Source: Candidatus Iainarchaeum sp. (lineage in GTDB: Archaea > Iainarchaeota > Iainarchaeia > Iainarchaeales > GCA-2688035). From it: a stretch of 64,000 nucleotides of DNA. Shown here in pieces: positions 1 to 64,000 of the stretch. The notes beneath the pieces were generated by a model, which was not told where the DNA came from, did not search any database, and saw nothing but the letters and a program-made list of their open reading frames with translations. The stretch lies in assembly GCA_017610175.1 (NCBI GenBank), contig JAFCCO010000002.1, positions 43,319 through 107,318 of the forward strand, in the 5' to 3' direction. Each line of letters starts with the position of its first letter. Positions within the stretch are counted from its first letter, which is position 1. Position numbers and translations under genes: made by a program.

Positions 1-40
1 AAGGGTTATTGCAACATATCTCTTCTTTGTTTTGAAATAC

Positions 41-95
41 GTTTCAGTTTGTTTCATGTTTCATCACGTTTCAAGGGGCTTTATTAGTGGTTTCA
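41..95. promoter_or_regulatory. Cluster of five GTTTCA hexamers (at 41, 51, 58, 68, 90; two pairs spaced 10 bp) upstream of the ABC operon; candidate transcription-factor binding array
   Basis: Read directly: acgtttcagtttgtttcatgtttcatcacgtttcaagg...ggtttcac. AT-rich TATA-like boxes follow at about 111-172. Confidence 0.3.
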
Positions 96-187
96 CTCTG
101 TTACACTAAAGATTATTAATGGTTGCGAATTAATATAAATTGCTCGCAAAAGTTGGCTGGCGCTAAATATAACTTTAGAAACGGAAT

Positions 188-913
188 TTGGAAATGGTTT
201 GCATGGCAAAAACGGTTTTGGAGGTCCAGGGCATTTGGAAGGTATACCAAATGGATTCAATTGAGGTTCCCGCGTTAAGGGGGCTAAGCCTTAAGATTAA
301 GGAGGGTGAATTTGTAGCCATTGTTGGCGCTTCTGGTTCGGGAAAATCAACGGTTTTAAACATCATTGGGGCATTGGATGTTCCGACGAAAGGGCTTGTT
401 TTTTTGAACGGAATCGAAATCACAAAACTTTCCGAATCAAAGCTTGCCAGGTTAAGGGGTAAAACAATCGGTTTTGTTTTTCAAACATTTAATTTGTACC
501 CCACCCTTAACGTGTTTGACAACATTGCCCTGCCAATGAAAATTCATGAATTTGACCCTGTCAAAATTGAGAAAAAGGTCAACGGCTTGGCAAAGCTTGT
601 CGGGCTGGAGCACAGGGTAAACCATTTGCCTGCGCAGCTTTCAGGTGGTGAACGGCAGAGGGTTGCGCTTGCAAGGGCACTTTCAGCCGAACCAGCCCTT
701 ATACTTGCAGATGAGCCAACTGGCAATCTTGACACAAAAACAAGCAGGGAAATAATGGGCTTGCTGGCTGATTTGCACAAAAAACAGGGAAAAACAATTA
801 TTCTTGTAACACACGAACCCAGCCTTGCGCAATATGCCGGGCGAATAATTGAATTGAGGGACGGCAAAATTTTGTACGACAAGAAAAACAAGAAAAAGGG
901 CAATGTCCTGTAG
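188..913 (+). CDS. ABC transporter ATP-binding protein (MacB/LolD-like)
   Basis: Walker A GASGSGKST, ABC signature LSGGERQRVALARAL, Walker B ILADEPT, H-loop VTHEP. The start is more likely the ATG at 203 (MAKTVLEV...). Confidence 0.9.
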   Translation: MEMVCMAKTVLEVQGIWKVYQMDSIEVPALRGLSLKIKEGEFVAIVGASGSGKSTVLNIIGALDVPTKGLVFLNGIEITKLSESKLARLRGKTIGFVFQTFNLYPTLNVFDNIALPMKIHEFDPVKIEKKVNGLAKLVGLEHRVNHLPAQLSGGERQRVALARALSAEPALILADEPTGNLDTKTSREIMGLLADLHKKQGKTIILVTHEPSLAQYAGRIIELRDGKILYDKKNKKKGNVL

Positions 914-919
914 GAGGAA

Positions 920-2392
920 ATGAAAATGGAGAAAAAATTAATTATTTCAATTTTGGCGGTTTTTGCAGTGCTTGGTGCATTGCAGCCAGCATATGCGGTC
1001 ACAGATGCTGCATATTTGCTTAAGGTTGAGAGCACAAGCTTTTTGCCTGAAACAATGTATGCAGGGGACGTTGCAAGCCTGGCTGTTAATGTTAAAAATG
1101 TTGGAAGCTCCCTGTCAGTCATCGGGCTGGAGGGGACCCTTGACATTGGGGACCAGTTCGAGCAAATTGAATTGAAGGACACAATTCCTGTAATTGCAAA
1201 AAATACAAGTAAAACGCTTGTGTTTAGGTTTAGGGTAAAAGAAAACACTTTTCCAGGATACTACCCCGCATTTTTGACAACAACCTATCTGAGGGAAGGG
1301 ACAAATTTGAGCATCACGGAAACGCAAAGCATTACAATTCCTGTTTCAAAAACAGAGAAAAACCTTGACATTACTCTTTCCCCAACAGTAATTAATCCGG
1401 GAACCCAAACAGATGTTGTTTTTTCCATTGAAAACGTTGGAGGGACTCCTGCGTCAAACATCTTGTTTTTGTGGGGTGAGGAAAACAATTTAATCCTGCC
1501 TGTTGGTTCTGACAACAAGAGATATATTTCAATTATTCAGCCACACGAACAGGTGGAAATTTTGTACTCTGTTGCAGCAGACCCAAATATTGCAACAGGA
1601 ATATACCCGCTTAATCTGACAACAACTTTTACTGATGTTAACGGAACAAAAACCCAAACATCCCAAGTGGGGTTAATTGTTGGGGGCAAAACGGATTTTG
1701 AGATAAGTGCTGAAGTGCTCAACACCGGGCAGGTATCTGTCAGCATAGCAAACATTGGCTCAAACGACGCAGGTGCCGTTGTGGTAAGGATTCCGAACAG
1801 GGCGGGGGTTAGAGTGAACGGAAGCAGTACTGCAATACTTGGAAACCTGAACAAAGGGGACTTTACCATGGCAAACTTCCAAATAAGTTCCCTGGGTTAC
1901 GCCAAAGAACCAGTGTCCAAACTTAAGGAAACAACGCAACCAAAAAGCAATGAAACGCTGCAGCCGCGAAGCAAGGGAACCTTTGAAAAATCCGAAACAT
2001 CCAATGTGCTGACTGTGGAAATTGACTACACAGACACCACAGGTGAAAGACAAAGTGTTGAAAAAACAGTGCAGTTGGCTTTTGACACAAGTGAACTATT
2101 GTCCGGAAGCAAATTGATTGGTGAAGCTGCATACGATAAATTCAGGCAAAAAACAAATCCCTTTGCATTGGCTCCGTGGGTTTTGCTTGTTTTGCTTGCT
2201 GGCGGTGCAGTGGCATTCAACAAATTTAAAGCCGGAAACAAGGCCCTGAAAGAGCTTGCAAAGCCGGTTGCGGTTGTAGGTGTTTTGTTCCTTGCAGTGA
2301 TTTACATGTTCGGGTCGGATTTGATGGCTACGGCTGTTGCGGCAATAATTTCAACGGCATTGCTTTTATGGTTTTTTAAAGGGAAAAAGTGA
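920..2392 (+). CDS. Secreted, membrane-anchored protein of the ABC export operon (signal peptide plus C-terminal TM helices; beta-rich repeats)
   Basis: N-terminal signal peptide MKMEKKLIISILAVFAVLGALQPAYA; two hydrophobic helices at the C-terminus; GGAGG 8 nt upstream of the ATG at 926; sits between the ATPase and the permease. Confidence 0.55.
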   Translation: MKMEKKLIISILAVFAVLGALQPAYAVTDAAYLLKVESTSFLPETMYAGDVASLAVNVKNVGSSLSVIGLEGTLDIGDQFEQIELKDTIPVIAKNTSKTLVFRFRVKENTFPGYYPAFLTTTYLREGTNLSITETQSITIPVSKTEKNLDITLSPTVINPGTQTDVVFSIENVGGTPASNILFLWGEENNLILPVGSDNKRYISIIQPHEQVEILYSVAADPNIATGIYPLNLTTTFTDVNGTKTQTSQVGLIVGGKTDFEISAEVLNTGQVSVSIANIGSNDAGAVVVRIPNRAGVRVNGSSTAILGNLNKGDFTMANFQISSLGYAKEPVSKLKETTQPKSNETLQPRSKGTFEKSETSNVLTVEIDYTDTTGERQSVEKTVQLAFDTSELLSGSKLIGEAAYDKFRQKTNPFALAPWVLLVLLAGGAVAFNKFKAGNKALKELAKPVAVVGVLFLAVIYMFGSDLMATAVAAIISTALLLWFFKGKK

Positions 2393-2399
2393 CCAAACC

Positions 2400-3671
2400 A
2401 TGAGATTAAGTGACTCCATTAAGTTGTCAGCAAACAATATTCTGCACAGGAAGTTGAGAAGCTGGCTCACATTGCTTGGCATTATAATAGGTGTCGCGGC
2501 AGTGGTCTCAATTATTTCAATAGGGGAAGGCGCGCAAGCAAGTGTGAGTGAAAAGCTTTCAGGCTTTGGGGCAGACGTAATTACTGTCAGCCCGGGCTTC
2601 AGCAAGGCCAGTGCGTTTGCTGGATTTAAGCGGATTGGCAAAAAAATTGGCAACAGCGATGCATCCGGTGATGGGGACGAACCGACTTTGACAAGGATAG
2701 ACTCGATTGTACTTGCAGGAAACCCAAACGTTTTCCAAGTTTCCGAAACAGTTTCTGGCAGGGGCAATCTTGTATTCATTGCGGAAGAAAATTCTGTTGA
2801 CATTCAAGGGATAAATCCGCTTGGTTGGCGTGAGACTTCCAATGCCGAGCTGGCTTCAGGCAGGCATTTGACGCCAAGCGATTCAACTGTGGTTGTAATC
2901 GGGGACAGAATTGCCAACAGCATGTTTAGGCAACCAATTACTTTGGGGCGAAGGGTTGTAATTGAAGAGAAGCCGTTTACTGTGGTTGGGATACTTAAAC
3001 CATCCGGAGGCGGCGGGTTTGGCGGAAACGATTCAACCGTTTACATGTCCCTTGCAAGTGCATGGGATGTAACAGACGTTGAAAAAAACACCTTTTCTCT
3101 GATTGAAGTAAAAGTGGTTGACACCGAATTTATTGAGGAAACAGTTGAAGAGCTCACCCAAGCGTTAATGCTTTCAAGAAAGGTAACTGAAGCAAACCAA
3201 AATTTCAGCATGGTTTCTGCGCAGGCGATTCAGGAGCAGGTCAGTTCTGTGGCCGAAACACTCACCCTGTTTTTGGGGGCAATTGCAGCAGTTTCACTGC
3301 TTGTTGGCGCGGTTGGAGTGGCAAACAGCATGTTTACATCGGTTCTTGAGCAAACAAAGGAGATTGGAATACTGAAAGCCCTTGGTTCAACAAACAACGA
3401 AATTATGTGCATTTTTATGATTGAATCAGGGTTGTTTGGGCTGGCAGGGGGCACAATTGGGGTGCTTTTTGGAACCGCCATATCTATCGGCCTTTCTGAG
3501 CTGGAGATAATTTCAATTCCCATGCTTAAAGGGGGCACAACAACCATTGTAACCCCCCAGCTGGTTATTATTGCAATTGTGCTGTCCACAGTTATTGGAA
3601 TAGTTGCAGGGGCAATGCCTGCACGAGCGGCATCAAAGCTAAAGCCGGTTGAAGCCCTGCGGTATGAATGA
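2400..3671 (+). CDS. ABC transporter permease, FtsX/MacB family
   Basis: N-terminal TM helix, large periplasmic domain, and a C-terminal FtsX-like four-helix bundle (LKALGSTNNEIMCIFMIESGLFGLAGG). Confidence 0.85.
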   Translation: MRLSDSIKLSANNILHRKLRSWLTLLGIIIGVAAVVSIISIGEGAQASVSEKLSGFGADVITVSPGFSKASAFAGFKRIGKKIGNSDASGDGDEPTLTRIDSIVLAGNPNVFQVSETVSGRGNLVFIAEENSVDIQGINPLGWRETSNAELASGRHLTPSDSTVVVIGDRIANSMFRQPITLGRRVVIEEKPFTVVGILKPSGGGGFGGNDSTVYMSLASAWDVTDVEKNTFSLIEVKVVDTEFIEETVEELTQALMLSRKVTEANQNFSMVSAQAIQEQVSSVAETLTLFLGAIAAVSLLVGAVGVANSMFTSVLEQTKEIGILKALGSTNNEIMCIFMIESGLFGLAGGTIGVLFGTAISIGLSELEIISIPMLKGGTTTIVTPQLVIIAIVLSTVIGIVAGAMPARAASKLKPVEALRYE

Positions 3672-3876
3672 CTGTTTGAAGCCAAGCCAGCGCCTGCCGA
3701 TAGCTTTAAATAGATTGCTTGCACCAATTTTATTTGATGACCTCAAAAGGCGATTCACTTTGGCTTCAATAAGGCCTTACCTGATTTAACTAGCCTTTTG
3801 AATGCAAATTCTAACCTAATTCAGCCATGGCTCTGGGCCTGGTTCACGCCGTAGGGCAAAGCATTGGAAAAAAGTT

Positions 3877-3949
3877 GGGGTTATAGCATAACCTGGTAGT
3901 GCAGGCGGCTCCAGACCGTCGGATCAGGGTCCGAATCCCTGTAACCCCA
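3877..3949 (+). tRNA. tRNA-Trp (anticodon CCA), no intron, CCA not encoded
   Basis: Hand-folded cloverleaf: acceptor GGGGTTA/TAACCCC, D-stem GCAT/GTGC, anticodon stem GGCGG/CCGTC with loop CUCCAGA, T-stem CAGGG/CCCTG. The T-loop is TCCGAAT, with C at position 55, which is unusual. A T-rich tract follows. Confidence 0.7.
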
Positions 3950-4033
3950 CTAATTTTTTCTTTTCAAAAAAGAAAAAAATTAACCAAAAGAAAACTAAAA
4001 TGAAAACTGAAAACAGAACCCAGTGAACAAACG

Positions 4034-5632
4034 ATGATTTCAGAAAAGGAACTCGGAAAGTTTGGAAAGGGAACAATTGTTCCAATAGTAAAGGAAATAA
4101 GTAGCGGCCAGCATGCCCTAGACTTCTTTGCAAAGCTTTCAGATTACGGCAGGCAGAAAAACTCAATTCTCCTTGAGTCGGCCGATGTAATGAAGAAGTA
4201 CGGTGAAAAAAGCATCGGTTCAGCAGACCCATGCCTCAAAGTGCAGGGGACGGGGTCCGAATTTGAAATTGCCGCGCTAAATTCGCTTGGGGAAAACTTT
4301 CTTGAATTCATTAAGCCAGGCCTTGGTTTTGTAAAGGACATTGAATTCTCAAAGGACTCAATCAAGGGAACGCTCTCGGTTGCTGCCGGAAACGTAAGCG
4401 AGGAAGAAAGGCTCAGGCTCAAAACACACGCAGACATTCTTCGCGCAATCTCCTTCGCATTCAAGCCAAGCCAGAAGCCGTTTACCCCATACTCCGGCTT
4501 GTTTGGTGCAATCTCCTATGATTTCATTGACCAGTTTGAAAAGCTTCCCGCAAACAGGCAGGACAAGCTAAACGACCCGGATTATGAATTGCTTTTTCTC
4601 GACAACCTTTTCCACGTGGACCACGAAAAGCAAAAGTATTCCTTTGTTGCGAACGCGCTTCTCACAACCGATGATACCGGACCTGTTTATGAAAAATGCC
4701 TGAAGAGAATTGATGCGATGGAGAAAATCCTCTCCAAGGAAATTCCTGAAAGCAAAAAGGTTTCGAAGAAGGTTGAGATTCAAACAGACGTTTCGGACAA
4801 GGAGTACGCTGAAATAGTTGAAAAAATGAAGGAACACATTACTGCAGGGGACGTTTTCCAGATTGTTCCAAGCAGAACATTTTCTACAAAGGTGTCTGCA
4901 GAGCCGCTTGACATTTACTCAAAGCTTCGCGAGCTAAATCCCTCACCCTACATGTTTTATTTCAGGAATCAGTTGGGTATATTGCTTGGAAGCAGCCCTG
5001 AAACATTTCTCAAGGTAGAGGGTGGGAAAGAGAAAACGATTGAAATCAGACCGATTGCGGGAACGCGCAGGCGCGGCATTGTAAACGGAAAAATTGACGA
5101 GAAGCTTGACTTGGAGCTGGAAAAAGAGCTTCGCGCCGATGAAAAGGAGCTTGCAGAGCACACAATGCTTGTTGACCTTGCAAGAAACGACGTTGCGCGC
5201 GTTTCAAAGCCGGGAACAAGGCATGTGGACAAGCTGCATATTGTTGAGAGATACAGCCATGTAATGCACTTGGTGAGCAGTGTGCACGGGACACTCAAGC
5301 CCGAGCTTGACGCTTTGCATGCATACCTTGCCTCAATGAATATGGGAACCCTTACCGGCGCACCAAAGATTAAGGCAATGGAGCTCTTAAGAAAATACGA
5401 AAAGAACAAGCGCGGCTTTTACGGCGGGTCGGTTGGGTACTTTACGCCAAGCGGCGACTTTGACTCCTGCATTGTAATCAGAAGCATGCGCATCAAAAAG
5501 GGTGAAGCATTCATTCGCGCGGGCGCCGGAATTGTTTTTGATTCAGTTCCCAAAAAAGAGGCTGCTGAAACAACCGCAAAGGCACAATCCTGCATTTCAG
5601 CAATTAAGAAGGCACAGGGGGACTTCGAGTGA
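4034..5632 (+). CDS. trpE: Anthranilate synthase component I
   Basis: Chorismate-binding enzyme motifs (LLESAD..., GAGIVFDS); 532 aa; first gene of the trp operon. Confidence 0.95.
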   Translation: MISEKELGKFGKGTIVPIVKEISSGQHALDFFAKLSDYGRQKNSILLESADVMKKYGEKSIGSADPCLKVQGTGSEFEIAALNSLGENFLEFIKPGLGFVKDIEFSKDSIKGTLSVAAGNVSEEERLRLKTHADILRAISFAFKPSQKPFTPYSGLFGAISYDFIDQFEKLPANRQDKLNDPDYELLFLDNLFHVDHEKQKYSFVANALLTTDDTGPVYEKCLKRIDAMEKILSKEIPESKKVSKKVEIQTDVSDKEYAEIVEKMKEHITAGDVFQIVPSRTFSTKVSAEPLDIYSKLRELNPSPYMFYFRNQLGILLGSSPETFLKVEGGKEKTIEIRPIAGTRRRGIVNGKIDEKLDLELEKELRADEKELAEHTMLVDLARNDVARVSKPGTRHVDKLHIVERYSHVMHLVSSVHGTLKPELDALHAYLASMNMGTLTGAPKIKAMELLRKYEKNKRGFYGGSVGYFTPSGDFDSCIVIRSMRIKKGEAFIRAGAGIVFDSVPKKEAAETTAKAQSCISAIKKAQGDFE

Positions 5633-6210
5633 ACGTTTTATTCATTGACAACTTTGATTCATTCACCTACAACCTTGTGGACGAGTTTGCAAAACGCGGC
5701 TGTGAGGTCCGGGTTTACAGGAACGACGCTCCGCTTGAGAAAATTGAGCAGGTTGTTTTGGAATTTAACCCGGCTCTTATAGTGATAAGCCCCGGTCCGT
5801 CAACTCCAAAGGATGCGGGGGTCTCAATTTCCGCAATAAAGGAGTTTGCGGGAAAAGTTCCGATTTTTGGAATCTGCCTGGGGCACCAGTGCATTGTTGA
5901 GGCATTTGAGGGGGAGGTAGGGCAGGCGCCTGAAATAGTGCATGGAAAGCCGTCCCAAATCAAGCACGACGGCAAAACAATCTTCAAAAACATTGAAAAC
6001 CCGTTTCAGGCAGGCCGTTACCACTCTCTGACAGGTTTAAATATTCCTTCGTGCCTTGAAGTTAGTGCAAAGGCAAACGATGTGGTTATGGGCGTAAGGC
6101 ATCGCAAGCAATTCATTGAGGGAGTTCAATTCCACCCGGAAAGCATTCTTACAAGGGAAGGCGGGAAAATTATTGAAAATTTAATTAAATTGTGCGGGAA
6201 CAAAAAATGA
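5629..6210 (+). CDS. trpG: Anthranilate synthase component II (class I glutamine amidotransferase)
   Basis: GATase motifs GICLGHQ and HPES; overlaps the trpE stop by 4 nt. Confidence 0.93.
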   Translation: MNVLFIDNFDSFTYNLVDEFAKRGCEVRVYRNDAPLEKIEQVVLEFNPALIVISPGPSTPKDAGVSISAIKEFAGKVPIFGICLGHQCIVEAFEGEVGQAPEIVHGKPSQIKHDGKTIFKNIENPFQAGRYHSLTGLNIPSCLEVSAKANDVVMGVRHRKQFIEGVQFHPESILTREGGKIIENLIKLCGNKK

Positions 6211-7223
6211 TTGGGCAATTTGTTGAAAAGGCTTCAAAAGGGGAAAACCTTTCAAGGAAAGAGGCAAGGGAGGCATTTGACCTCATAATGGCCGGAAAGG
6301 TTGAAACACCTGAAATTAAGGAACTGCTTATTGCACTGCGCGACAAGGGCGAAACAATTGATGAGATAAGCGGTGCAGCCGAAAGCATGAAAGATGTTGT
6401 TGCAAACGTTTCCCCAAAAACAGACAAGCCATTGCTTGACATTGTTGGAACAGGCGGCGACTGCAAGAGCACAATCAATGTAAGCACAGCGTCAGCCTTT
6501 GTTGCCGCAGGGGCAGGATGCATTGTTGCAAAGCACGGAAACAGGAGTGTTTCCAGCAAATGCGGCTCTGCTGATGTTCTTGAAAAGCTGGGCGTAAAGC
6601 TTGAGTGCGGCAACGAGAAAAACACGCGGATGATTGAAAAGATTGGCATTGCTTTTTTGTTCGCGCCATGCCACCACCCTGCAATGAAATTTGCAATTCC
6701 TGCGCGAAAGGAAATCGGGACAAGGACAATTTTCAACATTTTAGGGCCGCTCACAAATCCAGCAAATGCACAAACTTTCTTGCTCGGGATATTCTCTCTT
6801 GAGCTGGCGGAGAATCTTGCAGGCGTTCTGGCCAATCTAAAAATAGGGCACGCGCTTGTTGTGCACGGCAACGACGGCTTTGACGAGATTTCGGTCAGCG
6901 ATGCGACAACGGTTTTTGAGGTAAAGGGCGGAAAGATTGAACGCTATGAAATTTCACCTGAACAGTTTGGGTTTCAGCGTGCAAACGAGAGGGATATAAA
7001 GGTGTCAAGCATTGAGGAAAATGCAACCGTTCTGAAGGCAATTCTTTCAGGGAAGGAAAAGGACGCAAAGCGGGACATCGTTGTTTTTAATGCGGGTGCG
7101 GCAATCTACGTAAACAATCTTGCTTCAAGCATTGGAGAGGGAATTGAAAAGGCCAGGCAAAGCATTGATTCGGGCTCGGCGCTTAAAAAACTTGAACAGC
7201 TTGTAGAGGAGAGCGGCAAATGA
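6192..7223 (+). CDS. trpD: Anthranilate phosphoribosyltransferase
   Basis: GTGGD motif and the NILGPLTNPA region. Confidence 0.93.
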   Translation: MREQKMIGQFVEKASKGENLSRKEAREAFDLIMAGKVETPEIKELLIALRDKGETIDEISGAAESMKDVVANVSPKTDKPLLDIVGTGGDCKSTINVSTASAFVAAGAGCIVAKHGNRSVSSKCGSADVLEKLGVKLECGNEKNTRMIEKIGIAFLFAPCHHPAMKFAIPARKEIGTRTIFNILGPLTNPANAQTFLLGIFSLELAENLAGVLANLKIGHALVVHGNDGFDEISVSDATTVFEVKGGKIERYEISPEQFGFQRANERDIKVSSIEENATVLKAILSGKEKDAKRDIVVFNAGAAIYVNNLASSIGEGIEKARQSIDSGSALKKLEQLVEESGK

Positions 7224-7996
7224 AGGGATTATTGCGCGACATTGTTGCCGCGAAAAAGATTGAAGTCAAGGCTAAGAGGAAAGAGGTTCCCTTGAACGAG
7301 CTTGAGCCAAGTGTAAAGCCGGCCGAACACGGTTTCAGGCAGGCGCTTGAATCAAAGAAGCATGCAATAAACCTCATTGCCGAACTGAAAAAGGCCTCTC
7401 CCTTGTCGGGCGTTCTTCGTGAGGACTTTGATGTAAAGAAAATCGCGTCAATTTATAACAGGCATGCACAGGCAATTTCGGTTATTACCGATGAAAAGTT
7501 TTTCCAGGGAAAAGCAGAGTACATCAAGCAGGTAAAAGAGGTTTCTTCACTCCCTGTTCTGCGAAAGGACTTTGTGATTGACGAATACCAGCTTTACGAA
7601 AGCCTTGCAATGGGGGCAGATGCGGTTTTGCTTATTGCGTCAATTGTTTCAAAGCAAAAGCTCCAGAAAATGATGCGTCTTGCAAAAGAAATTGGAATTC
7701 AGGCCCTTGTGGAGGTTCACTCCAGCCAGGATTTTGAGCGCGCGTTCTCGCACGACCTTGAAATAATTGGGGTAAACAACCGCGACCTTGAAACAATGAA
7801 AATAAGCCTTAATTCGTTTGAGAGAATTAGGCAGCTCATTCCGGAGGATCGGGTAATTGTTGCGGAGTCAGGCTACTCCACAAAACAGCACATTGACTCA
7901 ATTAAGGGAAAGGCCGATGCTGTTCTGATGGGCTCGGTTTTAATGAAGGCAGAGGATATTGATGCAAAACTTGAGGAGCTTGGTTTCGTTGGTTGA
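7220..7996 (+). CDS. trpC: Indole-3-glycerol phosphate synthase
   Basis: IGPS TIM-barrel motifs (IAELKKASP, LRKDF, IGVNNRDL). Confidence 0.9.
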   Translation: MKGLLRDIVAAKKIEVKAKRKEVPLNELEPSVKPAEHGFRQALESKKHAINLIAELKKASPLSGVLREDFDVKKIASIYNRHAQAISVITDEKFFQGKAEYIKQVKEVSSLPVLRKDFVIDEYQLYESLAMGADAVLLIASIVSKQKLQKMMRLAKEIGIQALVEVHSSQDFERAFSHDLEIIGVNNRDLETMKISLNSFERIRQLIPEDRVIVAESGYSTKQHIDSIKGKADAVLMGSVLMKAEDIDAKLEELGFVG

Positions 7997-8600
7997 GATA
8001 AAATTCTGCGGGTTCACCGATGAGAAAGACGCCCTTCAGGCCTGCTCCCTTGGGATAGACTTTATAGGGTTTAATTTTGTTAAGGAAAGCAAGCGCTTTG
8101 TTTCCCCCGAAAAAGCAAAGGAAATCATTTCCGCACTTCCTGAGCGGGTGAAAAAGGTGGGCGTTTTTGCGGACGAGCCGGTTCAGCGCGTTAACTTCAT
8201 CAAGCGATACTGCGGCCTTGACATGCTTCAGTTCCACGGTTTTGAAACACCTGAGTACTGCTCGCAGTTTAGGAATTATATTAAGGCTTTCAGGGTAAAG
8301 GATGCCGATTCGCTTGAGGCAGTCTCAAAATATGGCACAGAGTACGTTCTTCTGGACACTTTTGTGGAGGACAAGCTTGGCGGGACAGGAAAGAGATTTA
8401 ATTGGGCCATTGCAAAAGAGGTTTTGGATAAAAAGGTTTTTTTAGCTGGTGGTCTTAATTATAATAATGTAGCGCAGGCAATTGAGGAATCAAAACCCTT
8501 TGCGGTTGATGTTGCCTCGGGAATTGAGAGCGCTGCAGGCAGAAAGGACTTGGATTTGATGAGAAAATTTGTTGAGGCGGTGAAGGGCATTGAAGCATAG
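7959..8600 (+). CDS. trpF: Phosphoribosylanthranilate isomerase
   Basis: PRAI fold (KFCGFT..., LAGGL); overlaps the trpC 3' end. Confidence 0.85.
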
Positions 8601-9777
8601 CGGAAAATTTGGCGAGTATGGCGGAATATTTATTCCCGAAACACTCATGCCCGCGCTTGAAGAGCTTGAAACCGCATTTTACGAAAGCAAAAAAGACGGC
8701 GCTTTTAAAAAGGAATTTGACCATCTTCTCAAAACATTTGTGGGCAGGCCAACAGCGCTTACTTTTGCGGAAACACTCAGCAAAAAGCTCGGTTGCAGGG
8801 TTTATTTGAAGCGAGAGGACCTTGCGCACACCGGGGCGCACAAGATTAACAACGCCCTTGGCCAGGCACTTCTTGCAAAGAAAATGGGAAAGAAAAGAAT
8901 TATTGCCGAAACAGGGGCGGGCCAGCATGGCACTGCAACTGCAATTGCCGCAGCAAAGCTTGGTTTTGAGTGTGATGTTTATATGGGCGAAGTTGATATT
9001 GAAAGGCAGAAGCCAAACGTTTTTAGGATGAAGCTTGCGGGGGCGGGCGTTCTGCCTGTTTCAAGCGGAAGCCGCACACTAAAGGATGCGATAAATGAGG
9101 CGCTTAGGGACTGGACTGCTTCATGCGAGGACACATATTACCTGCTTGGCTCCGTTCTCGGACCGCATCCCTATCCTGAGATGGTTGCACATTTTCAAAG
9201 CGTAATCGGGCAGGAGGCAAGAAAGCAGATTCTTGAGGCTGAGGGAAAGCTTCCAAAAACAATTATTGCCTGCGTTGGCGGGGGAAGCAATGCAATAGGA
9301 ATTTTTAAGGAATTTATTCAGGACAAAGATGTTGAATTGATTGGTGTTGAAGCAGGCGGCCTTGGGATTAAGGGTGGAAAGCATGCGGCGCGGTTTGCCG
9401 ACCCAAAGCTTGGGCGGAAGGGTGTGCTGCATGGCACCTTAACCTATGTGCTGCAGGACAAGTTTGGGCAGATTTACAACACACACAGTGTTTCAGCAGG
9501 CCTTGATTACAGCGCGGTTGGCCCTGAACACAGCATGCTTCGCGATATGGGTCGGGCAAAGTATACCTATGCGACAGATTCAGAAGCCCTGGCGGCATTC
9601 AAACTTTTAAGCGAGGTTGAGGGGATTATTCCTGCCCTTGAGTCATCGCATGCGGTGGCGCACTTGTTAAAGTATGCCAAGCACTGCAAAAAGGACGATG
9701 TGGTAATAGTTAACATTAGCGGCCGCGGGGACAAGGACATTTTCCACGTTGCAGACCAGTTGGGTGAGAAGATTTGA
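8590..9777 (+). CDS. trpB: Tryptophan synthase beta chain
   Basis: PLP enzyme motifs ([17 protein letters not shown]). Confidence 0.95.
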
Positions 9778-10595
9778 ACAGATTCGAGCGCATGTCTGCA
9801 AGGCTGAGGCCAAAGGGAGAGGGCGCATTAATGCCTTTTGTGGTTCTTGGCGACCCAAATTATGAGCAGTCGCTTGAGCTAATCAAAACACTTATTGACA
9901 ATGGAGCGGACGCGCTTGAGCTTGGTTTTCCGTTTTCCGACCCTATTGCGGACGGTTCAACCGTGCAGGAAGCGGACCAGAGAGCGCTTGCTTCCGGGAT
10001 GAACACGGACAAGTGCTTTTCTCTCTTAAAGGAAATAAGGGAATACAATTCTGATATTCCAATCGGGCTGCTTGTTTACTACAACCTTGTTTTTCAAAGG
10101 GGTTTGTCCAGCTTTTGCGGGGATGCAAAAAAGGCAGGTGTTGATGCCTTGCTTATAGCGGATATGCCTATTGAGGAGTCAAACGCAATTATGGGTGCGT
10201 CCTGGAAGCACGGGATTTCACAGGTTTTTCTGGTTGCTCCAACAACAGGCGATGCGAGAATAAAGCAGATTGCGTCCCTTTGCTCGGGCTATCTTTACAT
10301 TGTTTCCCGCTTGGGCGTTACGGGAGCAAGGGATTCGCTGCAGGTAAGCACACTTGAACTTGTTCAAAGGGTAAGAAAACACACTCAACTTCCTTTGATG
10401 GTTGGTTTTGGAATAAGCAAACCCATGCACATACATGATGTTATTGCGGCGGGAGCGGACGGCGCAATTGTTGGCTCCGCTTTAATTAAGATTGTTTCAA
10501 AAAATCTTGTTAATCGCCGAAAAATGCTCAAAGACGTTGCCTCATTCATTGCCGAACTCAAGAAGGCAACAGTTTCCAAACCGGGCAAAAACTAG
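9774..10595 (+). CDS. trpA: Tryptophan synthase alpha chain
   Basis: TrpA motifs ([19 protein letters not shown]). Confidence 0.93.
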
Positions 10596-10631
10596 GTTTT
10601 TAAACTAACTCGCGGCTTAAATTATTACATC

Positions 10632-10703
10632 GGGCCCTTAGTCTAGTGGTAGGACGCATCCTTCGCAAGGATGAGATCCCGGGTTCAATCCCCGGAGGGT
10701 CCA
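10632..10703 (+). tRNA. tRNA-Ala (anticodon CGC) with the G3:U70 identity pair
   Basis: Acceptor GGGCCCT/AGGGTCC, including the G3-U70 wobble; anticodon loop UUCGCAA; T-loop TTCAATC; followed by TTTTT. Confidence 0.85.
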
Positions 10704-10850
10704 TTTTTACCCTTTTTCTGCTTCTAACCTCCTTTTGCAACTTTTTAAAGTTAATTTGCAAAGCAAAGCTTTTTATATTTGAAAACGTTTCTTATATTAA
10801 ATTCACATTGGAATTAGTGTGGTGAAACAAGGAAAAGGAGGTGAAAAGCA

Positions 10851-11552
10851 TTGGTTGAAGCATTTACTGGCGAACAAGTGGTAGATTTAATAGTCGCCCC
10901 ATGGGCAGAGGCTATTACAGCTAGCGTAATCGCTGTTTTGGTTATTGCACTTGCTTTTGTAGTTGGATTCTACGTTAGCAAATACATTGCGCAAATAATC
11001 GAAATGGCTTTGCAGAAAGCCAAAGTGGAAAAGTGGATTGATGACAACAGTCTTGGAACAGCATTGCTTGGTTTCAGGTTAACCCAGATTATTGTTGTTT
11101 GGGTAAAAGTTTACATCATCGCTGCCGCTATTGGAACAGGTTTTGCATTGGTTAGCAGTGACCTGCCTATTGTTGCCACGATCAACGGCTTTATTGAGTA
11201 CATGGGAACATTGGCTTCTTCATTGGTCATAATTGTTGGCGCTTTGTTTATTGCAAAGTACATCAGCAACGAGATCAAAAAGGGAGACGTCTTGTTCAGC
11301 ACACAGATCGCTGGAGCCATTCACTTGGCGATAGCTTACTTTGTGGCAGTGTCAACGTTGCCAAATCTGCTTCCGGGACCTGGAGAAGTAATAGCTGATT
11401 TGCTAACTTTCTTCCTACAGGCACTGGTTGTTGGAATAGGTCTGGCAATAGGTTTGGCTTTCGGGCTTGGCCTAAAGGATGTCATTTCAAAGAGCGCTGC
11501 AAAGAATCAGGCAGCAATCGAGAAATACATTGTAAACTTGGGAAAGAAGTAA
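10851..11552 (+). CDS. Integral membrane protein, hypothetical (TTG start)
   Basis: Multiple hydrophobic helices; strong SD GGAGGTG 8 nt upstream of the TTG; BRE/TATA-like aaagcTTTTTATAT about 75 nt upstream. Confidence 0.5.
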   Translation: MVEAFTGEQVVDLIVAPWAEAITASVIAVLVIALAFVVGFYVSKYIAQIIEMALQKAKVEKWIDDNSLGTALLGFRLTQIIVVWVKVYIIAAAIGTGFALVSSDLPIVATINGFIEYMGTLASSLVIIVGALFIAKYISNEIKKGDVLFSTQIAGAIHLAIAYFVAVSTLPNLLPGPGEVIADLLTFFLQALVVGIGLAIGLAFGLGLKDVISKSAAKNQAAIEKYIVNLGKK

Positions 11553-11593
11553 ACCAACTACTTTCCCCTCCTTTTCTTTTTTTTTTAACGCGT

Positions 11594-12310
11594 TCAGGCT
11601 TCGCCCTCTAATGAGAAATAGATTCTTCTGTTGTTCTTTCCCTTGTTTTTCATTCCCTCAATCTTAATCTTTCCAACTTCATCAGTATTCCTAACGTGGG
11701 TTCCACCATCAGCGGTTATATCAACTCCGCCAATGTCCACAATCCTAAGCACTTCAACAGCCTTTGGAAGCTTGTCCTTTAGCCTAATAATTCCCGGAAT
11801 CTTAAACGCCTCTTCCCTTGGCAAAAACTTCACTTCAATCGGAAGATTTCTTGCAAGCAGTTCATTCGCTTTCTCCACAAATCCGTTAAGCAATTCACGG
11901 TCGAAATTTTCCACACAAAAGTCCATTCTGCTCTTTTCAACATCCAATTGGTTGCCGCTGATTAGCGCACCGGTTTCGCCAAAAATCACGTTGTGCAAAA
12001 TGTGTGCGGCAGTATGCATTCTCATAAGCTTGTAGCGCCTTTTCCAGTCAAGAACACACAAAACATTGTCTCCCTCTTTTAAGCCCTGCTCGCTGACTTC
12101 ATAGCTTACATCTGTTCCAAAATCCTTGCCAAAAAGCACGTTGAATTCATTCCCCTGCAGGATAATTTTTCCAAAATCAGAGGGTTGCCCTCCCTTCTCA
12201 GGATAGAATGCGCTCTTGTCAAGCACAACAAATTTTGAAGCAGTTACCTTTTCAATTCTGGCTCTCCACTCCCTGATGTAGGAGTTTTTCATCCAGAGTT
12301 TTTCAGTCAT
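11594..12310 (-). CDS. alaX: Alanyl-tRNA editing protein AlaX (AlaRS second-additional-domain homolog)
   Basis: HxxxH zinc motif (HTAAHILHNV) and GGTHV motif; 238 aa. Confidence 0.85.
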   Translation of the reverse strand: MTEKLWMKNSYIREWRARIEKVTASKFVVLDKSAFYPEKGGQPSDFGKIILQGNEFNVLFGKDFGTDVSYEVSEQGLKEGDNVLCVLDWKRRYKLMRMHTAAHILHNVIFGETGALISGNQLDVEKSRMDFCVENFDRELLNGFVEKANELLARNLPIEVKFLPREEAFKIPGIIRLKDKLPKAVEVLRIVDIGGVDITADGGTHVRNTDEVGKIKIEGMKNKGKNNRRIYFSLEGEA

Positions 12311-13403
12311 TTTGCTTTCCCGAAACTTCGTTGACGGCTTTTACAAACAGACCGGCACTCCATGCATAAAAAGGTTCCGACTTAAGCAGCAGTGAATTAA
12401 TCGGTTTTCCCTCAAAGAAAACCTCGTGCACAGAGCCGTTTCCATTAATCACCTGCGCAATTCTCTTAAGTTCCTGCTTCGGCTCTTTCTTCAGTCCAAT
12501 TTTCTTCATTGCAATCGCATTCAGTGAGCCCAGCCACAGCCAGCTGCTTGTGTTGTGGTAGTGGTATGCATCAAGTGGAAACAGCCCGGGCGGAATTCTC
12601 CAAAAAGGGTATGCCGGGTAGTTTGCCTGAAGAGGCACCTTGCTTAGTTGGTGCTGCTTTATTTTGTTCTGGATCATTTGCCCCTGCTCTTTGTCGGCAA
12701 TTCCAAAAAGAATTGAAAGCACGTTCCCGTCAGCACAAAAGTTGTCGTGCCTTGTCAAATCAATCCAGTCCGCGTAATAATTTCCCTGCCAGAACTTGCT
12801 GTTTATCTGCTGCTTAACCCTTTCTGCAAGCCTTGAGTGCTCCTCCGCAACCTTGTCAAGCTTCATTAACTCGGCAAGCTCTGCAAAATCCTTCAGTGCC
12901 TTGTAGTAAAGGCAGTTTGAGTAAAGAACTTTTCCGCTTTTCAGCACGGTTTCCTGCCAGCCGGCAAAAAAGGGCTCCTCCAAAAGCAGGTCCCGATCAA
13001 AGTCCCTGCGTTTCAGCCAGGTTATTGCCTTTCTTGCGTTCTCAAAATGCTTTTGCACAAACTTTCTGTCCCTTGACTTGTCGTAATAATCCTTTAGTGC
13101 AATTACCGCAAGCGCGTTCCCATCTAGGGGCTCTGAGACAATGTGGTGAAAGTGGGGCTTTAGCTTGTATTCTATCCGGTGTGGGATTAGCCCGTCCCTT
13201 CTCTGCTTTGCAAAAAACAGGTCAAGTGATTTCCAGGAAGCGGTAAATTCGCCCATGCTGTTTGCGCCAAGCGAGGCAAAGAAAGAGTTTCTTGCCTTGT
13301 AATAGTTCATTTTGCCCCTGCCGGCAAGAATGCCGTGTTCGGCAAAACAATTGTGTAAATCCCTTAATGCAATGTTAAAAGCTTCCTTAACCTCTGGATG
13401 CAT
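12303..13403 (-). CDS. Six-hairpin glycoside-hydrolase-like protein (GDE/GH63-like); function uncertain
   Basis: Aromatic-rich (alpha/alpha)6-barrel-like sequence (FFAGWQE, WLWLGS); family assigned by general resemblance only. Confidence 0.45.
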   Translation of the reverse strand: MHPEVKEAFNIALRDLHNCFAEHGILAGRGKMNYYKARNSFFASLGANSMGEFTASWKSLDLFFAKQRRDGLIPHRIEYKLKPHFHHIVSEPLDGNALAVIALKDYYDKSRDRKFVQKHFENARKAITWLKRRDFDRDLLLEEPFFAGWQETVLKSGKVLYSNCLYYKALKDFAELAELMKLDKVAEEHSRLAERVKQQINSKFWQGNYYADWIDLTRHDNFCADGNVLSILFGIADKEQGQMIQNKIKQHQLSKVPLQANYPAYPFWRIPPGLFPLDAYHYHNTSSWLWLGSLNAIAMKKIGLKKEPKQELKRIAQVINGNGSVHEVFFEGKPINSLLLKSEPFYAWSAGLFVKAVNEVSGKQND

Positions 13404-13408
13404 TACTA

Positions 13409-13432
13409 TTTATTTGTTTTTAAACAAATAAA
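13409..13432. promoter_or_regulatory. 24-bp near-perfect palindrome TTTATTTGTTTTTAAACAAATAAA in the divergent promoter region
   Basis: TTTATTTG and CAAATAAA are exact reverse complements; lies between the minus-strand ATG at 13403 and the plus-strand nnrD. Confidence 0.4.
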
Positions 13433-13478
13433 ACCATATGCTTTTGATGAGGCTTTTTCTAAAAAAGGCGGTTTTTGC

Positions 13479-14273
13479 TTGAATTGCATAAAAGTCACAA
13501 AATCGGTGTTCAAAAAGCTTTCTTTCCCAAAACCAAAGAGCCGAAAATACCAAAACGGCCTTGTTCTGGTTATTGCAGGAGGCAAGCAATACCACGGAAG
13601 CCTTGTTTTTGCGGCCAAGGCAGCGGCCCGCATTGCAGACCTTGTTTTTATTTCCACAACCAAAAACAACTTTCAGATTGTGAAAAAATACTCCCCCACA
13701 TTCATAGTCCACTCCCTTGCATCAGTCCGCAAGCTTGCCCGCAAGGCGGACTCAATCCTCATAGGTCCCGGAATTGAGGAAAGCAGGCGCATGAAAAAGC
13801 TTGTGAACGAGATAGTTTCCTCAAACAAGGACAAGGCAATTGTAATCGATGCCACCGCAATTTATCTTCTCAATCCAGGCAGGCTTCACTCCAACTGCGT
13901 TGTTACACCGCACGCACGTGAATTTGAGTCCCTTTTTGGGACGCCCCCCACAAAAGAGAACGTTGTTCGCGCAGCAAGGGAACACAACTGCATTGTCTGC
14001 CTCAAGGGAGCGGTTGATTTTATTTCCAACGGAAAAAAGCTTTACTGCAATTACACCGGAAACGAGGGCATGACAAAGGGTGGAACAGGTGATGTGCTTG
14101 CAGGCTTGCTTGCAGCGTTCGCAGCCAAAAGCCCCCTGCTTGAGTCGGCGCTTGCGGCACACTACCTCAACGGCTTTGCAGGCGATCTGCTTAAAAAAGA
14201 GCGCGGCCTGATGTTTGATGCTGAGGATTTGATGGAAAAGGTTCCGCTTGCTTTGAAAAATTTAGGTAGATAG
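13479..14273 (+). CDS. nnrD: ADP-dependent NAD(P)H-hydrate dehydratase (YjeF C-terminal / carbohydrate-kinase fold)
   Basis: GLVLVIAGG...HGS, GPG, TPH..EF, and GGTGDVLAG motifs. The start is uncertain: the in-frame ATG at 13398 would overlap the divergent gene, so TTG 13479 is proposed. Confidence 0.75.
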   Translation: MNCIKVTKSVFKKLSFPKPKSRKYQNGLVLVIAGGKQYHGSLVFAAKAAARIADLVFISTTKNNFQIVKKYSPTFIVHSLASVRKLARKADSILIGPGIEESRRMKKLVNEIVSSNKDKAIVIDATAIYLLNPGRLHSNCVVTPHAREFESLFGTPPTKENVVRAAREHNCIVCLKGAVDFISNGKKLYCNYTGNEGMTKGGTGDVLAGLLAAFAAKSPLLESALAAHYLNGFAGDLLKKERGLMFDAEDLMEKVPLALKNLGR

Positions 14274-14528
14274 GTTTTTATTGATTAAAACACTTGTGGC
14301 GAATGCGCATTTGCACCTGTTCCAAACGGCGCTACATGCGGCTATGGGATGGTGTGCATCAATGCCGAGTGTGTTGAAATAGAGAAAGTGGTTGTTTCAC
14401 AGCCAGAGGATTTTACTCTAATTTATGTGGCTATCGCAGTGCTTGTTGTTTTGGTAGCTACCGCGTATTATTACAAAAGAATGTAATTACCCCCGCTCAA
14501 TATAGTTAAAAGTGCAACAAAAGACAAC

Positions 14529-14861
14529 TTAGCTTTTAATTACCGTGCAAACTTTTTCAATTACCTGTTTTGTTTTATTTTTTTTCAAGGAACCGATTTT
14601 GTAATTAATGATTGAATTGTCTGCCGTGAAAATTTTGTTTGGCCTTATATTGCTGTCTTGTTTCAATGTTCCTTTCTTGAATTCTTTTTCAGAGAGTTGA
14701 ATGCAATAATTGTCGCTTGTGTTCCTACTTGTAATTTGGCAGAGAATTAGGTCGTCTCCCTGCAAATTTGTTAAGACCATAGCAGGTCTTCTCTTTGCCT
14801 TGCTTAAATCGGAGAAAGGAAATGGAATTACTACAATGTCTCCCTTTACAAATTTTTCCAT
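14529..14861 (-). CDS. mazF: Type II toxin, PemK/MazF-family endoribonuclease
   Basis: N-terminal GDIVVIPFPFSDLSKAKRRPAMVL, characteristic of PemK/MazF. Confidence 0.8.
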   Translation of the reverse strand: MEKFVKGDIVVIPFPFSDLSKAKRRPAMVLTNLQGDDLILCQITSRNTSDNYCIQLSEKEFKKGTLKQDSNIRPNKIFTADNSIINYKIGSLKKNKTKQVIEKVCTVIKS

Positions 14862-15091
14862 GATTCTTCCTCTTCTTTTGAAAGCCAGTCCTTTGCCAGG
14901 CTTTTCTCTGAAGCTAGCAATGTGAATGCTTTGTCCTTTAGTAGCGGGTCAAGTTTGCTTAGAGTTGCTTTTCCCTCTTTTTCAATAAGCAGCAACTTGC
15001 TTCCATAGCCTACTCTCATTTCTTCCCTAATCTTCTTTGGCAAAACAACCTGCCCTTTTTTGCTTACGGTTATTATTTCTATTTGAGTCAT
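14846..15091 (-). CDS. mazE: AbrB/MazE-family antitoxin
   Basis: SpoVT/AbrB swapped-hairpin motif ITVSKKGQVVLPKKIRE; overlaps mazF by 16 nt. Confidence 0.7.
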   Translation of the reverse strand: MTQIEIITVSKKGQVVLPKKIREEMRVGYGSKLLLIEKEGKATLSKLDPLLKDKAFTLLASEKSLAKDWLSKEEEESWKNL

Positions 15092-15123
15092 ATTGCTATT
15101 ACTCTTGCAAACAATTTATAAAT

Positions 15124-15139
15124 GTAAGTTTAAACTTAC
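15124..15139. promoter_or_regulatory. Perfect 16-bp palindrome GTAAGTTTAAACTTAC 33-48 nt upstream of the mazE start; candidate antitoxin operator/TATA
   Basis: Read directly from the sequence. Confidence 0.4.
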
Positions 15140-15147
15140 TTGTAAGC

Positions 15148-16950
15148 TCACTCCCACTCGATTGTTGCAGGCGGCTTGTGCGTTATGTCAAAGAGAACCG
15201 AACCGATTCCCTCAATTGCAAGAACATCGCCCGAAATTTCTTTGAGTACGGCCTCTTTCATGGGATAAAAGCGTGCAGTCATTGCCTCCATGCTTTCAAC
15301 AGGCCTGAGAACAATGCTTTCCCCGTCTCCGTTAACGCGCAGCGGAAGCAGAACGGTTGGGAACTGCCAGATTTCCTTCATCAAATCGTGCTCTGCAATT
15401 TTCTCCATTGCAATTGCGTCAGCCTCTCTCAAAAGTTCAATTCTTCCCCTGTTTAGGTCTGCTGCAAGCAGTTCAACAGATTCAATTTGGGGCGGTGCAA
15501 CAAGCTTTAGCACACGGTTGATTTCCCTGATTTCGTTGGTTATTTTGGTGCTTGCTTTTTCAAGCACTCCCCAGTCACTTTCCCCGCCGACCAAAACGCA
15601 TGGGTGGGCATAAGTTCTTGCGTCACCCTGCACTCCAACGCTCTTAATGGGTAGAATTTTAACTCCTAAATCAAATTCTTTTGCAATTTTACCCGCTTTT
15701 GCCTCAATTTCTTCAAGAGAATTCTCTTTTCCGTCAGAGCAAAGGCACCTTATTGCAAGTCCCGGTCCGGGAAAAGGATGTCTCCAAACCATTTCGTGCG
15801 GCAAGCCAAGCTCCTCTCCGAGCTCGCGCACCTCGTCCTTGTATAGCTGGTCAAGCGGCTCGACAACAAGCCCTTGCTCAATTAGTTCCACTATTGAGTC
15901 AACCCTGTTGTGGTGTGTTTTGATTTTTGCGGCGTGCTTTGTTCCTGCGGTTTCAATTGTGTCGGGGTAAATCGTGCCCTGCCCAAGCAGCCACTCCTCC
16001 GGGTCGAGTTCAAGCTTTCTCAATTCCCTGTTCTGAATTTCAATAAACTTTTCCCCAATAATTTTTCTCTTGCTCTCAGGCTCTAGTTCCCCCTTCACAC
16101 CCTCAAAAAAATCTTCGCCCGCATTTACAACGTGGAAATTTCCAAACCCGAGCTTTTCAAGTTCCCGCTCAACGTTTTCACTTTCGTCTTTTCTCATAAA
16201 TCCTGTGTCAACGTGCAGGGCATAAATCTTTTCGCTTCCAAGCGCCTTGTGCAGGAGAGCGAGCGCAACCGTGCTGTCAACCCCGCCAGAGGCGAGAAGG
16301 AAAACGTTCTTCTTGCCCACCTGTTTCTTTATTTCCCCACACTTTTGTGCGATGTAATTCTTTGTTGTCCAGTCCTGTTTGCATCCGCAAACTCCTTTCA
16401 CAAAATTTTCAAGCATTTTCAATCCGTTGGGTGTGTGCGTTACCTCCGGGTGGAATTGGAATCCAAAAAAGTTTCGTGAAAAGTTCGCCACCGCCGCATT
16501 TTTGCAGTCCGGAGTGCTTGCAATTACCTCAAACCCTTTTCCCAACCCCCCAACCTTGTCGCCATGCGACATCCACACTGTTTCTTTTTCCTCAAGCCCT
16601 TCAAACATTTTGTTTTCCTTTGAAACCTCTATCTCGGCAAGCCCGTACTCACGAACATTTCCCTGCTCCACCTTCCCGCCAGTCTGCTGTGCCATCAACT
16701 GGTGTCCATAACAGAGACCAAGAATTGGAATTCCAAGCGAAAAGATTTCTGGGTTGAATGGCGGCGCGTCTTTCTCATACACTGAGCTTGGTCCACCGCT
16801 TAAAATTATTCCTTTTGCCTTTCTGAGTTTTTCTGTTGGGGCGTCTGGCTCAAGAATTTCGGAAAAAACGTGAAGTTGCCTGACCCTTCTTGCAATCAGA
16901 TGCGCATACTGCGCACCAAAGTCAAGCACTATAATCTTGTTTTCTTCCAT
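15148..16950 (-). CDS. guaA: GMP synthase (glutamine-hydrolysing), fused GATase plus ATP-pyrophosphatase
   Basis: N-terminus KIIVLDFGAQY; SGGVDS PP-loop; C-terminus ...HKPPATIEWE, near-identical to the E. coli GuaA C-terminus. The ORF-track N-terminal extension to 17127 is rejected; start taken at MEENK. Confidence 0.9.
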   Translation of the reverse strand: MEENKIIVLDFGAQYAHLIARRVRQLHVFSEILEPDAPTEKLRKAKGIILSGGPSSVYEKDAPPFNPEIFSLGIPILGLCYGHQLMAQQTGGKVEQGNVREYGLAEIEVSKENKMFEGLEEKETVWMSHGDKVGGLGKGFEVIASTPDCKNAAVANFSRNFFGFQFHPEVTHTPNGLKMLENFVKGVCGCKQDWTTKNYIAQKCGEIKKQVGKKNVFLLASGGVDSTVALALLHKALGSEKIYALHVDTGFMRKDESENVERELEKLGFGNFHVVNAGEDFFEGVKGELEPESKRKIIGEKFIEIQNRELRKLELDPEEWLLGQGTIYPDTIETAGTKHAAKIKTHHNRVDSIVELIEQGLVVEPLDQLYKDEVRELGEELGLPHEMVWRHPFPGPGLAIRCLCSDGKENSLEEIEAKAGKIAKEFDLGVKILPIKSVGVQGDARTYAHPCVLVGGESDWGVLEKASTKITNEIREINRVLKLVAPPQIESVELLAADLNRGRIELLREADAIAMEKIAEHDLMKEIWQFPTVLLPLRVNGDGESIVLRPVESMEAMTARFYPMKEAVLKEISGDVLAIEGIGSVLFDITHKPPATIEWE

Positions 16951-16989
16951 AAAATAATCATAATGGAAAGGTTTTAATATCTCTTCCGC

Positions 16990-17610
16990 GTGAATTATTT
17001 CATGAAACCAAGAGTTAGAAGAGTTGTTAAGAAAGGGCCTGCAAAGCGCAGGGTTCCGAGAAAGGCAAAGCCCAAGGCGGGGGCTGCAAAGGCTCCAAGA
17101 GTTAAGGGTTTGAAGAATCTTACCCACATGCTTTCAATGTTTGTGGGAAGTAAGGGTCTTCACGCGGCCTACAAGGACCCCAAAAAGGGATGGGTTATCA
17201 GGCCAAGAGCGAAGGGCATTGTGCTGGCTCCTGTTAAATTTTTGGCGGAAAGGCGAACAATGCTTGACCAGATGATTAAGGAAGGGCAGCAGCTTCAGGT
17301 TCCAAAGAATGCTGAAAGGGCAATTCTTAATGCGTTGAGGGGAAGAAGCCTCTCCAAAACAGAGGCCGGGACGGCTTCCGCTGCTCAGGGGCGGCTTAAA
17401 GTGGTTGAAACACGTGATATTTATTTTGATAAGCGTATTCCGCAGGTTTTTGGAGAGGGAAAAAGGGCAAAAGCAGCCCTTGTGGAACTGTATAAGGATG
17501 CCAGGCAGCAGCTTAGGGGCTTGCATGGCAAGATTAACCAGGTTGAGTATAATTTCAGGCTTGAGCTTCTTCGCCAGGCCGCGAGCAAGCTTCGCAAAGT
17601 CAATTTCTGA
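16990..17610 (+). CDS. Hypothetical protein with a lysine/arginine-rich N-terminal tail
   Basis: KPRVRRVVKKGPAKRRVPRKAKPKAGAAKAPRVKG; no recognised domain; only 39 bp separates it from the divergent guaA start. Confidence 0.4.
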   Translation: MNYFMKPRVRRVVKKGPAKRRVPRKAKPKAGAAKAPRVKGLKNLTHMLSMFVGSKGLHAAYKDPKKGWVIRPRAKGIVLAPVKFLAERRTMLDQMIKEGQQLQVPKNAERAILNALRGRSLSKTEAGTASAAQGRLKVVETRDIYFDKRIPQVFGEGKRAKAALVELYKDARQQLRGLHGKINQVEYNFRLELLRQAASKLRKVNF

Positions 17611-17690
17611 ACTTTTTTGCTTAGCCCCGCGCTTCCGGAAAAACTATTTAAAGAACTTTGGTGCTATATTAGTGCGTGTTGGGAGTTAAG

Positions 17691-17730
17691 GAGGTAGGCC
17701 ATATCACAATGTGATTCCCTGGCTTACCTC
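17691..17730. terminator. 11-bp stem / 18-nt loop hairpin (GAGGTAGGCCA...TGGCTTACCTC) between convergent genes; the loop is itself palindromic (ATCACAATGTGAT); followed by T-rich sequence
   Basis: Read directly; candidate bidirectional terminator or structured RNA. Confidence 0.35.
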
Positions 17731-17779
17731 TCTTACGATTATCCTCTTCTTTTAGAGCCTTTTTATTGCAAAAATAGCC

Positions 17780-19297
17780 TTATTTCATTGCAGTGCTGTT
17801 AAGCATCTTTTCAGTTGCCTTTACTGCGGCCATTACCTGGTCTGAGTCGACCCCGATTGTTTTGAAAACGGTTCCGTTCTTTTTCCAAACAATGGTTGTC
17901 TCAACAAGCGCGTCAGTCTTTCCGCCCGGTGGAATCCTCACCTCATAGTCAGTCAGCTGTGGCAGGCTTAAGCCCATTTTCTTTGCGGCAGGAGTTAATG
18001 CATTCATGAATGCGTCATACCCTCCGTCCCCAACCCCGCTGGTTTCAACCGTGTCTCCGTTTGATTTAAGTGTGAATGAGGCAGTTGGGGTTATTCCCTT
18101 TCCGCTTGTTACCACACAGTTAATTATTTTGATGCGCTGTGTTTCAGGGGTTTGCAGAACGTCCGAAACAATGTAGGGAAGGTCCTCGGGAGTTATTTTT
18201 TCCTTCATGTCCCCGAGCTTTACGATTCTTTCAAGAACCGCTTTTCTTTGCTCTGCAGTCAATTCAATCCCAAGCTTTTTCAGGTTCATTTCAAGCGATG
18301 CCTTTCCCGAAAGCTTTCCCAAAGCGTACTCGCGTTCCCGCCCAAATCTTTTTGGGAGTAATTTGTTTGCGTAAAGGTTTCCTTTCTTGTCCCCGTCTGC
18401 GTGGATTCCCGCTGTTTGCGTGAACGTATTTTCACCCGAAATCGGCTTGTTTTCTGCCAGCCTTTTTCCTGAAAATGTTTCAGCTATCTTGCTTGCCATG
18501 TATATTTTCTCTTCCGCAACCCTTGTTTCAAATTGAGTGTGGTCCTTTATTGCGGCGGCAACCTCGTCAAGCGGTGCATTCCCGCATCTTTCCCCCAGCC
18601 CGTTTAGCGTAACGTGCATGCCTGAGCAGCCGGCCTCTGTTGCCGCAAGTGTGTTTGCCACAGCAAGCCCGTAATCATTGTGTGCGTGGAAGTCAAATTT
18701 CATTTCAGGGAATTCTTTAAGCATTTCCCCCACAAACTGCGCCGTTTTTGTTGGGGAAAAAACCCCCAGCGTGTCAGGGAGAAGAACTCGTTCTATTGGA
18801 AGCTCTGAAAGCAGTTTGGTGAATTCAAGCACGTATTCCTTGCTTTCCTGAATTCCGTTGCTCCAGTCCTCGAGGTAAACATTTACATTAAAGCCCTGCT
18901 TTTTTGCGTACTCAATTGTTTTTTTCGCATCCTCAAAGTGCTGTTCCTTGCTTTTGCCAAGCTGCTGTGTGCAGTGCTTTAAGCTTCCTTTTGCAAGCAG
19001 GTTAATTGTTTTTCCACCCGCCCTTTTAATCCAGTTAACCGATTCCTCAAAGTCCACAAAGCCAAGCACTTCAACCCTTTCAAGAAGCCCTTCTTTTTTT
19101 GCCCAGGCCGTTATTTTTTTAACCGCTTCAAGTTCGCCCTCTGAAACCCTTGCATTTGCAACCTCTATCCTGTCAACTTTCAGCTCGCTTAGGAGCATTT
19201 TTGCAAGCCCAAGCTTTTCCTCGGGTGAGAATGCGACGTTTTGGGTTTGTTCCCCGTCGCGCAGCGTAGTGTCCATTATTTCAACGGTTTTGCTCAT
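17780..19297 (-). CDS. cimA: (R)-citramalate synthase / 2-isopropylmalate synthase family protein
   Basis: DTTLRDGEQ, HAHND...G, and a C-terminal LeuA_dimer-like domain; start taken at MSKTVEIMDTT. Confidence 0.85.
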   Translation of the reverse strand: MSKTVEIMDTTLRDGEQTQNVAFSPEEKLGLAKMLLSELKVDRIEVANARVSEGELEAVKKITAWAKKEGLLERVEVLGFVDFEESVNWIKRAGGKTINLLAKGSLKHCTQQLGKSKEQHFEDAKKTIEYAKKQGFNVNVYLEDWSNGIQESKEYVLEFTKLLSELPIERVLLPDTLGVFSPTKTAQFVGEMLKEFPEMKFDFHAHNDYGLAVANTLAATEAGCSGMHVTLNGLGERCGNAPLDEVAAAIKDHTQFETRVAEEKIYMASKIAETFSGKRLAENKPISGENTFTQTAGIHADGDKKGNLYANKLLPKRFGREREYALGKLSGKASLEMNLKKLGIELTAEQRKAVLERIVKLGDMKEKITPEDLPYIVSDVLQTPETQRIKIINCVVTSGKGITPTASFTLKSNGDTVETSGVGDGGYDAFMNALTPAAKKMGLSLPQLTDYEVRIPPGGKTDALVETTIVWKKNGTVFKTIGVDSDQVMAAVKATEKMLNSTAMK

Positions 19298-19465
19298 GCG
19301 GATGCCCCCTTTGGAAATACTGGTTTGGTGGCTAAACAATTCAAGAAACAGTTATTGCGGAAGAATCCGTAAATCCCTTCTGTTTGCCATAATAATCTTT
19401 TAGTTGCCCTGTTTTTTTAAAGCTTTGCACAGGGGCGTGGTCATTTCCTTTTTAGGTTCGGGGCA

Positions 19466-19993
19466 TTATACTGCGCGCAAATCTATTACCCTGTCAACAA
19501 ACATGCTTGCTTCCTGGATTAGTGCGTCCTGTTCCTTTATGCTCAGCGCGTAAAACAGTGCCTTTGTTTTGGTTGTTTTTATTTTTGTGGTAGTGTTTGA
19601 CAGGAACTTTGCAACAGGTGCCTTTTCCTGGTAAATTATCAGGTTTGTCAGAGAGTCAAAAATAAGGTAGTCGACTCCTTTGGCAAGCATTTCAGAAATT
19701 GCTATTGCAATTTTTGTAAGCGCCGCAGGGGACGAAACATATATGCATTGAGGGCTATCCTCAACCTGCCTAATTGTTTTTGAGATTGCATCCACAAACA
19801 GGAAGTTTGTTATGTTAATCTTCAGCTTTTCAAATTCTTCCTTTATTGCGGGGAAGGTTTTGTTAAGTGAAATGTAGGCAACCTTCTTTCCACTGAGTTG
19901 TTTTGCGATATTTTCTGTCAGCGGGTTGTACTGGGTTCCCGGAACAAGAAGTAAAATTGTTTGGTCTTCGGCAAGTGCGGTAACTACATTCAT
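19466..19993 (-). CDS. Hypothetical RecA/KaiC-like protein lacking a Walker A motif (DUF835-like)
   Basis: About 175 aa, an alternating alpha/beta pattern, no P-loop; immediately upstream of, and co-oriented with, the receiver-domain gene. Confidence 0.4.
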   Translation of the reverse strand: MNVVTALAEDQTILLLVPGTQYNPLTENIAKQLSGKKVAYISLNKTFPAIKEEFEKLKINITNFLFVDAISKTIRQVEDSPQCIYVSSPAALTKIAIAISEMLAKGVDYLIFDSLTNLIIYQEKAPVAKFLSNTTTKIKTTKTKALFYALSIKEQDALIQEASMFVDRVIDLRAV

Positions 19994-19995
19994 CT

Positions 19996-20355
19996 TTATG
20001 CCCCCGTTAGTTTCTTCACACGTTTCAAAAGGTCTTTAAGGTCAAATGGCTTTTGAATGAAGTCCACAATGTTTCCCTTTATCAGGTCCTCTTTTTCAGC
20101 TTCCCCAACCCTTACAACCGTGAGGTATGCTATTTTGATTCCCTTTATTTCGGAGACTATTTCCCTTGTCGGCCTGCCGGGCATCATTATGTCCATCAAA
20201 ATCAGGTCCGGTTTTTCGGTTTCAAGCTTGTTCAGGCAGTCTTCCCCGCTTACTGCCGTAAGAACTTTGTAACCCTCTTTCTCAAGAATGGTTTTCACTG
20301 TGTCCCTAATGTCTGATTCGTCGTCAACAACCATTACAGTTTTCATTTTCAACAC
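19996..20355 (-). CDS. Response regulator receiver domain protein (CheY-like, single domain)
   Basis: VMVVDDE...D(L)ILMD...KP; the start is probably MKTVMVV at 20346. Confidence 0.85.
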   Translation of the reverse strand: MLKMKTVMVVDDESDIRDTVKTILEKEGYKVLTAVSGEDCLNKLETEKPDLILMDIMMPGRPTREIVSEIKGIKIAYLTVVRVGEAEKEDLIKGNIVDFIQKPFDLKDLLKRVKKLTGA

Positions 20356-20451
20356 TCTCCGGTATTTGCTCTTTTTTTCTGGAAATATAAGCCCTTAATT
20401 TATATTAATACTTATCGTTTGATAGCTTACATGTATTTATGCAATTAGGGC

Positions 20452-21852
20452 CTATTTTTGTTGCAAATGCCATTTTGTGCCGTTTGGGGTGTCATCAATT
20501 AGCACGCCCTGCGCCGCAAGCTCATCCCTGATTTTGTCGGACTCTTCCCACTTCTTTTCCGCGCGCAGTTCTTCCCTTTTCTTAATCAGGCCAAGCAGTT
20601 CCTTGGAAAGTTCAGACTTTTCCTGCTCAAACTTAAACGCCTGCAGGAACTTATTCACCTGCTTGAGGAAATCGAGTGCGTGCTCCCCATTCTCCTTTCC
20701 AAACGTTTCTTCGCCCATGCTTTTGTTGAGTTCTGTCTGCATTTTTTGCAGTGCAGCCCATGCATTCGGAAGCATGAAGTCGTCGTCAAGTGCGGCGTTC
20801 ACTTCTTCCCTTGTTTTTTCAACAACTGCGTCGGCTTCCTTGCTTTCATCCCCATCTTTCCAGCCCAAAAGCCTTTCAATAAACAAATCCCATTTTTTTA
20901 GCGTATTTTTTGCCTTCTCCATTGCTTTCTCTGTGAAATCTATTCTGCTTCTGTAGTGCAGCCCAGCCACAAAGAACCTGAATGTGCGTGCGTCATACTT
21001 TTTAAGAAGGTCAGGGATTTGGATGAAGTTTCCAAGGCTCTTTGACATTTTCTGCCCGTCAACGTTGAGGAAGCCTGAGTGAATCCAGTACTTTACAAAC
21101 GGTTCCTTTCCGCTTCTTGCCTCACTTTGTGCAATCTCATTTTCGTGGTGCGGGAAAATTAAATCCACTGCCCCGCCGTGAATGTCAATCTGCTCCCCAA
21201 GGTGCTTGCTGCTCATAACGCTGCATTCAATGTGCCAGCCAGGCCTTCCCTTTCCCCAGGGTGAGTCCCACGCGGGTTCGTTTTCCTGCTTTTGCTTTTT
21301 CCACAGCGCAAAGTCCTTTGCGTTCTCCTTGTCGTACTTGTCTGTTTCAACCCTTGTTCCGGTCTTTTGCTCTTTTGCCTTTATGCCGCTTAATTTTCCG
21401 TACCCTGGAAACTTGCTTATGTCAAAGTACACGCCGTCATCCGTTTCGTAGGCAAAGCCTTTGTCCTGAAGTTCTTTCACAAAGTCAATTATCGCCCCAA
21501 TGTGTTCTGTTACCCTTGGGTAAACGTCTGCCTTTTTGATTCCAAGCGAATCCATGTCCTTGAAGAAGAGCGCGATATTTTTGTCGGCAAGCTCGAAAAT
21601 GGTTATTCCCTGTTCGTTTGCCTTCTTTATCATGTCGTCGTGGATGTCTGTCAGGTTCACAACAAATTTCACGTTAAATCCGCGGCTCTCTAAATAGCGC
21701 CTTATAATATCGAATGCAACATAGGTTCTTGCGTGCCCTATGTGTCCCGGCCCGTAGACGGTTGGGCCGCATACATACATTGAGAGGTTTTTTCCGTGAA
21801 GCGGTTTAAGTTCCTGTTTCTCCCTTCCCAGTGTATTGTATACTTTTACCAT
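20452..21852 (-). CDS. cysS: Cysteinyl-tRNA synthetase
   Basis: HIGHARTY and KMSKSLGN motifs; class I core. Confidence 0.95.
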   Translation of the reverse strand: MVKVYNTLGREKQELKPLHGKNLSMYVCGPTVYGPGHIGHARTYVAFDIIRRYLESRGFNVKFVVNLTDIHDDMIKKANEQGITIFELADKNIALFFKDMDSLGIKKADVYPRVTEHIGAIIDFVKELQDKGFAYETDDGVYFDISKFPGYGKLSGIKAKEQKTGTRVETDKYDKENAKDFALWKKQKQENEPAWDSPWGKGRPGWHIECSVMSSKHLGEQIDIHGGAVDLIFPHHENEIAQSEARSGKEPFVKYWIHSGFLNVDGQKMSKSLGNFIQIPDLLKKYDARTFRFFVAGLHYRSRIDFTEKAMEKAKNTLKKWDLFIERLLGWKDGDESKEADAVVEKTREEVNAALDDDFMLPNAWAALQKMQTELNKSMGEETFGKENGEHALDFLKQVNKFLQAFKFEQEKSELSKELLGLIKKREELRAEKKWEESDKIRDELAAQGVLIDDTPNGTKWHLQQK

Positions 21853-21910
21853 TGCCTGTCACTTCAAATAACTTGGAAAAAACTAAATAAAATGCTTTGC
21901 TTGGCGGCAA

Positions 21911-23278
21911 CTAAAGCCCTAGCTCTTTTTTCCACTTGCTGCAAAGCATTTCAACTTTTATTTCCGCGAGGCCTGTGTATTTTGTCGGGTCGGCAATTAT
22001 TGTCATTTGTTCCTTTGAGAATTTTTCAAGATATGGCTTTAATTCAGTCTCTTCGCCGGCAATCTCCATCAGCGGCTTTCCTTCTTTGTCCGCTTTCAAA
22101 GTGAGCTGTTTCACGGTTTCGTGTGCGTCAGGGTGCTTGTGGAATGCGAGAAGAATGTAAAGCGGCTCTGCAACAATGCTTGCCCCGCTTTTGTCAAAGT
22201 TTCTCTTCATGCTTTCCCTGTCAACAACCAGCTTTTTGCACACGCGGTTTAGCCTGTTCGCGCTTGAAACAAGTGCTGCCAAAATCTCAGGAATAAACCT
22301 TTGCGACGCGCTGTTAGTCAAATCCCTTTGGTGCTCGCTTATCTGGTCAAGGTAAATTGTTGTCATCCTTGGCATAAATTCTTTGTAGAATGATTTTACG
22401 TTCTCAAAGTTTATTGGGTTTCTTTTGTGCGGCATTGTGCTGCTTCCAACCTGGTCAGATGCAAAGGCTTCTCCCACCTCTGCAATTTCGCTTCTCTGCA
22501 GGTTCCTCATGTCGTCCGCAAAGTTTGCAAGTATTCCGAATGCTGAAATGTTTGCGTGAACCAAATCCACAAGCGGCTCTGCCTCCACAATTTGTGTGCT
22601 GCTTGCGCTTGCTTTGAGCCCAAGGCCTTTCATTATCCTTTCCTCAAACTTAAGCGGGTCCTTCACAAGAAGAGCGCTTGCGTTGTATGCGCCAATTGCT
22701 CCCGAGAACTTTCCCACAAGTTTGTCTTTTGCGCCCTCAATCTCCTTTATGCGTGAGCCAAGGCGACTTACATACCCTGCAATCGCAAACCCGAATGTTA
22801 TGGGCTCTGCGTGCTGTCCGTGTGTTCTTCCAATCTGGATTGTTCCCTTTTCCCTTTGGGCTATCTCAATGAATGTTTTTTCCAGTTCCAGGAGAGCGGG
22901 CAGAACAAGTTTTTCAACCGCGTCCTTGTATCTTAGTGCGTTTGCGGTGTCAACAATGTCATAGCTTGTGCTTGAAAGGTGGACGTATGGCTTTGCCTCG
23001 TCGCTCACCCTTTCCCTTATTTTGTTCACAAGCGCCCTTATGTCATGCCTTGTCTTGTTCTCTTCCTCATACACTTCAGCCGCTTCAACCTGCTTGCTGG
23101 CATTATCAATTTCCTTTGCAATTTTGGCTGAGCAAATTCCCTCAGCAGCAAGCGCCTTTGCAAGCTCTGCCTCAACTCTTGCCTGGTACTTTATTCTTGC
23201 CTTTTCGCTGAGGTATTCCGAAATCTTTTTGCTTCCATATCTGTAGTCAAGCGGTGAGATGCTGTCAAATTTGTCCAT
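21911..23278 (-). CDS. purB: Adenylosuccinate lyase
   Basis: N-terminus SPLDYRYGS; fumarase/ASL-family signature GSSTMPHKRNP. Confidence 0.95.
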   Translation of the reverse strand: MDKFDSISPLDYRYGSKKISEYLSEKARIKYQARVEAELAKALAAEGICSAKIAKEIDNASKQVEAAEVYEEENKTRHDIRALVNKIRERVSDEAKPYVHLSSTSYDIVDTANALRYKDAVEKLVLPALLELEKTFIEIAQREKGTIQIGRTHGQHAEPITFGFAIAGYVSRLGSRIKEIEGAKDKLVGKFSGAIGAYNASALLVKDPLKFEERIMKGLGLKASASSTQIVEAEPLVDLVHANISAFGILANFADDMRNLQRSEIAEVGEAFASDQVGSSTMPHKRNPINFENVKSFYKEFMPRMTTIYLDQISEHQRDLTNSASQRFIPEILAALVSSANRLNRVCKKLVVDRESMKRNFDKSGASIVAEPLYILLAFHKHPDAHETVKQLTLKADKEGKPLMEIAGEETELKPYLEKFSKEQMTIIADPTKYTGLAEIKVEMLCSKWKKELGL

Positions 23279-23283
23279 TCAAT

Positions 23284-24249
23284 TCACTCCGTTTTCTCAA
23301 GGAAGGTTTTGTACTCCTGCACAACTTCCTCTAGGCCCGGAACATTCCAGTGCTTTTCGCCTGTCCACGCCTCGCAAATGCTTTTGTACATGTTTCCAAC
23401 AAGCTCTATTAATTCTGCCGGAAGCGGGCTTGGGGACGTAAATTCACCGTGCCCCTTTCCTTCCCCTTTCTCTTTTTCAATCACTTCATACCAGGGGGTT
23501 GTTTTGTAGTAATCCCTTAGAACCTGCTTGCTCAGGTGCATTCCGTTGAACAAAAATCTGTTTTCGTCAAGCGTTCCGCAAACATCAACAAGCACAAGCT
23601 CTTTTGCCGGGTTGTATCCAAACTCTACCTTTCCGTCTGCGTGCTCCAATCCAAGCGATTCCGCTTTCTTTGTGAGGAAATCGTTTATTGCAAGCGCCTT
23701 TTCTTTGAGCTCGTCAATCTTTTCCTGCGAGAGTGCTGAAATTTCCTTTGCTTCCTCCCATGTAAGGTAACGGTCTGTTGGCTCAAGCTTTGTGCTTACA
23801 TCCATTATTGGCTTTTCAAGCTTTTCACCCGGAACCGGCATTTTGTCCAGCCCAAGCTGTTCAATTGTTGTCTGCCCCTTGTCAAGTCTCTTGAATACGC
23901 TGCTTCCGTCTGGAAGCGAGTTCCTGAAAATAACTTCCAGCGGAACAAGGTAGTTTGACATTCCTTCCTTTAACTCTCCTTTCTGCGGGAAAAGCACGCG
24001 AACCAAATCTACCTCCATCTCGTTTCCTGAAACAAGTTTTCTGAAGTGTGATTTTATTCCAAGCTTTGCAAGTTCCTCAAAATTGTATGCGGCCATTCTG
24101 CATAGCGCTTCTCCCTTGTGGGGGATTGTGTCCGGCATTTTTCCGTAATCAAAGACAGAGTAGTCGTCCGTAAACTTGAACACTCCAACCCCTGTCTCGC
24201 TTTCACTTGCCGCTTTTTCAACTGTCAGATCCTTTACACTTCCCATCAA
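23284..24249 (-). CDS. purC: SAICAR synthetase (long form)
   Basis: SAICAR synthetase motifs; 321 aa. Confidence 0.88.
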   Translation of the reverse strand: MMGSVKDLTVEKAASESETGVGVFKFTDDYSVFDYGKMPDTIPHKGEALCRMAAYNFEELAKLGIKSHFRKLVSGNEMEVDLVRVLFPQKGELKEGMSNYLVPLEVIFRNSLPDGSSVFKRLDKGQTTIEQLGLDKMPVPGEKLEKPIMDVSTKLEPTDRYLTWEEAKEISALSQEKIDELKEKALAINDFLTKKAESLGLEHADGKVEFGYNPAKELVLVDVCGTLDENRFLFNGMHLSKQVLRDYYKTTPWYEVIEKEKGEGKGHGEFTSPSPLPAELIELVGNMYKSICEAWTGEKHWNVPGLEEVVQEYKTFLEKTE

Positions 24250-24255
24250 ACCACC

Positions 24256-25071
24256 TCATTTTTCCTGTTCGGCCTTATCGGTCGCAATAACTTTTTCTTT
24301 CTGGCTTTCCCTAAAGCTCTTTAGTGCCTTAGTGTACTTGCCGTTTCCGATATTAAGCAATTGGGCTGCTGCAATGCATGCATTTTCAACGCGGTTCAAT
24401 CCAACCCACGCACCTTTTGCGGTGTCCTTCTCAAGCAGGGCAACATCTTTTGCACTTGAACCCTCTTTCATGGGCACATTTATTGCAAGCGCATTCTCCC
24501 TTTCCTCAAGCTCTTCTCCAAGCGGATGCAGGTTAATCAGTATATCTTTGGCAGGGTCAAATCCCAGGCCAAGGTCCTCAACTATTTCAAATTCGGCTCC
24601 AAGTTCCTCGAGAACGCCAACCCCTTTGTGGAGCCTTTTTGTTGTCTTCTCTTCTTCCCCGAATTTGTTTAGCACAACTATTTTGCTTCTTTTTTCAAAT
24701 GCAAGCCCTGCGGTTTCAGCAGCCTGTTCGGCATTGTTGACTCCAACAGCCAGAACCGGCATTCCGCCCGGCATTTGGTGCACTGAAAGCAATGCGTCTG
24801 TTCCCCCGTAGTTTCCTGTAACTGGCACTCCAATCACAAGTTTGAGGGTTTCCGAGGCTGTTACTCCTGGCAGTGCGGCGCTTAGTCCTGCTCCTGCAAT
24901 AATTAGGTCTGCATCTGTTTTCCCTAAAATGTCCTTTAACATTTCAGGGGTCCTGTGCGCGGAGCAAATCCGCATCTCAAAACCAATTCCCCTTGCTTTC
25001 AAACCTTTCAGGATTGCGCTGTAAACTTCTGAATCTGATGCGCTTCCAAAAACAACTAGTGCTTTACCCAT
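24256..25071 (-). CDS. purE: N5-CAIR mutase (PurE domain) with a C-terminal extension of about 115 aa
   Basis: PurE core (GSASD...SAHRTPE...AGAGLSAALPG...GGMPVLAVGVNN) in residues 1-155; the following 115 aa match no PurE sequence. Confidence 0.8.
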   Translation of the reverse strand: MGKALVVFGSASDSEVYSAILKGLKARGIGFEMRICSAHRTPEMLKDILGKTDADLIIAGAGLSAALPGVTASETLKLVIGVPVTGNYGGTDALLSVHQMPGGMPVLAVGVNNAEQAAETAGLAFEKRSKIVVLNKFGEEEKTTKRLHKGVGVLEELGAEFEIVEDLGLGFDPAKDILINLHPLGEELEERENALAINVPMKEGSSAKDVALLEKDTAKGAWVGLNRVENACIAAAQLLNIGNGKYTKALKSFRESQKEKVIATDKAEQEK

Positions 25072-25114
25072 TCAAATCCCCCATAATGCTAGCGTTATAA
25101 CTCATTTAAAACTA

Positions 25115-26320
25115 TTGCTTAGGAATGAATTTCGTATGGCTTCTAAAAAAGCCCTTTCTTATTTGGGGGGGCTTGAAAAACAGGGAATTATCCTTGGATT
25201 GGAGCGAGTGCGTGAATTTCTCGCGATTTTGGGAAATCCTGAAAAGAAATTCAAGTCAGTGCACATTGCGGGAACAAACGGGAAGGGGTCAACGGCTGCA
25301 ATGCTTTCATCAGTTCTCCAAAAAGCCGGATTCAAAACCGGGCTCTACACTTCACCGCACCTTGTTGAATTCAACGAACGCATTCAAATCAACGGCGAAA
25401 AAATTTCAGATTCCGAACTTGATGCGCTTGCCCTGCGCCTGCGCAGGCTGAAAGAGGAGTCCAAAATCCAGCTCACCTACTTTGAGTTCACAACAGCTCT
25501 TGCGTTCGAATACTTTGCGTCCAAGGAAGTGGACTTTGCGGTTATTGAAACCGGAATGGGGGGTCGCTTGGACGCGACAAACGTACTTTTGCCGGAGGTT
25601 ACCGCAATCACAAATATCGCGGTTGAGCACTCCGAATACCTTGGGGATTCAATTGAGAAGATTGCGGCAGAGAAGGCTGGAATAATCAAGCAGGGCGTTT
25701 CATTTGTTACCACCGAACAGAATCCTGTTGTTATCGGGCTGTTCAAAAAAGTCTGCTCCGAAAAGCAAAGCAAATTTGTGCACATATCCAAACAGTTTGC
25801 CGGACCGGTTCCGTTTCCCGGCAAGCACCAAAGAATGAATGCCGCGCTTGCATTTGAAACCGCTGCGCAGCTTGGAATTGGCGGGCAAATAATTGCGAAC
25901 GGGATTTCTTCTGCCAAATGGCCTGCCCGCTTTGAAACAGTGCATGAAAACCCAAGGGTGGTTCTTGACGTTGCGCACAACCCTGCCGGCGCGCGCGCCC
26001 TTGCGGAAACAATTAAGTCCGAATTAAAGGCTGAAAAAGTGTTTCTTGTCCTCGGTGTTGCGGACGGAAAGGACATTGATGGAATCTCCTCCGCCCTTGC
26101 CCTGCTTGCCTCAAAGGTTTTTGTTGCGTCCCCAAAATTTCGCGGAATGCCCGCCGAACAGGCTTTGGATTCGGTTAAAAAATTCAATTCAAACGCGGTT
26201 GCCTTCAAATCGGTTGCCTTTGCAATTGAAAAGGCAATTGAAGAGGCCGGAAGAGAAAGTGTGGTGGTTGTGTGCGGAAGCCACTTTACTGTTGGGGAAG
26301 CTGTTTTAAATCTGCGGTAA
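25115..26320 (+). CDS. folC: Folylpolyglutamate synthase / dihydrofolate synthase (Mur ligase family)
   Basis: HIAGTNGKGST P-loop and Mur-ligase middle and C-terminal domains; the start may be 25136. Confidence 0.85.
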   Translation: MLRNEFRMASKKALSYLGGLEKQGIILGLERVREFLAILGNPEKKFKSVHIAGTNGKGSTAAMLSSVLQKAGFKTGLYTSPHLVEFNERIQINGEKISDSELDALALRLRRLKEESKIQLTYFEFTTALAFEYFASKEVDFAVIETGMGGRLDATNVLLPEVTAITNIAVEHSEYLGDSIEKIAAEKAGIIKQGVSFVTTEQNPVVIGLFKKVCSEKQSKFVHISKQFAGPVPFPGKHQRMNAALAFETAAQLGIGGQIIANGISSAKWPARFETVHENPRVVLDVAHNPAGARALAETIKSELKAEKVFLVLGVADGKDIDGISSALALLASKVFVASPKFRGMPAEQALDSVKKFNSNAVAFKSVAFAIEKAIEEAGRESVVVVCGSHFTVGEAVLNLR

Positions 26321-26375
26321 AAAAGGAAGTAGTTACCCACTTGCGAGTATCATAACGTTTTTAAGTAATTAGGTT

Positions 26376-26918
26376 GTGTTTTTTGTTATGCACAAGTACA
26401 GATTGATTGCTGGAAGCGCAATGCTTGCCGCGGCAAGCGTATTGCTCCAAATATTCAAGATTGCAATACCCTGGGGTGTGATGGACATTGACCTTGTGGG
26501 GGTTTCATGGCTTATTGCAACGTTCCTTTTCGGGCTTACAGGAGGGCTTTTAACATCCCTTGTTGCCGCAATCGGAATAGCAATTTTTGCCCCAAGCGGT
26601 TTTGTGGGTGCGCTAATGAAGTTCCTTGCAACAGGCATCATGGTGCTCATTGTGGGTGTTGTCGGCAAAACAGTTGGTTTTAACAGAAAGGGAACAGTTG
26701 TTGCATTTGCTGCCTGCTTGGTTGCAAGGCCTGTGCTTATGACTTTGTTCAATTACTATCTTGGAATACCGCTTTTCTTTGGAATGCCAACTGAACTTGC
26801 AATTGCGGAATTCCCGCCTGAACTCTTCTTGATTCCCAACGCAATACTTGCGGCCATTGACTTCTGGGTGGCTTATGCATTAGTTTTTGGCACCAATCTT
26901 AAGGCCCGAATTGAATGA
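26376..26918 (+). CDS. ECF transporter substrate-specific (S) component
   Basis: 180 aa, about 6 TM helices, immediately upstream of the ECF A and T components; substrate possibly folate given folC synteny (inference). Confidence 0.55.
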   Translation: MFFVMHKYRLIAGSAMLAAASVLLQIFKIAIPWGVMDIDLVGVSWLIATFLFGLTGGLLTSLVAAIGIAIFAPSGFVGALMKFLATGIMVLIVGVVGKTVGFNRKGTVVAFAACLVARPVLMTLFNYYLGIPLFFGMPTELAIAEFPPELFLIPNAILAAIDFWVAYALVFGTNLKARIE

Positions 26919-28075
26919 TTCTTGCAAAAAAACTTTCCGTTGCTTTTGGAAATGAATCTGTTTTCAAAAACCTTGAATTCATTGTTTCAGATAAAGAGCA
27001 AGCCGCGGTAATCGGCGCAAACGGTTCCGGAAAAACAACGCTTGCACTAATTCTTGCGGGCGTAATCCCTGATTTCAAGTCGGCAACAGTTCGCGGTTCA
27101 TTTGTTTGCAGAAAACCCGCTCTAATTATGCAGAATCCAAGCGGGCAGTTTTTTGCAATGACTGTTCGCGAGGAGCTTGGAGAACGGGGAATTAAGCTTG
27201 CAAAAAAGTTCGGTGCAGAAAAACTCCTTGACCGCACGGTCTTTGACTTAAGCGAGGGGGAAAAGCAGAAAATAAATCTCATTGCAAACTTTTCTTTTGG
27301 GAGGCCTCTTCTGCTCGACGAGCCAACAGAACTTCTTGACCCGTTTGAGGAGAACCGCTTTCGCAAAATGATTGAGGGAATTGGGGATCGCACAGTGGTC
27401 TGGTTTGACAAGGGGGAAGAGCACGTTCCCGCATTCCGCAAGATATTTATTGGTGGGCAGGAAAAAGCAAAGCTTCCTGCAAAGAAAAACAATGTGAAAA
27501 CCGAATCGGTTCTTGACGCAGACTTTTTGATTTGCAGAAACGGCTTTTGCATAAAAAACGTTTCCCTAAACATTAAAGAGGGCGAAAAGATTGCGTTGAT
27601 TGGTTTAAACGGTTCGGGCAAAACGACAATTCTCCGCGCCCTTGCGGGCGAGGGAACGCACTCCGGCAGACTTGAACTCAAGCGGGGCATTAGCTTTGTT
27701 CCGCAGAATCCAACCCACCTGTTTTTCAGGGAAACCGCCGAGGCAGAGCTTGTGAATGTTAAAAATGCGCACTCCCTTGGAATTGGTGGCTTGCTGCGCA
27801 AGAGCCCTGTTGATTTGAGCAAAGGTCAGCAGAAGCTGCTTAGCGTTGCAACAATTGAGCTAAACACAATTGCTTTAATGGATGAGCCGACCACCTGGCT
27901 TGATGCCCAGAACCGCGCAAGCGTTTACAATTTTATCAACGAAAGCAGGCAGGCAATGGTTATTGCAACACACGACCGGGGACTGCTTGATTACTGCGAC
28001 CGGATTTTGATGGTTGAGAAAGGGGGGTTGAGTGAATGTTCCAGTACAGCGGCAAATCGCTTTTTTCGCAGGTAA
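26915..28075 (+). CDS. ECF transporter ATPase, fused tandem A-A' domains
   Basis: Two Walker A motifs (GANGSGKTT, GLNGSGKTT), two signature-like motifs (LSEGEKQK, LSKGQQK), two Walker B motifs (LLLDEPT, ALMDEPT). Confidence 0.85.
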   Translation: MILAKKLSVAFGNESVFKNLEFIVSDKEQAAVIGANGSGKTTLALILAGVIPDFKSATVRGSFVCRKPALIMQNPSGQFFAMTVREELGERGIKLAKKFGAEKLLDRTVFDLSEGEKQKINLIANFSFGRPLLLDEPTELLDPFEENRFRKMIEGIGDRTVVWFDKGEEHVPAFRKIFIGGQEKAKLPAKKNNVKTESVLDADFLICRNGFCIKNVSLNIKEGEKIALIGLNGSGKTTILRALAGEGTHSGRLELKRGISFVPQNPTHLFFRETAEAELVNVKNAHSLGIGGLLRKSPVDLSKGQQKLLSVATIELNTIALMDEPTTWLDAQNRASVYNFINESRQAMVIATHDRGLLDYCDRILMVEKGGLSECSSTAANRFFRR

Positions 28076-28632
28076 ATGAATCGCTTAAGGTTGCATTCTT
28101 TGCGGTTTCGTTTATTGCGGCATTTGTGTTCCAGAACCCGTTCCATCAGGCTGTGCTTCTCGCCTTCCTGATTGCGCTGCTTTTCATTGCACGCTACAGG
28201 GATTTTGCAAAACTCTTCGGAAGCCTTATCCCCTTCCTTCTCCTTGCAGATCTTAGTTTCTTTATCTTCCTAAGCGACACGTCCCTCAACCTTGTTCAGC
28301 TTACTCTGTCATCCAACCTCAGAATTTTCAGTCTCTTTGCGGCAACCGCCTTCTTCACTTTCTCAACCGACATCTTTGCGCTCGTTCGCCTGATGAAGCG
28401 CATTCATCTCCCTGAAACACTTTATCTCTCCATCTACATTCTTTTCAGGTTCCTCCCGGAGCTTGAGCGCGACCTTTACGAAATCAGGTCAATTCAGCGA
28501 ATTAAGGGAATTTCCCCCAAACAGCCGGTGCGCTATGTGAAATCGGTAATGATTCCCCTTCTCTTTACTGCATTACAGAAATCCGACGACATTGCTGTCG
28601 CATACTTCTTGAGGCAGCGAAGGGAGCAGTAA
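28036..28632 (+). CDS. ECF transporter transmembrane (T) component (CbiQ/EcfT family)
   Basis: CbiQ-like hydrophobic profile with a conserved C-terminal Arg-rich motif. Confidence 0.75.
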   Translation: MFQYSGKSLFSQVNESLKVAFFAVSFIAAFVFQNPFHQAVLLAFLIALLFIARYRDFAKLFGSLIPFLLLADLSFFIFLSDTSLNLVQLTLSSNLRIFSLFAATAFFTFSTDIFALVRLMKRIHLPETLYLSIYILFRFLPELERDLYEIRSIQRIKGISPKQPVRYVKSVMIPLLFTALQKSDDIAVAYFLRQRREQ

Positions 28633-28655
28633 GTCTTTTAATGATTTAACCTGAA

Positions 28656-29300
28656 GTGGTTGATATGGCAAAATTTTCGCTGGAGCAGAAGACAAATTTC
28701 CTTCTCGGGTTGTTTGTTGCCTGCTTGGTTACGGCAAACCTCATTGGTTTGAAGGTAGCGTCCTTCGGGCTTTTTGAAGCAAGTGTTGGAATACTTGTTT
28801 TTCCAGTCCTTTTCCTTGTAACGGACATAATTGAGGAAGTTCACGGTTCGGCAAAGGCAAGGCAGTTTGTTTTCATTGGGCTTGGAACCCTTGTATTCGT
28901 GCTGATTATAACCGCGATTGCGGTGCTGATTCCTGCGGCAAGCAGGAGCTTTGTTTCCGATGCGGAATATACGAAAATATTCGGAACAACGCTTAGAATC
29001 TTTGTTGCGTCAATCATAGGGTTCTTCTTCAGCCAGATGCACGACGTTTGGGCCTTCAATTTCTGGAAACAGAAGACAGGAGGAAAGTACCTTTGGTTGA
29101 GGAACAATGCGTCAACAGCGGTTTCCCAATTAATCGACACGGTTTTGTTCATGTTTCTTGCATTCTACGGCCTCTCGCCAAAGTTCACGGTGGGGTACCT
29201 GTTTGCGCTGATAATTCCGTTCTGGCTAATCAAAGTGGGATTTGCAATTTTTGACACTCCGTTCTGTTATCTTGGAGTAAAATGGCTTAAGTCCAAATAG
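28656..29300 (+). CDS. Queuosine-precursor (preQ0) transporter, YhhQ/Vut_1 family
   Basis: VFPVLFLVTDIIEEVHG and the C-terminal motifs typical of COG1738; the start is probably 28665. Confidence 0.7.
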   Translation: MVDMAKFSLEQKTNFLLGLFVACLVTANLIGLKVASFGLFEASVGILVFPVLFLVTDIIEEVHGSAKARQFVFIGLGTLVFVLIITAIAVLIPAASRSFVSDAEYTKIFGTTLRIFVASIIGFFFSQMHDVWAFNFWKQKTGGKYLWLRNNASTAVSQLIDTVLFMFLAFYGLSPKFTVGYLFALIIPFWLIKVGFAIFDTPFCYLGVKWLKSK

Positions 29301-29445
29301 GATTAGGTTCTCTTTGAGGACCTTTTCTTTTTTATTTTCTTTTTTTCCTTTTTTGCCTGACTAAAGTGCTTTTGCAATTCGTCAAATTTCGGAATCGGCA
29401 TTAGGCTTTTAAACAATTAACCGCTATTCATATTGTTTTTAATCT

Positions 29446-30723
29446 GTGGGGGGTTTTGGAATGGATGCAAAGTATGAGATGCACTTGAGTTATTTAAAAG
29501 ATCACGATTCAGCTATTTTTAACGCAATTGTTGCCGAAAAGGAAAGGCAGATGGATGGAATTGAACTGATTCCAAGCGAAAACCTTGTAAGCCAGGGAGT
29601 CCTCGAAGCAATGGGCTCTGTTCCAAACAACAAGTATTCAGAGGGATATCCCGGGAAGAGATACTACGGCGGCAACGAAATAATTGACATAATTGAAAAC
29701 CTTGCAATCGACCGCCTGAAAAAACTGTTTGGGGCAGAGCACGCAAACGTGCAGCCCAATTCAGGAAGCCCCGCAAACATGGCGGCATACTTTGCATTAA
29801 TGGAACTGGGTGACACATTTATGGGAATGAAGCTCACAGAGGGCGGACACTTAACCCATGGCCACAAGGTAAACTTTTCAGGAAAGCTCTACAAGTGCAA
29901 GCAATACGGGGTCGATAAAGAGACCGAAATGATTGACTACGACACTGTGCTCAAGCAGGCAAAGGAAATCAAGCCAAAACTCATCCTCAGTGGGTACACC
30001 GCATACCCAAGGTCAATTGACTTCAAGAGATTCAGGGAAATTTGTGACGAGGTAGGTGCTTTCTGCATGGCAGACATTGCACACATTGCAGGCCTATGTG
30101 CCGGCGGGGCACACGAAAACCCTGTTCCATACTTTGACGTTGTAACAACAACCACCCACAAGACACTGCGTGGGCCAAGAAGTGCTGTTATAATGTGCAA
30201 GGGAGAGTTTGCCGAAAAGATTGACAAGGCAGTCTTCCCAGGGCTGCAGGGCGGCCCGCACGAGCACACAATTGCCGCAAAGGCAGTTGCATTCAAGGAA
30301 GCGCAGACCCCTGAATTCAGGGACTACTCCGCACAAATTGTTAAGAACGCAAAGGCAATGGCTGAAGAGCTCATGGCCCTTGGATTAAGGCTTGTTTCAA
30401 ACGGAACAGACAACCACCTGATGCTTGTTGATGTATTCAAAAGCAAGAACTTAACAGGCAAAGAGGCGGAGCACGCCCTTGAGGTTGCCGGAATCTACTG
30501 CAACAAAAACACAATTCCGTTCGACGAAAGAACCCCGTGGGACCCAAGCGGAATCCGCATTGGAACACCTGTTCTTACAACAAGGGGGATGAAAGAGTCG
30601 GAAATGAAGGAAGTTGCGAGGTTCATTGCAAAAGCGTTGGACAATGCAAAGGACGAGGCAAAACTCAGGCAGATTAAGGCTGATATAAAGGAATTCTGCT
30701 CGGGGTTTCCGTTTTATAAATAA
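29446..30723 (+). CDS. glyA: Serine hydroxymethyltransferase
   Basis: SHMT motifs [28 protein letters not shown]; the start is likely 29461. Confidence 0.95.
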
Positions 30724-30743
30724 TTGCCAGCCCAAGATTTTAT

Positions 30744-31583
30744 ATGCCCGCAAAATTGATAGACGGAAAAGGTATTGCCGCAAAAGTCCTTGAAGCAGCT
30801 AAATCGCGAGTTTCAGGGCTTTCCTTCAAGCCAGTGCTGGCCGTTGTTTTGGTTGGGGAGGACCCTGCTTCAAAGCTTTATGTGCAGAAAAAGCAGGATG
30901 CCTGCGAAAACGTTGGCATTGAATCAAAACTTGTTTCATTCCCTGAAACAATTTCACAGCAGGATCTGATTGCAAAGATTGAGGCGCTCAATTCAGACGA
31001 AAGCGTGAACGGAATCCTTGTGCAACTCCCTTTGCCCAAAGGGCTTGACAGGAACGCGGTTCTTGAAACGGTTTCCCCCTCAAAGGATGTGGACGGATTC
31101 ACTGCCGAAAACCTTGGGCTTCTTGCTCTGGGGGTTGAGGAAATGGTTTCCTGCACTCCAAAGGGAATAATTAAGCTGATTGAGTCAACCGGAACGGACT
31201 TGAAGGGAAAGAACTGCTGCATTGTAAACCACAGCATTGTTGTGGGGAGGCCTCTTGCACAGCTTTTCCTGAACAGGAACGCAACGGTTTCAATCATCCA
31301 CCAGTTCACAAAGGACTTGTCCGAGTTCACCAAAAATGCGGACGTTGTGATTACTGCCGCAGGTGTTTCGGATTTGATTAAGGCGGACATGGTAAAAGAC
31401 GGCGCAATTGTAATTGATGCCGGAATTGCCCGCAAGAACGGAAAGCTTGTTGGGGACGTTGACTTTGAGGCTGTAAAGGAAGTTGCTTCATTCATTACAC
31501 CTGTTCCGGGCGGAGTCGGCCCAATGACCGTTGCTTGCCTGATTGACAACACAATTGTTGCCGCAGAAAATCAGCGCAGGTAA
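30744..31583 (+). CDS. folD: Methylene-THF dehydrogenase / methenyl-THF cyclohydrolase
   Basis: Bifunctional FolD motifs (ILVQLPLP, VVGRPL, GGVGPMT). Confidence 0.93.
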   Translation: MPAKLIDGKGIAAKVLEAAKSRVSGLSFKPVLAVVLVGEDPASKLYVQKKQDACENVGIESKLVSFPETISQQDLIAKIEALNSDESVNGILVQLPLPKGLDRNAVLETVSPSKDVDGFTAENLGLLALGVEEMVSCTPKGIIKLIESTGTDLKGKNCCIVNHSIVVGRPLAQLFLNRNATVSIIHQFTKDLSEFTKNADVVITAAGVSDLIKADMVKDGAIVIDAGIARKNGKLVGDVDFEAVKEVASFITPVPGGVGPMTVACLIDNTIVAAENQRR

Positions 31584-32326
31584 TTCCATTCCTTTCCCGC
31601 AAACTTTTCCCTAAGCTCTTGAGCAAGGGTTTTTTCTTCAGCCGTTAATTCCGACGGGACAAGTTTTGCTCCGAATGTTTTTTTAAAGCCCGCAGCCATT
31701 GCGTCCTCCATGTCCCTGAAGCTGTACTGCCTCTTTGTTTCAAACTCAAGGGATGTTACGCGCTGCTTTACACTCTCAATAATCTTTCCCTTCATTTTTT
31801 CATCTGGGACCTTTAGCAGTGAAAACATCTTGTCAACCCCTACCTCTAACAGAAGCGTTCCGTGCTGCAGAATGTTTCCGCCCCTTCTTGTCTGCGCGTT
31901 TCCGCTAATTTTTTTCCCGTTAACAATTATGTCGTTCAGCGGCACAAAGTCTGCCTTAACATTAAGCTCGTTCAATCCCGCAACAATTGCCCCGCAAATC
32001 TTTCCATAGCTTTCAAGGATATTTTTTGAAACAAGCTTGCTTTCCTCGCTGCAAACAAAGCTGTATGTAAGCTCTTTTTCGTGAAAAACCGCTCCCCCTC
32101 CGGTAATTCTTCTCACAACATCGCAGTCAAGCTCTTTTGCCTTCTCCAAATCAACTTCCTCGTTGATTCCCTGGAAATACCCGATGCTTACCGCATGCGG
32201 TTTCCAGCCGTAAAAGCGAACAACAGGCTTGTCCCCGTTTTTGTGAAGCCTCATTATTGCCTCATCTGTAGCCATGTTTGTTGCGGCATCGGAAAAACCA
32301 GTGCAAAGCAGCCTAAATTCATTCAT
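31571..32326 (-). CDS. lplA: Lipoate-protein ligase A, catalytic N-terminal subunit (split form)
   Basis: BPL/LPL catalytic-domain motifs (RRITGGGAVFHE); 251 aa. Confidence 0.85.
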   Translation of the reverse strand: MNEFRLLCTGFSDAATNMATDEAIMRLHKNGDKPVVRFYGWKPHAVSIGYFQGINEEVDLEKAKELDCDVVRRITGGGAVFHEKELTYSFVCSEESKLVSKNILESYGKICGAIVAGLNELNVKADFVPLNDIIVNGKKISGNAQTRRGGNILQHGTLLLEVGVDKMFSLLKVPDEKMKGKIIESVKQRVTSLEFETKRQYSFRDMEDAMAAGFKKTFGAKLVPSELTAEEKTLAQELREKFAGKEWNYLR

Positions 32327-32607
32327 TTTGCGTTCTCTCCCGCTATTTTTATGGCTTGGGCAAGTGCTTTTGTATTTAACCCAAACATTTCAATGGAATT
32401 TGCCTCAATTGCCTGGGCAATCACTGCCTCAAGCTCTTTTCCCATTTGTGCGCCCTCAAGTGCCTTTTCAATTGCCTCAATTCCGTCTTCCGGGTGCATA
32501 AAGAAATCGCCGTGAATTTTCACCGAACTGATTTTATCGCTTTCCAGCTCAAGTGAAAGCCTTACAAGTTTGCCGTCAGGCACCTTATATATTGCTTCTC
32601 CCTTCAT
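32323..32607 (-). CDS. Lipoate-protein ligase C-terminal accessory subunit (LplB-like)
   Basis: 94 aa, overlaps the lplA start by 4 nt; the arrangement matches the known split LplA of Thermoplasma. Confidence 0.65.
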   Translation of the reverse strand: MKGEAIYKVPDGKLVRLSLELESDKISSVKIHGDFFMHPEDGIEAIEKALEGAQMGKELEAVIAQAIEANSIEMFGLNTKALAQAIKIAGENAK

Positions 32608-33460
32608 AAAACTCCCCTGCTAAATAACTGCTTCTGACCAGCGGCCCTGAGGCTACAAAGCCAAACTCCTTTTCAAGCCCGATATGCTTCAACTCCTCAA
32701 ACACACTGGGTTTAACATATTCCTGAACCAAAATGTTTTTCTTTGTAGGCTGTAGGTACTGCCCAATGGTTAGAAAGTCGCATTTTACACCCCTCAAATC
32801 ATCCATTGCGGCAAGAACCTCCTCCCTTGATTCGCCCAATCCAAGCATTAGCCCGCTTTTTGTTTTCATTTCAGGGTCAAGCACCTTAATATTATGTAGA
32901 AGCCCAAGGCTTTGTTTGTATGAGGCCCGTGCATCCCGCACACTGCTCTGCAATCTTTCAACTACTTCAATATTGTGTGCAATAACTTCGGGGTTTGCAT
33001 CAACAACTTTCTTGAGGCAATCAATTTTACCCTGAAAATCGGGAATCAGAACCTCCACTTTAATTCCCCTTGCCTTAACTTCCTTAATGCACTCTGCAAA
33101 ATGCCCTGCCCCCAAATCACTCAAGTCATCCCTGTCCACTGAAGTAATGACCACATACTTCAGCCCCATTTGTTCGGCGGCATCTGCAATCTTTGCAGGC
33201 TCTTTTCTGTCAAGCGGTTCCCCGTTCTTTCCGGACTGCACCGCGCAAAAAAGGCAGTTTCTTGTGCACACTTTTCCCATTGCGATGAATGTTGCGGTTC
33301 CGTGCTTCCAGCACTCACCTCTGTTTGGGCAGCGTGCTTCGCTGCACACTGTATTGAGTGCGTTTCCCTTTAGCTGTGTCGCAACCAGCGAGGTTTTTCC
33401 GCCGGAGGGAATAATTGCCCTGAGCCAGTCAGGTTTTCTCGCCTGCAATGCACCCACCAA
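32585..33460 (-). CDS. lipA: Lipoyl synthase (radical SAM)
   Basis: CxxxCxxC (CTRNCLFC) plus an N-terminal auxiliary-cluster Cys motif (CSEARCPNRGECW). Confidence 0.9.
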   Translation of the reverse strand: MVGALQARKPDWLRAIIPSGGKTSLVATQLKGNALNTVCSEARCPNRGECWKHGTATFIAMGKVCTRNCLFCAVQSGKNGEPLDRKEPAKIADAAEQMGLKYVVITSVDRDDLSDLGAGHFAECIKEVKARGIKVEVLIPDFQGKIDCLKKVVDANPEVIAHNIEVVERLQSSVRDARASYKQSLGLLHNIKVLDPEMKTKSGLMLGLGESREEVLAAMDDLRGVKCDFLTIGQYLQPTKKNILVQEYVKPSVFEELKHIGLEKEFGFVASGPLVRSSYLAGEFYEGRSNI

Positions 33461-34799
33461 TTCCTTTTAGGAATCCCTTGAATTCACAGTATTTGTTTGC
33501 AATGGTTTCAAACTTTTCCTGCTTGTCAAAAACAGCCCTAATGCAGTCGGCCGGCTCCGGATCTTTTCCGGTGATTTTTTTCACGGTTTCCGGGAACTTG
33601 CTTGGGTGTGCGGTTTCAATTGAAACATTCAGCCCTGAATCGTTTTCCTTCAGAAATTTCTGCAGGCCGTTCCACGCAACAGCTCCGTGCGGCTCCAAAA
33701 GCAATTTGGACTTGAAGGCTTCCTTCATTGTTTCAATTGTTTCATCATCCGAAACGCTAAGTGAGTAAATGTCATTGTTCATCGAGGTTATCTTTGGAAC
33801 CCCCTCTAGCTTTCCTGTTTCATCCATCCAGCCGTGGTAGAGGTTTACAATGCGTGTAAGGTTGCTTGGGTGCCCCACGTTCATGCTGTTGGAGAGGCAG
33901 TTCTTTGAGGGAACAACCTTTTCATAGAATCCGCGCTCCAAAAATCTTGGGAACTCATCGTTTTCGTTTGTTGCAATAACAAACTTTTTCACAGGCAGGC
34001 CCATTCTCTTTGCAATAATTCCCGCACATGAATTTCCCAAATTTCCGCTCGGGACCGAGAACACAATTTCGTCCCCTGCGTTCTGCGCAAGCTTTGCGTA
34101 CGCGTAAAAGTAATACACACTTTGCGGAAGCAGTCTCCCTATATTAATGCTGTTTGCCGAGCTAAGTTTCATGTCCTCAAGCTCTGCATCTGAAAAAGCC
34201 TCCTTCACAATTGCCTGGCAGTCGTCAAACTTTCCCTGCACAGCCAGCGCCGTTATATTTTCCCCAAGCGTGGTCATCTGCTTTCTCTGCAGCTGGCTAA
34301 CCTCTTTCTCCGGGAAGAGCACAACGACGTTAATATTTTCCATCTTGTGGAATGCGTTTGCCACAGCGCTTCCTGTGTCACCGCTTGTTGCCACAAGAAT
34401 GTTTGCGTGCTCTTTTTTCTGCTTAAGGGTATAATCCATTAATCTGGCCATTAGCCTTGCCGCAAAGTCCTTGAATGAGGCGGTTGGACCGCGGTCAAGA
34501 CGCATTACATAGTTTCCGTCTGAAACTTTTTCAAGCGGAACCTCAAAATTGTATGCCTGCTCGCACATTTCCTTGAGCTTGTCCTCAGGAATGTCTCCTT
34601 CAAGAAGCCTTTTCATTACTTCGAAAGCAATTTCGGCGTAAGTTTTTCCCTTCCAGGAAATAATCTCTTCCGCACTTACATTGGGAAAGTTTTCAGGCAG
34701 GTAAAGTCCCCTGTCCGGTGCAATTCCGTGAAGAAGCGCCTCGTCAAAGGAAACCATTTCGGATTTCCTGTTTGTGCTGTAGTACTTCATTCCTTCCAC
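33429..34799 (-). CDS. thrC: Threonine synthase (long form)
   Basis: PLP-lysine region PTASFKD, N-terminal ThrC domain, GSAVANA; the start is probably 34790. Confidence 0.88.
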
Positions 34800-36118
34800 C
34801 TCAAATTCGGCTCTCTGGCTGCCTTTACAGCATCAAGCCTTTTTACAGGCATTGAGTGTGGTGCTTCCTTTACAAGCTCAGGCTGCTTCTCTGCCTCTTG
34901 CTTAATAGTAATCATTATGTCAACGAAGTTGTTAAGTGTTTCTCTGGTTTCGGTTTCAGTTGGCTCAATCATTATTGCACCCTTCACAATCAGCGGGAAG
35001 TAAACCGTTGGCGGATGCACCCCGTAATCCAGAAGCCTTTTTGCGACATCGTTTGTTGTAACCCCGTTTGCAAGCCCTTCGTCGCTCAAAACAAACTCGT
35101 GCTGGCAAACCCTGTCAAATGCAAGCTTGTAATGGGGCTTAAGTTTTTCTTTCAAATAGTTTGCATTAAGCACGGCCACCTCTGCAACTTCCCGCAAACC
35201 AACAGCCCCCAGTGCCTTAATGTAAGTGAATGCTTTCACCATGACCCCAAAGTTTCCGTAGAACGAGCGAACCTTTCCAATTGACTTTTTCCCCTTGGAA
35301 TTGAACTCATAGTTCTCGCCGTTCTTTTCAATAAGTGGAACAGGCAGAAAGTCCACAAGCTCTTCCACAACCCCAACCGGCCCTGAGCCTGGGCCGCCCC
35401 CGCCGTGCGGAGTTGAAAAGGTCTTGTGCAGGTTCAAATGCATTATGTCAATTCCAAGCTCGCGGGGCCTGCAAATCCCAAGCATTGCATTCATGTTTGC
35501 ACCGTCCCCGTAAACAAGCCCGCCCTTTGAGTGGACAATTTCACATACTTTCTCAATGTTTGTGTCAAACAGCCCAAGTGTGTTTGGGTTTGTAATCATT
35601 ATTCCCGCAATCTTTTCATCCATCTTCTCCCTTAAATCCGCAAGGTCAACGTTTCCCTCCGAGTCTGACTTCAATTCTACGGCCTGGAAACCGCAGAGTG
35701 ACACGCTTGCGGGGTTTGTTCCGTGTGCTGAATCCGGCACAAGAATTTTTTCGCGCTGCTCTCCTTTTTCTTGGAAGTGCGCCCGCATAATCATTATTCC
35801 GGTCAGTTCCCCCTGTGCCCCTGCCGCCGGCTGCAGGCTGAATCTTGCAAACCCGGTAATTTCGCAGAGCATTTTCTCCAGCTTGTACATCAGCTGCATT
35901 GCTCCCTGCACGGTTTTGGCCGGCTGAAGTGGGTGAATTCCTGTAAAGCCATCAAGCCTTGCGGTGTCCTCGCAAACCTTTGGGTTATACTTCATGGTAC
36001 AGCTTCCAAGCGGATAAAATCCAAGGTCTACCCCGAAGTTTCGCCTGCTTAAAGCGGTGTAGTGCCTTACAACCTCTACCTCGCTCAAATCCATTCCCTT
36101 GTCAAATATTGTTTTCAT
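34787..36118 (-). CDS. gcvPB: Glycine dehydrogenase (decarboxylating) subunit 2
   Basis: P-protein C-terminal half with the PLP-lysine region ([19 protein letters not shown]). Confidence 0.95.
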
Positions 36119-37411
36119 TCACCCACCAATTGCCTCAATCAATTCGTCAATTTCTTTCATTGAATTCATTTCGGTAACCGCCACAAGCAGTTTGTTTTCC
36201 GAGAGGCTGTGCCCGAACACAATTCCTTTCTCAAGCAGCTTAGCCTGCAGTTCCTTTGCATTTTCCTTTTTCACAACAAATTCGTTGAAGAATTCCTTTC
36301 CGTAAGGAAGCTCAAACCCTTTTGCTTCAAGCTTTTCAGCGAGATACTCCGCATTCTGATGGTTTTGCTCTGCAATTTCCTTCAGCCCCTTCCACCCCAC
36401 TGTTGAAAGGTAAACTGTTGAGGCAAGAGCGCAAAGCGCCTGGTTGCTGCAGATGTTGCTTCCTGCTTTTGCTCTCCTGATGTGCTGTTCCCTTGCCTGC
36501 ATTGTAAGAATAAACCCGTCTTTTCCATCGCTGTCTGTTGTTTTTCCAACCAGCCTTCCGGGAATTTGCCTCACAAGCTTTTCCCTGCATGCAATTACTC
36601 CCGGGTGCGGCCCCCCAAAGCTCATTGGGTTTCCAAAACTCTGCGCTTCCATTGCAACAATGTCGGCACCGTACCCTGCGGGCTTTTCAATCGATGCAAG
36701 CGAAAGCGCTTCTGCTATTGCAACCACCAAAAGTGCGCCTTTCTCATGCACTTTTTTTCCCAACTCATTAAGCTTTTGAACGCGGCCCAAAAAGTCTGGA
36801 TTCTGCACAATCACGCAGGCCGTTTCCTCATCAACGGCTTTCCCTGTTTCTTCAATCGCAACCTCTTTCAGTTCAAGGCTGTTTGCGTTTGCATAGGTTT
36901 TCAGAACGGCAAGGTATTCAGGGTTCAGTGCGCCTGCAACCACCATTTTTTTTCTTCTCGTTGCGGTCTTTGCCATCAGCATTGCTTCCGCGCACGCGCT
37001 TGCCCCGTCGTACATGCTTGCATTTGCAATATCCATTCCGGTCAGCAGGCATATGTGGCTTTGCCACTCGTATATTGCCTGCAGCATTCCCTGGCTCATT
37101 TCAGGCTGGTAAGGTGTGTAAGCTGTATAGAATTCACTCCTCCCCACAATGGCTCCCACTGTTGCCGGAATGAAGTGGTTGTAGCATCCCGCCCCCAAAA
37201 AGAGCTTTAGCTGCTTTGCGTTTTTGTTTTTGGATGCAAGTTCCTCAATTTCCTGCCTAAGCTGCATTTCGCTTAACGGCTTTCCAAGGTTTAGGTCCTG
37301 CTTCAGCTTTTTTTTTGCGGGAACATCTTTAAACAGTTCCTCAAAGGAGGAAACTCCCGCTTCTTTAAGCATCTCTTTCTTTTCAGATTCGCTGTGTGGA
37401 ATGAATTTCAT
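36119..37411 (-). CDS. gcvPA: Glycine dehydrogenase (decarboxylating) subunit 1
   Basis: P-protein N-terminal half. Confidence 0.95.
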   Translation of the reverse strand: MKFIPHSESEKKEMLKEAGVSSFEELFKDVPAKKKLKQDLNLGKPLSEMQLRQEIEELASKNKNAKQLKLFLGAGCYNHFIPATVGAIVGRSEFYTAYTPYQPEMSQGMLQAIYEWQSHICLLTGMDIANASMYDGASACAEAMLMAKTATRRKKMVVAGALNPEYLAVLKTYANANSLELKEVAIEETGKAVDEETACVIVQNPDFLGRVQKLNELGKKVHEKGALLVVAIAEALSLASIEKPAGYGADIVAMEAQSFGNPMSFGGPHPGVIACREKLVRQIPGRLVGKTTDSDGKDGFILTMQAREQHIRRAKAGSNICSNQALCALASTVYLSTVGWKGLKEIAEQNHQNAEYLAEKLEAKGFELPYGKEFFNEFVVKKENAKELQAKLLEKGIVFGHSLSENKLLVAVTEMNSMKEIDELIEAIGG

Positions 37412-37420
37412 TGGTTTCGC

Positions 37421-37807
37421 CTAGTGTTCCAAGCTGTCAACGTACTCTGTGTATTCCTTTGCTTCAATTAACTGTTCCACTTCGCTTTTGTCCTTTATTT
37501 TGATTTTTGCAATCCACGCGTTGAAGGGTGAGTTGTTTAATTTTTCAGGCTGTGCCTCAAGCTTGCTGTTTGCCTCAACAACCTCGCCCGAAAGCGGTGC
37601 AAAAACATCAGTCACGCTTTTCACGCTTTCAAGAACGCAGAGCTGCTTGTCCTTTTCAACCTGCTTTCCAACTTCCGGAAGCTCTACAAAAACTATGTCG
37701 GTTAGGGCGTGTTGTGCATAATCGGTTATTCCGACTGTGGCAATGTCCCCATCAATCTTAATCCATTCGTGCTCTTTTGTGTATTTCCTGTCCGCAGGGT
37801 TTTCCAT
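37421..37807 (-). CDS. gcvH: Glycine cleavage system H protein
   Basis: Lipoyl-lysine motif LESVKSV. Confidence 0.9.
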   Translation of the reverse strand: MENPADRKYTKEHEWIKIDGDIATVGITDYAQHALTDIVFVELPEVGKQVEKDKQLCVLESVKSVTDVFAPLSGEVVEANSKLEAQPEKLNNSPFNAWIAKIKIKDKSEVEQLIEAKEYTEYVDSLEH

Positions 37808-37809
37808 TT

Positions 37810-38913
37810 TTACTCCCTCCTGTAGAAAGGCCTTTTCACAACCTTGGCCTTGAATTTATTTCCCCTCACCTCAACCTCAATGCCCTGTCCTGGCTCTGAG
37901 AATTCGGCTCCAATATAACCAAGCCCTATGTTCTTTTTAAGGCTTGGTGAAAAGCTTCCTGAGGTAACAATTCCGCTTTCTTTCCCTTCAACAAAAATTT
38001 TGCATCCGTCCCTTGCAATCGCCCGCTCAACCATTTCAAACGCAATCAGCTTGCCCCCAAAGCCATCCGCTTTCTGCTTTTCAAGCGCTTTCTTCCCAAT
38101 AAATTCTTCCTTTTCAAAGTCAACAGCCCAACCATAACCGCTCTGCAGCGGACTCTTTTTTTCACTCAATTCGTGCCCGTAAAGCGCCATGCAGCACTCC
38201 AGCCTCAGCGTGTCCCTTGAAGCAAGGCCGCAGGGCTGCAGTTCAAATTTCTTTCCTGCCTCAAGCAATGCATTCCACAATTCAACGGCCTTTTCCTCTG
38301 CAAAATACAGTTCAAACCCGTCTTCGCCCGTGTATCCGGAGCGCGACACAATTGACTCAATTCCCGCAATGCTTGCTTCAACAAAATTGTAGCGTTCAAT
38401 CCCGCTTAGTTTGAATTCAGTTAATTTTTGCAATATTTTCTCCGCGTTCGGCCCCTGCAGGTCAAGCTTTGCGGTTTTCCCGCTTTTGTTTTCAATTGCA
38501 CAATCCATGCCTGCGGCGTGCTTTTCAATCCAGTTCAAATCGTTTTGCATTGTGCCCGCGTTAACTACAATCAAGTACTTTTCTTCGCTGAACCTGTAAA
38601 CAATCAAATCATCAATTATCCCGCCGGCTTCATTGCACATCACGCCCAAAGCCATTCCGCCGTCCCTTAACTTTGAGCAATCCCTTGTCACAAGCAGTTG
38701 AATAAGTTTAAGTGCTTCCTTCCCTGTTACAAAGATTTCGCCCATGTGACTTACGTCAAACAGCCCAGCCTTTCCGCGCACGGCAAGGTGTTCCTTTAAG
38801 GGGGTAGAATAGTACACAGGCATTTCCCAGCCTGCAAAATCAACAATTTTGGCTCCGAGCCTCTGGTGCTCTTCGAACAAAGCGGTTTTTTGCCCCACAT
38901 CAAAGAGATACAC
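37810..38913 (-). CDS. gcvT: Glycine cleavage system T protein (aminomethyltransferase)
   Basis: N-terminus LFEEHQRLGAKIVDFAGWEMP. Confidence 0.9.
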   Translation of the reverse strand: MYLFDVGQKTALFEEHQRLGAKIVDFAGWEMPVYYSTPLKEHLAVRGKAGLFDVSHMGEIFVTGKEALKLIQLLVTRDCSKLRDGGMALGVMCNEAGGIIDDLIVYRFSEEKYLIVVNAGTMQNDLNWIEKHAAGMDCAIENKSGKTAKLDLQGPNAEKILQKLTEFKLSGIERYNFVEASIAGIESIVSRSGYTGEDGFELYFAEEKAVELWNALLEAGKKFELQPCGLASRDTLRLECCMALYGHELSEKKSPLQSGYGWAVDFEKEEFIGKKALEKQKADGFGGKLIAFEMVERAIARDGCKIFVEGKESGIVTSGSFSPSLKKNIGLGYIGAEFSEPGQGIEVEVRGNKFKAKVVKRPFYRRE

Positions 38914-38963
38914 CCAAGCTTTTTAATCCCTTTTGTCTTATTTGTGTTTATTGGGGGATTTGG

Positions 38964-40574
38964 TTGGTTGACTTAGTTCCAATTATCTTTGGAGTTGTAG
39001 GGGGATTAGCCCTTTTTCTTTACGGGATAACCCTGCTTAGCAATGGATTGCAGAAAGCTGCAGGCGAAAGGCTCCGTGGTTTAATTGAAAAGCTTACAAA
39101 CAACCGCTTAAAGGCGGTTGGGGTTGGGGCGGTTGTTACCGCAATTGTTCAGAGCAGCAGCATTACAACAGTTACCCTTGTTGGCCTCATTAATGCGGGC
39201 TTAATTTCCTTAACGCAGGCAATTCCCATCATTATGGGTGCAAACATCGGTACAACGGTTACCGCGCAGCTGATTGCGTTCAAACTTGGCGGCTTTGCCC
39301 TGCCAATAATCGCAATCGGGTTCCTGATTACAACAATTGCCAAGAAACCGTCCTACAAGTATCTTGGGCAGATAATTCTTGGCTTTGGATTGCTTTTCCT
39401 CGGAATGTCCACAATGAGCTCCGGCATGAAACCATTGAGAAGCGACCCAATGATGCTTGATTTCCTGCAGTCCCTTGGAGCAGTTCCGCTATTTGGAATT
39501 GCAGCTGGGGCAATCTTTACTGCAATACTCCAAAGCAGCAGTGCAACATCGGGTTTGGTGATTGCAATGGCTTCAGAGCAATTGCTTGACCTCAACGGAG
39601 CAGTTGCATTAATAATCGGTGCAAATATCGGAACCTGCATCACAATTTTGTTTGCCTCATTTGGCGCAAGCCTCACAAGCAAGAGGGCTGCGCTGAGCCA
39701 CATTATTTTCAACATTCTTGGCGCCGCAATTTTCTTTGCAGTTTTCGCGCCCTTTGTTTCGCTTGTTTCGCTCACCGCAACAGAGCTTCCAAGGCAGATT
39801 GCAAACGCGCACATGATTTTCAACATTTCCGCAACAGTCCTAATGGTTCCGTTTGTTGGCCTGTTTGTTAAGGCGGTCACAACAATTCTTCCCGGAAAGG
39901 AGATTAGGATTGATTCGGGAATTAGGTTCCTTGACAAGCGCACACTCAACACGCCTGCAATTGCACTGGGGCAGGCGGAGAAGGAGGCAAAGCGCATGGG
40001 AAAGCTTGCCCTGTCCACCCTTGAAGACAGCTTTGTTGCATTCAAGAACAATGATTTGCGGATGGTTAAGGTTGTGGAGAAAAAAGAGGACGCGGTTGAT
40101 GAGTTGGACAACGCAATCGAGGCATTTTTAACAAAGGTTACCCAAAAGGAACTAAGCCGCGAGCAGTCAAAGAAAACGTCCGCGCTGGTTCACTCAATTT
40201 CCGACATGGAGAGAATCTCTGACCACGCAAACAACATTGGCGAGCTCTCTGAACTGAAAACCTGTGAAAAAATTGTGTTCTCCAAACAGGCAATGTGTGA
40301 GCTTGAAGAGCTTTTTGCAAAAAGCTTTGATTCCTACCGCAAGGCTTTAAGTGTAATGGTTTCAAAGAACCCCCATGTTGCGGAACAGGTGTTTGCGCTT
40401 GAGCGCGAAATAGACGGGTTGACCGCACAATTTGAGCAAAACCACTTTGACAGGCTGAAGAACAGCAAGTGTGACCCAAAGGCAAGTGTTGTGTTTGCGG
40501 AAATGCTTCGCAATCTTGAAAGAATTTCCGATCACGCGCACAATATTGCAATGGCAAGCAGTCAGGGATTTTAA
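38964..40574 (+). CDS. Na+/phosphate symporter (NptA family) with a C-terminal PhoU-like domain
   Basis: Duplicated Na/Pi cotransporter repeats (VQSSSITT, LQSSSATS) followed by a PhoU-like helical domain. Confidence 0.85.
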   Translation: MVDLVPIIFGVVGGLALFLYGITLLSNGLQKAAGERLRGLIEKLTNNRLKAVGVGAVVTAIVQSSSITTVTLVGLINAGLISLTQAIPIIMGANIGTTVTAQLIAFKLGGFALPIIAIGFLITTIAKKPSYKYLGQIILGFGLLFLGMSTMSSGMKPLRSDPMMLDFLQSLGAVPLFGIAAGAIFTAILQSSSATSGLVIAMASEQLLDLNGAVALIIGANIGTCITILFASFGASLTSKRAALSHIIFNILGAAIFFAVFAPFVSLVSLTATELPRQIANAHMIFNISATVLMVPFVGLFVKAVTTILPGKEIRIDSGIRFLDKRTLNTPAIALGQAEKEAKRMGKLALSTLEDSFVAFKNNDLRMVKVVEKKEDAVDELDNAIEAFLTKVTQKELSREQSKKTSALVHSISDMERISDHANNIGELSELKTCEKIVFSKQAMCELEELFAKSFDSYRKALSVMVSKNPHVAEQVFALEREIDGLTAQFEQNHFDRLKNSKCDPKASVVFAEMLRNLERISDHAHNIAMASSQGF

Positions 40575-40837
40575 GCGCTTTCCTGGACGGCCTTCTCAAT
40601 CTTTTCCCTGTCAAAACCCTCTACAATTGAGCCGTTTATGTCGAGGACTGGAAAGCTTACTTCAGTGCTTCCCTCTGTTCTAACGCTTCTTCGCTTTTCA
40701 ATCATTTCCCTTGCCTTTGACTTGTCGGCCATTACATCAAATTCCTCGAATTCAACGTTCAGTCTCTTCAGCAAGGCCTTTGCGGCGCGGCATTTTGCGC
40801 AGTTTGGCATTGAATAAACAATTACTCCCATAATCAA
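40571..40837 (-). CDS. Glutaredoxin-like protein (thioredoxin fold, CxxC)
   Basis: CAKC active-site motif; 88 aa. Confidence 0.7.
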   Translation of the reverse strand: MIMGVIVYSMPNCAKCRAAKALLKRLNVEFEEFDVMADKSKAREMIEKRRSVRTEGSTEVSFPVLDINGSIVEGFDREKIEKAVQESA

Positions 40838-40911
40838 TCCCCCTTTTGAGAAAACAAAACACCGAAACGAATTTATAGGTTACACAGTTTTCATTCTATT
40901 GGTGGGTCCAA

Positions 40912-41523
40912 TTGGTTCTTAAACTTGGAATTCTGGCTTCTACGCGCGGAACAGACATGCAGGCAGTAATTGACGCCATTGAGGCAAAAGAGCTTGATGC
41001 AGAGATTGCCTGCGTAATATCCAACAAAGAAGACTGCTTTGCGCTTGAGCGGGCAAAAAAGCACGGAATTGAGGCAATTTTCCTAAACCCAAAGGAATTC
41101 GGCTCAAAAGAGGCGTATGATAAACAGGTTGTAAAACTTTTGAATGAAAGGGAAGTTGGGCTTGTGCTTCTTATAGGCTATAATAAGTTCCTTTCCGAGC
41201 CGTTCCTCAAAGCCTTTGAAAACAGGGCAATGAACATTCACCCGTCACTTCTTCCGGCTTTCAAGGGCTGGGACACAAACGTGCACCAGGAGGTTTTGGA
41301 CGAGGGATGCAAGGTTTCGGGATGCTCGCTTTTCTTTGTGACAGAGGAGCCCGACGGGGGTCCGATTGTTGCACAAAAGGCTGTTGAGGTTGAAGAGGAC
41401 GAGACAGTTGATTCACTGAAAGAGAAGGTTCAGAGGGCAGAGCAGGAAATAATTGTGAAGGGCGTAAGGCTTTTTGCAGAAGGGAAGTTGAAAGTTGATG
41501 GAAACAAGGTGAAGGTGGTTTAA
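40912..41523 (+). CDS. purN: Phosphoribosylglycinamide formyltransferase
   Basis: Formyltransferase motifs (NIHPSLLP, D..GCKVSGCSLFFV). Confidence 0.85.
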   Translation: MVLKLGILASTRGTDMQAVIDAIEAKELDAEIACVISNKEDCFALERAKKHGIEAIFLNPKEFGSKEAYDKQVVKLLNEREVGLVLLIGYNKFLSEPFLKAFENRAMNIHPSLLPAFKGWDTNVHQEVLDEGCKVSGCSLFFVTEEPDGGPIVAQKAVEVEEDETVDSLKEKVQRAEQEIIVKGVRLFAEGKLKVDGNKVKVV

Positions 41524-43073
41524 TGGCAAAGAAAAGGGCATTAATTTCGGTTTCGGACAAAACAGGGCTGGGAAAGCTTGCAAAGGTTCTTGAAAAGCAC
41601 GGCTTTGAGATTATTTCAACAGGCGGAACCGCAAGGGCGATTGAAGAGTCCGGAGCAAAGGTAACCCCTGTTGAAAACGTAACCGACTTCAAGGAAATGC
41701 TGGACGGGCGCGTTAAAACACTTCACCCAAAAATTCACGCAGGAATCCTCGCACTCAGGGACAGCAAAAAGCACATGACCCAGCTGGAGGAAGCAAACAT
41801 TTTCCTAATCGACCTTGTGGTGGTAAATCTTTATCCATTCAGAAAAACAGTTGAGGGCGGAGCGCCGCTTGACGAAGTAATTGAAAACATTGACATCGGC
41901 GGGCCGACTTTGATTCGCGCCGCAGCCAAGAATTTCCAGGATGTTGCGGTTGTTGTTCATCCTGACCAGTACAAGTTAATTGAGGAAGAGCTTGAGAAAA
42001 ACAATGGCGAAATTTCCCAGAAAACAAGGCAGTTGCTTGCAGCCAAGGCATTTGAGCACACGGCCTACTATGACACAACAATCAACACATTTCTGCACGG
42101 AAAGTTCAATCCGGACGAATTGTTCCCGGTTGACTTCAGTGTAAACTACCGCAAGGTAATGGATTTAAGGTACGGGGAGAACCCGCACCAAAAGGCAGCG
42201 CTCTACAAGGAAAGTTTTGTACACAACCCAAGTGTTGCAACCGCAACAATTCTGAACGGAAAGCCGCTTTCGTTCAACAATATTTTTGATGCAAACGACG
42301 CAGTTGCAGTTGTTCAGGAGTTTGAGGAACCGGCAGCGTGCCTGATAAAGCACAACAATGCATGCGGTACAGCGGTTTCGGCCTCACTTTCAGAGGCATT
42401 TGAGAAAGGGCACCAGTGCGATCCAAAGAGCGCGTTTGGTTCAATTATTGCATTGAACAGAAAATGCGATCTTGAAACCGCCAAGAAGATAACCTCCTTC
42501 TTCAACGAGCTGGTGCTTGCACCCTCCTACAATGAGGACGCGCTTGCAGAGCTTAAGAAAAAGCAGAACCTCCGTGTTCTGGAGCTTCCTGGAATCGACA
42601 AGCCACTGGAGCAGGAGGGCCTTGACTACAAAAAGGTTGAGGGCGCAATGCTTGCGCAAACAAAGGACTTCATTGACAAAAACGAGTTTGACCTGAACGT
42701 TGTTTCGGAGAAAAAGCCGACAAAGGAACAGATTAAGGACATGGTTTTTGCGTGGCGCATTGTAAAGCACATCAAAAGCAATGCAATTGTTCTTGCAAAG
42801 GACCAGGCAACGGTTGGAATTGGGGCAGGGCAAATGTCCCGCGTTGACTCTGTTGAAATTGCGGTCAATAAGGCAGGAGGACGCGAGAAAGGGGCGGTTC
42901 TTGCTTCAGACGGCTTCTTTCCCTTCAGGGACAACATTGACATTGCGGCCGAGCACGGAATTGAGGCCATTATTGAGCCAGGCGGCTCGGTAAAGGACCA
43001 GAAAATAATCGATGCCGCAAACGAAAAGGGCTTGGTGCTTGTTTTTACGGGTGCAAGGCACTTCAAGCACTAA
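41523..43073 (+). CDS. purH: Bifunctional AICAR transformylase / IMP cyclohydrolase
   Basis: MGS-like N-terminus (ALISVSDKTG, ISTGGTA) and an AICARFT C-terminal domain. Confidence 0.95.
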   Translation: MAKKRALISVSDKTGLGKLAKVLEKHGFEIISTGGTARAIEESGAKVTPVENVTDFKEMLDGRVKTLHPKIHAGILALRDSKKHMTQLEEANIFLIDLVVVNLYPFRKTVEGGAPLDEVIENIDIGGPTLIRAAAKNFQDVAVVVHPDQYKLIEEELEKNNGEISQKTRQLLAAKAFEHTAYYDTTINTFLHGKFNPDELFPVDFSVNYRKVMDLRYGENPHQKAALYKESFVHNPSVATATILNGKPLSFNNIFDANDAVAVVQEFEEPAACLIKHNNACGTAVSASLSEAFEKGHQCDPKSAFGSIIALNRKCDLETAKKITSFFNELVLAPSYNEDALAELKKKQNLRVLELPGIDKPLEQEGLDYKKVEGAMLAQTKDFIDKNEFDLNVVSEKKPTKEQIKDMVFAWRIVKHIKSNAIVLAKDQATVGIGAGQMSRVDSVEIAVNKAGGREKGAVLASDGFFPFRDNIDIAAEHGIEAIIEPGGSVKDQKIIDAANEKGLVLVFTGARHFKH

Positions 43074-43143
43074 AAGGCAATTCAGGCATTGAAACACAAT
43101 TCATAACATTTTAAAGCTTTCAATGCCACAAATATATCCAACT

Positions 43144-43280
43144 GCCGGCGTGGCGGAGCGGTCAAACGCGGTGGCCTTGAGGCACCCTTTCTTTGAAAGA
43201 AAGCGTGCACGGAAAGAATCCGTGGGTGCAAGTGAGCCATTTTCCGAAAGGAAGCACAGGTTCGAATCCTGTCGCCGGCG
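43144..43280 (+). tRNA. tRNA-Ser (anticodon TGA) interrupted by a roughly 53-nt intron after position 37
   Basis: Class II tRNA fold. Acceptor GCCGGCG/CGCCGGC; D-arm GCG-GAGCGGTCAAA-CGC, near-identical to the neighbouring tRNA-Ser(GGA); anticodon stem GTGGC/GCCAT; anticodon loop CU-UGA-G then an insertion at 43182-43234 whose ends pair GCACCC/GGGTGC; long variable arm TTTCCGAAAGGAAGC; T-arm ACAGG-TTCGAAT-CCTGT. The exact splice junctions and the BHB geometry are not resolved by eye. Confidence 0.65.
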
Positions 43281-43282
43281 AA

Positions 43283-43322
43283 CACCCTTTCTTTTGGGAA
43301 AAGAAAGCGTGTACGGAAAGAA
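43283..43322 (+). repeat. 40-nt imperfect direct copy of the 5' part of the tRNA-Ser intron (43183-43218), located 3 nt after the tRNA
   Basis: CACCCTTTCTTT[GA/TGGGAA]AAGAAAGCGTG[C/T]ACGGAAAGAA; 35 of 36 non-loop positions identical; the internal hairpin CTTTCTTT/AAAGAAAG is preserved in both copies; the offset is exactly 100 nt. Confidence 0.6.
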
Positions 43323-43381
43323 AAATAGTTTCAAGAGAAAAAGAAAAGATAGGTTTCAAAAAGAAAATCTTTTTGAGAACT

Positions 43382-43465
43382 GCGGAGGTGGCGGAGCGGT
43401 TAAACGCGCCAGCTTGGAAAGCTGGTTCCTTCACGGGAGCGCGAGTTCGAATCTCGTCCTCCGCG
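43382..43465 (+). tRNA. tRNA-Ser (anticodon GGA), intronless
   Basis: Acceptor GCGGAGG/CCTCCGC; anticodon stem CCAGC/GCTGG with loop UUGGAAA; long variable arm; T-loop TTCGAAT; followed by T9. Confidence 0.85.
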
Positions 43466-43541
43466 CTTTTTTTTTGTTAAAAAATCGTGTTGCATATGGT
43501 TTTTTATAGTTCTTTGAGTATACTTATTTTGGGTGAATTTA

Positions 43542-43682
43542 ATGGCTGAAACTGTTACAATTCCAAAAGAAGAGTATAAATCTCTTAAGAAAAAAGCAAG
43601 CTTTGCTGATGATGTTTTGATTCAGCTGGAAGCTAGTTTGAAGGATGTTGAAGCCGGTAGAATAAGTCCTGCTGTTCATTAA
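43542..43682 (+). CDS. Small antitoxin-like protein (46 aa; MAETVTIPKEEYKSLKK...LEASLKDVEAGR), convergent with the RelE-like gene
   Basis: Below the ORF-track size cutoff. The sequence pattern resembles short archaeal Phd/RelB-type antitoxins; the stop codon overlaps the stop of the toxin ORF on the opposite strand. Confidence 0.35.
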   Translation: MAETVTIPKEEYKSLKKKASFADDVLIQLEASLKDVEAGRISPAVH

Positions 43683-43984
43683 TTTCTTTCAACCAATTTT
43701 TTGTATTTTTCCTTATTTTGCAGAATGTGTTCAATTATCTTTTGCTGTTTTTTCTTTGAGCCGAATGCAACCAGCAAAATAGTGCTTGATTTTTTGTAAA
43801 CAAGATAATACAACCGTTTTCTGCCAAACTTTTTTTCACGAAACCACTCAAAGCGCAAAGGCTTTCCAACATCGGCACTTTTTTTCAGTTGTTCAATAAT
43901 TTTCTTTATCCAATCTTTTTCTATTTTCTCAAGTGTTTCAAATAAACGAGAAAAAGCTTCTGTTTCCAAAACAACATTTGGCAT
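43679..43984 (-). CDS. RelE/ParE-superfamily toxin
   Basis: The C-terminal motif RLYYLVYKKSSTILLVAFGSKKKQQK resembles the RelE/ParE core (R-iiY-v......i-v-rigHRkd-Y). Confidence 0.65.
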   Translation of the reverse strand: MPNVVLETEAFSRLFETLEKIEKDWIKKIIEQLKKSADVGKPLRFEWFREKKFGRKRLYYLVYKKSSTILLVAFGSKKKQQKIIEHILQNKEKYKKLVERN

Positions 43985-44027
43985 AATCGAATTAAAACAA
44001 AAGAATATTTAAGTTCATTGCAAAATT

Positions 44028-44047
44028 ATTCCCTGTAATAAGGGAAT
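44028..44047. promoter_or_regulatory. Perfect inverted repeat ATTCCCT-gtaata-AGGGAAT 44-63 nt upstream of the RelE-like start; candidate operator
   Basis: Read directly. Confidence 0.4.
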
Positions 44048-44121
44048 ATAATGCAAACAAAACAACTAGCAAAAAAATTCGAACTCACCAACTACCAACC
44101 AAAAAAATCTAATCGGCTTTC

Positions 44122-44141
44122 TCGAATCTCGCCCTCCGCGC
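44122..44141 (+). repeat. Direct repeat of the tRNA-Ser(GGA) 3' end (TCGAATCTCG[C/T]CCTCCGCGC; 19 of 20 match with 43447-43466); putative attR of a decayed integrated element
   Basis: Read directly; it delimits a roughly 0.68-kb segment that holds only the toxin and antitoxin-like genes. Confidence 0.55.
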
Positions 44142-44167
44142 TCTTCACTCTTTTTTTGGCAAAAGAA

Positions 44168-44206
44168 ATAAAAAAAAAGGGGAGCGTTTCGGTTTTCCAA
44201 AACGCC
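44168..44206 (-). terminator. Hairpin (GGCGTTTTGG/CCGAAACGC) followed by T9 on the minus strand; terminator of the SIMPL gene
   Basis: Read directly; the stem has one mismatch. Confidence 0.55.
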
Positions 44207-44217
44207 TTTTTCTTTGT

Positions 44218-45084
44218 TCACTGTATTTCGAATTGAACGCTTACCGAAGTGGTAAACTCTATGTCGCCGGGAGTTATTGGTGTTGGGGCACTTCCTGACT
44301 CCATGTTGTCCATTGTGGCGAACGACTTTGCGTAGTATGGCACTGAATAGCCAGAACTTTCGCTTGCGCCGTAAACCGGTCCGACAGAAATTCCAAGGCC
44401 TTCTGCAATGCTTTGCGCCTTTGCGCGCGCGTTTGCGGAAGCGTCTTTCAAAGCCTCTGCCCTCAGGCTTGCCTCTGTTTCCTTTGTCAGCGCAAAAGAA
44501 ATGCTGTTTACACTGTTTGCTCCCGCGGAAACCGCCGCGTCTATTACTTCCCCAACGGCGCCAAGGTCCTGCACTTTTACCCTAACCCTGTTTGTGGTCT
44601 TGTAGCCCACTGATTCAGATTTTCTGATGACTTCGTTCCACTTGAATTCTTCGCGCAGGCTGTAGGACGCGGTTTCAATGTTTTCCTTGTTAATTCCCTT
44701 GGTTTTCAGTGCGTCCATTACCTTGTTTGCAAGGGTTGCGTTGTCAGCCTGGCTTTTGCTCGCACTTTTGTCAAGTGTTTCAATGCTCAGCGTGATGTAA
44801 GCAAGTTCTGGGCTGGCTGTCTTTGTCACTGTTCCTGAAACAGAGATTAGTCTTATTTTTTTTTCGGATTCGTCTTCGGCAAAGCTTATTGCCCCACCAT
44901 CAAAGCCGCTTAAACTGGCTTCGATTGCAGTACTGCTTGATTTCTGCAAATAATTTGGAATCTGCACAACCACCTGGGCTTTTTCCTCAGGCGGAATGTT
45001 CAATGAGTAGAATCCAATTCCCACCGAAATAATCATTGCTGCGATAATAAGCGAAGCCGGCAAAATCCATTTGTTTTCAAACAT
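44218..45084 (-). CDS. SIMPL-domain protein (DUF541, YggE-like) with an N-terminal membrane anchor
   Basis: Low-complexity A/S/E-rich SIMPL-like repeats, N-terminal TM helix, SD GGAGGTG upstream. Confidence 0.7.
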   Translation of the reverse strand: MFENKWILPASLIIAAMIISVGIGFYSLNIPPEEKAQVVVQIPNYLQKSSSTAIEASLSGFDGGAISFAEDESEKKIRLISVSGTVTKTASPELAYITLSIETLDKSASKSQADNATLANKVMDALKTKGINKENIETASYSLREEFKWNEVIRKSESVGYKTTNRVRVKVQDLGAVGEVIDAAVSAGANSVNSISFALTKETEASLRAEALKDASANARAKAQSIAEGLGISVGPVYGASESSGYSVPYYAKSFATMDNMESGSAPTPITPGDIEFTTSVSVQFEIQ

Positions 45085-45277
45085 CCTGTTTCACCTCCTG
45101 AAAACACTAACGGTTAAAGTCTAATTAAACCCTTTGTTTTTTTGTAAGCAAACAGTCTAACTAAAGTTTTTCAGGCAAAAGCACAGGCAAAAGGGCTTTT
45201 TTGCAGAATCTTTTCTTTCGGTTTTAAGCGCTGTTGAATGCAAACCAATTTATTTACTTTGGGCATTAATTTGCTCT

Positions 45278-45499
45278 ATGAATCAAACACAGTTTTTTGC
45301 GGTAATGCTTGTTTTGATTGGCTTTGCATTGCTTGTGGTTTTTCCAATTTTTGGAATTGTTGCGGGGAAATGGGTAATTGCGCTTTCGGTTGTCGGAGGC
45401 TGGGCTCTTGTGGTAATTGGGGCGGCAATTGCGGTTGTTTCCCTTGTGCTTGAACGGCTTGGGGACTTAAAGGCAGAAAAGTTTGACGAAAAATTTTGA
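45278..45499 (+). CDS. Small membrane protein (73 aa, two TM helices)
   Basis: Hydrophobic; immediately upstream of ybjQ. Confidence 0.4.
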   Translation: MNQTQFFAVMLVLIGFALLVVFPIFGIVAGKWVIALSVVGGWALVVIGAAIAVVSLVLERLGDLKAEKFDEKF

Positions 45500-45514
45500 G
45501 GAGAGTGGAAAAAA

Positions 45515-45829
45515 ATGATTATTGTAAACACAGATTTTGTTCAGGGAAAGAAAGTAGCTGAAACAATTGGAATTGTTAAGGGGAGCACAATCAGGGCAAA
45601 GTGGATTGGAAAAGACATTATGGCTGGCCTAAGGCAGCTTGTTGGGGGAGAGCTAAAGGAGTACACCGAAATGCTAACCGAGGCAAGAAAGCAGTCGGTG
45701 CAGAGAATGGTTCAGGATGCGGAAAGCCTTGGGGCCAACGGAATAATTAACATAAGGTTTACAACTTCGCAAATAATGTCTTCCGCAGCGGAAATACTTG
45801 TTTACGGAACCGCGGTAAAGCTAAAGTGA
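45515..45829 (+). CDS. YbjQ/UPF0145 (DUF74) family protein
   Basis: Conserved family pattern (IVNTD...G..VKGS.IRAK....D..AG...LVGGE...Y..ML...R..A..RM...A...GANGIINIRF). Confidence 0.75.
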   Translation: MIIVNTDFVQGKKVAETIGIVKGSTIRAKWIGKDIMAGLRQLVGGELKEYTEMLTEARKQSVQRMVQDAESLGANGIINIRFTTSQIMSSAAEILVYGTAVKLK

Positions 45830-45846
45830 ATTTTAATGGGATTTGA

Positions 45847-46062
45847 ATGTGCCTAACAATTCCAGCAAAGGTAGTTGAAGTGCTTGAGGACGGCACAGCA
45901 TTTGTTGAACAGCCTGGGACAAAGCGCAAAATCATAAACATGATTAAGGCAAAGCCGGGAGAGTTCGTGCTCCTGCAGCAGGGAATGGCTGTGGACAAAA
46001 TAAGCGAAAAAGAGGCCAACGAAACCTGGGCCTTGTGGAGCGAAGCCGCACAAAAACACTAA
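45847..46062 (+). CDS. hypC: HypC/HupF-family hydrogenase maturation factor-like protein
   Basis: N-terminal MCLTIP signature (MC[LI][AGT][IV]P); 71 aa. Confidence 0.7.
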   Translation: MCLTIPAKVVEVLEDGTAFVEQPGTKRKIINMIKAKPGEFVLLQQGMAVDKISEKEANETWALWSEAAQKH

Positions 46063-46065
46063 CTG

Positions 46066-46860
46066 TTATTTCATTCCATTAACCGCTTCAATCGTTTTCC
46101 GGGTGTATTTCTCAAGATTTTGAACCTGTTTTTCGGAAAGCAACTCAATTGCGTTGCCCCAGTGAACCGAAATCCTTGCGCCCGCTTCAGCACCCAGCCC
46201 GAACGGGTTCTTCACCTGCCGAACATTCTCTTCAAGCCTTAAGTTCTTCCCTTCCAGCACAAGCCCTGTGCAATTTACGCTAATTTCCTTTCCCGAATTT
46301 TTCAGAACACTTGCCTTGTGCACCAGGCATTCGGAGAGGTTTTCAACAACCGGGGCAACCTTCTGCGAAATGAAATTAATGTAGAGCACGTGCATTGAGT
46401 GGTGGGGAAGCATTTCGGCAGGGAGCTCCTCTGCCTTCTTTTTGCATATTCTCGCAGGCAAGCCGTGCTGCTTGAATGAAAGAATTGTTTCCCTAATTTT
46501 TTTGTGCTCCACGCTTTCAAGCACTTTGTTTCCCAGCCAGTAGGCCTCAATTACCTCTTCATCAAACGGCTTTAGGTTGTTTGCCTCTGCAATAAGCTCA
46601 AGGTAGGGTTGAAGTGCGTAAAATCCATGCAGGAGTTCTCTGGCTTTTGCTGCGTTTTCCTCGTTTGGATTCTCCTGCAGTTTCATGAATGCATGCCAGC
46701 TTCCGTTAGGCCCACAGTAACCAAGTTCGTTTGGAGGAAGTGAATAGATGCTTGCCCTTTTCAAGGCATTAACTTCGTTCGGCAGCAATTGAATGCCCCT
46801 TAACCTTTGTGCCCTGCAGTACGTAACCGAATCCAACCGCCAGGAACACTCCGCCCACAA
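46066..46860 (-). CDS. Hypothetical protein (about 205-264 aa; start ambiguous, probably the ATG at 46686)
   Basis: No recognised motif. The 5' end of the ORF-track version overlaps the eamA 3' end, so the later Met (MKLQENP) is more likely. Confidence 0.45.
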   Translation of the reverse strand: MWAECSWRLDSVTYCRAQRLRGIQLLPNEVNALKRASIYSLPPNELGYCGPNGSWHAFMKLQENPNEENAAKARELLHGFYALQPYLELIAEANNLKPFDEEVIEAYWLGNKVLESVEHKKIRETILSFKQHGLPARICKKKAEELPAEMLPHHSMHVLYINFISQKVAPVVENLSECLVHKASVLKNSGKEISVNCTGLVLEGKNLRLEENVRQVKNPFGLGAEAGARISVHWGNAIELLSEKQVQNLEKYTRKTIEAVNGMK

Positions 46861-47683
46861 TCAAAAGCAGGCCAAACACCTGCGTTGGGGCAACTTCCTT
46901 TCCAAGGAATGCAAACGAAAGCAGGGCGGTTATTGGCTGTGCAAGCAACAGCACTGAAGCCGCCTTGTGAACCGGCAGGTGCTTTAGTCCTGAGTAGTAA
47001 GTGAACACAAATGCAACGAGCAAACCCGATGCAATCAGGGCCCACTGCATTTGTGGAACTGAGAGAGTAAATGCGCTTCCAAGCTGGTTTGTTGCAACAA
47101 GGAATGTGAGAATGAAGATACTTCCAAAAGCCATTCTTCCAAATGCAACTGTCTTCCCGCTCAACTCGCTGAGAACGTGCTTTGAGAGAACATTTTCTGC
47201 GGCCCAAAGAATTGTTGCCGCAAGCACAAGCATCTCAGGAAAACCAAAGGCAGCTATGTTGAAGAGCAGGAAGTTTCCCGCAAGCAGCATTGCCGCCCCT
47301 GCAATCCAGTGTTTGCTGACTTTTTCCCTGAGGAAAACAAGGGCAAAAACCGTTGCCCAAATGAAAAGCGTTTTGTGCAGGAAGCCCGCGTTTATTGCTG
47401 TTGTGAGTTTCAGCGCATAAAAGAACAACAGGAACGGAATTGCCCCCCCAACCAGGCCGATTGCGGCAAGCTTTCCAACCTGCTTTTTGGAAAGAGCCTT
47501 TATTTCATTCAAGTCCTTAAGCAATACAATTAGTGAGAACAGCAATACCGCAACAACCGCGTTTTTCAGGAATGTGAACATAAACGGATTAAATCCCCTT
47601 ACCGCAAAGCTGTTTGCAAAAATGCTTACCCCGCTTACAACAGCAGCTAGCATTACAAGCATTAGCCCTTTTCTCTCACTCAT
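46769..47683 (-). CDS. EamA/DMT-superfamily transporter
   Basis: Two EamA repeats, 10 TM helices. Confidence 0.8.
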   Translation of the reverse strand: MSERKGLMLVMLAAVVSGVSIFANSFAVRGFNPFMFTFLKNAVVAVLLFSLIVLLKDLNEIKALSKKQVGKLAAIGLVGGAIPFLLFFYALKLTTAINAGFLHKTLFIWATVFALVFLREKVSKHWIAGAAMLLAGNFLLFNIAAFGFPEMLVLAATILWAAENVLSKHVLSELSGKTVAFGRMAFGSIFILTFLVATNQLGSAFTLSVPQMQWALIASGLLVAFVFTYYSGLKHLPVHKAASVLLLAQPITALLSFAFLGKEVAPTQVFGLLLIVGGVFLAVGFGYVLQGTKVKGHSIAAERS

Positions 47684-47774
47684 GACACAAAAAAGCGCTT
47701 AAAAGGTTAAAAAGATAACGTTTGGCTTGTGGTAAAATGCGTTTGAGCCTTATTTTGTGAATAAAACGCCTGAA

Positions 47775-48680
47775 TTACTTCCTTCTGAATCGCATTTCCC
47801 TCAGTCCGTCTATAATGGCGAGTCTCACGAGGGCCGCGCCAATCCTTTCCTCCGGACTTGAGCGGGCGTACTTTGGCAGAACAACCCCTCCATGCTCTGC
47901 GAGTTCCTTGATTGTTTTAATCGACTTTGGAAGCTCTTCAATTAGGGAGCGAACTTCCCGTTCTGAAAATTCAGGCAAAGTCCATTTTACTTTGGGGGAT
48001 GGGGAATACGATTTCACTCCTTTGTGTGGCACATCCCTTCCGTAAAACATGTAGCCGTTTACTTTTGTTCTTAATCCCTCTAGCCTGAACATTTGGATTA
48101 GGTCGTTGGGAACTGTTCCAATAACTCCTGTGTCAACAAAGGTGATTGGTTTTTTTGTGTTAACCCCCTTTGATTCCATGTAACCTAGAAGTTTTTTTCT
48201 CATTGCAGGGCTTTGGTGGATTCCGCCAGTAAGCCTTCGCCCTGCCTCGACTATTTTTACATTTTTCCGCTTTACTCCGTTTGCTTCAGCAAGCCTGAAT
48301 GCAATCCTGTAAAACGGCCTTGCTCCCCTTCCCAGAAAAACGAGCTGTGTGTTAAGTCTTTGTGCCTTTCTCTCGGCAAAAATTGTTTGTACAAAGTCAA
48401 CCATTTGGGGTAAAAGCTGTTTTGTGCGGCTGTAAATTTTTGCATATCCCTGGACTCGCTCTCTTGTGCGGGTTAAGCCTGCTTTAGCCAGCCTGTTTGA
48501 AAGCCACTTGTCAATTTTTGGGCTTGACATTGTTGGCCTTTTAAGCGGTGCTTTGTTTTGGGCCAGCGCACTTAGCCCCCACTTGCCTGAGGCCTTGCTT
48601 GCGCCCCTGTGCGGACTCCTTTTCTTTGGGGCAGGCCACATTGATGCCCTGATTCTTCTGCGCTTTTTTGCCACAGCCAT
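47775..48680 (-). CDS. Hypothetical basic protein
   Basis: Start taken at MAVAKKRRR (48680). No recognised domain; a possible nucleotide-binding-like motif (FVDTGVIGT) is noted, but that is speculative. Confidence 0.45.
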   Translation of the reverse strand: MAVAKKRRRIRASMWPAPKKRSPHRGASKASGKWGLSALAQNKAPLKRPTMSSPKIDKWLSNRLAKAGLTRTRERVQGYAKIYSRTKQLLPQMVDFVQTIFAERKAQRLNTQLVFLGRGARPFYRIAFRLAEANGVKRKNVKIVEAGRRLTGGIHQSPAMRKKLLGYMESKGVNTKKPITFVDTGVIGTVPNDLIQMFRLEGLRTKVNGYMFYGRDVPHKGVKSYSPSPKVKWTLPEFSEREVRSLIEELPKSIKTIKELAEHGGVVLPKYARSSPEERIGAALVRLAIIDGLREMRFRRK

Positions 48681-48781
48681 ATGTATTAATAGTTCACTGT
48701 ACAATTTAAGTATTGCCTTTTTTGCTTTGCGACAAATTCCCTTTTTTAAAGCTAATGTCATCCAATTACTTTGGTGTTTGC

Positions 48782-49333
48782 ATGAAAAAAATGCTTTTTT
48801 TACTGCTTATTTTGTCAATTGCGTTTGCGGGATGCGTTCAGCCCCCTGCCGAGGACGTTAATTCAGACAGTGGCACAGACACCCCAAATGGAGTTGATGT
48901 TTTAATGGACACCGTTGAAGCCGGAGACAACATTAAGGTTGAATACAGAGGCGAGCTTGAGAACGGGGAAGTTTTTGACGCCAGCGAAAGGCGCGGGCAG
49001 CCACTTGCATTTGCAGCGGGAGCGGGACAGATGATTAAGGGATTTGACGAGGCAGTGATTGGAATGCGCCTCAACCAGGAAAAAACGGTTACAATTCCTG
49101 CGGAGAAGGCTTACGGGCTTCACGATGAAAAGCGCGTTGCAGAGCTCTCCAAAGAAAGCTTTGCCGACTTCTGGGACAGTCTTGTTGTTGGAATGGTTGT
49201 TTCAAGCCCTGAAGCAGGGAACGGAAAGGTCCTTGAACTAAAGGAAAACTCGGCAATAATTGACTTCAACCACAACCTAGCCGGAAAAACACTTGTTTTC
49301 TGGATTAAGGTTGTTGAAATCTCAAAGTCCTGA
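48782..49333 (+). CDS. FKBP-type peptidyl-prolyl isomerase (SlyD-like, with an IF insert), lipoprotein signal
   Basis: FKBP motifs (VEYRGELENGEVFD, IKGFDEAVIGM) and a lipobox LSIAFAGC. Confidence 0.85.
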   Translation: MKKMLFLLLILSIAFAGCVQPPAEDVNSDSGTDTPNGVDVLMDTVEAGDNIKVEYRGELENGEVFDASERRGQPLAFAAGAGQMIKGFDEAVIGMRLNQEKTVTIPAEKAYGLHDEKRVAELSKESFADFWDSLVVGMVVSSPEAGNGKVLELKENSAIIDFNHNLAGKTLVFWIKVVEISKS

Positions 49334-49395
49334 ATTTTGGGTTAGGGCAAATATTAAAAGCCTTTATTTGCCCATATCATTACATCACAGTATAT

Positions 49396-49479
49396 GCGGG
49401 AGTCCGATAGTGGCCAATTCGGCCAGGTTGAGGGCCTGGTGGCTTAGTGCCTTCGGGAGTTCGAATCTTCCCTCCCGCA
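49396..49479 (+). tRNA. tRNA-Leu (anticodon GAG)
   Basis: Class II fold: acceptor GCGGGAG/CTCCCGC; anticodon stem CCAGG/CCTGG with loop UUGAGGG; long variable arm; T-loop TTCGAAT. Confidence 0.85.
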
Positions 49480-49503
49480 TTTAATTTTAACGAAGTTTTT
49501 GCA

Positions 49504-50553
49504 ATGACCGAAAAACTTTCACCCGCAACTTTTATTGGTGTCGGGGGCAGCGACATAATTTCTTTTGGTTCGGGGCAGCCTGACCTGCCGCCTCCGCATG
49601 AAGTTTTTGAATGCATTAAGGACTACAAGTGCTTTAAGTACGGTCCAATCCCTGGCCAGCAGAATTTGCGCGAAGCGCTTGCAGCGCAGAATCCTGGCTT
49701 TTCCTTCGAAAATTTTGTTGTAACAAACGGGGCCTCCGAGGCTCTTGACCTAACTCTTAGGGCAATTGCAAAACCCAAGGACAAGATAATGCTCCACGTT
49801 CCCTATTATTATTCTTACAAACCGCTGGTTGAAATGAACCATCTTGAACCATCCTTTGTGAATACGGTGGAGGGCAAGATTGACATCTCCGATTTTGAGG
49901 AAAAGGTCCACAGTGTAAAGGCTGTGCTTATTAATTCTCCAAGCAATCCAACCGGGAGGGTTCAGGGTGTAAAGACCTTAAAGTTCATTGAGAAGATGAC
50001 TCGGGACCTTGACATTACGCTCATTTCGGACGAGGTTTACAAGGACCTGATTTACGAGCGAGAGAACTACGCGCTTTCAGGGCCTCACATTGTAACGGTT
50101 AATTCCTTCTCAAAGACTTTCTCAATGTGCGGGCTGCGAATCGGCTACCTTTTCTCAAACGACCTTTCAATTGTGAAAAAAGCAGTGGACATCAAGACCC
50201 ATACCTCAATGAACACAAGCATTATTTCGCAGGAAATGGCTCTTGCGGCAACAAGGGTTCCGCACAAGTTTGTTGAACAGCAGGTAAGCGTTTGGCGTGA
50301 GCGCAGGGACACAATCTACCGGGGCCTGCTTGATTTGGGGCTTGAGCTCTGGAAGCCGGAGGGTGCGTTCTATGTGCTGCCCAAAATTGAAAACTCGGAG
50401 CAATTTGTTTTGGACATGTTCAAAAAGCACAAGGTAATAACCTATCCTGGCGAATGGTTTGGTGCGCCTGGAAGAGTGCGTTTCTCTTACGCCCTTGATA
50501 AGGAAAAGATTGAACAGGGATTAAAACGCCTTGGAGAGTATCTCAAGCTCTGA
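49504..50553 (+). CDS. Class I/II pyridoxal-phosphate-dependent aminotransferase
   Basis: Aminotransferase fold motifs (NSPSNPTG, SFSKTFSMCGLRIGY). Confidence 0.85.
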   Translation: MTEKLSPATFIGVGGSDIISFGSGQPDLPPPHEVFECIKDYKCFKYGPIPGQQNLREALAAQNPGFSFENFVVTNGASEALDLTLRAIAKPKDKIMLHVPYYYSYKPLVEMNHLEPSFVNTVEGKIDISDFEEKVHSVKAVLINSPSNPTGRVQGVKTLKFIEKMTRDLDITLISDEVYKDLIYERENYALSGPHIVTVNSFSKTFSMCGLRIGYLFSNDLSIVKKAVDIKTHTSMNTSIISQEMALAATRVPHKFVEQQVSVWRERRDTIYRGLLDLGLELWKPEGAFYVLPKIENSEQFVLDMFKKHKVITYPGEWFGAPGRVRFSYALDKEKIEQGLKRLGEYLKL

Positions 50554-50598
50554 TAAATAGCTTTAAATTTTCCAAAATCCTTATTTTTGTGGTTTTAA

Positions 50599-51696
50599 AT
50601 GATTGAGACTTTGATTATTTTTGCAATAAGCCTTGCGGTTCTCATTAAGGGCGCGGACTTCATGGTTGATTCGGCCGCGCGTGTTGCAAAATTGTTTGGC
50701 ATAAGCGATTTCATGATTGGGCTGACGGTTGTTGCCATTGGAACTTCCTTGCCTGAGCTTGCGGCAAGCCTTACTGCCACTTTGCAGGGTGACACAGCGC
50801 TTGCGATTGGAAACATTCTCGGAAGCAATATCGCAAACTTGGGGCTTGTGATGGGAATAAGCGGCACTCTTGCTGTGATTAAGTTTGACCGTGAAATTCA
50901 TAACCGCGACGGCTACTTCATGCTTGTGGTTGTTGCCCTGTTTTACGTTCTTGCATTGGACGGCGTTCTCTCGCTTTGGGAGGGGGTTGCATTTGTCTGG
51001 CTTTTTGCCGCATACCTGCTTTACCTCATTATCACAAAGAAAAAGTTTAGGTACGAGTTCAGGTTCAGGCAGTACCTTAGTGAATTTATTGGCCTGCGGG
51101 GCAAGGAGTTTGTTCCAAGGTTTGACCGGGCTTTCTTTGCAGGGGTTGCCCGTTATGCCCACAGGGAAGTTCTTGCAGGTGTTTTTTATGAAATAAGGCG
51201 CAATCTGACAGTCATTTCAGATGTGCTGTCCCAGCAGATGGCTACAGTGAAATATTTCATTGTGCAGGCACTGCTTTTTTCGGTCGGGGTTGTTGCCGTT
51301 ATTGTTGGGGCCGATTTTTTGGTAAAGTCCGCTACAGCCCTTCCAATTCCCGAACTTGTTGTTGGTTTGGTTCTAATAAGTGTTGGAACTTCCTTGCCCG
51401 AGCTTGCGGTTGCAGTTTCCGCGGTTCGAAAAAATTACCCAAACATTATGATTGGGAACGTTATTGGAAGCAATATTGCAAACATTCTGATGGTTGCGGG
51501 AATTTCCGCAATAGCAGGGCCCCTTGCAATCCCTGGCATTTCGTTAAAGCTGCACTTCCCTTTCCTGTTCATGCTTACCTGGCTTTTCCTGGTGTTTAGC
51601 AAGAACGATTACAAAATCACAAGGATTGAGTCCTTCACTTTTATGCTAATGTATCTTGGCTTTGTTGCTTTTGCATTTATGGGCTTTCCAGGGTGA
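50599..51696 (+). CDS. Ca2+/cation antiporter (CaCA family)
   Basis: Two alpha-repeats (GTSLPELAASL... and GTSLPELAVAV...). Confidence 0.8.
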   Translation: MIETLIIFAISLAVLIKGADFMVDSAARVAKLFGISDFMIGLTVVAIGTSLPELAASLTATLQGDTALAIGNILGSNIANLGLVMGISGTLAVIKFDREIHNRDGYFMLVVVALFYVLALDGVLSLWEGVAFVWLFAAYLLYLIITKKKFRYEFRFRQYLSEFIGLRGKEFVPRFDRAFFAGVARYAHREVLAGVFYEIRRNLTVISDVLSQQMATVKYFIVQALLFSVGVVAVIVGADFLVKSATALPIPELVVGLVLISVGTSLPELAVAVSAVRKNYPNIMIGNVIGSNIANILMVAGISAIAGPLAIPGISLKLHFPFLFMLTWLFLVFSKNDYKITRIESFTFMLMYLGFVAFAFMGFPG

Positions 51697-52184
51697 TTCA
51701 ATTGAAGATTTTCGTTGCATTCTACAGCAAGAGCGGCACAACAAAAAGGGTTGCTGAGGAAATCGCCGGAGTTTTAACCAAAAAAAAGCACGCGGTTAAG
51801 CTGCATGAAATTGTTCCCGTTGAAAACCTTAAGGCCGCGCGCTATCCAAAGGATGGAAAGGGAATAAGGCTTGCCGAACCCATTCTTGAGCTTGCATCAT
51901 TTGATTTTGTCTTTGTTGGGACACCTGTGTGGGGCTTTTGCCCGGCGTCCCCAACACTTACTTTTCTGCGCCAGCTTAAGGGGGTTAAGGGAAAGCCGTT
52001 TGCACTTTTCAGCACCTGCACAGGCCTTCCCGGAACAACGATTAAGCGAATGGCAAACATTCTTGCAACCAAGGGGGCAAAAATTGGCGAGTCCCTCACA
52101 GTAAAAAGCATCTTTGAGCTGGACAGGGATGCAGTCAATTCAATCAGGAAATTTGCAGAGAATGCTTTACTCAAAGTCCCTTAA
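51693..52184 (+). CDS. Flavodoxin-like fold protein
   Basis: N-terminus KIFVAFYSKSGTTKRVAEEI, resembling a flavodoxin FMN-binding loop. Confidence 0.6.
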   Translation: MIQLKIFVAFYSKSGTTKRVAEEIAGVLTKKKHAVKLHEIVPVENLKAARYPKDGKGIRLAEPILELASFDFVFVGTPVWGFCPASPTLTFLRQLKGVKGKPFALFSTCTGLPGTTIKRMANILATKGAKIGESLTVKSIFELDRDAVNSIRKFAENALLKVP

Positions 52185-52997
52185 CTGCTCAACTATTTCC
52201 GACGCAATTTCGAACTCTTCGTCTTCGCTTATTTTCTTTTTCTTTTTCGAAGCCTTTTTTCTCTGTGATTCAACCGATGAAAGCCTTTCCTTGAGCTCAC
52301 CCATTACGTGGTTTACATCTTCTTCACCGTAAATTTCTTTCACCTGTGCCTCAAGCTCAATTAGCTTCTGTTTTCTGTCGCGAATAAGCTTTTGGTAGGT
52401 TGGCCCGTCAATTTTTCTTTTCAGGTAAAGCTTTTGCGTGATATCCATTTCTTTCAGGAGACGCCTTTTGCCGCTAAGCAGTTCGTTTACAATGTGCCTT
52501 TTTTTTGCCGCAAGTTCCTTTATCTGCGGGTCCTCAATTTTTTCAGGGAATGTTTCCTTGTTGAACTTTTCATCAATCTGCGCTTCCAACTCAATTAGCC
52601 TTGTTTGCTTTTCGCGAAAAATTTCAATAAAGTCCTTTTTGCTCAACTGCCTTTTCATGTATTGTTTTTCAAGCAGTGAAATTTCGCGAAGAACCACTTT
52701 CTTTTGGACCATCACTTCCTTGAGCGAGCTTGTCTTGTATTTTATTTTTACATAAAGAAGGCCCAGCCCAAGCAGTAATGCAAGCAAAAGAAGTGCTCCG
52801 CCAATTGCAAGGAATGCGGGCGTAAAGAACACAATGGCAAGCGCAAGGGCCGCAATGCCTCCAATAATCAGCGGGTTTTTCTGCAGGGCCTTGATTATTT
52901 CCCGCAGTTTTTCCTTTGGGTCTATTTTGATTTTTCCCGGGTCTGCGGTGGCCTGCTCCGCAATTTCAGCCACGCTCTTTTTTCTAGGCATGTACAA
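52167..52997 (-). CDS. Membrane-anchored coiled-coil protein with an internal tandem duplication
   Basis: Two N-terminal TM helices; two homologous modules of about 60 aa (…LIELEAQIDEKF / …LIELEAQVKEIY). Confidence 0.5.
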   Translation of the reverse strand: MYMPRKKSVAEIAEQATADPGKIKIDPKEKLREIIKALQKNPLIIGGIAALALAIVFFTPAFLAIGGALLLLALLLGLGLLYVKIKYKTSSLKEVMVQKKVVLREISLLEKQYMKRQLSKKDFIEIFREKQTRLIELEAQIDEKFNKETFPEKIEDPQIKELAAKKRHIVNELLSGKRRLLKEMDITQKLYLKRKIDGPTYQKLIRDRKQKLIELEAQVKEIYGEEDVNHVMGELKERLSSVESQRKKASKKKKKISEDEEFEIASEIVEQLRDFE

Positions 52998-53039
52998 ACA
53001 ATCGCGCTTTTATAATAAAAAGCTTGCCCCAACCCCTAT

Positions 53040-53216
53040 TTTTTGCCGTAAATCAGTGAAAAGAGGTAAACAAGCCCGCCGCCGAAAATGAAGACAGCAA
53101 TCAGCACATCTGCAAGCCCCCTGTTTAAGAGAACGTCTTCTATGTACATGAAGCTTCCGACAATCATTGCAAGTGCCACAACCATTTCAGCCGACATTGA
53201 TAATGCATCTGCCATA
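53040..53216 (-). CDS. Small membrane protein (58 aa), speculative
   Basis: MADALSMSAEMVVALAMIVGSFMYIEDVLLNRGLADVLIAVFIFGGGLVYLFSLIYGKK; below the ORF-track cutoff. Confidence 0.3.
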
Positions 53217-53383
53217 GTAGAATAAGCCCCTAAAAAGTATAAAAAACTTACTTGCCTGCGTTAATTAGTGAATAATTGCGTTTTTTTGGGTTTTTCCCAC
53301 CCCATCCGGGGAAAAGGCAACTCTTTTTAAGGAATCCAGACCATATTTTTTAATAGAAGTTTTGCCGATTCTTTTTTATTATT

Positions 53384-53458
53384 GGATCCGTAGCATAGCC
53401 TGGATAGTGCAGCTGGCTTCTAACCAGCAGGTCGTGGGTTCGAATCCCACCGGATCCA
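53384..53458 (+). tRNA. tRNA-Arg (anticodon TCT)
   Basis: Acceptor GGATCCG/CGGATCC; anticodon stem GCTGG/CCAGC with loop CUUCUAA; T-loop TTCGAAT. Confidence 0.85.
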
Positions 53459-53557
53459 TTTAGCAAACAAAACAGTTAGCAGCTCTTTAAGGTTCGAAAA
53501 TATCGTTTGCAAAGCACGGTGTGCGGAAAGTAAGTATTAAATACAACTATCTTCTTA

Positions 53558-54052
53558 GTGATTGAAATGAAAGAAATTGCGCTAATCTCAATTGCATTGC
53601 TTGTTCTGTTTGCGGGTTGCGTTCAACAGCCTGAGCTGCCGGCTGAATTGCCGGAAGATTTTGAGGTCGAGTATGGAAGCGGGGCAATGCATTTGGATTG
53701 GGGATATTACACTTTAAAGATTGATTCCGGTGGAAGCGCTGTTTTTGAAAAATTAAGGGGTGTGGATTCTAGCAAAAGATACAGCTTTTCCGTAAGTGAG
53801 CCGGAGCGGAAAAAAATTTATGACTCTGCAATGGTAAACGGTTTCTTTTCATTAAACGACAACTATGAGGACTTATTTGTAATGGACGGGGGTTGGAGCA
53901 AAATAACTATTAGGGCAAATGGAAAAAGCAAAACGGTTAATTTGCAGAATTATTATTTAGATTCGTTTGAAAAAGTTGAGACCGAAATATCAACGCTTAT
54001 TCTTTCAAAAGTCGGTGAAGAAGCCTTTTCTTTCACTGATTTGGCGGATTAA
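53558..54052 (+). CDS. Putative lipoprotein, hypothetical
   Basis: Signal peptide with a lipobox LLVLFAGC. Confidence 0.5.
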   Translation: MIEMKEIALISIALLVLFAGCVQQPELPAELPEDFEVEYGSGAMHLDWGYYTLKIDSGGSAVFEKLRGVDSSKRYSFSVSEPERKKIYDSAMVNGFFSLNDNYEDLFVMDGGWSKITIRANGKSKTVNLQNYYLDSFEKVETEISTLILSKVGEEAFSFTDLAD

Positions 54053-54189
54053 TAATGCAAAAAATAAAGATTAAGCTTTTTTCCCCAACAAAACCATTAA
54101 AACCTCTAACTGACACTTTTTTTATGCAAACCTAACAAGGTTTTGGCAAACTTTTAATTAATCCAATGCAGTAATCAGATGTGGTTTGA

Positions 54190-55899
54190 ATGGTTTCCCC
54201 AAAACAGAAAATAGCAAAAGCGCTCGAGAGCGCTCTTGAAAAACAGCTTTCGCAGGAAGAAATTCTTTCAATGCTTGAGGTTCCGCCACAGCCTGAAATG
54301 GGAGACTTTGCATTCCCCTGCTTCAAGCTGTCCAAAATCCTGAAAAAGGCTCCGCAGGAAATTTCGGCAGAGCTTTCAACCAAAATCAAGCTCCCGTCCA
54401 TGGTTTCCGAGGCAAAAATAGCAGGGCCATACCTCAACTTTTTTGTGAAAAAGGATTGGGCTGCAAAGCAGGCAATTTCAGCAGTGCTCAAGCAAGGGGA
54501 CCTGTACGGTTTTGGAAAGGCCGGCAGGGGGAAAAAGGTAATGATTGAATACTCTGCCCCAAACACAAACAAGCCGCTGCACGTCGGGCACTTGAGGAAC
54601 GACTGCATTGGCATGTCCATTGGAAACATCCTTGAGGCAACAGGGCACAAGGTAACGCGTGCAAACCTTGTGAATGACAGGGGGATTCATATCTGCAAAA
54701 GCATGCTTGCATATAAAAAATGGGGTAAGGGCAAGGAGCCAAACAAGAAGTCAGACCACTTTGTGGGGGACTACTATGTTCTGTTCAACCAGAAGGTAAA
54801 GGAAGACCCTTCGCTTGAGGAAGAGGCCCGCTTTTTGCTGAAGAAGTGGGAGAACAAGGACAAGGAAACGCTTGCGCTGTGGAAAAAAATGAACGCATGG
54901 GCCTTCAAGGGATTCAAAGAGACGTACAAATCGTTTGGAACAAGGTTTGATGTTTGGCTGAAAGAGTCTGAATTCTTTGACAAGGCAAAGCCGATTATTG
55001 AGGATGGATTGGAGAAAGGGGTTTTCTTTGAGGACGACAACGGGGCAATCGTTGCAGGGCTCGAACACCACAACATCCCAAACAAGGTTGTTCTTCGCTC
55101 GGACGGCACATCAATTTACATCACAAACGATTTGGCTCTTACAAAACACAAGTTTGAACACTTTAAGCTTGACCAGGCAATTTGGGTTGTTGCAAGCGAG
55201 CAAAACCTTTACTTCCAGCAGCTCTTCAAAATCTTTGAACTGCTTGGATTCGGGTGGGCAGGCTCCTGTAAGCACAGAAGCTATGGAATGGTTTACCTTC
55301 CGGAAGGGAAGATGAAGTCAAGGGAGGGAACGGTTGTTGACGCGGACAATTTGTTTGAGGACATGTCAGCTCTTGCAGCCAAAGAAGTGAAGAAGCGCTA
55401 TCCAAAACTTTCAAAGGCAGAGCTTGAAAAGAGGGCAAAGGCAATCGCGCTTGCGGCAATAAAATTCTACATGCTAAAGGTTGACGAGGCAAGGGATTTG
55501 CAGTTCAATCCAAAGGAAAGCCTTTCATTCGAGGGCGAAACAGGGCCTTACATCCAGTACACTTTTGCGCGGGCAAAAAGTATTCTGCGCAAGGCAAAGA
55601 AGCCAAAGAAGGTTGATTATTCAAAGCTTGAAACAGATTTGGAAAAGCAGATTGTAATGCTTTTATACAAGTTCCCGCAGACCGTTGAGAAGGCAGCACT
55701 TTCCCTGCAGCCACATCTTGTTTCACAGCATTTGATTGAGCTTGCGACCTCATTCAATTCGTTCTACCACTCAAGCCGCGTGCTGAACGCGGAGTCAGAA
55801 GAGCTTGCAAACGCAAGGCTTGCCCTTGTTGAGGCGGTTGCACAGGTAGTGAAGAATGGACTTAATCTGCTGAACATTAAGCCGATTGAAAAGATGTAA
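54190..55899 (+). CDS. argS: Arginyl-tRNA synthetase
   Basis: HVGHLRN (HIGH-type) motif, and a C-terminal DALR anticodon-binding domain ending ...PIEKM. Confidence 0.95.
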   Translation: MVSPKQKIAKALESALEKQLSQEEILSMLEVPPQPEMGDFAFPCFKLSKILKKAPQEISAELSTKIKLPSMVSEAKIAGPYLNFFVKKDWAAKQAISAVLKQGDLYGFGKAGRGKKVMIEYSAPNTNKPLHVGHLRNDCIGMSIGNILEATGHKVTRANLVNDRGIHICKSMLAYKKWGKGKEPNKKSDHFVGDYYVLFNQKVKEDPSLEEEARFLLKKWENKDKETLALWKKMNAWAFKGFKETYKSFGTRFDVWLKESEFFDKAKPIIEDGLEKGVFFEDDNGAIVAGLEHHNIPNKVVLRSDGTSIYITNDLALTKHKFEHFKLDQAIWVVASEQNLYFQQLFKIFELLGFGWAGSCKHRSYGMVYLPEGKMKSREGTVVDADNLFEDMSALAAKEVKKRYPKLSKAELEKRAKAIALAAIKFYMLKVDEARDLQFNPKESLSFEGETGPYIQYTFARAKSILRKAKKPKKVDYSKLETDLEKQIVMLLYKFPQTVEKAALSLQPHLVSQHLIELATSFNSFYHSSRVLNAESEELANARLALVEAVAQVVKNGLNLLNIKPIEKM

Positions 55900-55900
55900 T

Positions 55901-56152
55901 TTAGAATGTTACACTGTGCTTTTTAGCAATCTTTTTTATGTTTGCAACATCGGTCTGCCTTAAAACACCTGAAACAGCTCCTGTGTGAATGTTTTGAATC
56001 CTTCTCAGAATAACCTGATCGGGCCCTGAAATTACCCCTTCCGGAAGCCTGTAGAGTGCCTCAATCCCTTTTGCAACCTGAAGCTTTAGCCTCTGGGCCT
56101 TTGGCTTTGGTTTTCCCGCAGCGATTCTTCTAATCTTTCTGCTTGGTCTCAT
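55901..56152 (-). CDS. Small basic protein, hypothetical (weak resemblance to ribosomal protein L14e)
   Basis: 83 aa, Lys/Arg-rich N-terminus; GP...RR..NI.H..T loosely recalls L14e. Unconfirmed. Confidence 0.35.
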   Translation of the reverse strand: MRPSRKIRRIAAGKPKPKAQRLKLQVAKGIEALYRLPEGVISGPDQVILRRIQNIHTGAVSGVLRQTDVANIKKIAKKHSVTF

Positions 56153-56187
56153 GTACAGAATAAGCTGTTCCCTGAATTTAATTCTTT

Positions 56188-58896
56188 CTATTCGAGAACA
56201 ATTGCCGGTTTTGCCGGCAGGGCATTTCTTGCCTTTGGAATCTTGCTTTTTTCGGCCTTTTCAATTTTTACCTTGCAGGCAAACTCTTTCTCAAGCTCGG
56301 CAGAAACATCTTTTAAGGCCTTGAACTCGTCTATTTTTGTTGCCTCGCGGTATTCGCCTAGCTTTTTTACAATCGCTTTAACGAATCCAGGCATTTCCTT
56401 TGCATTTACACCCTTTACTTTTGAGGCGGCCTTCATTGCGCCCCCGAAGTCAGGCTTTTCCCCAACAGCTTTGCGGATTGCTGAAATTGCATCCCACTTC
56501 CACTCGGGCGCAACAATCAATGTCATTGTTCCAATTTTTTCAATCTTTGCAAGCTCCTTTACCTGCGCAACGTCCTGCTTCACGCTGTCAAGCAGTGCTT
56601 CCGCTGCCTCGGCGCCCTTGTCTATAAGTTTCTCGTTTGCTTTAGGCCAGTTGGCAACCGAAACAAAGCCCTTTTTTCCGATTCTGTTCCAGAGTTCCTC
56701 GCTGATGTGCGGCGCAAACGGTGAAAGCAGCTTAAGAATTGTTTCGACACAGAATCCTTTCAGGTTCTTGTCTGCGCCTACGTGCCTTTCCTTTCTGAGC
56801 TCCTCCACCAGTTTTACGATTGCCGCAATCGCATAGTTGATGTGCTTTTCCTCAAGCTCGTGGGTTGTTGTAAGAATTGCCCTGTGTGTTTTGGAGAGCA
56901 GCAGCTTTTCAGAGCTTGAAAGATTTGAAGCATCAATTTTGCCAAACCCAAGCTTATTCTTTTCGGTTTCAACAAAGTCAATCACGCGGTTTAGGAACCT
57001 AAAAACGCTTTCAACCCCTTTTTCGTTCCACTCAAGCTCTTTCTCAGGCAGGGCGGAATAAAGCATGAACATCCTTGCGGTGTCTGTATTGAACTTGTTG
57101 ATTATTTCCATTGGGTCGACAACGTTTCCAAAGCTTTTGCTCATCTTTCTTCCGTCCTTGATTACCATTCCCTGTGTGAACAGCCTCTCGAACGGTTCAT
57201 CGATATTAATGAATCCGCAGTCGCGCAAAGCCTTTGTGAAAAACCTTGCGTAAAGCAAGTGTAAGATTGCATGCTCTATTCCCCCAATGTACTGGTCTAC
57301 AGCCATCCACTTGTGTACAATGTCCTTGCTAAACGGCTCTTTCCTGTTTTTCGGGTCGCAGTACCTTAGGAAATACCAAGACGAGTCAAAGAACGTGTCC
57401 ATTGTGTCTGTTTCCCTTTTTCCCTTTCCGCCGCATTTTGGGCAGGGGCAGTTCACAAACTTTTCGCTTGTGGTTAGCGGGTTTTTGCCACCAAACTTTA
57501 CCTCGCTTGATTCAGGGAGCAGCACAGGCAAGTCCTTTTCCGGAACGGGGTTTGCCCCGCACTTTTCGCAGTAAATTATGGGAATTGGCGTGCCCCAAAA
57601 CCTTTGCCTTGAAATAAGCCAGTCCCTTAGCCTGAAGTTAACTGTTTTCTTTCCCTTTTTGTCTTTCTCAAGCCAGTTTGAAATGTCCTCAATTGCCTTG
57701 CGGTTCTCCAAACCGGTGAACTGCGCACTGTTTACAAGAATTCCCTCGTCCACATAGGCCTTGCCCATGTTGAATGCGTCAAGTTCCTTTCCCTTTGGCT
57801 GAATCACAACGCGTTTCTGCAGCCCGTATTTTTCCGCAAACTCAAAGTCCCTTTGGTCGTGTGTTGGGACACACATTACCATTCCGGTTCCGTATCCGCT
57901 AACTGCAAAGTCAGCCGCAAAGATTGGAATCACTTCATCATTAACCGGGTTAACTGCGTACTTTTCGAGGAAAATTCCCCTCTTTTCCTTTCCCTCCGCA
58001 AGCCGGTCAATCAGGCTCTCCCCCTTTACCTCTTCAACAAATTTCTTGACGTCTGCTTCGTTTTCCGTTCCCTTCACAAGCTTTTTAACCATCGGGTGCT
58101 CGGGGGCAATTGCAAGGAATGTCACCCCAAACAGCGTGTCCGGCCTTGTGGTAAAAGTTGTAAGCGCTTCTCCGGAATCCTTTTCCTTAAAGAAAACTTC
58201 CACTCCCTCGCTTTTTCCAATCCAGTTCCTCTGCATTGTCTTAACTTTCTTTGGCCACTCGCCAAGCATACTCAAATCCTCAAGCAGTTCATCGGCGTAA
58301 TCGGTTATCTTCAAAAACCACTGTTCCAGTTCCTTTGCCTCAACCTCTGTGTCGTCGTGCCTCCAGCACTTCCCATCAACGACCTGTTCGTTTGCAAGAA
58401 CTGTCTGGCATTTCGGGCACCAGTTTACAGGGGCTTTTTTCTTGTAGGCCAGGCCCTTTTTCAAAAATTCGATGAAGAACTTCTGGTTCCACCTGTAGTA
58501 ATCCGGCCTGCAGGTTGCTAACTCCCTGTCCCAGTCATAGCTGTTTCCGAGAATGAACTGCTGTTCCCGCATGTCCTTTATTTGGTTTTCGGTCCATTCT
58601 TTTGGGTCGGCATTTTGCTTGATTGCCGCGTTCTCCGCAGGGAGCCCAAAGGAGTCGTATCCCATTGGGTAAAGTACGTTGAATCCCTGCATTCTCTTAA
58701 AGCGGGCAAACGCGTCCCCTATCGAGTAGTTTCGAACGTGGCCCATGTGCAGTCTGCCGGTTGGGTAGGGAAACATTTCAAGCACGTAGTAGCGCTTTTT
58801 CTTGCTTTTTTCATCGGCCTTGAAAACGCCTTCCTTTCTCCAGGCCTTTTGCCACTTTTCCTCAATTTTTCTGAAGTCCTTGCCCATTTTGGTCAC
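56188..58896 (-). CDS. leuS: Leucyl-tRNA synthetase, bacterial type
   Basis: [19 protein letters not shown]...[10 protein letters not shown]...TVLANEQV...KTMQRNWIG is collinear with, and highly similar to, E. coli LeuRS motifs; KMSKS is present. Confidence 0.95.
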
Positions 58897-58926
58897 CGAG
58901 CTTAGTATTTTTTAAGCAGGACAATA

Positions 58927-59121
58927 TTAAAGAAGGTTTCTGGTGGTTAAAACGTAGAATATAATGGTTATTGAAATAACTACCATAAACACTATGTCTC
59001 GCTTGGAAAGCTCCCAAACCTTGCCTTTCAGGCCAAGCTTTTCCTCAATTGTGTCAAGCCTTTTTTCAATTGCCCCAAGCCTTTTTTCAATTCCTTTCTC
59101 TTCCTTTTTTTCCTCAACCAT
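58927..59121 (-). CDS. Small coiled-coil / TM protein, hypothetical
   Basis: 64 aa; repeat IEKRLGAIEKRLDTIEEKLG; C-terminal TM helix. Confidence 0.3.
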   Translation of the reverse strand: MVEEKKEEKGIEKRLGAIEKRLDTIEEKLGLKGKVWELSKRDIVFMVVISITIIFYVLTTRNLL

Positions 59122-59161
59122 AGCGGTAGAATTAGCCGTTTTTCTTAATTAAACTTTCCTT

Positions 59162-59791
59162 TTATGCACCAACCGCCTTTTTTATGAATTTCCTGAACGG
59201 GAACCTTCCGTAAACAATGTCCCGCCCTGCAAAATGCTTCAAAACCCCGTCTTTTGGATAGCCCATTTTTACCGCAAGCTTTGCGGAAAGGATGTCAGCC
59301 ATCAGTTCCTCTGCCTGCTCAAAGCTCAGCCCGTAATGCATTGCAAACCCTGAGAGTGCCGGCTTTGGAAAGTGCGCATACTCGTGTGCAAGGGTAAAGA
59401 TTCCCCCAATTGTCAGCTTGTCGCCCTCGAACAAGTGCTCTGAAGGCATGTTGATGAAGTCGCTTTTTACCGCAAAAGCCCTGGTTCCCTTTTGGTAAAT
59501 TGTAATCTGGTTCACGTGCTCGCCCTTTACAACGCTTGCCATAACCCTTCCCCCTGCCCGAATTATTCGCTCGCGCAGGTTTCTTCTTGGGTAAAAGTAT
59601 ATTGGGGTTGTTTCGACATTGCGGCGCATCAGGCCGTAAATCTTTTCAGAGAGCTTGTCCGGCGCGCTCTTGTGCAGTTCCTTGAGGGCCTTTACAGCCT
59701 CTTTTCTGAATTTGTCAAGTGCCTTCTTTCGCTTGTTTGAAAGAATTGGCTTTTTGAAAAAAAGAAAAAGCATGAAACATAAAATGCTCAA
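59162..59791 (-). CDS. Putative zinc metallopeptidase-like protein (HExxH)
   Basis: The motif LAHEYAHF is the only recognisable feature. Confidence 0.4.
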   Translation of the reverse strand: MSILCFMLFLFFKKPILSNKRKKALDKFRKEAVKALKELHKSAPDKLSEKIYGLMRRNVETTPIYFYPRRNLRERIIRAGGRVMASVVKGEHVNQITIYQKGTRAFAVKSDFINMPSEHLFEGDKLTIGGIFTLAHEYAHFPKPALSGFAMHYGLSFEQAEELMADILSAKLAVKMGYPKDGVLKHFAGRDIVYGRFPFRKFIKKAVGA

Positions 59792-59804
59792 ACCTTATTT
59801 AACA

Positions 59805-61559
59805 TTATTCAATTACCGCCTTAATTCGCCTTACACCCGCAGCAACAGACTCTTCCTTCTTAATTTTGAACTTTCCAATGTCTTTTGTGTTTTCAACGTG
59901 TGGGCCTGCGCAAACTTCCTTGCTAAAACCCTCAACAGAGTAAACGCTTACCTTTTCGGGCGCATACTTTGAGTCAAAGAACGCAAGCGCGCCCGCCTTC
60001 TTTGCTTCTTTCAGACCCATTTCCTTGCGCTTTACAGGAATTGCTTTCTCAATCGCTTCGTTAACTATTTTTTCAACCTCTGCCCTCTGTTCAGGTGTAA
60101 CCTTTTCAGGGTGTGAGAAGTCAAAGCGCAGTCTTTCAGGGGTAATATTGCTTCCCTTCTGCTGAACGTGATTCCCCAAAACCTTTCTGAGCGCTGCGTG
60201 AAGCAGGTGTGTTGCTGTGTGCATTCGAACAGTTGTTTCGCTCTGGTCTTGCAGTCCGCTTTTGAAGCGCCCGGCTGTTGCTTTTCTTGACGTGTCCTGG
60301 TGTTTTTCAAACTCCTTTTCAAATATCTTTTTGTCAATTTTGATTCCTTTTTCTTCCGCAAGCTCAAGGGTCATCTCAATTGGGAAGCCAAAGCTTTGGT
60401 AGAGAAGGAATGCGTCCTCTCCCGAAATCTTTTTCTTTGCCTGCAAAATCCTTCCAAACCTATTAAGCCCGTTGGATAATACTTTTGAAAATCTGTCTTC
60501 TTCGCGCTCGAGCTCGAGGAAAATTAGCTCGCGCTCGCGCGTTAACTGCGGCCATTCAGCCCCGTAAATTTCAACAACAACTTCCGCAATTTTCCTGCAG
60601 AATCTTCCCTCAATTCCAAGCAGGCGCGCGTGCCTGATGCTTCGCCTAATCATTCTTCTAACAACATAACCCTGCTCAACATTGCTTGGGACAATTCCCT
60701 TGCCTTCTGAAAGCACAAAGCAGGATGACCTGATGTGGTCTGCAATAATTCTCTTTGACTTAAGCAAGTCGTTTTTGGAGAGGCCCTGGATTTTGTCCAT
60801 TATCGGCTTGAACAAATGCGTATCATAAACCGTTGCCTTCCCGTTCAGCATTGCAACAGTTCTCTCAACCCCCATTCCGGTGTCGACGTTTTGTTGCGCA
60901 AGCGGCTCAAATTTCCCTGCATCGGTCTTGTTGTACTGCATGAACACATCGTTCCAAATTTCAAAATACTTGCCGCAACCGCAGCCTGGCACGCACTTTG
61001 GCCCGCATTTTTCCTTTCCCATGTCGAAAAATATCTCGGTGTCAGGGCCGCAAGGGCCTGTTTTTCCAGCAGGACCCCACCAGTTGTCTTCCTTTGGGTT
61101 AAAGTAAATTCTTTCGACCGGAATCCCCTGAGATTCCCAAATTTTTGCGCTCTCTTCATCCTTTGGAGCGTCCTTATCCCCCTCAAAGCAGGTAACCGAA
61201 AGCCTGTTTTTGTCCAGGCCAATTACTTTTGTGAGGAATTCGTAGCTCCACTCAATTGCCTCTTTTTTGAAGTAATCCCCTAAAGACCAGTTGCCGAGCA
61301 TGAAAAAGAATGTTAAGTGTGATGCATCCCCAACCTCTTCAATGTCGTTTGTGCGGATGCATTTTTGCACGTTCACAAGCCTTTTTCCCTCAGGGTGCGG
61401 TTGACCAATAAGGAAGGGCACAAGCGGATGCATTCCCGCCGTTGTGAACAAAACGGTTGGGTCGTGCTCCGGAATAAGCGAGGCACTTGGAATGATTGCG
61501 TGCCCTTTTTTCTTGAAAAACTCTAGATAGCTTTCTGTAAGCTTTTTGCCTGTCCACAT
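59805..61559 (-). CDS. alaS: Alanyl-tRNA synthetase, bacterial/eukaryote-like type, lacking the C-Ala domain
   Basis: LFTTAGM, GPCGPDTEIFFD, WNDVFMQYNK, VDTGMGVER and the editing-site motif HTATHLLHAAL. The protein ends after the editing domain (584 aa). Confidence 0.9.
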   Translation of the reverse strand: MWTGKKLTESYLEFFKKKGHAIIPSASLIPEHDPTVLFTTAGMHPLVPFLIGQPHPEGKRLVNVQKCIRTNDIEEVGDASHLTFFFMLGNWSLGDYFKKEAIEWSYEFLTKVIGLDKNRLSVTCFEGDKDAPKDEESAKIWESQGIPVERIYFNPKEDNWWGPAGKTGPCGPDTEIFFDMGKEKCGPKCVPGCGCGKYFEIWNDVFMQYNKTDAGKFEPLAQQNVDTGMGVERTVAMLNGKATVYDTHLFKPIMDKIQGLSKNDLLKSKRIIADHIRSSCFVLSEGKGIVPSNVEQGYVVRRMIRRSIRHARLLGIEGRFCRKIAEVVVEIYGAEWPQLTRERELIFLELEREEDRFSKVLSNGLNRFGRILQAKKKISGEDAFLLYQSFGFPIEMTLELAEEKGIKIDKKIFEKEFEKHQDTSRKATAGRFKSGLQDQSETTVRMHTATHLLHAALRKVLGNHVQQKGSNITPERLRFDFSHPEKVTPEQRAEVEKIVNEAIEKAIPVKRKEMGLKEAKKAGALAFFDSKYAPEKVSVYSVEGFSKEVCAGPHVENTKDIGKFKIKKEESVAAGVRRIKAVIE

Positions 61560-61610
61560 TGTTAAAACCTAAAATATCGTGGGTTGGAAAACTTTTAAAA
61601 ACAGCCTTTC

Positions 61611-62450
61611 TTACAGTGCCTGCCCCTTTCTAATCAGTTCGCCGGCTCCTCTTGCCGTATGCTTTGCCTGGTCAATTATTGCAATAATTGGCTTGCGGGT
61701 TGATTTATCCCTTCCAAGAACAAATGAATTTCCCCAGTGAATATCAAGCTCGATTGGGATTTTTGGGTTTGCCCCGAAATTGTGCTTTTGTCCTTTTACA
61801 AGCGCTTTCTCCATTGCAGTGTCAACGCGCTGAAGCTCTTTTACAGTTAATCTCATTCCTGTTGCAAAGTTGCGAATCGCGCTTTCAGTCATCGTAAGGC
61901 TTAAAGGCCCGTCCCTAATTCTTGAGCCGGACATTGTTTCCCACACCTCAATAAATGTCGGGGCATGAATAAACTTTCTTGCTGTTATGCCGCTTGAAAC
62001 AAAGTAGTACTGCAGCGGTCTCACAATGAACGGAAGTTCAGGCCTTGCCTTCAAATAATTGTATATTGCAGTGTTTGCAACAAATTGAGTGAATCCGTCC
62101 GGCCGGTTCTTTTCCGAAACACTTTTTCTGTAAACTTTCAACGCAACCTTTGGAAGCCTCATGGTTTGCTTTTCACGCCTTGTCTTAAATGGGGTTTCCT
62201 CTGCGGCTGACAGAAGGAACAGCTTTGCGTGTTCCCCTGAACCAATTGGTTTTGGATGAATTCCCTTTGCAAACTCAACAATGTCGTGCCCGTTCTTAAC
62301 GCGAACTTTAACGCTTCTAAGCATTTCCCTGTAATTCAGCAGAAGCCTTTCCCCCCCGCGCGTTATAAGCAGTCCGCTTCTTTTTGCCCCAAGCGGGCTG
62401 TGGATAAGTTTTCCAAATTTGGTTGTTGTTCGCCTGTATCTTAGTGGCAT
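61611..62450 (-). CDS. Putative kinase-like protein (protein-kinase / APH fold), hypothetical
   Basis: Catalytic-loop-like DIHWGNSFV and a downstream IID. Start taken at MPLRY (62450), because the longer ORF-track version would run into the RNase P RNA gene. Confidence 0.45.
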   Translation of the reverse strand: MPLRYRRTTTKFGKLIHSPLGAKRSGLLITRGGERLLLNYREMLRSVKVRVKNGHDIVEFAKGIHPKPIGSGEHAKLFLLSAAEETPFKTRREKQTMRLPKVALKVYRKSVSEKNRPDGFTQFVANTAIYNYLKARPELPFIVRPLQYYFVSSGITARKFIHAPTFIEVWETMSGSRIRDGPLSLTMTESAIRNFATGMRLTVKELQRVDTAMEKALVKGQKHNFGANPKIPIELDIHWGNSFVLGRDKSTRKPIIAIIDQAKHTARGAGELIRKGQAL

Positions 62451-62507
62451 AATAAGGATGTAATGAATTTTGTTGTATAAAAACAGTTGGTTTGAAAAAA
62501 GAATAAA

Positions 62508-62791
62508 GTGTTGGGCTGTGGAGAGTAAGCCGGCTTCTGTTTCCCCGCAAATCCTCTCGAACAAGCGGGCAACCTGCATTTGCCTTAGCGGTTCAAAACC
62601 TTGCACCCGCACCGCATTGAAGCGATGACTGTTTCCCCGCCGTTTCAACCATATAGGTATCGTTTCTGTTCAGGGAAACTACCCTCTCGGATGTGTCTTT
62701 TGTCGGTATTGCTACCGGGGTGGCCGGACTTTCCTCAGCTGAAAACCCGTTAAACGGGCCAACCGTCGACAGGCCTTCCACTACCCAACAC
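62508..62791 (-). ncRNA. rnpB: RNase P RNA (about 284 nt)
   Basis: On the minus strand: the P4 5' strand GAGGAAAGTCCGG and the P4 3' strand ACAGAAGCCGGCTTA; the P1 ends pair (GTGTTGGG...CCCAACAC); a P3 hairpin CCCGTTTAACGGG; TGAAACGG; TATA-like TTTAAAT about 30 nt upstream; a T-rich tract downstream. Confidence 0.8.
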
Positions 62792-62851
62792 TATAATTTA
62801 TGTATAAGACTGAATTTAAATGTTTTGTTTGTGGTGTTTGGTTGGGAAAAA

Positions 62852-63430
62852 TTACATTGTTAGGCCTTCGTCCTTTCTCTTTCCCTTAACCAGTTCGAAG
62901 ATTTTTTGCTGCAGTTCCTCCGGTTCGGGCACAGCCTGAAGATTTCCCTCTGCACCCCACTTTCCCCGCATGCTTGCCTGCCCTGCAAGTGTCTGGATGT
63001 GGATTGAACCAAAGCCAAAAATGCTTTCAATAAAGGACCTTGAAATTATTACATCGCTTATTCTCTCAAGCGGAATGGAGTTAACGCTATAGCCAATCAG
63101 GCCGCGTTTTCCAACAACCCTCTTGTTTGTAATCCAGTAAAATCTCTTGTTGTAGTTCATTGAAGCGAAGGTATAGGGAATAACTACAATCGCAACAAGC
63201 CCTATCAGTGCCGTCACCAGTGCAAGAATTGCCCCCACAATACCGCCGATTGCCGCAAACAAAAATACAAGCGGGATTATAATCCAGAGGCCTCCGAACA
63301 GGATAATGAAAAACCATCCGATAAGTCCCTGCAGAAAAAACATCCATTTCAGGCCGGGCAGTGGCTTTATTGAATCAATAATCTTTTCCCCTTCCTGAAG
63401 CCTAAAAAATTTTAAGTAATCCTCTTCCAT
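62852..63430 (-). CDS. Bacterial-type PH-domain membrane protein (DUF304/YdbT-like)
   Basis: Two TM helices, then YWITNKRVVGKRGL...IPLERISDV. Start taken at MEEDY (63430). Confidence 0.6.
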   Translation of the reverse strand: MEEDYLKFFRLQEGEKIIDSIKPLPGLKWMFFLQGLIGWFFIILFGGLWIIIPLVFLFAAIGGIVGAILALVTALIGLVAIVVIPYTFASMNYNKRFYWITNKRVVGKRGLIGYSVNSIPLERISDVIISRSFIESIFGFGSIHIQTLAGQASMRGKWGAEGNLQAVPEPEELQQKIFELVKGKRKDEGLTM

Positions 63431-63549
63431 TTCAACCGATAGAAATATGTCTAAGGAGAATATAAAACTTTGGTTATAAAAAAAAGTTGTGAAACCGTGT
63501 TTTGGAAAGCCTAAAATGCAACTCAGGTTAGTGTTTTTCTTTTGAGAAA

Positions 63550-64000
63550 ATCCTCGGGTCCTTAGTATTGGTGCGCTGAACAAATCGCCGAAGCTTTTTG
63601 CGTACACGCCCAACCTATCAAACCGGTGTTCTACCGGAACCCTCGCCCCTACATTATTCCCTCAAGGAGAATAGTTTCGGGGATGATAGTCTCTTTTCGG
63701 GGGCCGCTTCGAGCTTAGATGCTTTCAGCTCTTATCGGCTACAGCGTGGCTACCCAGCAATGCCCTGTCGGACAACTGGTAGACTAGAGGCTGCGGCACT
63801 ACGTTCCTCTCGTACTCATAGTACCTTCCCTTCAGACCATCGACACTCCTAATAGATAGTATCCAAACTGGCTCGCACCGTTCTCAACCCAACTAACGTA
63901 AGGCTTTAATGAGTTAACACCTCCACCCTTGGCTGCTTATGCACAGCCAGGATGCCTTGAGACGCCGTGGGGTCGATATGGACTCTCACCCACGACCACA
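63550..64000 (-). rRNA. 23S rRNA, 3'-terminal portion (the gene continues beyond the window)
   Basis: The reverse complement contains the universally conserved GCTGAAAGCATCTAAGCTCGAA...GAAAAGAGAC, then ...TTGATAGG...GGGCGTGTA...CCAATACTAAGGACC. The 3' boundary is approximate. Confidence 0.85.

Follow-up and report, generated by a model that had tools for sequence, protein, structure and literature searches.

The stretch of DNA analyzed here (64,000 nucleotides, called the window below) comes from an archaeon of the DPANN group, a Diapherotrites/Iainarchaeota-like organism with a small genome. On the plus strand, the window carries a tRNA-Trp(CCA) gene at 3877-3949/3950 followed by a complete trpEGDCFBA operon at 4034-10595. 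The genes trpE (4034-5632), trpG (5629-6210), trpD (6192-7223), trpC (7220-7996), trpF (7959-8600), trpB (8590-9777) and trpA (9774-10595) were all assigned by NCBIfam, all lie on the plus strand, and their start and stop codons overlap. The gene order is bacterial-type, and the closest non-archaeal TrpE is found in Planctomycetota, with an identity of about 50%. A second tRNA gene flanks the operon, tRNA-Ala, 36 nt downstream. A sequence-only reading of this locus had placed a tRNA-Trp gene 84 nt before a co-oriented and complete trp operon, and the arrangement was confirmed by ARAGORN, Rfam and NCBIfam. Because the organism is archaeal, sigma-70 promoters and the other rules for bacterial promoters and terminators do not hold here, and the promoter and leader-peptide reasoning of that reading was applied to the wrong stretch.

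The tRNA-Trp gene itself was recovered by both ARAGORN and Rfam (57.9 bits). It is of archaeal type, with G1-C72 and A73, and is intron-free. The T-loop is UCCGAAU (TCCGAAT in the DNA) with C at position 55, as the sequence-only reading had reported. An alignment of 10 related tRNA-Trp genes showed that C55 is also present in lineage L164, while the other eight genes have U55; because L164 shares it, C55 is, on this alignment, a real variant of some lineages and not a sequencing error. No TATA-like element was found 15-60 nt upstream of tRNA-Trp, where the best 8-mer has four mismatches. The five other tRNA genes of the window each have a TATA-like element with one or two mismatches starting 26-36 nt upstream, and tRNA-Trp is the only one of the six that has no proximal TATA box.

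A canonical archaeal TATA box, TTTAAATA, is located at 3705-3712 (+), 172 nt upstream of tRNA-Trp, and is the sole promoter-like element that we propose for the whole unit. It is followed at 3737-3772 (+) by a leaderless upstream ORF (uORF) of 11 codons, MTSKGDSLWLQ*, a putative trp leader peptide with its Trp codon TGG at 3761-3763. The earlier reading had seen no classic leader peptide and had named MKTENRTQ as the only upstream mini-ORF. That mini-ORF does exist, at 4001-4027, and is not kept in relatives, but it is not the only upstream ORF, and the conserved Trp-codon ORF upstream of the tRNA gene contradicts the first claim. The uORF was conserved in 14 lineages, with a length of 8-17 codons and the motif D-x-L-W. 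Its Trp codon is invariant, and every DPANN lineage has a single Trp codon and no tandem run. In 14/14 lineages, the leader ATG is preceded at a distance of 32-44 nt by the start of a TATA box with zero or one mismatch; this matches the TATA-to-ATG spacing of genuine genes in the window (28-39 nt) and is typical of leaderless genes. The uORF is also present in four lineages that have no tRNA at this position (L169, L018, L001 and L013); by this distribution it is tied to the trp operon and not to the tRNA.

Weaker TATA-like elements were found between the uORF stop and the tRNA gene. TTTAACTA, with one mismatch, lies at 3785, 92 nt before tRNA-Trp, and could drive the tRNA gene independently of the uORF. 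It recurs in L164 and L167, thus in three lineages including the window, and is degenerate in L161 and L165. In L172, TTTAAATT occupies the same interval. None of the clade I lineages has a perfect TATA box anywhere from the uORF stop to trpE. A perfect TATA box does lie between the uORF and trpE in L169 and L018, which weakens a simple attenuation model in these two lineages.

The spacer between the co-oriented tRNA-Trp and trpE genes (3950-4033, 83-84 nt) consists of TAATTTTTTCTTTT-CA-AAAAGAAAAAAATTA and then an A-rich stretch. The earlier reading had described its T-rich and A-rich parts, and these are the two arms of a single hairpin (z = -2.6). This hairpin lies directly 3' of tRNA-Trp (3951-3982, +), with a U-rich 5' arm and an A-rich 3' arm. 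The 5' arm contains T6 (3954-3959) and then CT4, and the resulting T6CT4 tract (3954-3964) resembles an archaeal oligo-T termination signal and is a plausible terminator; read-through past it in the window is probably partial. Significant hairpins were found at the same place in nine lineages, with differing sequences (z from -1.7 to -6.4); in L168 and L174 they include G.U pairs, which speak for a plus-strand hairpin formed as RNA. The hairpin is missing from L172 and L175. As the earlier reading had stated, the spacer has no obvious promoter, that is, no TATA box at one mismatch or fewer, and it also contains no TGG or UGGN element. A Shine-Dalgarno (SD)-like sequence, AGUGAAC, was seen by eye at 4022-4028 (+), 6-12 nt before the trpE ATG. 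Every lineage has an SD-like sequence of the pattern (A/G)G(Y/G)GA(U/A) in this position (GGUGAA, AGUGAU, AGGCGA, GGAGGG), so trpE needs a 5' UTR.

The adjacency to which the sequence-only reading had drawn attention is kept in relatives. tRNA-Trp precedes trpE in 11 lineages (the window, L174, L161/162, L164, L165/166, L167, L168, L115, L002, L175 and L172/173), which form one clade in the TrpE tree and share 57-77% TrpE identity; in L115 the tRNA-Trp gene contains an intron. The upstream neighbours vary among these lineages (ABC permease, GT15, VIT1, AbiEii, CysRS, DAHP synthase). It is unlikely, although less so than the other alternatives, that the locus holds two independent units that are neighbours only by descent. 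In that case the transcript of the leader and tRNA would end at T6CT4, a weak promoter of non-canonical type within the A-rich arm would serve trpE, and the arrangement would have no regulatory meaning. The position of T6CT4 directly after tRNA-Trp, together with a TATA-like 8-mer in the hairpin loop, TTTCAAAA (at 3962, two mismatches), makes separate transcription of trpE possible in the window genome. A similar T/A hairpin behind another tRNA of the window (43281-43312) would also fit a general feature of tRNA flanks that is not specific to trp. However, the 8-mer is not conserved in relatives, and the two shortest spacers (L172, 21 nt; L175, 26 nt) each contain an SD-like sequence, have no oligo-T tract, and are too short for an archaeal promoter. 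The L161 spacer is free of oligo-T tracts and of TATA boxes, and in L161 and L168 the distance from the hairpin to the ATG is 17-22 nt, with no TATA box there. A motif after the hairpin is conserved, but its distance to the ATG varies, and in L164 it is too near the ATG for a promoter. The link between tRNA and trpE has also outlived repeated rearrangement of the upstream flank. In the clade I lineages, the tRNA gene and the ORF lie on the same strand with no TATA box at one mismatch or fewer between them. Because the adjacency is kept while the upstream neighbours change, because spacers of 21 and 26 nt occur, because no TATA box intervenes, and because tRNA-Trp has no proximal promoter of its own, we infer, with good support from the comparison, that tRNA-Trp and the trp operon are co-transcribed. 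On balance, we regard the tRNA-Trp gene as lying inside the 5' leader of the trp operon and not as a separate neighbour.

The sequence of the uORF carries signs of translation, and a related element was found elsewhere in the window. On the minus strand, a TATA box (19414-19421) and a uORF (MANRRDLRILPQ*, 19390-19352), together spanning 19352-19421, precede a CimA-like citramalate synthase gene of the isoleucine pathway (17780-19297, -), which begins 54 nt downstream of the uORF. This uORF (M..RRDxRIL) is conserved in L176 (MTARRDGRILE) and L177 (MTQRRDVRILPQ), and Ile takes the place of the Trp in the trp uORF. When about 192 kb of DPANN DNA was scanned for ORFs with this motif, only the trp and cimA leaders were returned, plus one likely false match. 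That the uORF is not translated at all, being a non-coding RNA motif or the operator of a DNA-binding regulator just past the TATA box, with an incidental reading frame, seems improbable to us. The D, L and W codons are invariant (GAT, CTT and TGG) even at synonymous sites, and the invariant D and L codons would fit an RNA or DNA motif as well. The L002 trp leader and the cimA leader have AGAAGGGATTTAC in common. The element also lies where the binding sites of archaeal repressors (TrpY, for example) are typically located, which is at or downstream of the TATA box and the start of transcription. Yet an in-frame ATG or GTG start has been kept even where the ancestral ATG was lost (the window and L175), and the stop is always in frame although its type (TAA or TGA) and position vary. 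The variable x codon of D-x-L-W changes at its first and second positions, and the TATA box is as far from the ATG as in real genes. In the cimA uORF, three consecutive synonymous changes (CTT/CTC/CTG, CCG/CCA, CAA/CAG) were found across three lineages with the peptide kept.

Very improbable, finally, is a leftover of horizontal transfer in which a bacterial-type trp operon integrated beside a tRNA gene that was tRNA-Trp by chance: tRNA genes are common integration sites, the TrpE and gene order are bacterial-type with nearest relatives in Planctomycetota, and tRNAs lie on both sides of the operon, but the tRNA 3'-end repeat at the far border and the integrase that mark a genomic island at a tRNA were not seen within the window and the ORFs scanned (no second copy of the tRNA-Trp 3' end in the window at three mismatches or fewer, no att-type direct repeat in the operon flanks, and no integrase-like family among about 40 of the larger window ORFs compared with Pfam or NCBIfam). 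The promoter of the operon and its leader ORF also precede the tRNA, which puts it inside the unit and not at its edge. The clade without the tRNA has the uORF and operon alone, which implies that the tRNA entered an existing leader, and with roughly 45 tRNAs to draw from, a chance arrival of the cognate one would be improbable.

We analyzed the structure of the leader RNA. A helix, P1 (3743-3801, +), is formed by 3743-3751 (UCAAAAGGC) in the 5' part of the uORF and 3793-3801 (GCCUUUUGA) past its stop, and in an inner helix, P2, the Trp-codon region UGGCU pairs with a segment of AGCCA/AGCUA type. In P1, 90.5% of the cells were paired, in comparison with at most 52% when the partners were slid. 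Three pairs of P1 change on both sides, a number that 11 of 500 shuffles reached; all three changes belong to the window lineage. The whole leader folded no better than shuffles (z = -0.18), and an unconstrained helix search was not significant; the support for P1 from these comparisons is moderate, and no set of alternative terminator and antiterminator helices emerged from them. The window is the one clade I lineage that has no T run of at least five between the uORF and the tRNA. Directly before the tRNA gene, module B (3833-3862, +) consists of the conserved CUGGGCCUGG and then a small hairpin, GCC-GUAG-GGC. Module B was aligned without gaps across seven lineages, its stem covaries (GCC/GGC, GGGC/GCCC, GCUC/GAGC), and its loop is GUAG, GUAA or GUAU. 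It is missing from L013, which also has no tRNA there, and may belong to the 5' leader of the pre-tRNA.

From the sequences compared one can read the layout and how well it is conserved, the presence of a single promoter, and a coding signature in the uORF. These features incline us, with modest confidence, towards one transcription unit, made up of promoter, sensor uORF, tRNA-Trp, hairpin and trp genes, that works as a ribosome-sensed homeostat. The TATA box at 3705 would direct a transcript that has next to no 5' UTR, opens on the 11-codon uORF and continues through tRNA-Trp and the hairpin into trpEGDCFBA. Cleavage by RNase P and RNase Z would release tRNA-Trp, and the trp mRNA left after cutting would begin with the hairpin and have its own SD-like sequence. 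In the window, T6CT4 after the tRNA probably ends most transcripts, which would yield far more tRNA than mRNA. Through the ribosome that translates it, the uORF would sense charged tRNA-Trp. If Trp-tRNA-Trp runs short, this ribosome would stall on UGG and cover the 5' strand of P1 and the U-rich stretch after the stop, and read-through past the oligo-T tracts would be favoured. When Trp-tRNA-Trp is plentiful, the ribosome would leave, P1 would form, and more transcripts would end early. Low charged tRNA-Trp would thus raise both tRNA-Trp and tryptophan synthesis, and we infer a Trp-tRNA-Trp homeostat from this direction of response because the gene of the sensed molecule lies within the controlled unit.

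The proposed unit was compared with known systems. As in the bacterial trpL attenuator (E. coli and the Planctomycetota sisters), the promoter and trpE, the first biosynthetic gene, are separated by a short ORF with a codon for the pathway amino acid. The beginning of this ORF can pair with sequence further downstream, tracts rich in U/T come after it, and stalling of a ribosome at the Trp codon would be expected to give more read-through. However, trpL has a tandem run of Trp codons, and in the sister operons of Planctomycetota an intrinsic terminator accompanies WWW(P) leader peptides that lie about 145 nt upstream of trpE. Here there is one Trp codon in a conserved D-x-L-W peptide scaffold, an archaeal TATA promoter with leaderless initiation, and a tRNA gene between leader and trpE, and no bacterial-type hairpin-plus-U intrinsic terminator was found. 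In mycobacteria, leaderless polycysteine uORFs have been described as attenuators whose cognate codons are proposed to sense amino-acid supply (bioRxiv 10.1101/834739). There too an amino-acid-related operon has a leaderless short ORF as its first cistron, but those bacterial uORFs carry runs of the cognate codon and are not known to have an embedded tRNA or a shared peptide scaffold.

The T-box riboswitch, which senses uncharged tRNA and controls trp genes in Firmicutes, likewise links tRNA-Trp charging to trp expression, but there the tRNA is bound in trans and here it is encoded in cis. No T-box matched in Rfam at the gathering or a permissive threshold, in 3660-4060 or elsewhere in the window, and no other known regulatory RNA element was found at these thresholds. 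The sequence-only reading had raised co-transcription or tRNA-linked regulation. The adjacency, the short spacers and the lack of a TATA box uphold the former; for the latter, any regulation is more likely to be based on the ribosome and uORF than on the tRNA molecule itself. In E. coli, the thrU-tyrU-glyT-thrT-tufB operon has tRNAs upstream of a co-oriented protein gene, with no promoter between, and the tRNAs are released by processing. The present locus shares this arrangement, with processing predicted, and differs in that the tRNA is cognate to the amino acid of the operon, lies behind a sensor uORF and is found in an archaeal host. A box C/D guide RNA lies within the pre-tRNA-Trp intron of Haloferax and other archaea, and is likewise a conserved extra RNA segment co-transcribed with an archaeal tRNA-Trp. 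A box C/D sRNA was rejected for the present leader: UGAUGA at 3736-3741 overlaps the uORF ATG (3737-3739) and is no C box, there is one CUGA and there are no C' or D' boxes, the putative guides (the stretch before CUGA) are neither conserved nor complementary to the tRNA, and the Rfam C/D match had E = 5.6.

We found no report in the literature of such control, with tRNA and amino-acid supply tied to a ribosome sensor, in archaea. A broader proposal, which we put forward tentatively and hold at slightly less than even chances, is that, in DPANN archaea of the Iainarchaeota type, leaderless leader peptides form a family built on one scaffold, M-x(2-4)-D-x-x-[X]-L, in which X is the amino acid of the downstream pathway (Trp for trpEGDCFBA, Ile for citramalate synthase), that these act as ribosome-mediated attenuators, and that the cognate tRNA was drawn into the trp leader. 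If this is true, the leader-peptide family would be the first ribosome-mediated attenuator system in Archaea, and a shortage of charged tRNA-Trp would raise the tRNA and the amino acid together.

The tRNA-Trp(CCA) gene (3877-3949, + strand) was identified by both ARAGORN and Rfam, and NCBIfam assigned trpE, trpG, trpD, trpC, trpF, trpB, and trpA, whose start and stop codons overlap, to 4034-10595 (+). This bore out the sequence-only reading that tRNA-Trp adjoins trpE at the head of a complete operon, with a spacer of 83-84 nt in the window. The window also contains an archaeal 23S rRNA 3' end, an archaeal RNase P RNA, and an intron-containing tRNA, and the nearest TrpE proteins were labelled Diapherotrites, Nanoarchaeota, Woesearchaeota, or 'archaeon GW2011_AR10'. 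These features identify the host as a Diapherotrites/Iainarchaeota-type DPANN archaeon, with a metabolically rich gene set that includes purine synthesis, glycine cleavage, threonine synthase, and several aminoacyl-tRNA synthetases. A scan of the spacer for a sigma-70 promoter and an intrinsic terminator detected neither; because the host is archaeal, this bacterial scan was the wrong test.

The non-canonical T-loop with C55 described in the same reading (UCCGAAU, 3928-3934) was likewise upheld. Among ten aligned tRNA-Trp genes, the only two with C55 were those of the window and of L164 (L-numbers denote comparison loci from other genomes), and U55 was found in the eight related genes and in every other tRNA of the window. 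The alignment showed compensatory changes across all stems, with G1 and A73, which we take to be the archaeal type of tRNA-Trp, in every gene; it indicates that C55 is a genuine, unusual variant of some lineages. Pseudouridine 55 is unable to form in such a tRNA. No link between C55 and the operon arrangement was visible.

Other tRNA genes of the window also have cognate neighbours. The tRNA-Ala(CGC) gene (10632-10703, +) starts 36 nt past the trpA stop codon; it has its own TATA-like element, TTTTTAAA, beginning 35 nt upstream, and is therefore probably a separate unit. An AlaXM-type alanyl-tRNA editing protein (11594-12310, -) is encoded about 900 nt from it. The tRNA-Arg(TCT) gene (53383-53459, +) lies about 730 nt upstream of the arginyl-tRNA synthetase gene (54190-55899, +) on the same strand. 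Both neighbourhoods could be due to chance.

TrpE scans of genome and metagenome collections returned mostly bacterial or distant matches and none of the close relatives, whose loci were found by exact-protein look-up, one at a time; the TrpE of the window itself matched no record. The data showed that the tRNA-Trp/trpE adjacency, for which a check in relatives had been suggested, is conserved. The spacer was 69 nt in L174 (TrpE 77% identical to that of the window), 61 nt in L161/L162 (74%), 64 nt in L164 (67%), 70 nt in L165/L166 (67%), 80 nt in L167 (67%; counted to the conserved MDFLKK start), 47 nt in L168 (66%), 21 nt in L172/L173, which carry the AR10-cluster protein (62%), 26 nt in L175 (61%), and 164 nt in L002 (57%). 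In L115 (59%), the tRNA-Trp gene contains a 64-nt intron and was found by Rfam alone; this gene (2209-2345), in which the intron follows the anticodon loop and forms two hairpins without C/D boxes, was missed by ARAGORN in bacterial mode. A tRNA within 2.5 kb was lacking at some 40 loci with TrpE identities of 47-61%, the exception being L002, with tRNA-Trp upstream of trpE. In a neighbour-joining TrpE tree, the tRNA-bearing lineages formed one clade (clade I, which includes the window), a second DPANN clade (L018, L169, L003, L081, L082, and L001) had no tRNA at this position as checked with Rfam, and Planctomycetota were the bacterial sister group. The genes upstream of the unit varied by lineage (ABC permease, glycosyltransferase, VIT1, AbiEii, CysRS, and DAHP synthase), and therefore the tRNA-trpE link has outlasted repeated rearrangement. 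Extra genes were observed within the trp operon of relatives (L161 3096-3788, L164 7193-7801, L169 7997-9232, and L175 5198-5701), comprising a HAD hydrolase between trpG and trpD, unknown ORFs, and a ribulose-phosphate epimerase with an acetyltransferase; the window operon has no such insertion.

The promoter region of tRNA-Trp was also analyzed. The other five tRNAs of the window have a TATA-like element with 1-2 mismatches beginning 26-36 nt upstream; the best 8-mer in this interval before tRNA-Trp has 4 mismatches. A perfect TATA box, TTTAAATA, is located at 3705, 172 nt upstream of tRNA-Trp, with a conserved block between them. This block was considered as a box C/D sRNA, an H/ACA sRNA, a K-turn, or a T-box-like element, and all were rejected since the boxes were missing and the putative guides unconserved; its 'UGAUGA' was rejected as a C/D-type box because it overlaps the start codon of a short upstream ORF (uORF). 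In the window, the uORF (3737-3772, +) reads ATG ACC TCA AAA GGC GAT TCA CTT TGG CTT CAA TAA and encodes MTSKGDSLWLQ. The corresponding peptides were MQGDSLWLQ (L161), MQGDRLWLQ (L164 and L165), MQGDSLWLR (L167), MQGDSVWL (L168), MNSGDLLWLH (L175), MQRDLLWLPPRAF (L115), MARRDLLWSRFGFE (L002), MGSDSLWLSKSCFL (L013), and, from a GTG start, NSECLWNAQN (L172). In the clade without the tRNA, where the uORF lies 178-192 nt upstream of trpE, they were MKSDCLWRG (L169), MTSDCPWHR (L018), and MPMDWKHFVQNL (L001). In L013, which has no tRNA, the uORF directly abuts trpE. Its presence in these lineages without the tRNA means that the uORF belongs to the operon and not to the tRNA. The L013 contig, JAFCBY010000130.1, bears the name of a bacterial candidate phylum, Candidatus Falkowbacteria, yet its TATA box, its leader uORF, and its TrpE are of the DPANN type, and it is probably mis-binned.

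The Trp codon of the uORF was invariant across lineages, and every lineage kept an in-frame stop codon, of varying type and position. In 14 of 14 lineages, the start of the TATA box and the uORF ATG are 32-44 nt apart, and the spacing at genuine genes of the window (ArgRS, CysRS, and others) is 28-39 nt, which implies leaderless or near-leaderless translation of the uORF. Where the ancestral ATG is missing (the window and L175), an in-frame ATG is present one or two codons upstream, and the TATA-to-ATG distance is shortened to match. Apart from one match that is likely false, a motif scan of about 192 kb of DPANN DNA on both strands recovered only the trp uORF family and a single sister family.

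The sister element precedes a CimA-like gene (17780-19297, -), the best NCBIfam match of which is (R)-citramalate synthase CimA, with 720 bits vs 341 for isopropylmalate synthase. Citramalate synthase is the entry to the pyruvate route to isoleucine. The element (19352-19421, -), 54 nt upstream of the gene, consists of a TATA box and, at a spacing of 31 nt, a uORF encoding MANRRDLRILPQ (19390-19352); two relatives have the sister uORF, with peptides MTARRDGRILE (L176 1383-1449) and MTQRRDVRILPQ (L177 1357-1426). When the peptides were aligned on their Asp, the cimA peptide had Ile at the position of Trp in the trp peptide. The invariance of synonymous sites in the trp uORF would fit a non-coding motif or operator that is not translated, but the start and stop codons of the trp uORF are maintained, and the Leu, Pro, and Gln codons of the cimA uORF have undergone synonymous changes between lineages (CTT/CTC/CTG, CCG/CCA, and CAA/CAG). 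On balance, we favor, with some reserve, a trp uORF that is translated and regulatory.

Next to the tRNA, nine lineages have a hairpin 1-4 nt past the discriminator base (z -1.7 to -6.4), with a pyrimidine-rich 5' arm and a purine-rich 3' arm, the sequences of which diverge while complementarity is kept. The G.U pairs in the hairpins of L168 and L174 suggest that the hairpin forms in + strand RNA. The 5' arm in the window contains T6CT4 (3954-3964), resembling an archaeal oligo-T terminator; in L161 the hairpin arms are GC-rich and an oligo-T tract is lacking, and no spacer hairpin was present in L172 and L175. A like hairpin (43281-43312) follows an intron-containing tRNA, probably Ser(TGA) (43144-43280, +; matched by Rfam and missed by ARAGORN), so that the hairpin is a general feature of tRNA flanks and not specific to trp. 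The intron and the 3' flank of this tRNA have CCCTTTCTTT..AAAGAAAGCGTG.ACGGAAAGAA in common, and tRNA-Ser(GGA) (43382-43466, +) follows it after 101 nt (43281-43381).

In every lineage, a Shine-Dalgarno-like sequence is present 6-12 nt upstream of the trpE start codon, and trpE therefore needs a 5' UTR. Just 17-26 nt separate the tRNA or the hairpin from the trpE ATG in L161, L168, L172, and L175, too short a stretch to accommodate both a transcription start and a TATA box some 25 nt before it. The tRNA-trpE spacers of clade I contain no TATA box with one or zero mismatches. The motif after the hairpin, TTAAC-N-AAAAGAAAA-YTAG-TTTCA, was rejected as a trpE promoter since its distance from the ATG varies and is too short in L164, it is absent from L161, L168, L172, and L175, and it recurs at 43313 after another tRNA. 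Independent units, with trpE transcribed from a weak promoter in the A-rich arm, are possible for this one genome but not for L172, L175, or L161; the sole TATA-like 8-mer of the window spacer has 2 mismatches, lies in the hairpin loop, and is not conserved. Clade-wide, the sequences showed a layout of one predicted promoter, the uORF, tRNA-Trp, the hairpin in most lineages, and an SD-led trpE, with no predicted promoter between. Co-transcription of tRNA-Trp with the trp operon is accordingly the reading that we hold with good confidence for the clade. Of the interpretation first given, co-transcription stood and the claim of no leader peptide fell, a conserved leader ORF lying upstream of the tRNA. 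The alternative that the adjacency remains from an integration event beside a tRNA is argued against by the position of the operon promoter and leader outside the tRNA, and neither an att-type duplication of the tRNA-Trp 3' end in the window nor an integrase-like family among the window ORFs scanned was found.

We also analyzed the leader RNA. In helix P1 (3743-3751 with 3793-3801), the 5' portion of the uORF is base-paired to sequence located some 21-24 nt past the uORF stop codon; the two strands are UCAAAAGGC/GCCUUUUGA in the window vs AUGCAAGGC/GCCUUGCR in five relatives. Three pairs are changed on both sides, all of this covariation coming from one lineage. In the P1 alignment, 90.5% of cells were paired vs at most 52% with slid partners, and 11 of 500 shuffles reached this level; these comparisons give P1 moderate support. 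The folding z-score of the entire leader showed no extra stability relative to shuffles, and an unconstrained leader-helix search was not significant against shuffles; structure claims are therefore limited to P1. Runs of at least 5 T occur downstream of the uORF in all clade I lineages but the window. Just upstream of the tRNA lies Module B (3833-3862), a conserved block with a small covarying hairpin that has a GUAG/GUAA/GUAU loop; the module is absent where the tRNA is absent. Its pairing with the tRNA-Trp anticodon arm was rejected, as the match is only 6-7 nt, is found in some lineages, and lacks covariation. A reading of Module B as a second small ORF was also rejected: L164 has a stop codon in frame, the start codon is not conserved, and the covarying hairpin better accounts for the conservation. 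In L172 (2625-2905, AR10-type), the stretch from the uORF to tRNA-Trp is about 300 nt and contains four hairpins, each with GUAAAC(G/U)G; this array may be an expanded Module B.

Leader-peptide, ribosome-mediated attenuation is a textbook bacterial mechanism, and to our knowledge the control of archaeal amino-acid operons is largely unknown beyond a few repressors. Full-text literature searches turned up neither a case of archaeal leader-peptide attenuation nor a description of this link between a tRNA and an operon, and a search on Diapherotrites and tryptophan likewise found nothing on it. In the sister operons of Planctomycetota, trpE is preceded at about 145 nt by a classical leader, for example MRQIDRYNAINWWWPAG, and L005 has an intrinsic terminator downstream of the leader peptide. 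Unannotated Planctomycetota leader peptides ending in WWWP(A/V)G were observed in L004, L005, L006, L008, L009, L011, and L016; L016 has a sigma-70-like promoter with a -10 hexamer ending 4 nt upstream of the leader ATG. The DPANN unit resembles a bacterial trpL attenuator combined with a tufB-type tRNA-mRNA operon. However, with its single Trp codon, archaeal leaderless initiation, and lack of a bacterial-type terminator, it is not of the strict trpL family, nor is it a T-box (Rfam) or a C/D guide RNA. A Haloferax ribosome profiling study (PMC7261190) reports uORFs and no such mechanism. Mechanistically, the nearest analogue is a mycobacterial attenuator with a leaderless polycysteine uORF (bioRxiv 10.1101/834739).

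In the mechanism that we propose, a single primary transcript would extend from the promoter through the trp genes, RNase P and RNase Z would free the tRNA, and the trp mRNA left behind would begin with the hairpin, which may shield a monophosphorylated 5' terminus. Charged tRNA-Trp would be sensed by the uORF via ribosome stalling at UGG. A ribosome stalled there would mask the 5' P1 strand together with the U-rich sequence past the stop codon, and could promote read-through of oligo-T tracts, with termination being intrinsic or factor-assisted. With the tRNA gene inside the controlled unit, low Trp-tRNA-Trp would raise both tRNA and tryptophan. The sole strong T tract of the window is the one after the tRNA, and it may mainly set a high tRNA:mRNA ratio. 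This specific attenuation scheme is tentative, and we regard it as a possible rather than a likely one.

The loci also call for caution in annotation, as the intron-bearing tRNA-Trp of L115 was overlooked and spurious ORFs were called across the tRNA-Trp of L172. The points of interest are a conserved family of archaeal leader ORFs, predicted from sequence, and a cognate tRNA embedded behind the leader ORF. A cognate tRNA in a biosynthetic leader would have a rationale if the charged-tRNA pool, and not the free amino acid, is what is controlled. A bacterial-type operon may have been adapted to work with archaeal promoters and with leaderless translation, and archaeal transcription-translation coupling may serve amino-acid sensing through a shared peptide scaffold with an exchangeable sensing codon, which is a testable hypothesis.

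Follow-up and report, generated by a model that had tools for sequence, protein, structure and literature searches.

A three-part hairpin and mirror-tail element proposed at tRNA exon ends in Diapherotrites archaea

Introduction

In the 64-kb stretch of archaeal DNA analysed here (the window), the start of a tRNA-Ser(UGA) intron and the sequence just past the 3′ end of the same gene appear to be two paralogous copies, 100 nt apart, of a single element that is also found downstream of tRNA-Trp and at tRNA exon ends in related archaea. Scanning and folding show the repeated 36-40 nt to be, as its letters read, a three-part element on the tRNA sense strand, in which a pyrimidine arm (Y) is followed by a complementary purine arm (R) and then by a purine tail (R′) that mirrors R, with R closed by a clamp of 3-4 bp and R′ beginning 7-8 nt after R. 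Archaeal tRNA introns are usually viewed as featureless spacers, save for the splice motif and an occasional C/D guide, and a non-exhaustive search of the literature found no description of such elements placed next to tRNA genes. The explanation that we favour, a three-part element of tRNA exon ends that was copied locally and functions as a bookend, strikes us as somewhat better than an even bet when taken as a whole. Its parts differ in strength, the account of what the element is and how it evolved being well supported and the account of what it may do being weak.

The intron-bearing tRNA-Ser(UGA) gene

The window is archaeal in content, carrying the 3′ end of an archaeal LSU rRNA and an archaeal RNase P RNA; the features discussed below are collected in Table 1. 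Its tRNA-Ser(UGA) intron, as such, is by every predicted feature an ordinary canonical archaeal intron, inserted at the canonical 37/38 site of a gene whose 3′ exon encodes no CCA. The Rfam tRNA model places an insertion of 56 nt in the anticodon loop of 43144-43280, and joining 43144-43181 to 43235-43280 in silico yields an 84-nt tRNA-Ser(tga) with a complete cloverleaf. Both results agree with the original prediction of an intron-bearing tRNA-Ser(UGA), and the coordinates and content which it gave for the locus were confirmed on the sequence. ARAGORN missed the gene without intron mode and, in intron mode, reported a 53-nt intron that was displaced by 1-2 nt and carried a mislabelled anticodon. 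The bulge-helix-bulge (BHB) motif can be drawn by hand in 3-4-3 form; RNAfold reproduces its anticodon stem and outer helix and leaves the 4-bp central helix open. A motif search for C/D boxes (RTGATGA, CTGA) found none in the intron (43182-43234), as had been claimed from the start, and none in the spacer (43281-43381).

Table 1. Positions and parts of the tRNA-linked features in the window
Feature	Position	Strand	Basis	Parts and remarks
tRNA-Trp trailer element	3955..3994	+	Y-R-R′ scan	Pyrimidine arm TTTTTCTTTT 3955-64; loop CAA; purine arm AAAAGAAAAA 3968-77; linker AATTAAC; tail CAAAAGAAAA 3985-94; neighbours tRNA-Trp 3877-3950 and trpE 4034-5632
tRNA-Ser(UGA) gene	43144..43280	+	Rfam tRNA 46.7 bits; in-silico splicing	5′ exon 43144-43181; intron 43182-43234 (53 nt); 3′ exon 43235-43280
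Bulge-helix-bulge of tRNA-Ser(UGA)	43171..43240	+	Hand-drawn from sequence, 3-4-3	Anticodon stem GUGGC 43171-75 / GCCAU 43236-40; central helix CUUG 43176-79 / CAAG 43229-32; 5′ bulge AGG 43180-82, cut 43181/43182; 3′ bulge UGA 43233-35, cut 43234/43235; outer helix CACCC 43183-87 / GGGUG 43224-28
Copy 1 (intron)	43182..43219	+	Three-block scan, RNA folding	Clamp GCAC 43182-85 / GTGC 43205-08; C.C mismatch 43186/43204; pyrimidine arm CTTTCTTT 43187-94; purine arm AAAGAAAG 43196-203; linker CGTGCACG 43204-11; mirror tail GAAAGAAT 43212-19, i.e. GAAAGAA(T)
Copy 2 (3′ trailer/spacer)	43282..43324	+	Three-block scan, RNA folding	Clamp ACAC 43282-85 / GTGT 43309-12; C.C mismatch; pyrimidine arm CTTTCTTTT 43287-95; loop GGG; purine arm AAAAGAAAG 43299-307; linker CGTGTACG 43308-15; mirror tail GAAAGAAAA 43316-24
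Rest of spacer	43337..43381	+		Purine blocks AAAAAGAAAAG ... AAAAAGAAAA; hairpin 43351-43381
tRNA-Ser(GGA), intron-less	43382..43466	+		101 nt downstream of tRNA-Ser(UGA)

Two near-identical copies in the window

The two copies share an exact 12-mer (43183-43194 and 43283-43294) and a 23-mer with one mismatch (43196-43218 and 43300-43322), and lie exactly 100 nt apart, with copy 2 starting 2 nt past the discriminator G43280. The near-identity described originally stands, with its count of 35/36 corrected to 34/35 in ungapped blocks (12/12 plus 22/23). At up to three mismatches the 23-mer occurs at two sites only in the window, and in none of 100 shuffles. Every difference between the copies keeps or lengthens the hairpin: the altered loop brings a further T:A pair, and the substitution C43208>T43312 is offset by G43182>A43282, a position just beyond the repeat as first delimited, such that the closing pair is kept. 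Folding of both copies thus bears out the earlier suggestion that their differences preserve structure, a suggestion that had caught the hairpin but overlooked the mirrored third part, the tRNA-Trp element and the versions in relatives. The copy 1 hairpin has a predicted energy of -12.3 kcal/mol (z -3.4), and its tail forms, within the intron, one half of a second hairpin (CACGGA/UCCGUG); the three blocks of copy 2 are 9/9/9 with zero mismatches.

A census of the window

Arm lengths differ, so that any multiple alignment would have to be an arbitrary one, and the census relied on a dedicated search for the three blocks (stems of 8 nt or more, one mismatch allowed). Across both strands of the 64-kb window the Y-R-R′ order was found at three sites only, namely the tRNA-Trp trailer, the tRNA-Ser intron and the tRNA-Ser trailer, with stems of 10 nt (one mismatch), 8 nt (one) and 9 nt (none) respectively and always on the tRNA sense strand, compared with none in 20 shuffled windows and none in 10 with relaxed settings. 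A separate hairpin scan of the whole window placed strong pyrimidine/purine hairpins at the same three sites only (at 3954-3978 in the case of the tRNA-Trp trailer), and no Rfam family matches the element. The third element sits between an intron-less tRNA-Trp gene and trpE, and its RNA hairpin is weak (-6.1 kcal/mol). Four of the six window tRNA genes have no element, which, like its absence from two of the four Trp lineages described below, counts against the reading favoured here. In every case found, here and in relatives, the element starts 0-3 nt past a tRNA exon-end cleavage site, which is either the 5′ splice site of a tRNA-Ser intron or the mature 3′ end of tRNA-Ser or tRNA-Trp. Taken together, the scans show the three-part design, in its predicted form, to be specific to tRNA genes of this lineage.

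Beyond copy 2, the spacer continues with what is, on its purine blocks, a putative partial second element that has no pyrimidine arm (43337-43381), and positions 43337-43377 align with the tRNA-Ser(GGA) intron of a relative, L011 (score 34, with 0 of 2000 shuffles as high). The tRNA-Ser(GGA) gene that follows has no TTTWAAA box at -37..-30, whereas most other tRNA genes of the window have one; since it apparently has no TATA-like box of its own, transcriptional read-through of copy 2 is implied.

The element in related archaea

The relatives are uncultured, and their proteins are labelled Candidatus Diapherotrites (DPANN), as is a TrpE relative ('Candidatus Diapherotrites archaeon') on the 97-kb contig that carries the closest named PurH relative; a PurH scan of the genome collection returned bacterial relatives only, at 33-47% identity. 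Among the PurH-anchored loci, the tRNA-Ser(UGA)-tRNA-Ser(GGA) pair follows purH in some relatives. In L008 and L009 both genes are intron-less and 36 nt apart, in L011 both bear introns, in L013 the tRNA-Ser(UGA) gene lies ~2.2 kb downstream of PurH, and in L010, L012, L014 and L015 other genes follow purH. A metagenome scan with the tRNA-Ser 3′ end added further archaeal tRNA-Ser genes with introns of 44-239 nt at the canonical position. In-silico splicing at 37/38 gave a full tRNA-Ser in all eight relatives tested, and confirmed those genes with introns of at least 119 nt that the Rfam tRNA model misses.

The element stands at the very start of the introns of L028 (CGA), L033 (CGA), L069 (UGA) and L026/L063 (CGA), the last of which is 184 nt long and carries the element three times along its length. 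It also opens the Ser(GGA) intron of L011 under relaxed loops, while the L054 (CGA) intron starts with a similar hairpin and an A-run that does not qualify as three-block even in the relaxed scan. In L026/L063 a further element lies right after the discriminator, in the form CAC-TTTTTCTTTTTT-AG-AAAAAAAGAAAA-CGTG-CATT-AAAAGAAAAAAA, and this trailer aligns with both window copies, at a score of 29 for copy 2 (reached in 0/2000 shuffles) and of 26 for copy 1 (1/2000).

Loci around tRNA-Trp were fetched through TrpE, independently of the motif, and represent four lineages. In each locus tRNA-Trp immediately precedes trpE, and the trailer carries the element, 1-2 nt past the tRNA, in two of the four lineages: L080 has T6CT5/A5GGA5/A4GA5 with relaxed loops, and L081 a perfect 13/13/13 element with a 19-bp hairpin (-23.3 kcal/mol, z -5.4). 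The arm sequences of the two differ and pairing is kept. The Trp loci of L077/78 and of the AR10-like L083 were without the element.

The fetched loci, ~429 kb in all, yielded the motif in L026 (three times), L028, L033, L069 and L081, and under relaxed loops also in L011 and L080, each time within a tRNA-Ser intron or a tRNA trailer. From this small sample, mostly anchored on tRNA-Ser genes, the total stands at twelve elements in eight loci (the window and seven fetched), all on the tRNA strand, with one unrelated match in L025 as the exception among the fetched loci. Sequences diverge between relatives and the three-way relation is kept.

The mirrored tail and the triplex motif

Errors of replication or copying yield direct or inverted repeats, not mirror repeats, and the relation of the tail to the purine arm was compared in both senses. 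In the 11 instances compared, the tail region and the mirrored purine arm agreed exactly over longest stretches of 6-12 nt, with p = 0.0000-0.0046 against shuffled tails in nine; the mirror match was longer than the direct match in six instances, equal in four and shorter in one. The relation is clearest in L026 (A7GA4 against A4GA7), copy 2 (A4GA3G against GA3GA4) and L028 (A3GA4 against GA4GA3). It runs full length in copy 2 (9/9), L026 (11-12) and L033/L069 (8/8), and reaches 9/10 in L028. In the Trp elements mirror and direct repeat are inseparable because the sequences are nearly symmetric.

Read as DNA, the design has precisely the sequence that an intramolecular purine-motif triplex would call for. 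Holder et al. 2015 gave the class II intrastrand triplex the order pyrimidine, purine and reverse-Hoogsteen domain, with stems of 6-15 nt, at most one mismatch and loops of 1-6 nt, and noted that stems of >11 nt were never present in scrambled genomes (PMC4666352). All window and relatives' elements show the class II order on the tRNA strand, and their stems (8-10 nt in the window, 8-13 nt in relatives) lie within the class II range. Their loops depart from it: loop 1 is 1-3 nt, and loop 2 measures 7-8 nt in the window as against 5-8 nt in relatives, with 11 nt in L011. The long second loop arises because the 3-4 bp clamp extends the hairpin and places its own 3′ strand within that loop. The class I arrangement had no match in the ~429 kb of fetched loci. 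As the purine motif does not form a triplex in RNA (PMC4666352), any triplex here would be one of DNA.

What the element may do

We propose, with low confidence, that the element is a fold-back bookend standing immediately 3′ to tRNA exon ends. At the RNA level the hairpin would be a helix abutting the cleavage site, and in the intron its first 5 nt would supply the outer helix of the BHB; with the hairpin serving in this way and the tail as one half of the second hairpin, it would be explained why the start of the intron is kept while the remainder varies and expands. The mirrored tail is unexplained at the level of RNA, which suggests that a structure may form in the DNA, on the non-template strand of highly transcribed genes. 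There the tail would supply what a class II (purine-motif) intrastrand triplex needs in sequence, and such a triplex could pause or stop RNA polymerase past the tRNA and could render the locus prone to duplication and expansion, as in the bacterial motifs. That a conserved triple-helix-type element marks tRNA exon boundaries in this DPANN lineage and acts as a polymerase pause or stop, or as a processing signal, would be the boldest form of the proposal, and we regard it as improbable.

Several other roles were considered for the element and set aside. A bacterial-type terminator would call for a T-run after the hairpin, and none follows it on either strand. A hairpin switch between the tail and the pyrimidine arm could form 9-11 bp in Trp elements and only ~7 A:U pairs in Ser elements. 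For a promoter, the distance from the element to the trpE start varies (~12 to 48 nt), whereas that to the tRNA end is fixed. Three side observations speak against a terminator role more generally: a stop signal inside an intron would be harmful, the L026 introns contain runs of T5-T6, and the region upstream of tRNA-Ser(GGA) implies that copy 2 is read through.

The element might instead be a purely RNA-level signal, a U/A hairpin and single-stranded purine tail recognised by a tRNA-maturation protein or RNP, with roles in 3′ trailer removal, in splicing or in protection of the released fragment, and with the triplex potential incidental. We hold this to be unlikely overall, though the most viable of the rival readings. 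It fits the placement of the hairpin 0-3 nt past the cleavage site in both contexts, the copy differences that all keep the hairpin, the tail, which all minimum-energy folds of the trailer elements leave single-stranded, and the read-through into tRNA-Ser(GGA) that seems to be needed. It leaves unexplained, however, why, from lineage to lineage, the runs in the tail follow those of the purine arm in length and in mirrored order, and it has to accommodate hairpins as weak as that of the Trp trailer, a tail sequestered in the second hairpin within the intron, and an element with no Rfam family, K-turn or C/D signature.

Another reading, to which we assign a smaller chance, is that the element is functionless and unstable low-complexity DNA, shaped by slippage or template switching, and that the window copies reflect one accidental duplication. 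Class II motifs have been tied to local genomic instability in bacteria (PMC4666352), and T-rich terminators behind tRNA genes and unconstrained introns would gather palindromic or repeated A/T tracts. Relatives' introns do contain tandem expansions (TGGGAAAAGAA four times in L069, a 43-nt unit three times in L033), range from 44 to 239 nt in length and, in the case of Ser(GGA), are present or absent between close relatives. Copying errors would nonetheless be expected to leave direct or inverted repeats, yet the mirror relation runs full length in several elements; other intergenic DNA of the window is also A/T-rich and has no element; and the element keeps a constant position and orientation with respect to the tRNA.

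Origin of the two window copies

Returning to the preferred reading, of an exon-end element that was copied locally, the intron-start and trailer positions both hold diverged elements in relatives, which identifies the window copies as two paralogous elements. Given that L026 has diverged elements at both positions, the simplest course would be that the window locus already had one or both and that one was recently copied onto the other. Such recent local copying, by gene conversion or template switching and probably by way of the CACCC common to both contexts, would account for the near identity of the copies. The opening 7 nt (GCACCCT) and the closing 10 nt (GTGCAAG.GA) of the window intron recur in the L013 intron, and the closest Ser(UGA) introns (L013, L011) have no element; the CAC/GTG clamp and CGTGCA linker are common to the window copies and the L026 trailer. 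From these features the comparison leans towards copying from trailer to intron, while pairwise similarity scores favour neither direction because the sequences are of low complexity.

Two further possibilities for copy 2 were examined in its letters. As a transposed intron it fails on its intergenic position and on its 5′ bases (CGGC GAA), which are unable to pair with CAAG. In an alternative BHB between copy 2 and the 3′ half of the intron, CACCC and UACGGA could pair with GGGUG and UCCGUG, and the adjoining bases are unable to make the 4-bp central helix.

Copy 2 could also be what is left of a tandem duplication of 100 nt, or of a decayed third tRNA-Ser gene with an intron, and the relic of a tandem intron-bearing tRNA-Ser was among the readings first offered for it. 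The spacing of exactly 100 nt, the fact that the unit would end at the first base of tRNA-Ser(GGA), and neighbouring tRNA-Ser genes alike enough to recombine all fit such an origin, which we nevertheless consider very improbable. The first 40 nt are ~97% identical and are followed by no similarity at all (43219-43282 against 43323-43381, where 776 of 2000 shuffles score as well), a pattern incompatible with neutral decay; no exon remains after copy 2, and Rfam finds no tRNA match in the spacer at E<=10 and no tRNA-like signal. Equivalent elements also follow intact genes, tRNA-Trp in the window and tRNA-Ser(CGA) in L026, and a real tRNA relic, in L024, has a different look, being a bare T-arm and acceptor fragment. 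Of the readings first offered, a site reused outside the intron comes closest to the data.

That the repeat is an attachment site left behind by an integrative element or virus, or a miniature mobile element, is scarcely credible, for although archaeal integrative elements are described as leaving a partial duplicate of the tRNA gene that they target (PMC3293823), and L025 shows a duplicated tRNA 3′ end, the repeated part here is the intron and not the 3′ part of the tRNA, only the remainder of the gene lies between the copies, no integrase is noted in the ORF listing for 40.5-46 kb, there is no match in 2.9 million viral contigs, and the 64-kb window holds two copies only.

Comparison with known systems

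The window gene resembles a canonical archaeal BHB intron in its 37/38 position, in the 3-4-3 BHB that can be drawn and in the normal tRNA-Ser(UGA) obtained on joining, and differs from the usual case in that the 5′ two-thirds of its intron are a copy of an element also found outside the gene. Archaeal tRNA-Trp provides a precedent for a functional element housed in a tRNA intron, its intron encoding a C/D-box methylation guide. The element here, if functional, would be alike in that respect; it is unlike the guide in that neither intron nor spacer of the window carries C/D boxes and the window tRNA-Trp is intron-less.

Transposition of tRNA introns and late intron gain in Thermoproteales were reportedly described by Fujishima et al. 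in 2010. The present case is similar in that closely similar intron-type sequence stands at more than one place and that related elements occur in introns of the UGA, CGA and GGA tRNA-Ser isoacceptor genes. It is dissimilar in that the second copy lies outside any tRNA gene and has no BHB, and that the introns are all at the canonical position. For Caldiarchaeum subterraneum, Sugahara et al. 2012 give a model in which tRNA genes are disrupted by integration of mobile elements (PMC3293823). Population-level gain and loss of tRNA introns and stray fragments derived from tRNA genes nearby are common ground with that model; the 1.8-kb recombinase-encoding insertion and exon fragment that it reports contrast with the absence here of insertion and recombinase and with a copy of intron sequence only (PMC3293823).

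The closest counterparts in sequence logic are the bacterial PIT, BoxC and TMECO motifs, which share the domain order on one strand, stems comparable to those of 8-13 nt with 0-1 mismatch seen here, far greater rarity in shuffled sequence, and loci that are rearranged, duplicated and expanded (PMC4666352). The elements described here are A/T-rich rather than G/C-rich, are archaeal and have a second loop of 7-11 nt. The genes flanking TMECO show no consensus (PMC4666352), whereas our elements are fixed at tRNA exon ends in fixed orientation, their triplex potential being judged from sequence alone. A further likeness is to GAA/TTC-type purine tracts, which are described as forming triplexes and R-loops and as arresting transcription (PMC7515735). 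They have in common with our elements GA-rich, mirror-symmetric purines on the non-template strand, and they differ in being long expansions in a eukaryotic intron as opposed to blocks of 8-13 nt joined to an inverted repeat; so far as it goes, the likeness suggests a plausible way in which RNA polymerase might be slowed.

Conclusions

Introns and 3′ trailers of tRNA genes thus have in common a defined element whose design, and not its sequence, is kept across several Diapherotrites lineages. If the reading as an exon-boundary element is true, it would be direct sequence evidence that material is exchanged between tRNA introns and trailers, and introns could arise from flanking sequence, or vice versa. 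Were the element not functional, it would still offer a concrete route for exchange between flank and intron and for the growth of tRNA introns from 44 to 239 nt. If it is functional, it would constitute a new cis-acting signal for archaeal tRNA transcription or maturation, and, as a triplex motif under selection at a definite place in the genome, a natural example of a rare kind.

Probable intron turnover at tRNA-Ser(GGA)

The tRNA-Ser(GGA) gene carries a 77-nt intron in L011, a relative with the same tRNA-Ser(UGA)-tRNA-Ser(GGA) pair, and none in the window or in a second relative, L008. Because the intron is present in L011 and absent from the window although the flank downstream of the gene is nearly identical in the two, the comparison points to a recent gain or loss. 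The spacer immediately 5' of the intron-less window gene aligns to an internal part of this L011 intron with a score of 34, which none of 2000 shuffles reached; sequence resembling an intron is located just outside the gene. The promoter region of the small antitoxin-like ORF that follows the pair, accompanied in L011 by a ParE-toxin-like gene, is likewise nearly identical in the two genomes.

In the window, a TTTWAAA box lies at about -37 to -30 before tRNA-Ser(UGA), tRNA-Ala and tRNA-Arg and slightly further upstream for tRNA-Leu; it is absent from this position before tRNA-Ser(GGA), which may be co-transcribed with tRNA-Ser(UGA).

Coordinates of the features discussed
Feature	Locus	Position
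tRNA-Ser(GGA)	window	43382-43466
tRNA-Ser(GGA)	L008	5120-5203
tRNA-Ser(GGA)	L011	4916-5075
Intron-like spacer sequence	window	43337-43377
Antitoxin-like ORF	window	43544 onward
Antitoxin-like ORF, ParE-toxin-like gene	L011	5152-5628
tRNA-Ser and the T-arm/acceptor fragment after it	L024	about 3863-4009
13-nt tRNA-Ser repeats	L025	downstream of 5428 (oriented)
A/T-rich hairpin cluster	window	59723-59775
Non-coding stretch 5' of tRNA-Trp	window	about 3700-3876
tRNA-Trp(CCA) and trp operon	window	3877-7223
trpE	window	4034-5632

Repeats and fragments at tRNA-Ser loci

The 137-239-nt tRNA-Ser introns of three relatives appear to be growing through local repeat expansion. Each holds tandem expansions: in L069 TGGGAAAAGAA occurs four times, L033 has three copies of a 43-nt unit, and the L026 intron contains several units made of a hairpin plus a tail. 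Elsewhere in the window, a group of A/T-rich hairpins (CTTCTTTC...GAAAGAAT, followed by GCTTTTTGAAAAAAAGAAAAAGC) does not fit the three-block definition of pyrimidine arm, complementary purine arm and mirror purine tail.

Two further relatives carry pieces of tRNA-Ser. The bare T-arm/acceptor fragment of another tRNA-Ser, 8 nt after the intron-containing gene of L024, is a genuine tRNA relic; in L025 the last 13 nt of a tRNA-Ser are repeated twice with 66-nt spacing, and these repeats look like attachment sites.

tRNA-Trp and the trp operon

A non-coding stretch of ~170 nt, bounded by a TTTAAATA box and the intron-less tRNA-Trp, is conserved in the relatives' loci L077 and L081 (alignment A2). 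It contains TGATGA and CTGA boxes and may be a C/D-box small RNA co-transcribed with the tRNA; Rfam returned no significant match for it.

Directly downstream of tRNA-Trp, on the same strand, lies the trp operon (trpE, trpG, trpD). The tRNA-Trp to trpE linkage is present in every relative fetched (L077/78, L080, L081/82, L083), with a gap of just 20 nt in the AR10-like genome. Since the amino acid of the tRNA is the product of the operon downstream, this arrangement suggests coupled expression or regulation of the two.

Follow-up and report, generated by a model that had tools for sequence, protein, structure and literature searches.

A foreign DNA segment lies between the intact tRNA-Ser(GGA) gene of the DPANN archaeon Candidatus Iainarchaeum sp. 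and a displaced copy of the 3′ end of that gene. This insert is probably a self-contained mobile cassette that encodes no integrase, that carries a convergent toxin-antitoxin (TA) module of the RelE family, and that was inserted site-specifically by an enzyme acting in trans. It was found in a 64-kb stretch of DNA (contig JAFCCO010000002.1, assembly GCA_017610175.1), which was analyzed as a whole and is called the window here. That foreign DNA integrated at the 3′ end of the tRNA gene, as proposed in an earlier note on this sequence, is supported because the insert is bounded by a direct repeat and has a low GC content, and because cassettes at two other loci (L012 and L094), whose toxins are 74–78% identical to that of the window, also reside at tRNA-Ser 3′ ends between repeats of 16–18 nt that start in the T-loop.

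The last 20 nucleotides of the tRNA gene (TCGAATCTCGTCCTCCGCGC) recur once, at 44122–44141 with one mismatch. This repeat had been described in the earlier note, and none of 100 shuffled sequences contained a second match to the 20-mer with three or fewer mismatches. The identity continues for one additional base, resulting in a 21-nt repeat (20/21 identical) of which the left copy extends from base 2 of the T-loop to 1–2 nt beyond the tRNA end; a repeat-finding program reported a direct repeat of 24 nt (92%) with a spacing of 675 nt. The note had put the enclosed DNA at 676 bp, a value that corresponds to this repeat-to-repeat distance, and the insert proper is shorter at 654 bp (Table 1). 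A run of nine T residues (43467–43475) directly follows the left copy, and a T7 stretch at 44151–44157, 3′ of the right copy, is presumed to be the original terminator of the tRNA gene. The tRNA genes are clustered in this region, with an intron-containing tRNA located 100 nt upstream of tRNA-Ser(GGA).

The insert has a GC content of 30.9% compared to 45.7% for the window and 44–47% for the flanks. In relatives, the GC content of the module was below that of its flanks at 67 of 71 loci and followed that of the host (r = 0.73); Lys-rich coding accounts for part of the low value in the insert. Only two small open reading frames (ORFs) are present, and they are arranged tail-to-tail with stop codons that overlap by 4 nt (43679–43682), as the note had stated. 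The inverted repeat that it placed upstream of the toxin gene is also present, at 44028–44047 in the 7-nt-arm form (ATTCCCT-N6-AGGGAAT), and is probably incidental and not conserved in relatives. Perfect inverted repeats of at least 7 bp were found 5′ of the toxin gene in 9 of 77 relatives and in 7.4 ± 2.3 of the shuffled controls, and a function as operator was rejected given this lack of enrichment. The A/C-rich arm that adjoins the right repeat shows homology to the repeat unit between the cassettes of an array at locus L010 (local score 37 versus 16.5 ± 3.1 in 2000 shuffles). We also considered an arm motif conserved across all loci, and rejected it when nhmmer profiles built from the window plus L010 and from L013 matched only their own loci.

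Table 1. Features of the tRNA-Ser(GGA) locus (window coordinates) and the junctions expected for an empty site and an excised circle.
Feature	Position	Strand	Remarks
tRNA-Ser(GGA), intact, integration target	43382..43466	+	ARAGORN; Rfam RF00005, 61 bits
Left repeat copy (attL-like core), 21 nt	43447..43467	+	
Inserted cassette, 654 bp, 30.9% GC	43468..44121	.	between repeats
TATA-like box TTTTTTATAG 5′ of small ORF	43500..43509	+	putative promoter, family profile
46-aa partner, candidate antitoxin	43542..43682	+	
101-aa RelE-fold protein, candidate toxin	43679..43984	-	
TATA-like box CTTAAATATT, 20–29 nt 5′ of toxin ATG	44004..44013	-	putative promoter
Inverted repeat TATTCCCT-N6-AGGGAATA, 8-nt arms, 5′ of toxin promoter	44027..44048	.	
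A/C-rich arm with internal imperfect direct repeat, adjoins right repeat	44067..44121	+	
Right repeat copy (attR-like), displaced tRNA 3′ fragment, 20/21	44122..44142	+	
Expected empty-site junction, window locus			GAGTTCGAATCTCG[T/C]CCTCCGCGCTCTTCACTC
Expected circle junction, window cassette			...AATCGGCTTTC-TCGAATCTCG[T/C]CCTCCGCGC-TTTTTTTTTGTTAAAAAATCG

The toxin-partner pair was found with the same tail-to-tail geometry in about 80 DPANN genomes, for which the data are mostly from metagenome-assembled contigs. The minimal two-gene unit occupies 83 different genomic contexts, with boundaries just beyond its two promoters; the neighborhood differs in each genome, and no flanking genes were common to different genomes. 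Nine of these 83 contexts have a tRNA gene no more than 250 bp away from the cassette, compared to 1.7 expected (P ~6e-5). Flanking direct repeats scoring at least 13 were detected for 21% of 71 unique modules and for 0.3% and 0% in controls; about three quarters of the modules are without a detectable flanking repeat. In at least 15 loci, the unit is enclosed by tight direct repeats that are 510–790 nt apart and about 20–190 nt from the two start codons. The repeats are 13–46 nt long, specific to their locus, and derived from gene ends. At tRNA sites they span the T-loop to the 3′ end, and in six independent cases (the window, L012, L094, L025, L040, and L010) the inner boundary falls inside the 7-nt T-loop. 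At protein-coding genes, they consist of the last codons and stop codon of housekeeping genes (RIO kinase, NrdR, THUMP methyltransferase, SLOG, and PP-loop ATPase). The repeat at these protein-gene ends is a different one at each site, a pattern that one sequence-specific recombinase would not account for.

The window contains a single cassette, and tandem arrays with other cassettes were observed at L094, L010, L013, L040, and L025; those at L094, L025, and L013 are sited at tRNA genes and display tandem accretion. Related putative recombination sites separate the cassettes in arrays at L010, L013, L040, L051, L086, and L094. The L094 array is composed of an ORF resembling Glycos_transf_2 (a weak Pfam match), a HEPN-MNT module, and the RelE-fold/partner pair. 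Precomputed Pfam annotations identified HEPN-MNT modules among the cassette neighbors, and other neighbors appear from their ORFs to be HicAB-like, Doc-like, and classic RelE-like. At L025, the older of two tandem modules has a frameshifted toxin gene and a decayed repeat. The presence of these cassettes at dozens of sites, the repeats derived from gene ends, and the arrays therefore suggest that TA addiction modules can travel alone.

In the scenario we favor, the cassette would have integrated at the segment of tRNA-Ser(GGA) that runs from the T-loop to the 3′ end, regenerating the end of the tRNA gene and displacing a 21-nt copy of it. The most likely agent would be a recombinase that acts in trans with a crossover in the T-loop, comparable to what is seen with cis-mobilizable elements, and the cassette would then have been retained by addiction. 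The identity and type of such a recombinase are inferred. The strongest competing explanation, which we consider rather unlikely, is that no dedicated site-specific recombinase takes part in the movement of the cassettes. A cassette circle bearing a small part of a conserved gene end could integrate through short homology (Campbell-type), or long staggered cuts could be made by a mechanism that duplicates 14–46 nt of the target. Such movement would fit the non-tRNA repeats, which differ from site to site, measure 13–46 nt, and come from conserved housekeeping gene ends, as well as the lack of terminal inverted repeats, conserved termini, and a nearby integrase. Three of the four single mismatches between copies of coding repeats are synonymous (P ~0.05, weak), as expected if an orthologous donor gene was the source of one copy. 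However, the inner boundaries at the six tRNA sites all fall in the 7-nt T-loop, a position typical of tyrosine-recombinase crossovers, and a conserved arm adjoins the core in the window, L010, and L013. Furthermore, homology-driven integration cannot explain the first arrival of a cassette at a new site.

Two other classes of mobile DNA were considered and rejected. A transposon or MITE does not agree with the results of a terminal inverted repeat test, which was at background for 14 of 15 repeat-flanked cassettes, nor with repeat lengths that vary from 13 to 46 nt and are not fixed; conserved termini were not found among the repeat-flanked cassettes either. For attC-like sites, folding of the repeat units of L010, L040, and the window gave values no better than those of shuffled sequences (z −1.9 to +0.6), and RNAalifold returned 0 conserved pairs for the repeat units.

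The earlier note had interpreted the insert as the stripped-down remnant of an integrative element. In that reading, a larger element with an integrase (a virus or plasmid) entered the tRNA-Ser gene and decayed until only the addiction module was left between attL and attR. A direct repeat of a tRNA end and foreign composition are indeed the classic scars of attachment sites, addiction modules resist deletion, and the older module at L025 demonstrates that decay occurs. But the minimal unit with its close repeats recurs independently in the 15 or more loci described above, the arrays hold other cassettes that are equally minimal, and neither fragments of an integrase nor other genes of an element were seen in any of the ~80 contexts. 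Homologues were also not detected in IMG/VR, PLSDB, and INPHARED, and hence no carrier virus or plasmid was found. Precise decay to the same state would have to have happened repeatedly, and the remnant view is therefore implausible; we judge it unlikely, and in our reading the mobile unit is the cassette itself.

The absence of an integrase from the insert, also pointed out in the note, agrees with a scan of the 64-kb window for tyrosine-recombinase motifs, which gave no matches. When extended to ORFs of at least 120 aa from 89 loci and the window, the scan returned only three weak matches to proteins that are not integrases, and among the 25 of 102 Pfam families listed for 92 ORFs from the flanks there was no recombinase. 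Neither the collections of viruses and plasmids nor the 89 loci contained an autonomous, integrase-bearing element with the same att sites, and a partner recombinase did not turn up anywhere. The empty site for which the note suggested searching was not found in relatives, in which the closest homologues of the flanking SIMPL gene are at most 67% identical and not syntenic, and scans of metagenomes for the exact empty-site junctions of the window and L094 gave no match. Locus L090 has a tRNA-Ser(GGA) gene without a cassette, but its context is rearranged.

The AF2 model of the 101-aa protein (mean pLDDT 89.3, pTM 0.78) has the RelE/ParE alpha-beta fold with N-terminal helices on an antiparallel sheet. 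The best Foldseek matches in the PDB were toxins of the RelE/ParE superfamily throughout (RelE, PfiT, HigB2, YoeB, and ParE; E down to 5.6e-5, TM 0.6–0.79), led by RelE from T. thermophilus, E. coli, and M. tuberculosis and followed by archaeal RelE. The RelE/ParE assignment made in the note thus holds at the level of structure, and sequence profiles stayed below their thresholds (16.9 bits for Pfam ParE_toxin with a cut-off of 23; 14.5 for NCBIfam TIGR02683 with a cut-off of 62.85). A profile of the toxin alignment did not match RelE among PDB sequences, yielding only a spurious stretch of CasX (E = 0.002), and the PADLOC and PHROGs libraries contained no significant match. The toxins form a discrete family with 235 representatives of 50%-identity clusters (E <= 1e-10). 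The basic and aromatic residues R49, K51, K56, R57, Y59, and K77 do not vary among 35 toxin sequences; they are located on predicted strands or the helix that follows, and the sheet of the model carries them. The presumed function of the protein is that of a toxin acting as a ribosome-dependent mRNA endonuclease.

The partner, with a length of 45–46 aa, is predicted to form one long helix (residues 9–37). RHH, HTH, AbrB, or Phd domains were not detected in it; a Pfam match to T7 gp5.9 stayed below threshold, and a profile of the partner alignment had no meaningful match among PDB sequences. The earlier note had raised the possibility that the small ORF is not the cognate antitoxin, which the comparative data contradict. 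In 86 of 94 modules, the ORF is found next to the toxin gene in convergent orientation, its dN of 0.15–0.25 with dS at or near saturation (1.2–1.3 where calculable, otherwise not computable) indicates that it is under purifying selection, and its divergence parallels that of the toxin (Mantel r = 0.67 compared to at most 0.15 in 500 permutations). On these comparative grounds, it is therefore the cognate partner of the RelE-fold protein. The overlap is exactly 4 nt in 58 of the 86 convergent pairs. The pairs were all convergent with overlapping stop codons and not co-directional as in type II systems, and convergence is the defining architecture of the family. Like type II modules, the pair consists of two small adjacent genes that are conserved together (86/94 modules), but a DNA-binding, autoregulating antitoxin is not among its components. 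The partner would be an antitoxin without a DNA-binding domain that neutralizes the toxin by binding to it.

That the two genes are not a TA pair at all, but another two-component module with a defense or regulatory role, or a toxin-like gene beside a functionally unrelated ORF, also seems improbable to us. No family model reaches threshold, the convergent arrangement is unlike that of type II operons, and the partner has no recognizable antitoxin or DNA-binding domain. Yet the RelE fold with its conserved basic sheet face, the strict pairing and co-divergence, and the presence of the cassettes among HEPN-MNT and HicAB-, Doc-, and RelE-like modules argue against such a role, and antitoxins without a DNA-binding domain are known, for instance PaaA2. 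Lastly, it is most improbable that the right repeat is what is left of a decayed tandem tRNA duplicate, a possibility left open by the note, with ordinary chromosomal genes in between: despite the clustering of tRNA genes, nothing tRNA-like is present 5′ of the fragment, the intervening DNA is foreign in composition and recurs in unrelated contexts, and the sequence adjoining the fragment matches an inter-cassette repeat of another genome.

Each gene of the cassette appears to have its own archaeal promoter. In the family profile, both genes are preceded by an A-rich tract and a TATA-like box, which starts about 30 nt before the ATG. For the partner gene of relatives, the box is of the TTTAAATA type and starts ~30 nt upstream, and the position of the box of the toxin gene is conserved in relatives. 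Because the stop codons overlap, the 3′ ends of the toxin and partner mRNAs must be complementary; a probable consequence is that antisense pairing or transcriptional interference, rather than operon autoregulation, couples the expression of the two genes. We considered whether Lys codons had been chosen to serve as oligo-T terminators of the opposing transcript; this idea was rejected because the conserved KKK motif has no bias towards AAA.

The route by which chromosomal TA modules enter genomes is still described as unclear. Here, a candidate TA pair is the sole cargo of a unit that has recognizable insertion scars and is found in arrays as well as at dozens of sites independent of each other, and the question is therefore directly testable. 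Tools that accept only co-directional genes would miss such pairs, which break the operon rule of TA finders. The conserved overlap of convergent stop codons suggests that a protein-protein system is regulated through transcriptional interference or antisense pairing. Selfish cassettes that spare the gene ends they target also bear on the plasticity of DPANN genomes, because these genomes are small and host-dependent. It is possible, although we put this forward tentatively, that the cassettes belong to an undescribed gene-cassette system of DPANN archaea with gene ends as recombination sites and a cargo of mostly TA modules that includes a convergent class. Units of 0.5–2 kb with their own promoters and no integrase may insert precisely where tRNA and housekeeping genes end, and duplication of 13–46 nt of the gene end may leave the target intact and allow accretion into tandem arrays. 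Its most widespread cargo may be a new class of protein-protein TA systems that is obligatorily convergent and coupled through overlapping 3′ ends.

Among known systems, archaeal RelBE (aRelE-aRelB of Pyrococcus horikoshii, PDB 1WMI; Methanocaldococcus jannaschii, PDB 3BPQ) and bacterial RelBE share the toxin fold (TM 0.60–0.79) and the combination of a small basic protein with a small partner gene. The sequence identity to these toxins is only 15–22%, with Pfam and NCBIfam scores below threshold, and the model of the window toxin has two extra C-terminal helices. The partner also differs in being convergent with its own promoter instead of located upstream in an operon, and is a 45-aa protein with a single predicted helix. 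PaaA2-ParE2 resembles the window pair in that its toxin belongs to the RelE/ParE superfamily and its antitoxin is very small, helical, and free of a DNA-binding domain. ParE2 of this system (E. coli O157, paaR-paaA-parE, PDB 5CW7) was among the Foldseek matches, but PaaA2 is co-transcribed with the toxin and the regulator PaaR2, whereas the window pair is convergent and has no third gene.

With integrative elements that target tRNA genes, the insert shares foreign DNA flanked by repeats, but the element-encoded integrase is absent here. CIMEs are elements flanked by att sites that have no integrase and are mobilized by a related integrative element. The cassette likewise has att-like repeats at a tRNA 3′ end, no recombination genes, and tandem accretion in relatives. 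CIMEs are related to an autonomous element that resides in their own genome or in sister genomes, and no such element was found for the cassette in the 89 loci; the cassettes are also far smaller (0.5–2 kb), and some are located at protein-gene ends with site-specific repeats.

Convergent genes with transcripts that overlap at their 3′ ends are found in the type I loci txpA/RatA, bsrG/SR4, and yonT/SR6 of B. subtilis (PMC5848175). The same overlap would make the window transcripts complementary at their ends, but in type I systems a non-coding RNA serves as antitoxin and a small membrane peptide as toxin, whereas both products are conserved proteins under purifying selection here. Integron cassettes, integrase-less attC clusters (CALINs), and archaeal integrons (Ghaly et al., 2022, PMC9668308) form arrays of small cassettes rich in TA modules, and integron TA cassettes have promoters of their own. 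The DPANN repeats differ from those of integrons in that they originate from tRNA and gene ends, are A/C-rich, and do not have an attC-like hairpin or conserved pairing; in addition, no IntI was found, the end of the target gene is duplicated, and the window holds one cassette instead of an array. Both form arrays of small cassettes that mostly serve a single function and abound in TA modules, and the DPANN cassettes may represent a functional analogue of integron arrays that uses another recombinase or mechanism.

The last 20 nt of tRNA-Ser(GGA) recur downstream with a single mismatch, and the window holds no further copy of this 20-mer at up to three mismatches; 0 of 100 shuffles gave a second match. 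A repeat search returned 24 nt at 92% with a spacing of 675 nt, and the identity of the two copies comes to 21 nt when one extra base is counted. The 654 bp between them have a GC content of 30.9%, compared with 45.7% for the window and 44–47% for the flanks. Inside lie two ORFs placed tail to tail whose stop codons have four bases in common. The repeat and the two ORFs bear out the earlier note, and its reading of the region as an insertion is sound. A T9 run directly follows the left repeat copy and a T7 run follows the right one; the former would be the new terminator of the tRNA and the latter the original one. Since the SIMPL-domain gene and its terminator-like hairpin lie beyond the right repeat, the tRNA would originally have converged on this gene. 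Coordinates are collected in the table below.

Features of the window and of loci in related genomes
Locus	Feature	Positions	Strand	Remarks
Window	Intron-containing tRNA	43144-43280		just upstream of tRNA-Ser(GGA); Rfam 46.7 bits; missed by default ARAGORN
Window	Recopied intron segment	43284-43325		just 3' of the intron-containing tRNA
Window	tRNA-Ser(GGA)	43382-43466	+	ARAGORN; Rfam tRNA 61 bits
Window	Left repeat copy, 21 nt	43447-43467		one extra base included
Window	46-aa ORF	43542-43682	+	inside insert
Window	TVTIPKEEYxxLKKK motif	43542-43600		N-terminus of 46-aa protein
Window	101-aa ORF	43679-43984	-	inside insert
Window	Segment resembling L010 repeat unit	44067-44121		adjoins right repeat
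Window	ylbH-leader match (Rfam)	44096-44215	-	24 bits, gathering score 50
Window	Second copy of the last 20 nt of the tRNA	44122-44141		one mismatch
Window	Right repeat copy, 21 nt	44122-44142		one extra base included
Window	Terminator-like hairpin of SIMPL gene	44183-44206		beyond right repeat
Window	SIMPL-domain gene	44218-45084	-	beyond right repeat
L013	ORF with LAGLIDADG_3 domain	797-1645
L013	Repeat series	1975-8552		ends at tRNA-like sequence, 8466-8552
L025	Older tandem module	5001-5250
L090	tRNA-Ser(GGA) with intron	7537-7766	-	intron about 144 nt
L091	Three-copy repeat	5056-6170		downstream of SIMPL homologue

The sub-threshold ylbH-leader match extends over the right repeat and the terminator hairpin of the SIMPL gene and was judged to be due to chance. 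The search for an empty site suggested in the earlier note found none. At L090, in a rearranged context, tRNA-Ser(GGA) is uninterrupted with an aldolase gene directly after it, and the base at the mismatch position of the repeat is a T, so the C in the right copy of the window probably arose later by substitution. The SIMPL protein has its nearest homologues, at 67% identity, in loci that are not syntenic, and exact scans of a metagenome collection gave no empty-site junction of the window or of L094, a related locus at a tRNA-Ser gene.

The intron-containing tRNA upstream of tRNA-Ser(GGA) marks the genome as archaeal, and the protein relatives are named Candidatus Diapherotrites/Iainarchaeum and Woesearchaeota, which belong to DPANN. 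ARAGORN with the -i option reported this tRNA as Thr(TGT); its class II structure and anticodon loop CUUGAGG indicate that it is probably tRNA-Ser(UGA). The first ~37 nt of its intron (about 53–56 nt), including a hairpin CTTTCTT/AAGAAAG, are found again immediately 3' of this tRNA, where the hairpin is retained, and the intron of the L090 tRNA-Ser(GGA) carries two copies of a similar hairpin motif. These observations hint at an intron-borne repeated, possibly mobile, element in the lineage.

The 101-aa protein matches Pfam ParE_toxin and TIGR02683 only below both thresholds, and a profile search of PDB sequences gave no RelE match. An AlphaFold2 model from a 35-sequence alignment (mean pLDDT 89) was used for Foldseek comparison with the PDB. 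The best matches were all toxins of the RelE/ParE superfamily (TM 0.6–0.79), led by RelE of T. thermophilus, E. coli and M. tuberculosis and including archaeal RelE of P. horikoshii and M. jannaschii. The model thus bears out the RelE/ParE assignment of the earlier note at the level of predicted fold, yet no curated family claims the protein. Residues invariant in the alignment, including R49, K51, K56, R57, Y59 and K77, are located on the predicted sheet and the next helix, a placement that is consistent with, but no proof of, an mRNA-interferase active site. When 1.84 billion representative proteins were searched exhaustively with a profile, the protein proved to belong to a discrete family, with 235 representatives reaching E ≤ 1e-10 and 423 reaching E ≤ 1e-3; no relatives were found in IMG/VR, PLSDB or INPHARED.

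Gene calls on public contigs of six relatives show a 44–46-aa gene convergent with the 101-aa gene with a 4-nt overlap, in neighbourhoods that are otherwise unrelated. In all, 80 species-representative genomes with the toxin gene, other collected loci and the window gave 94 modules. In 86 of them, tblastn and ORF tracing placed the partner directly after the toxin gene on the other strand; the stop-to-stop overlap was exactly 4 nt in 58 pairs and 6–17 nt in most others. The partner has the consensus M-x-E-T-V-T-I-P-K-x-E-Y-x-x-L-K-K-K-A-x-x-A-D-D-x-L-x-Q-L-x-x-S-L-x-D-x-x-x-G-R, is predicted to form a single long helix (residues 9–37, pLDDT 90), and has no significant match in Pfam, PDB, PADLOC or PHROG. 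Sub-threshold matches to the RecBCD inhibitor family Phage_T7_Gp5_9 were observed at the N-terminal motif in 25 of 37 members (best E = 0.003), and the corresponding PHROG was also sub-threshold; this resemblance is probably compositional. A dN of 0.15–0.25 with synonymous sites at or near saturation (dS 1.2–1.3 where calculable, otherwise not computable) indicates that the ORF is protein-coding. Pairwise divergences of toxin and partner are correlated (Mantel r = 0.67, permutation maximum 0.15). The doubt raised in the earlier note about the small ORF is therefore resolved in its favour: these comparisons identify it as the cognate partner, with convergence as the rule.

Across the family an A-rich tract and then a TATA-like box precede both ATGs, with the box mostly starting 28–31 nt upstream, which suggests that each gene has its own independent archaeal promoter and a short or absent leader. 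Oligo-A runs in each coding strand, no more than ~100 nt from the 3' end in most modules, would serve as oligo-T terminators for the opposing transcript, and the 3' ends of the two mRNAs probably overlap by tens of nucleotides. The Lys codons of the KKK motif have no AAA bias and hence give no sign of selection for such terminators.

Except on duplicate contigs of one genome, no two loci have a flanking gene in common, which leaves 83 distinct contexts. The mobile unit appears to be the cassette as a whole. The modules are lower in GC than their flanks in 67 of 71 loci, with a mean difference of −6.5 points, and their GC follows that of the host (r = 0.73); the −13 points of the window are among the largest gaps. 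A direct repeat scoring at least 13 brackets 15 of the 71 unique modules (21%), whereas the controls gave 0.3% (mismatched flank pairs) and 0% (reversed flanks); a laxer filter added A-rich repeats at L014 (36 nt), L049 (39 nt), and L067 and L089 (21 nt). The repeats are spaced 510–790 nt apart. On the toxin side they lie 16–138 nt upstream of the ATG and on the partner side 20–188 nt beyond it, in both cases a short way outside the promoter. Neither terminal inverted repeats nor conserved sequence was found at the cassette ends. Given the many contexts and the position of the repeats, the earlier view of a decayed remnant does not hold.

Where the target is a tRNA gene, the repeat starts inside the 7-nt T-loop and continues to the 3' end of the tRNA. 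The targets are tRNA-Ser in the window, L012 and L094, tRNA-Glu in L025, and tRNA-like cores (the repeated gene ends) in L040 and L010. Nine of the 83 contexts have a tRNA no more than 250 bp from the cassette, where 1.7 would be expected (P about 6e-5). The toxins of the window, L012 and L094 resemble one another most (74–78% identity), and all three cassettes sit at tRNA-Ser ends, so the target tracks the cassette lineage. Elsewhere the repeat consists of the final 4–11 codons and stop codon of a housekeeping gene, as for RIO kinase (L089), NrdR (L046), a THUMP methyltransferase (L067) and a SLOG protein (L049); at L036 it is the start codon and five codons of a PP-loop ATPase. One repeat copy leaves the gene intact at every protein-gene site, and single mismatches between coding copies are synonymous in three of four cases (weak, P about 0.05).

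Several loci are arrays. At L025 two different modules are in tandem at tRNA-Glu(CTC) with copies of the tRNA 3' fragment between them. The older one, more distant from the tRNA, carries a toxin gene with a frameshift and has the most decayed fragment, as serial insertion next to the tRNA would predict. The partner ORF of this module is still complete, so the pair is decaying toxin first. L094 has four copies of the tRNA-Ser core (at 876, 1839 and 2935, and in the tRNA at 3491), which delimit a Glycos_transf_2-like ORF (weak Pfam match), a HEPN-MNT pair and the RelE-like pair. Four cores in L010 bound a glyoxalase gene assigned by Pfam, the RelE-like pair, and a lipoprotein with, by reading, putative HicA/HicB; L040 also has four, with a Fic motif in one cassette, and L051, L082 and L086 have three each. 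L013 carries at least eight copies of a ~90-nt unit, each beginning with a tRNA-Glu-like 3' end, between which we read classic RelE with antitoxin, Doc, HicAB, PIN-like and methyltransferase-like cassettes and the convergent pair; no integrase was detected in this array. L091, a SIMPL locus of a relative that lacks the pair, has a 16-nt core TGGGCGGACTGAGGCA three times (spacing 486 and 613 nt) among small genes, one of which matches MazE in Pfam, and looks like another small cassette array. Array units start with the tRNA end and, read in the tRNA sense, are rich in A and C; they have no hairpin or conserved pairing, and an identity as attC sites was therefore rejected. The segment adjoining the right repeat of the window significantly resembles the L010 unit (local score 37 versus 16.5 ± 3.1 in 2000 shuffles).

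No recombinase was found in the window insert, in Pfam annotations within 3–6 kb on the six relatives' contigs, or, by a scan for tyrosine-recombinase motifs, in any ORF of at least 120 aa from 89 loci and the window. Among the 25 most frequent of 102 Pfam families for 92 flanking ORFs, drawn from 24 repeat-, array- or tRNA-linked loci, there was no recombinase or transposase. LAGLIDADG_3 (homing-endonuclease-like) domains were seen in three of the 92.

The most parsimonious account is that of a minimal cassette with no integrase of its own, which a recombinase supplied in trans inserted at a specific site. Its cargo would be a toxin-antitoxin module of the RelE family with an unusual, convergent gene arrangement, and the cassette would be held in place by addiction. 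The T-loop crossover, the tandem accretion, the shared arm next to the core and the link between lineage and target argue for site-specific recombination. What this account chiefly fails to explain is the insertions away from tRNA genes, whose repeats are unique, variable in length and made of gene ends; with these features, a mechanism based on short homology or a novel form of duplication may also be considered. We found no description of the pair or of such arrays in DPANN in the literature, and recent work still terms toxin-antitoxin integration unclear. Compared with this module, archaeal RelBE, PaaA2-ParE2, type I convergent loci, CIMEs and integron cassettes, including those of archaeal integrons (PMC9668308), each want at least one defining feature; the module is therefore placed in none of these groups and is taken as a variant.
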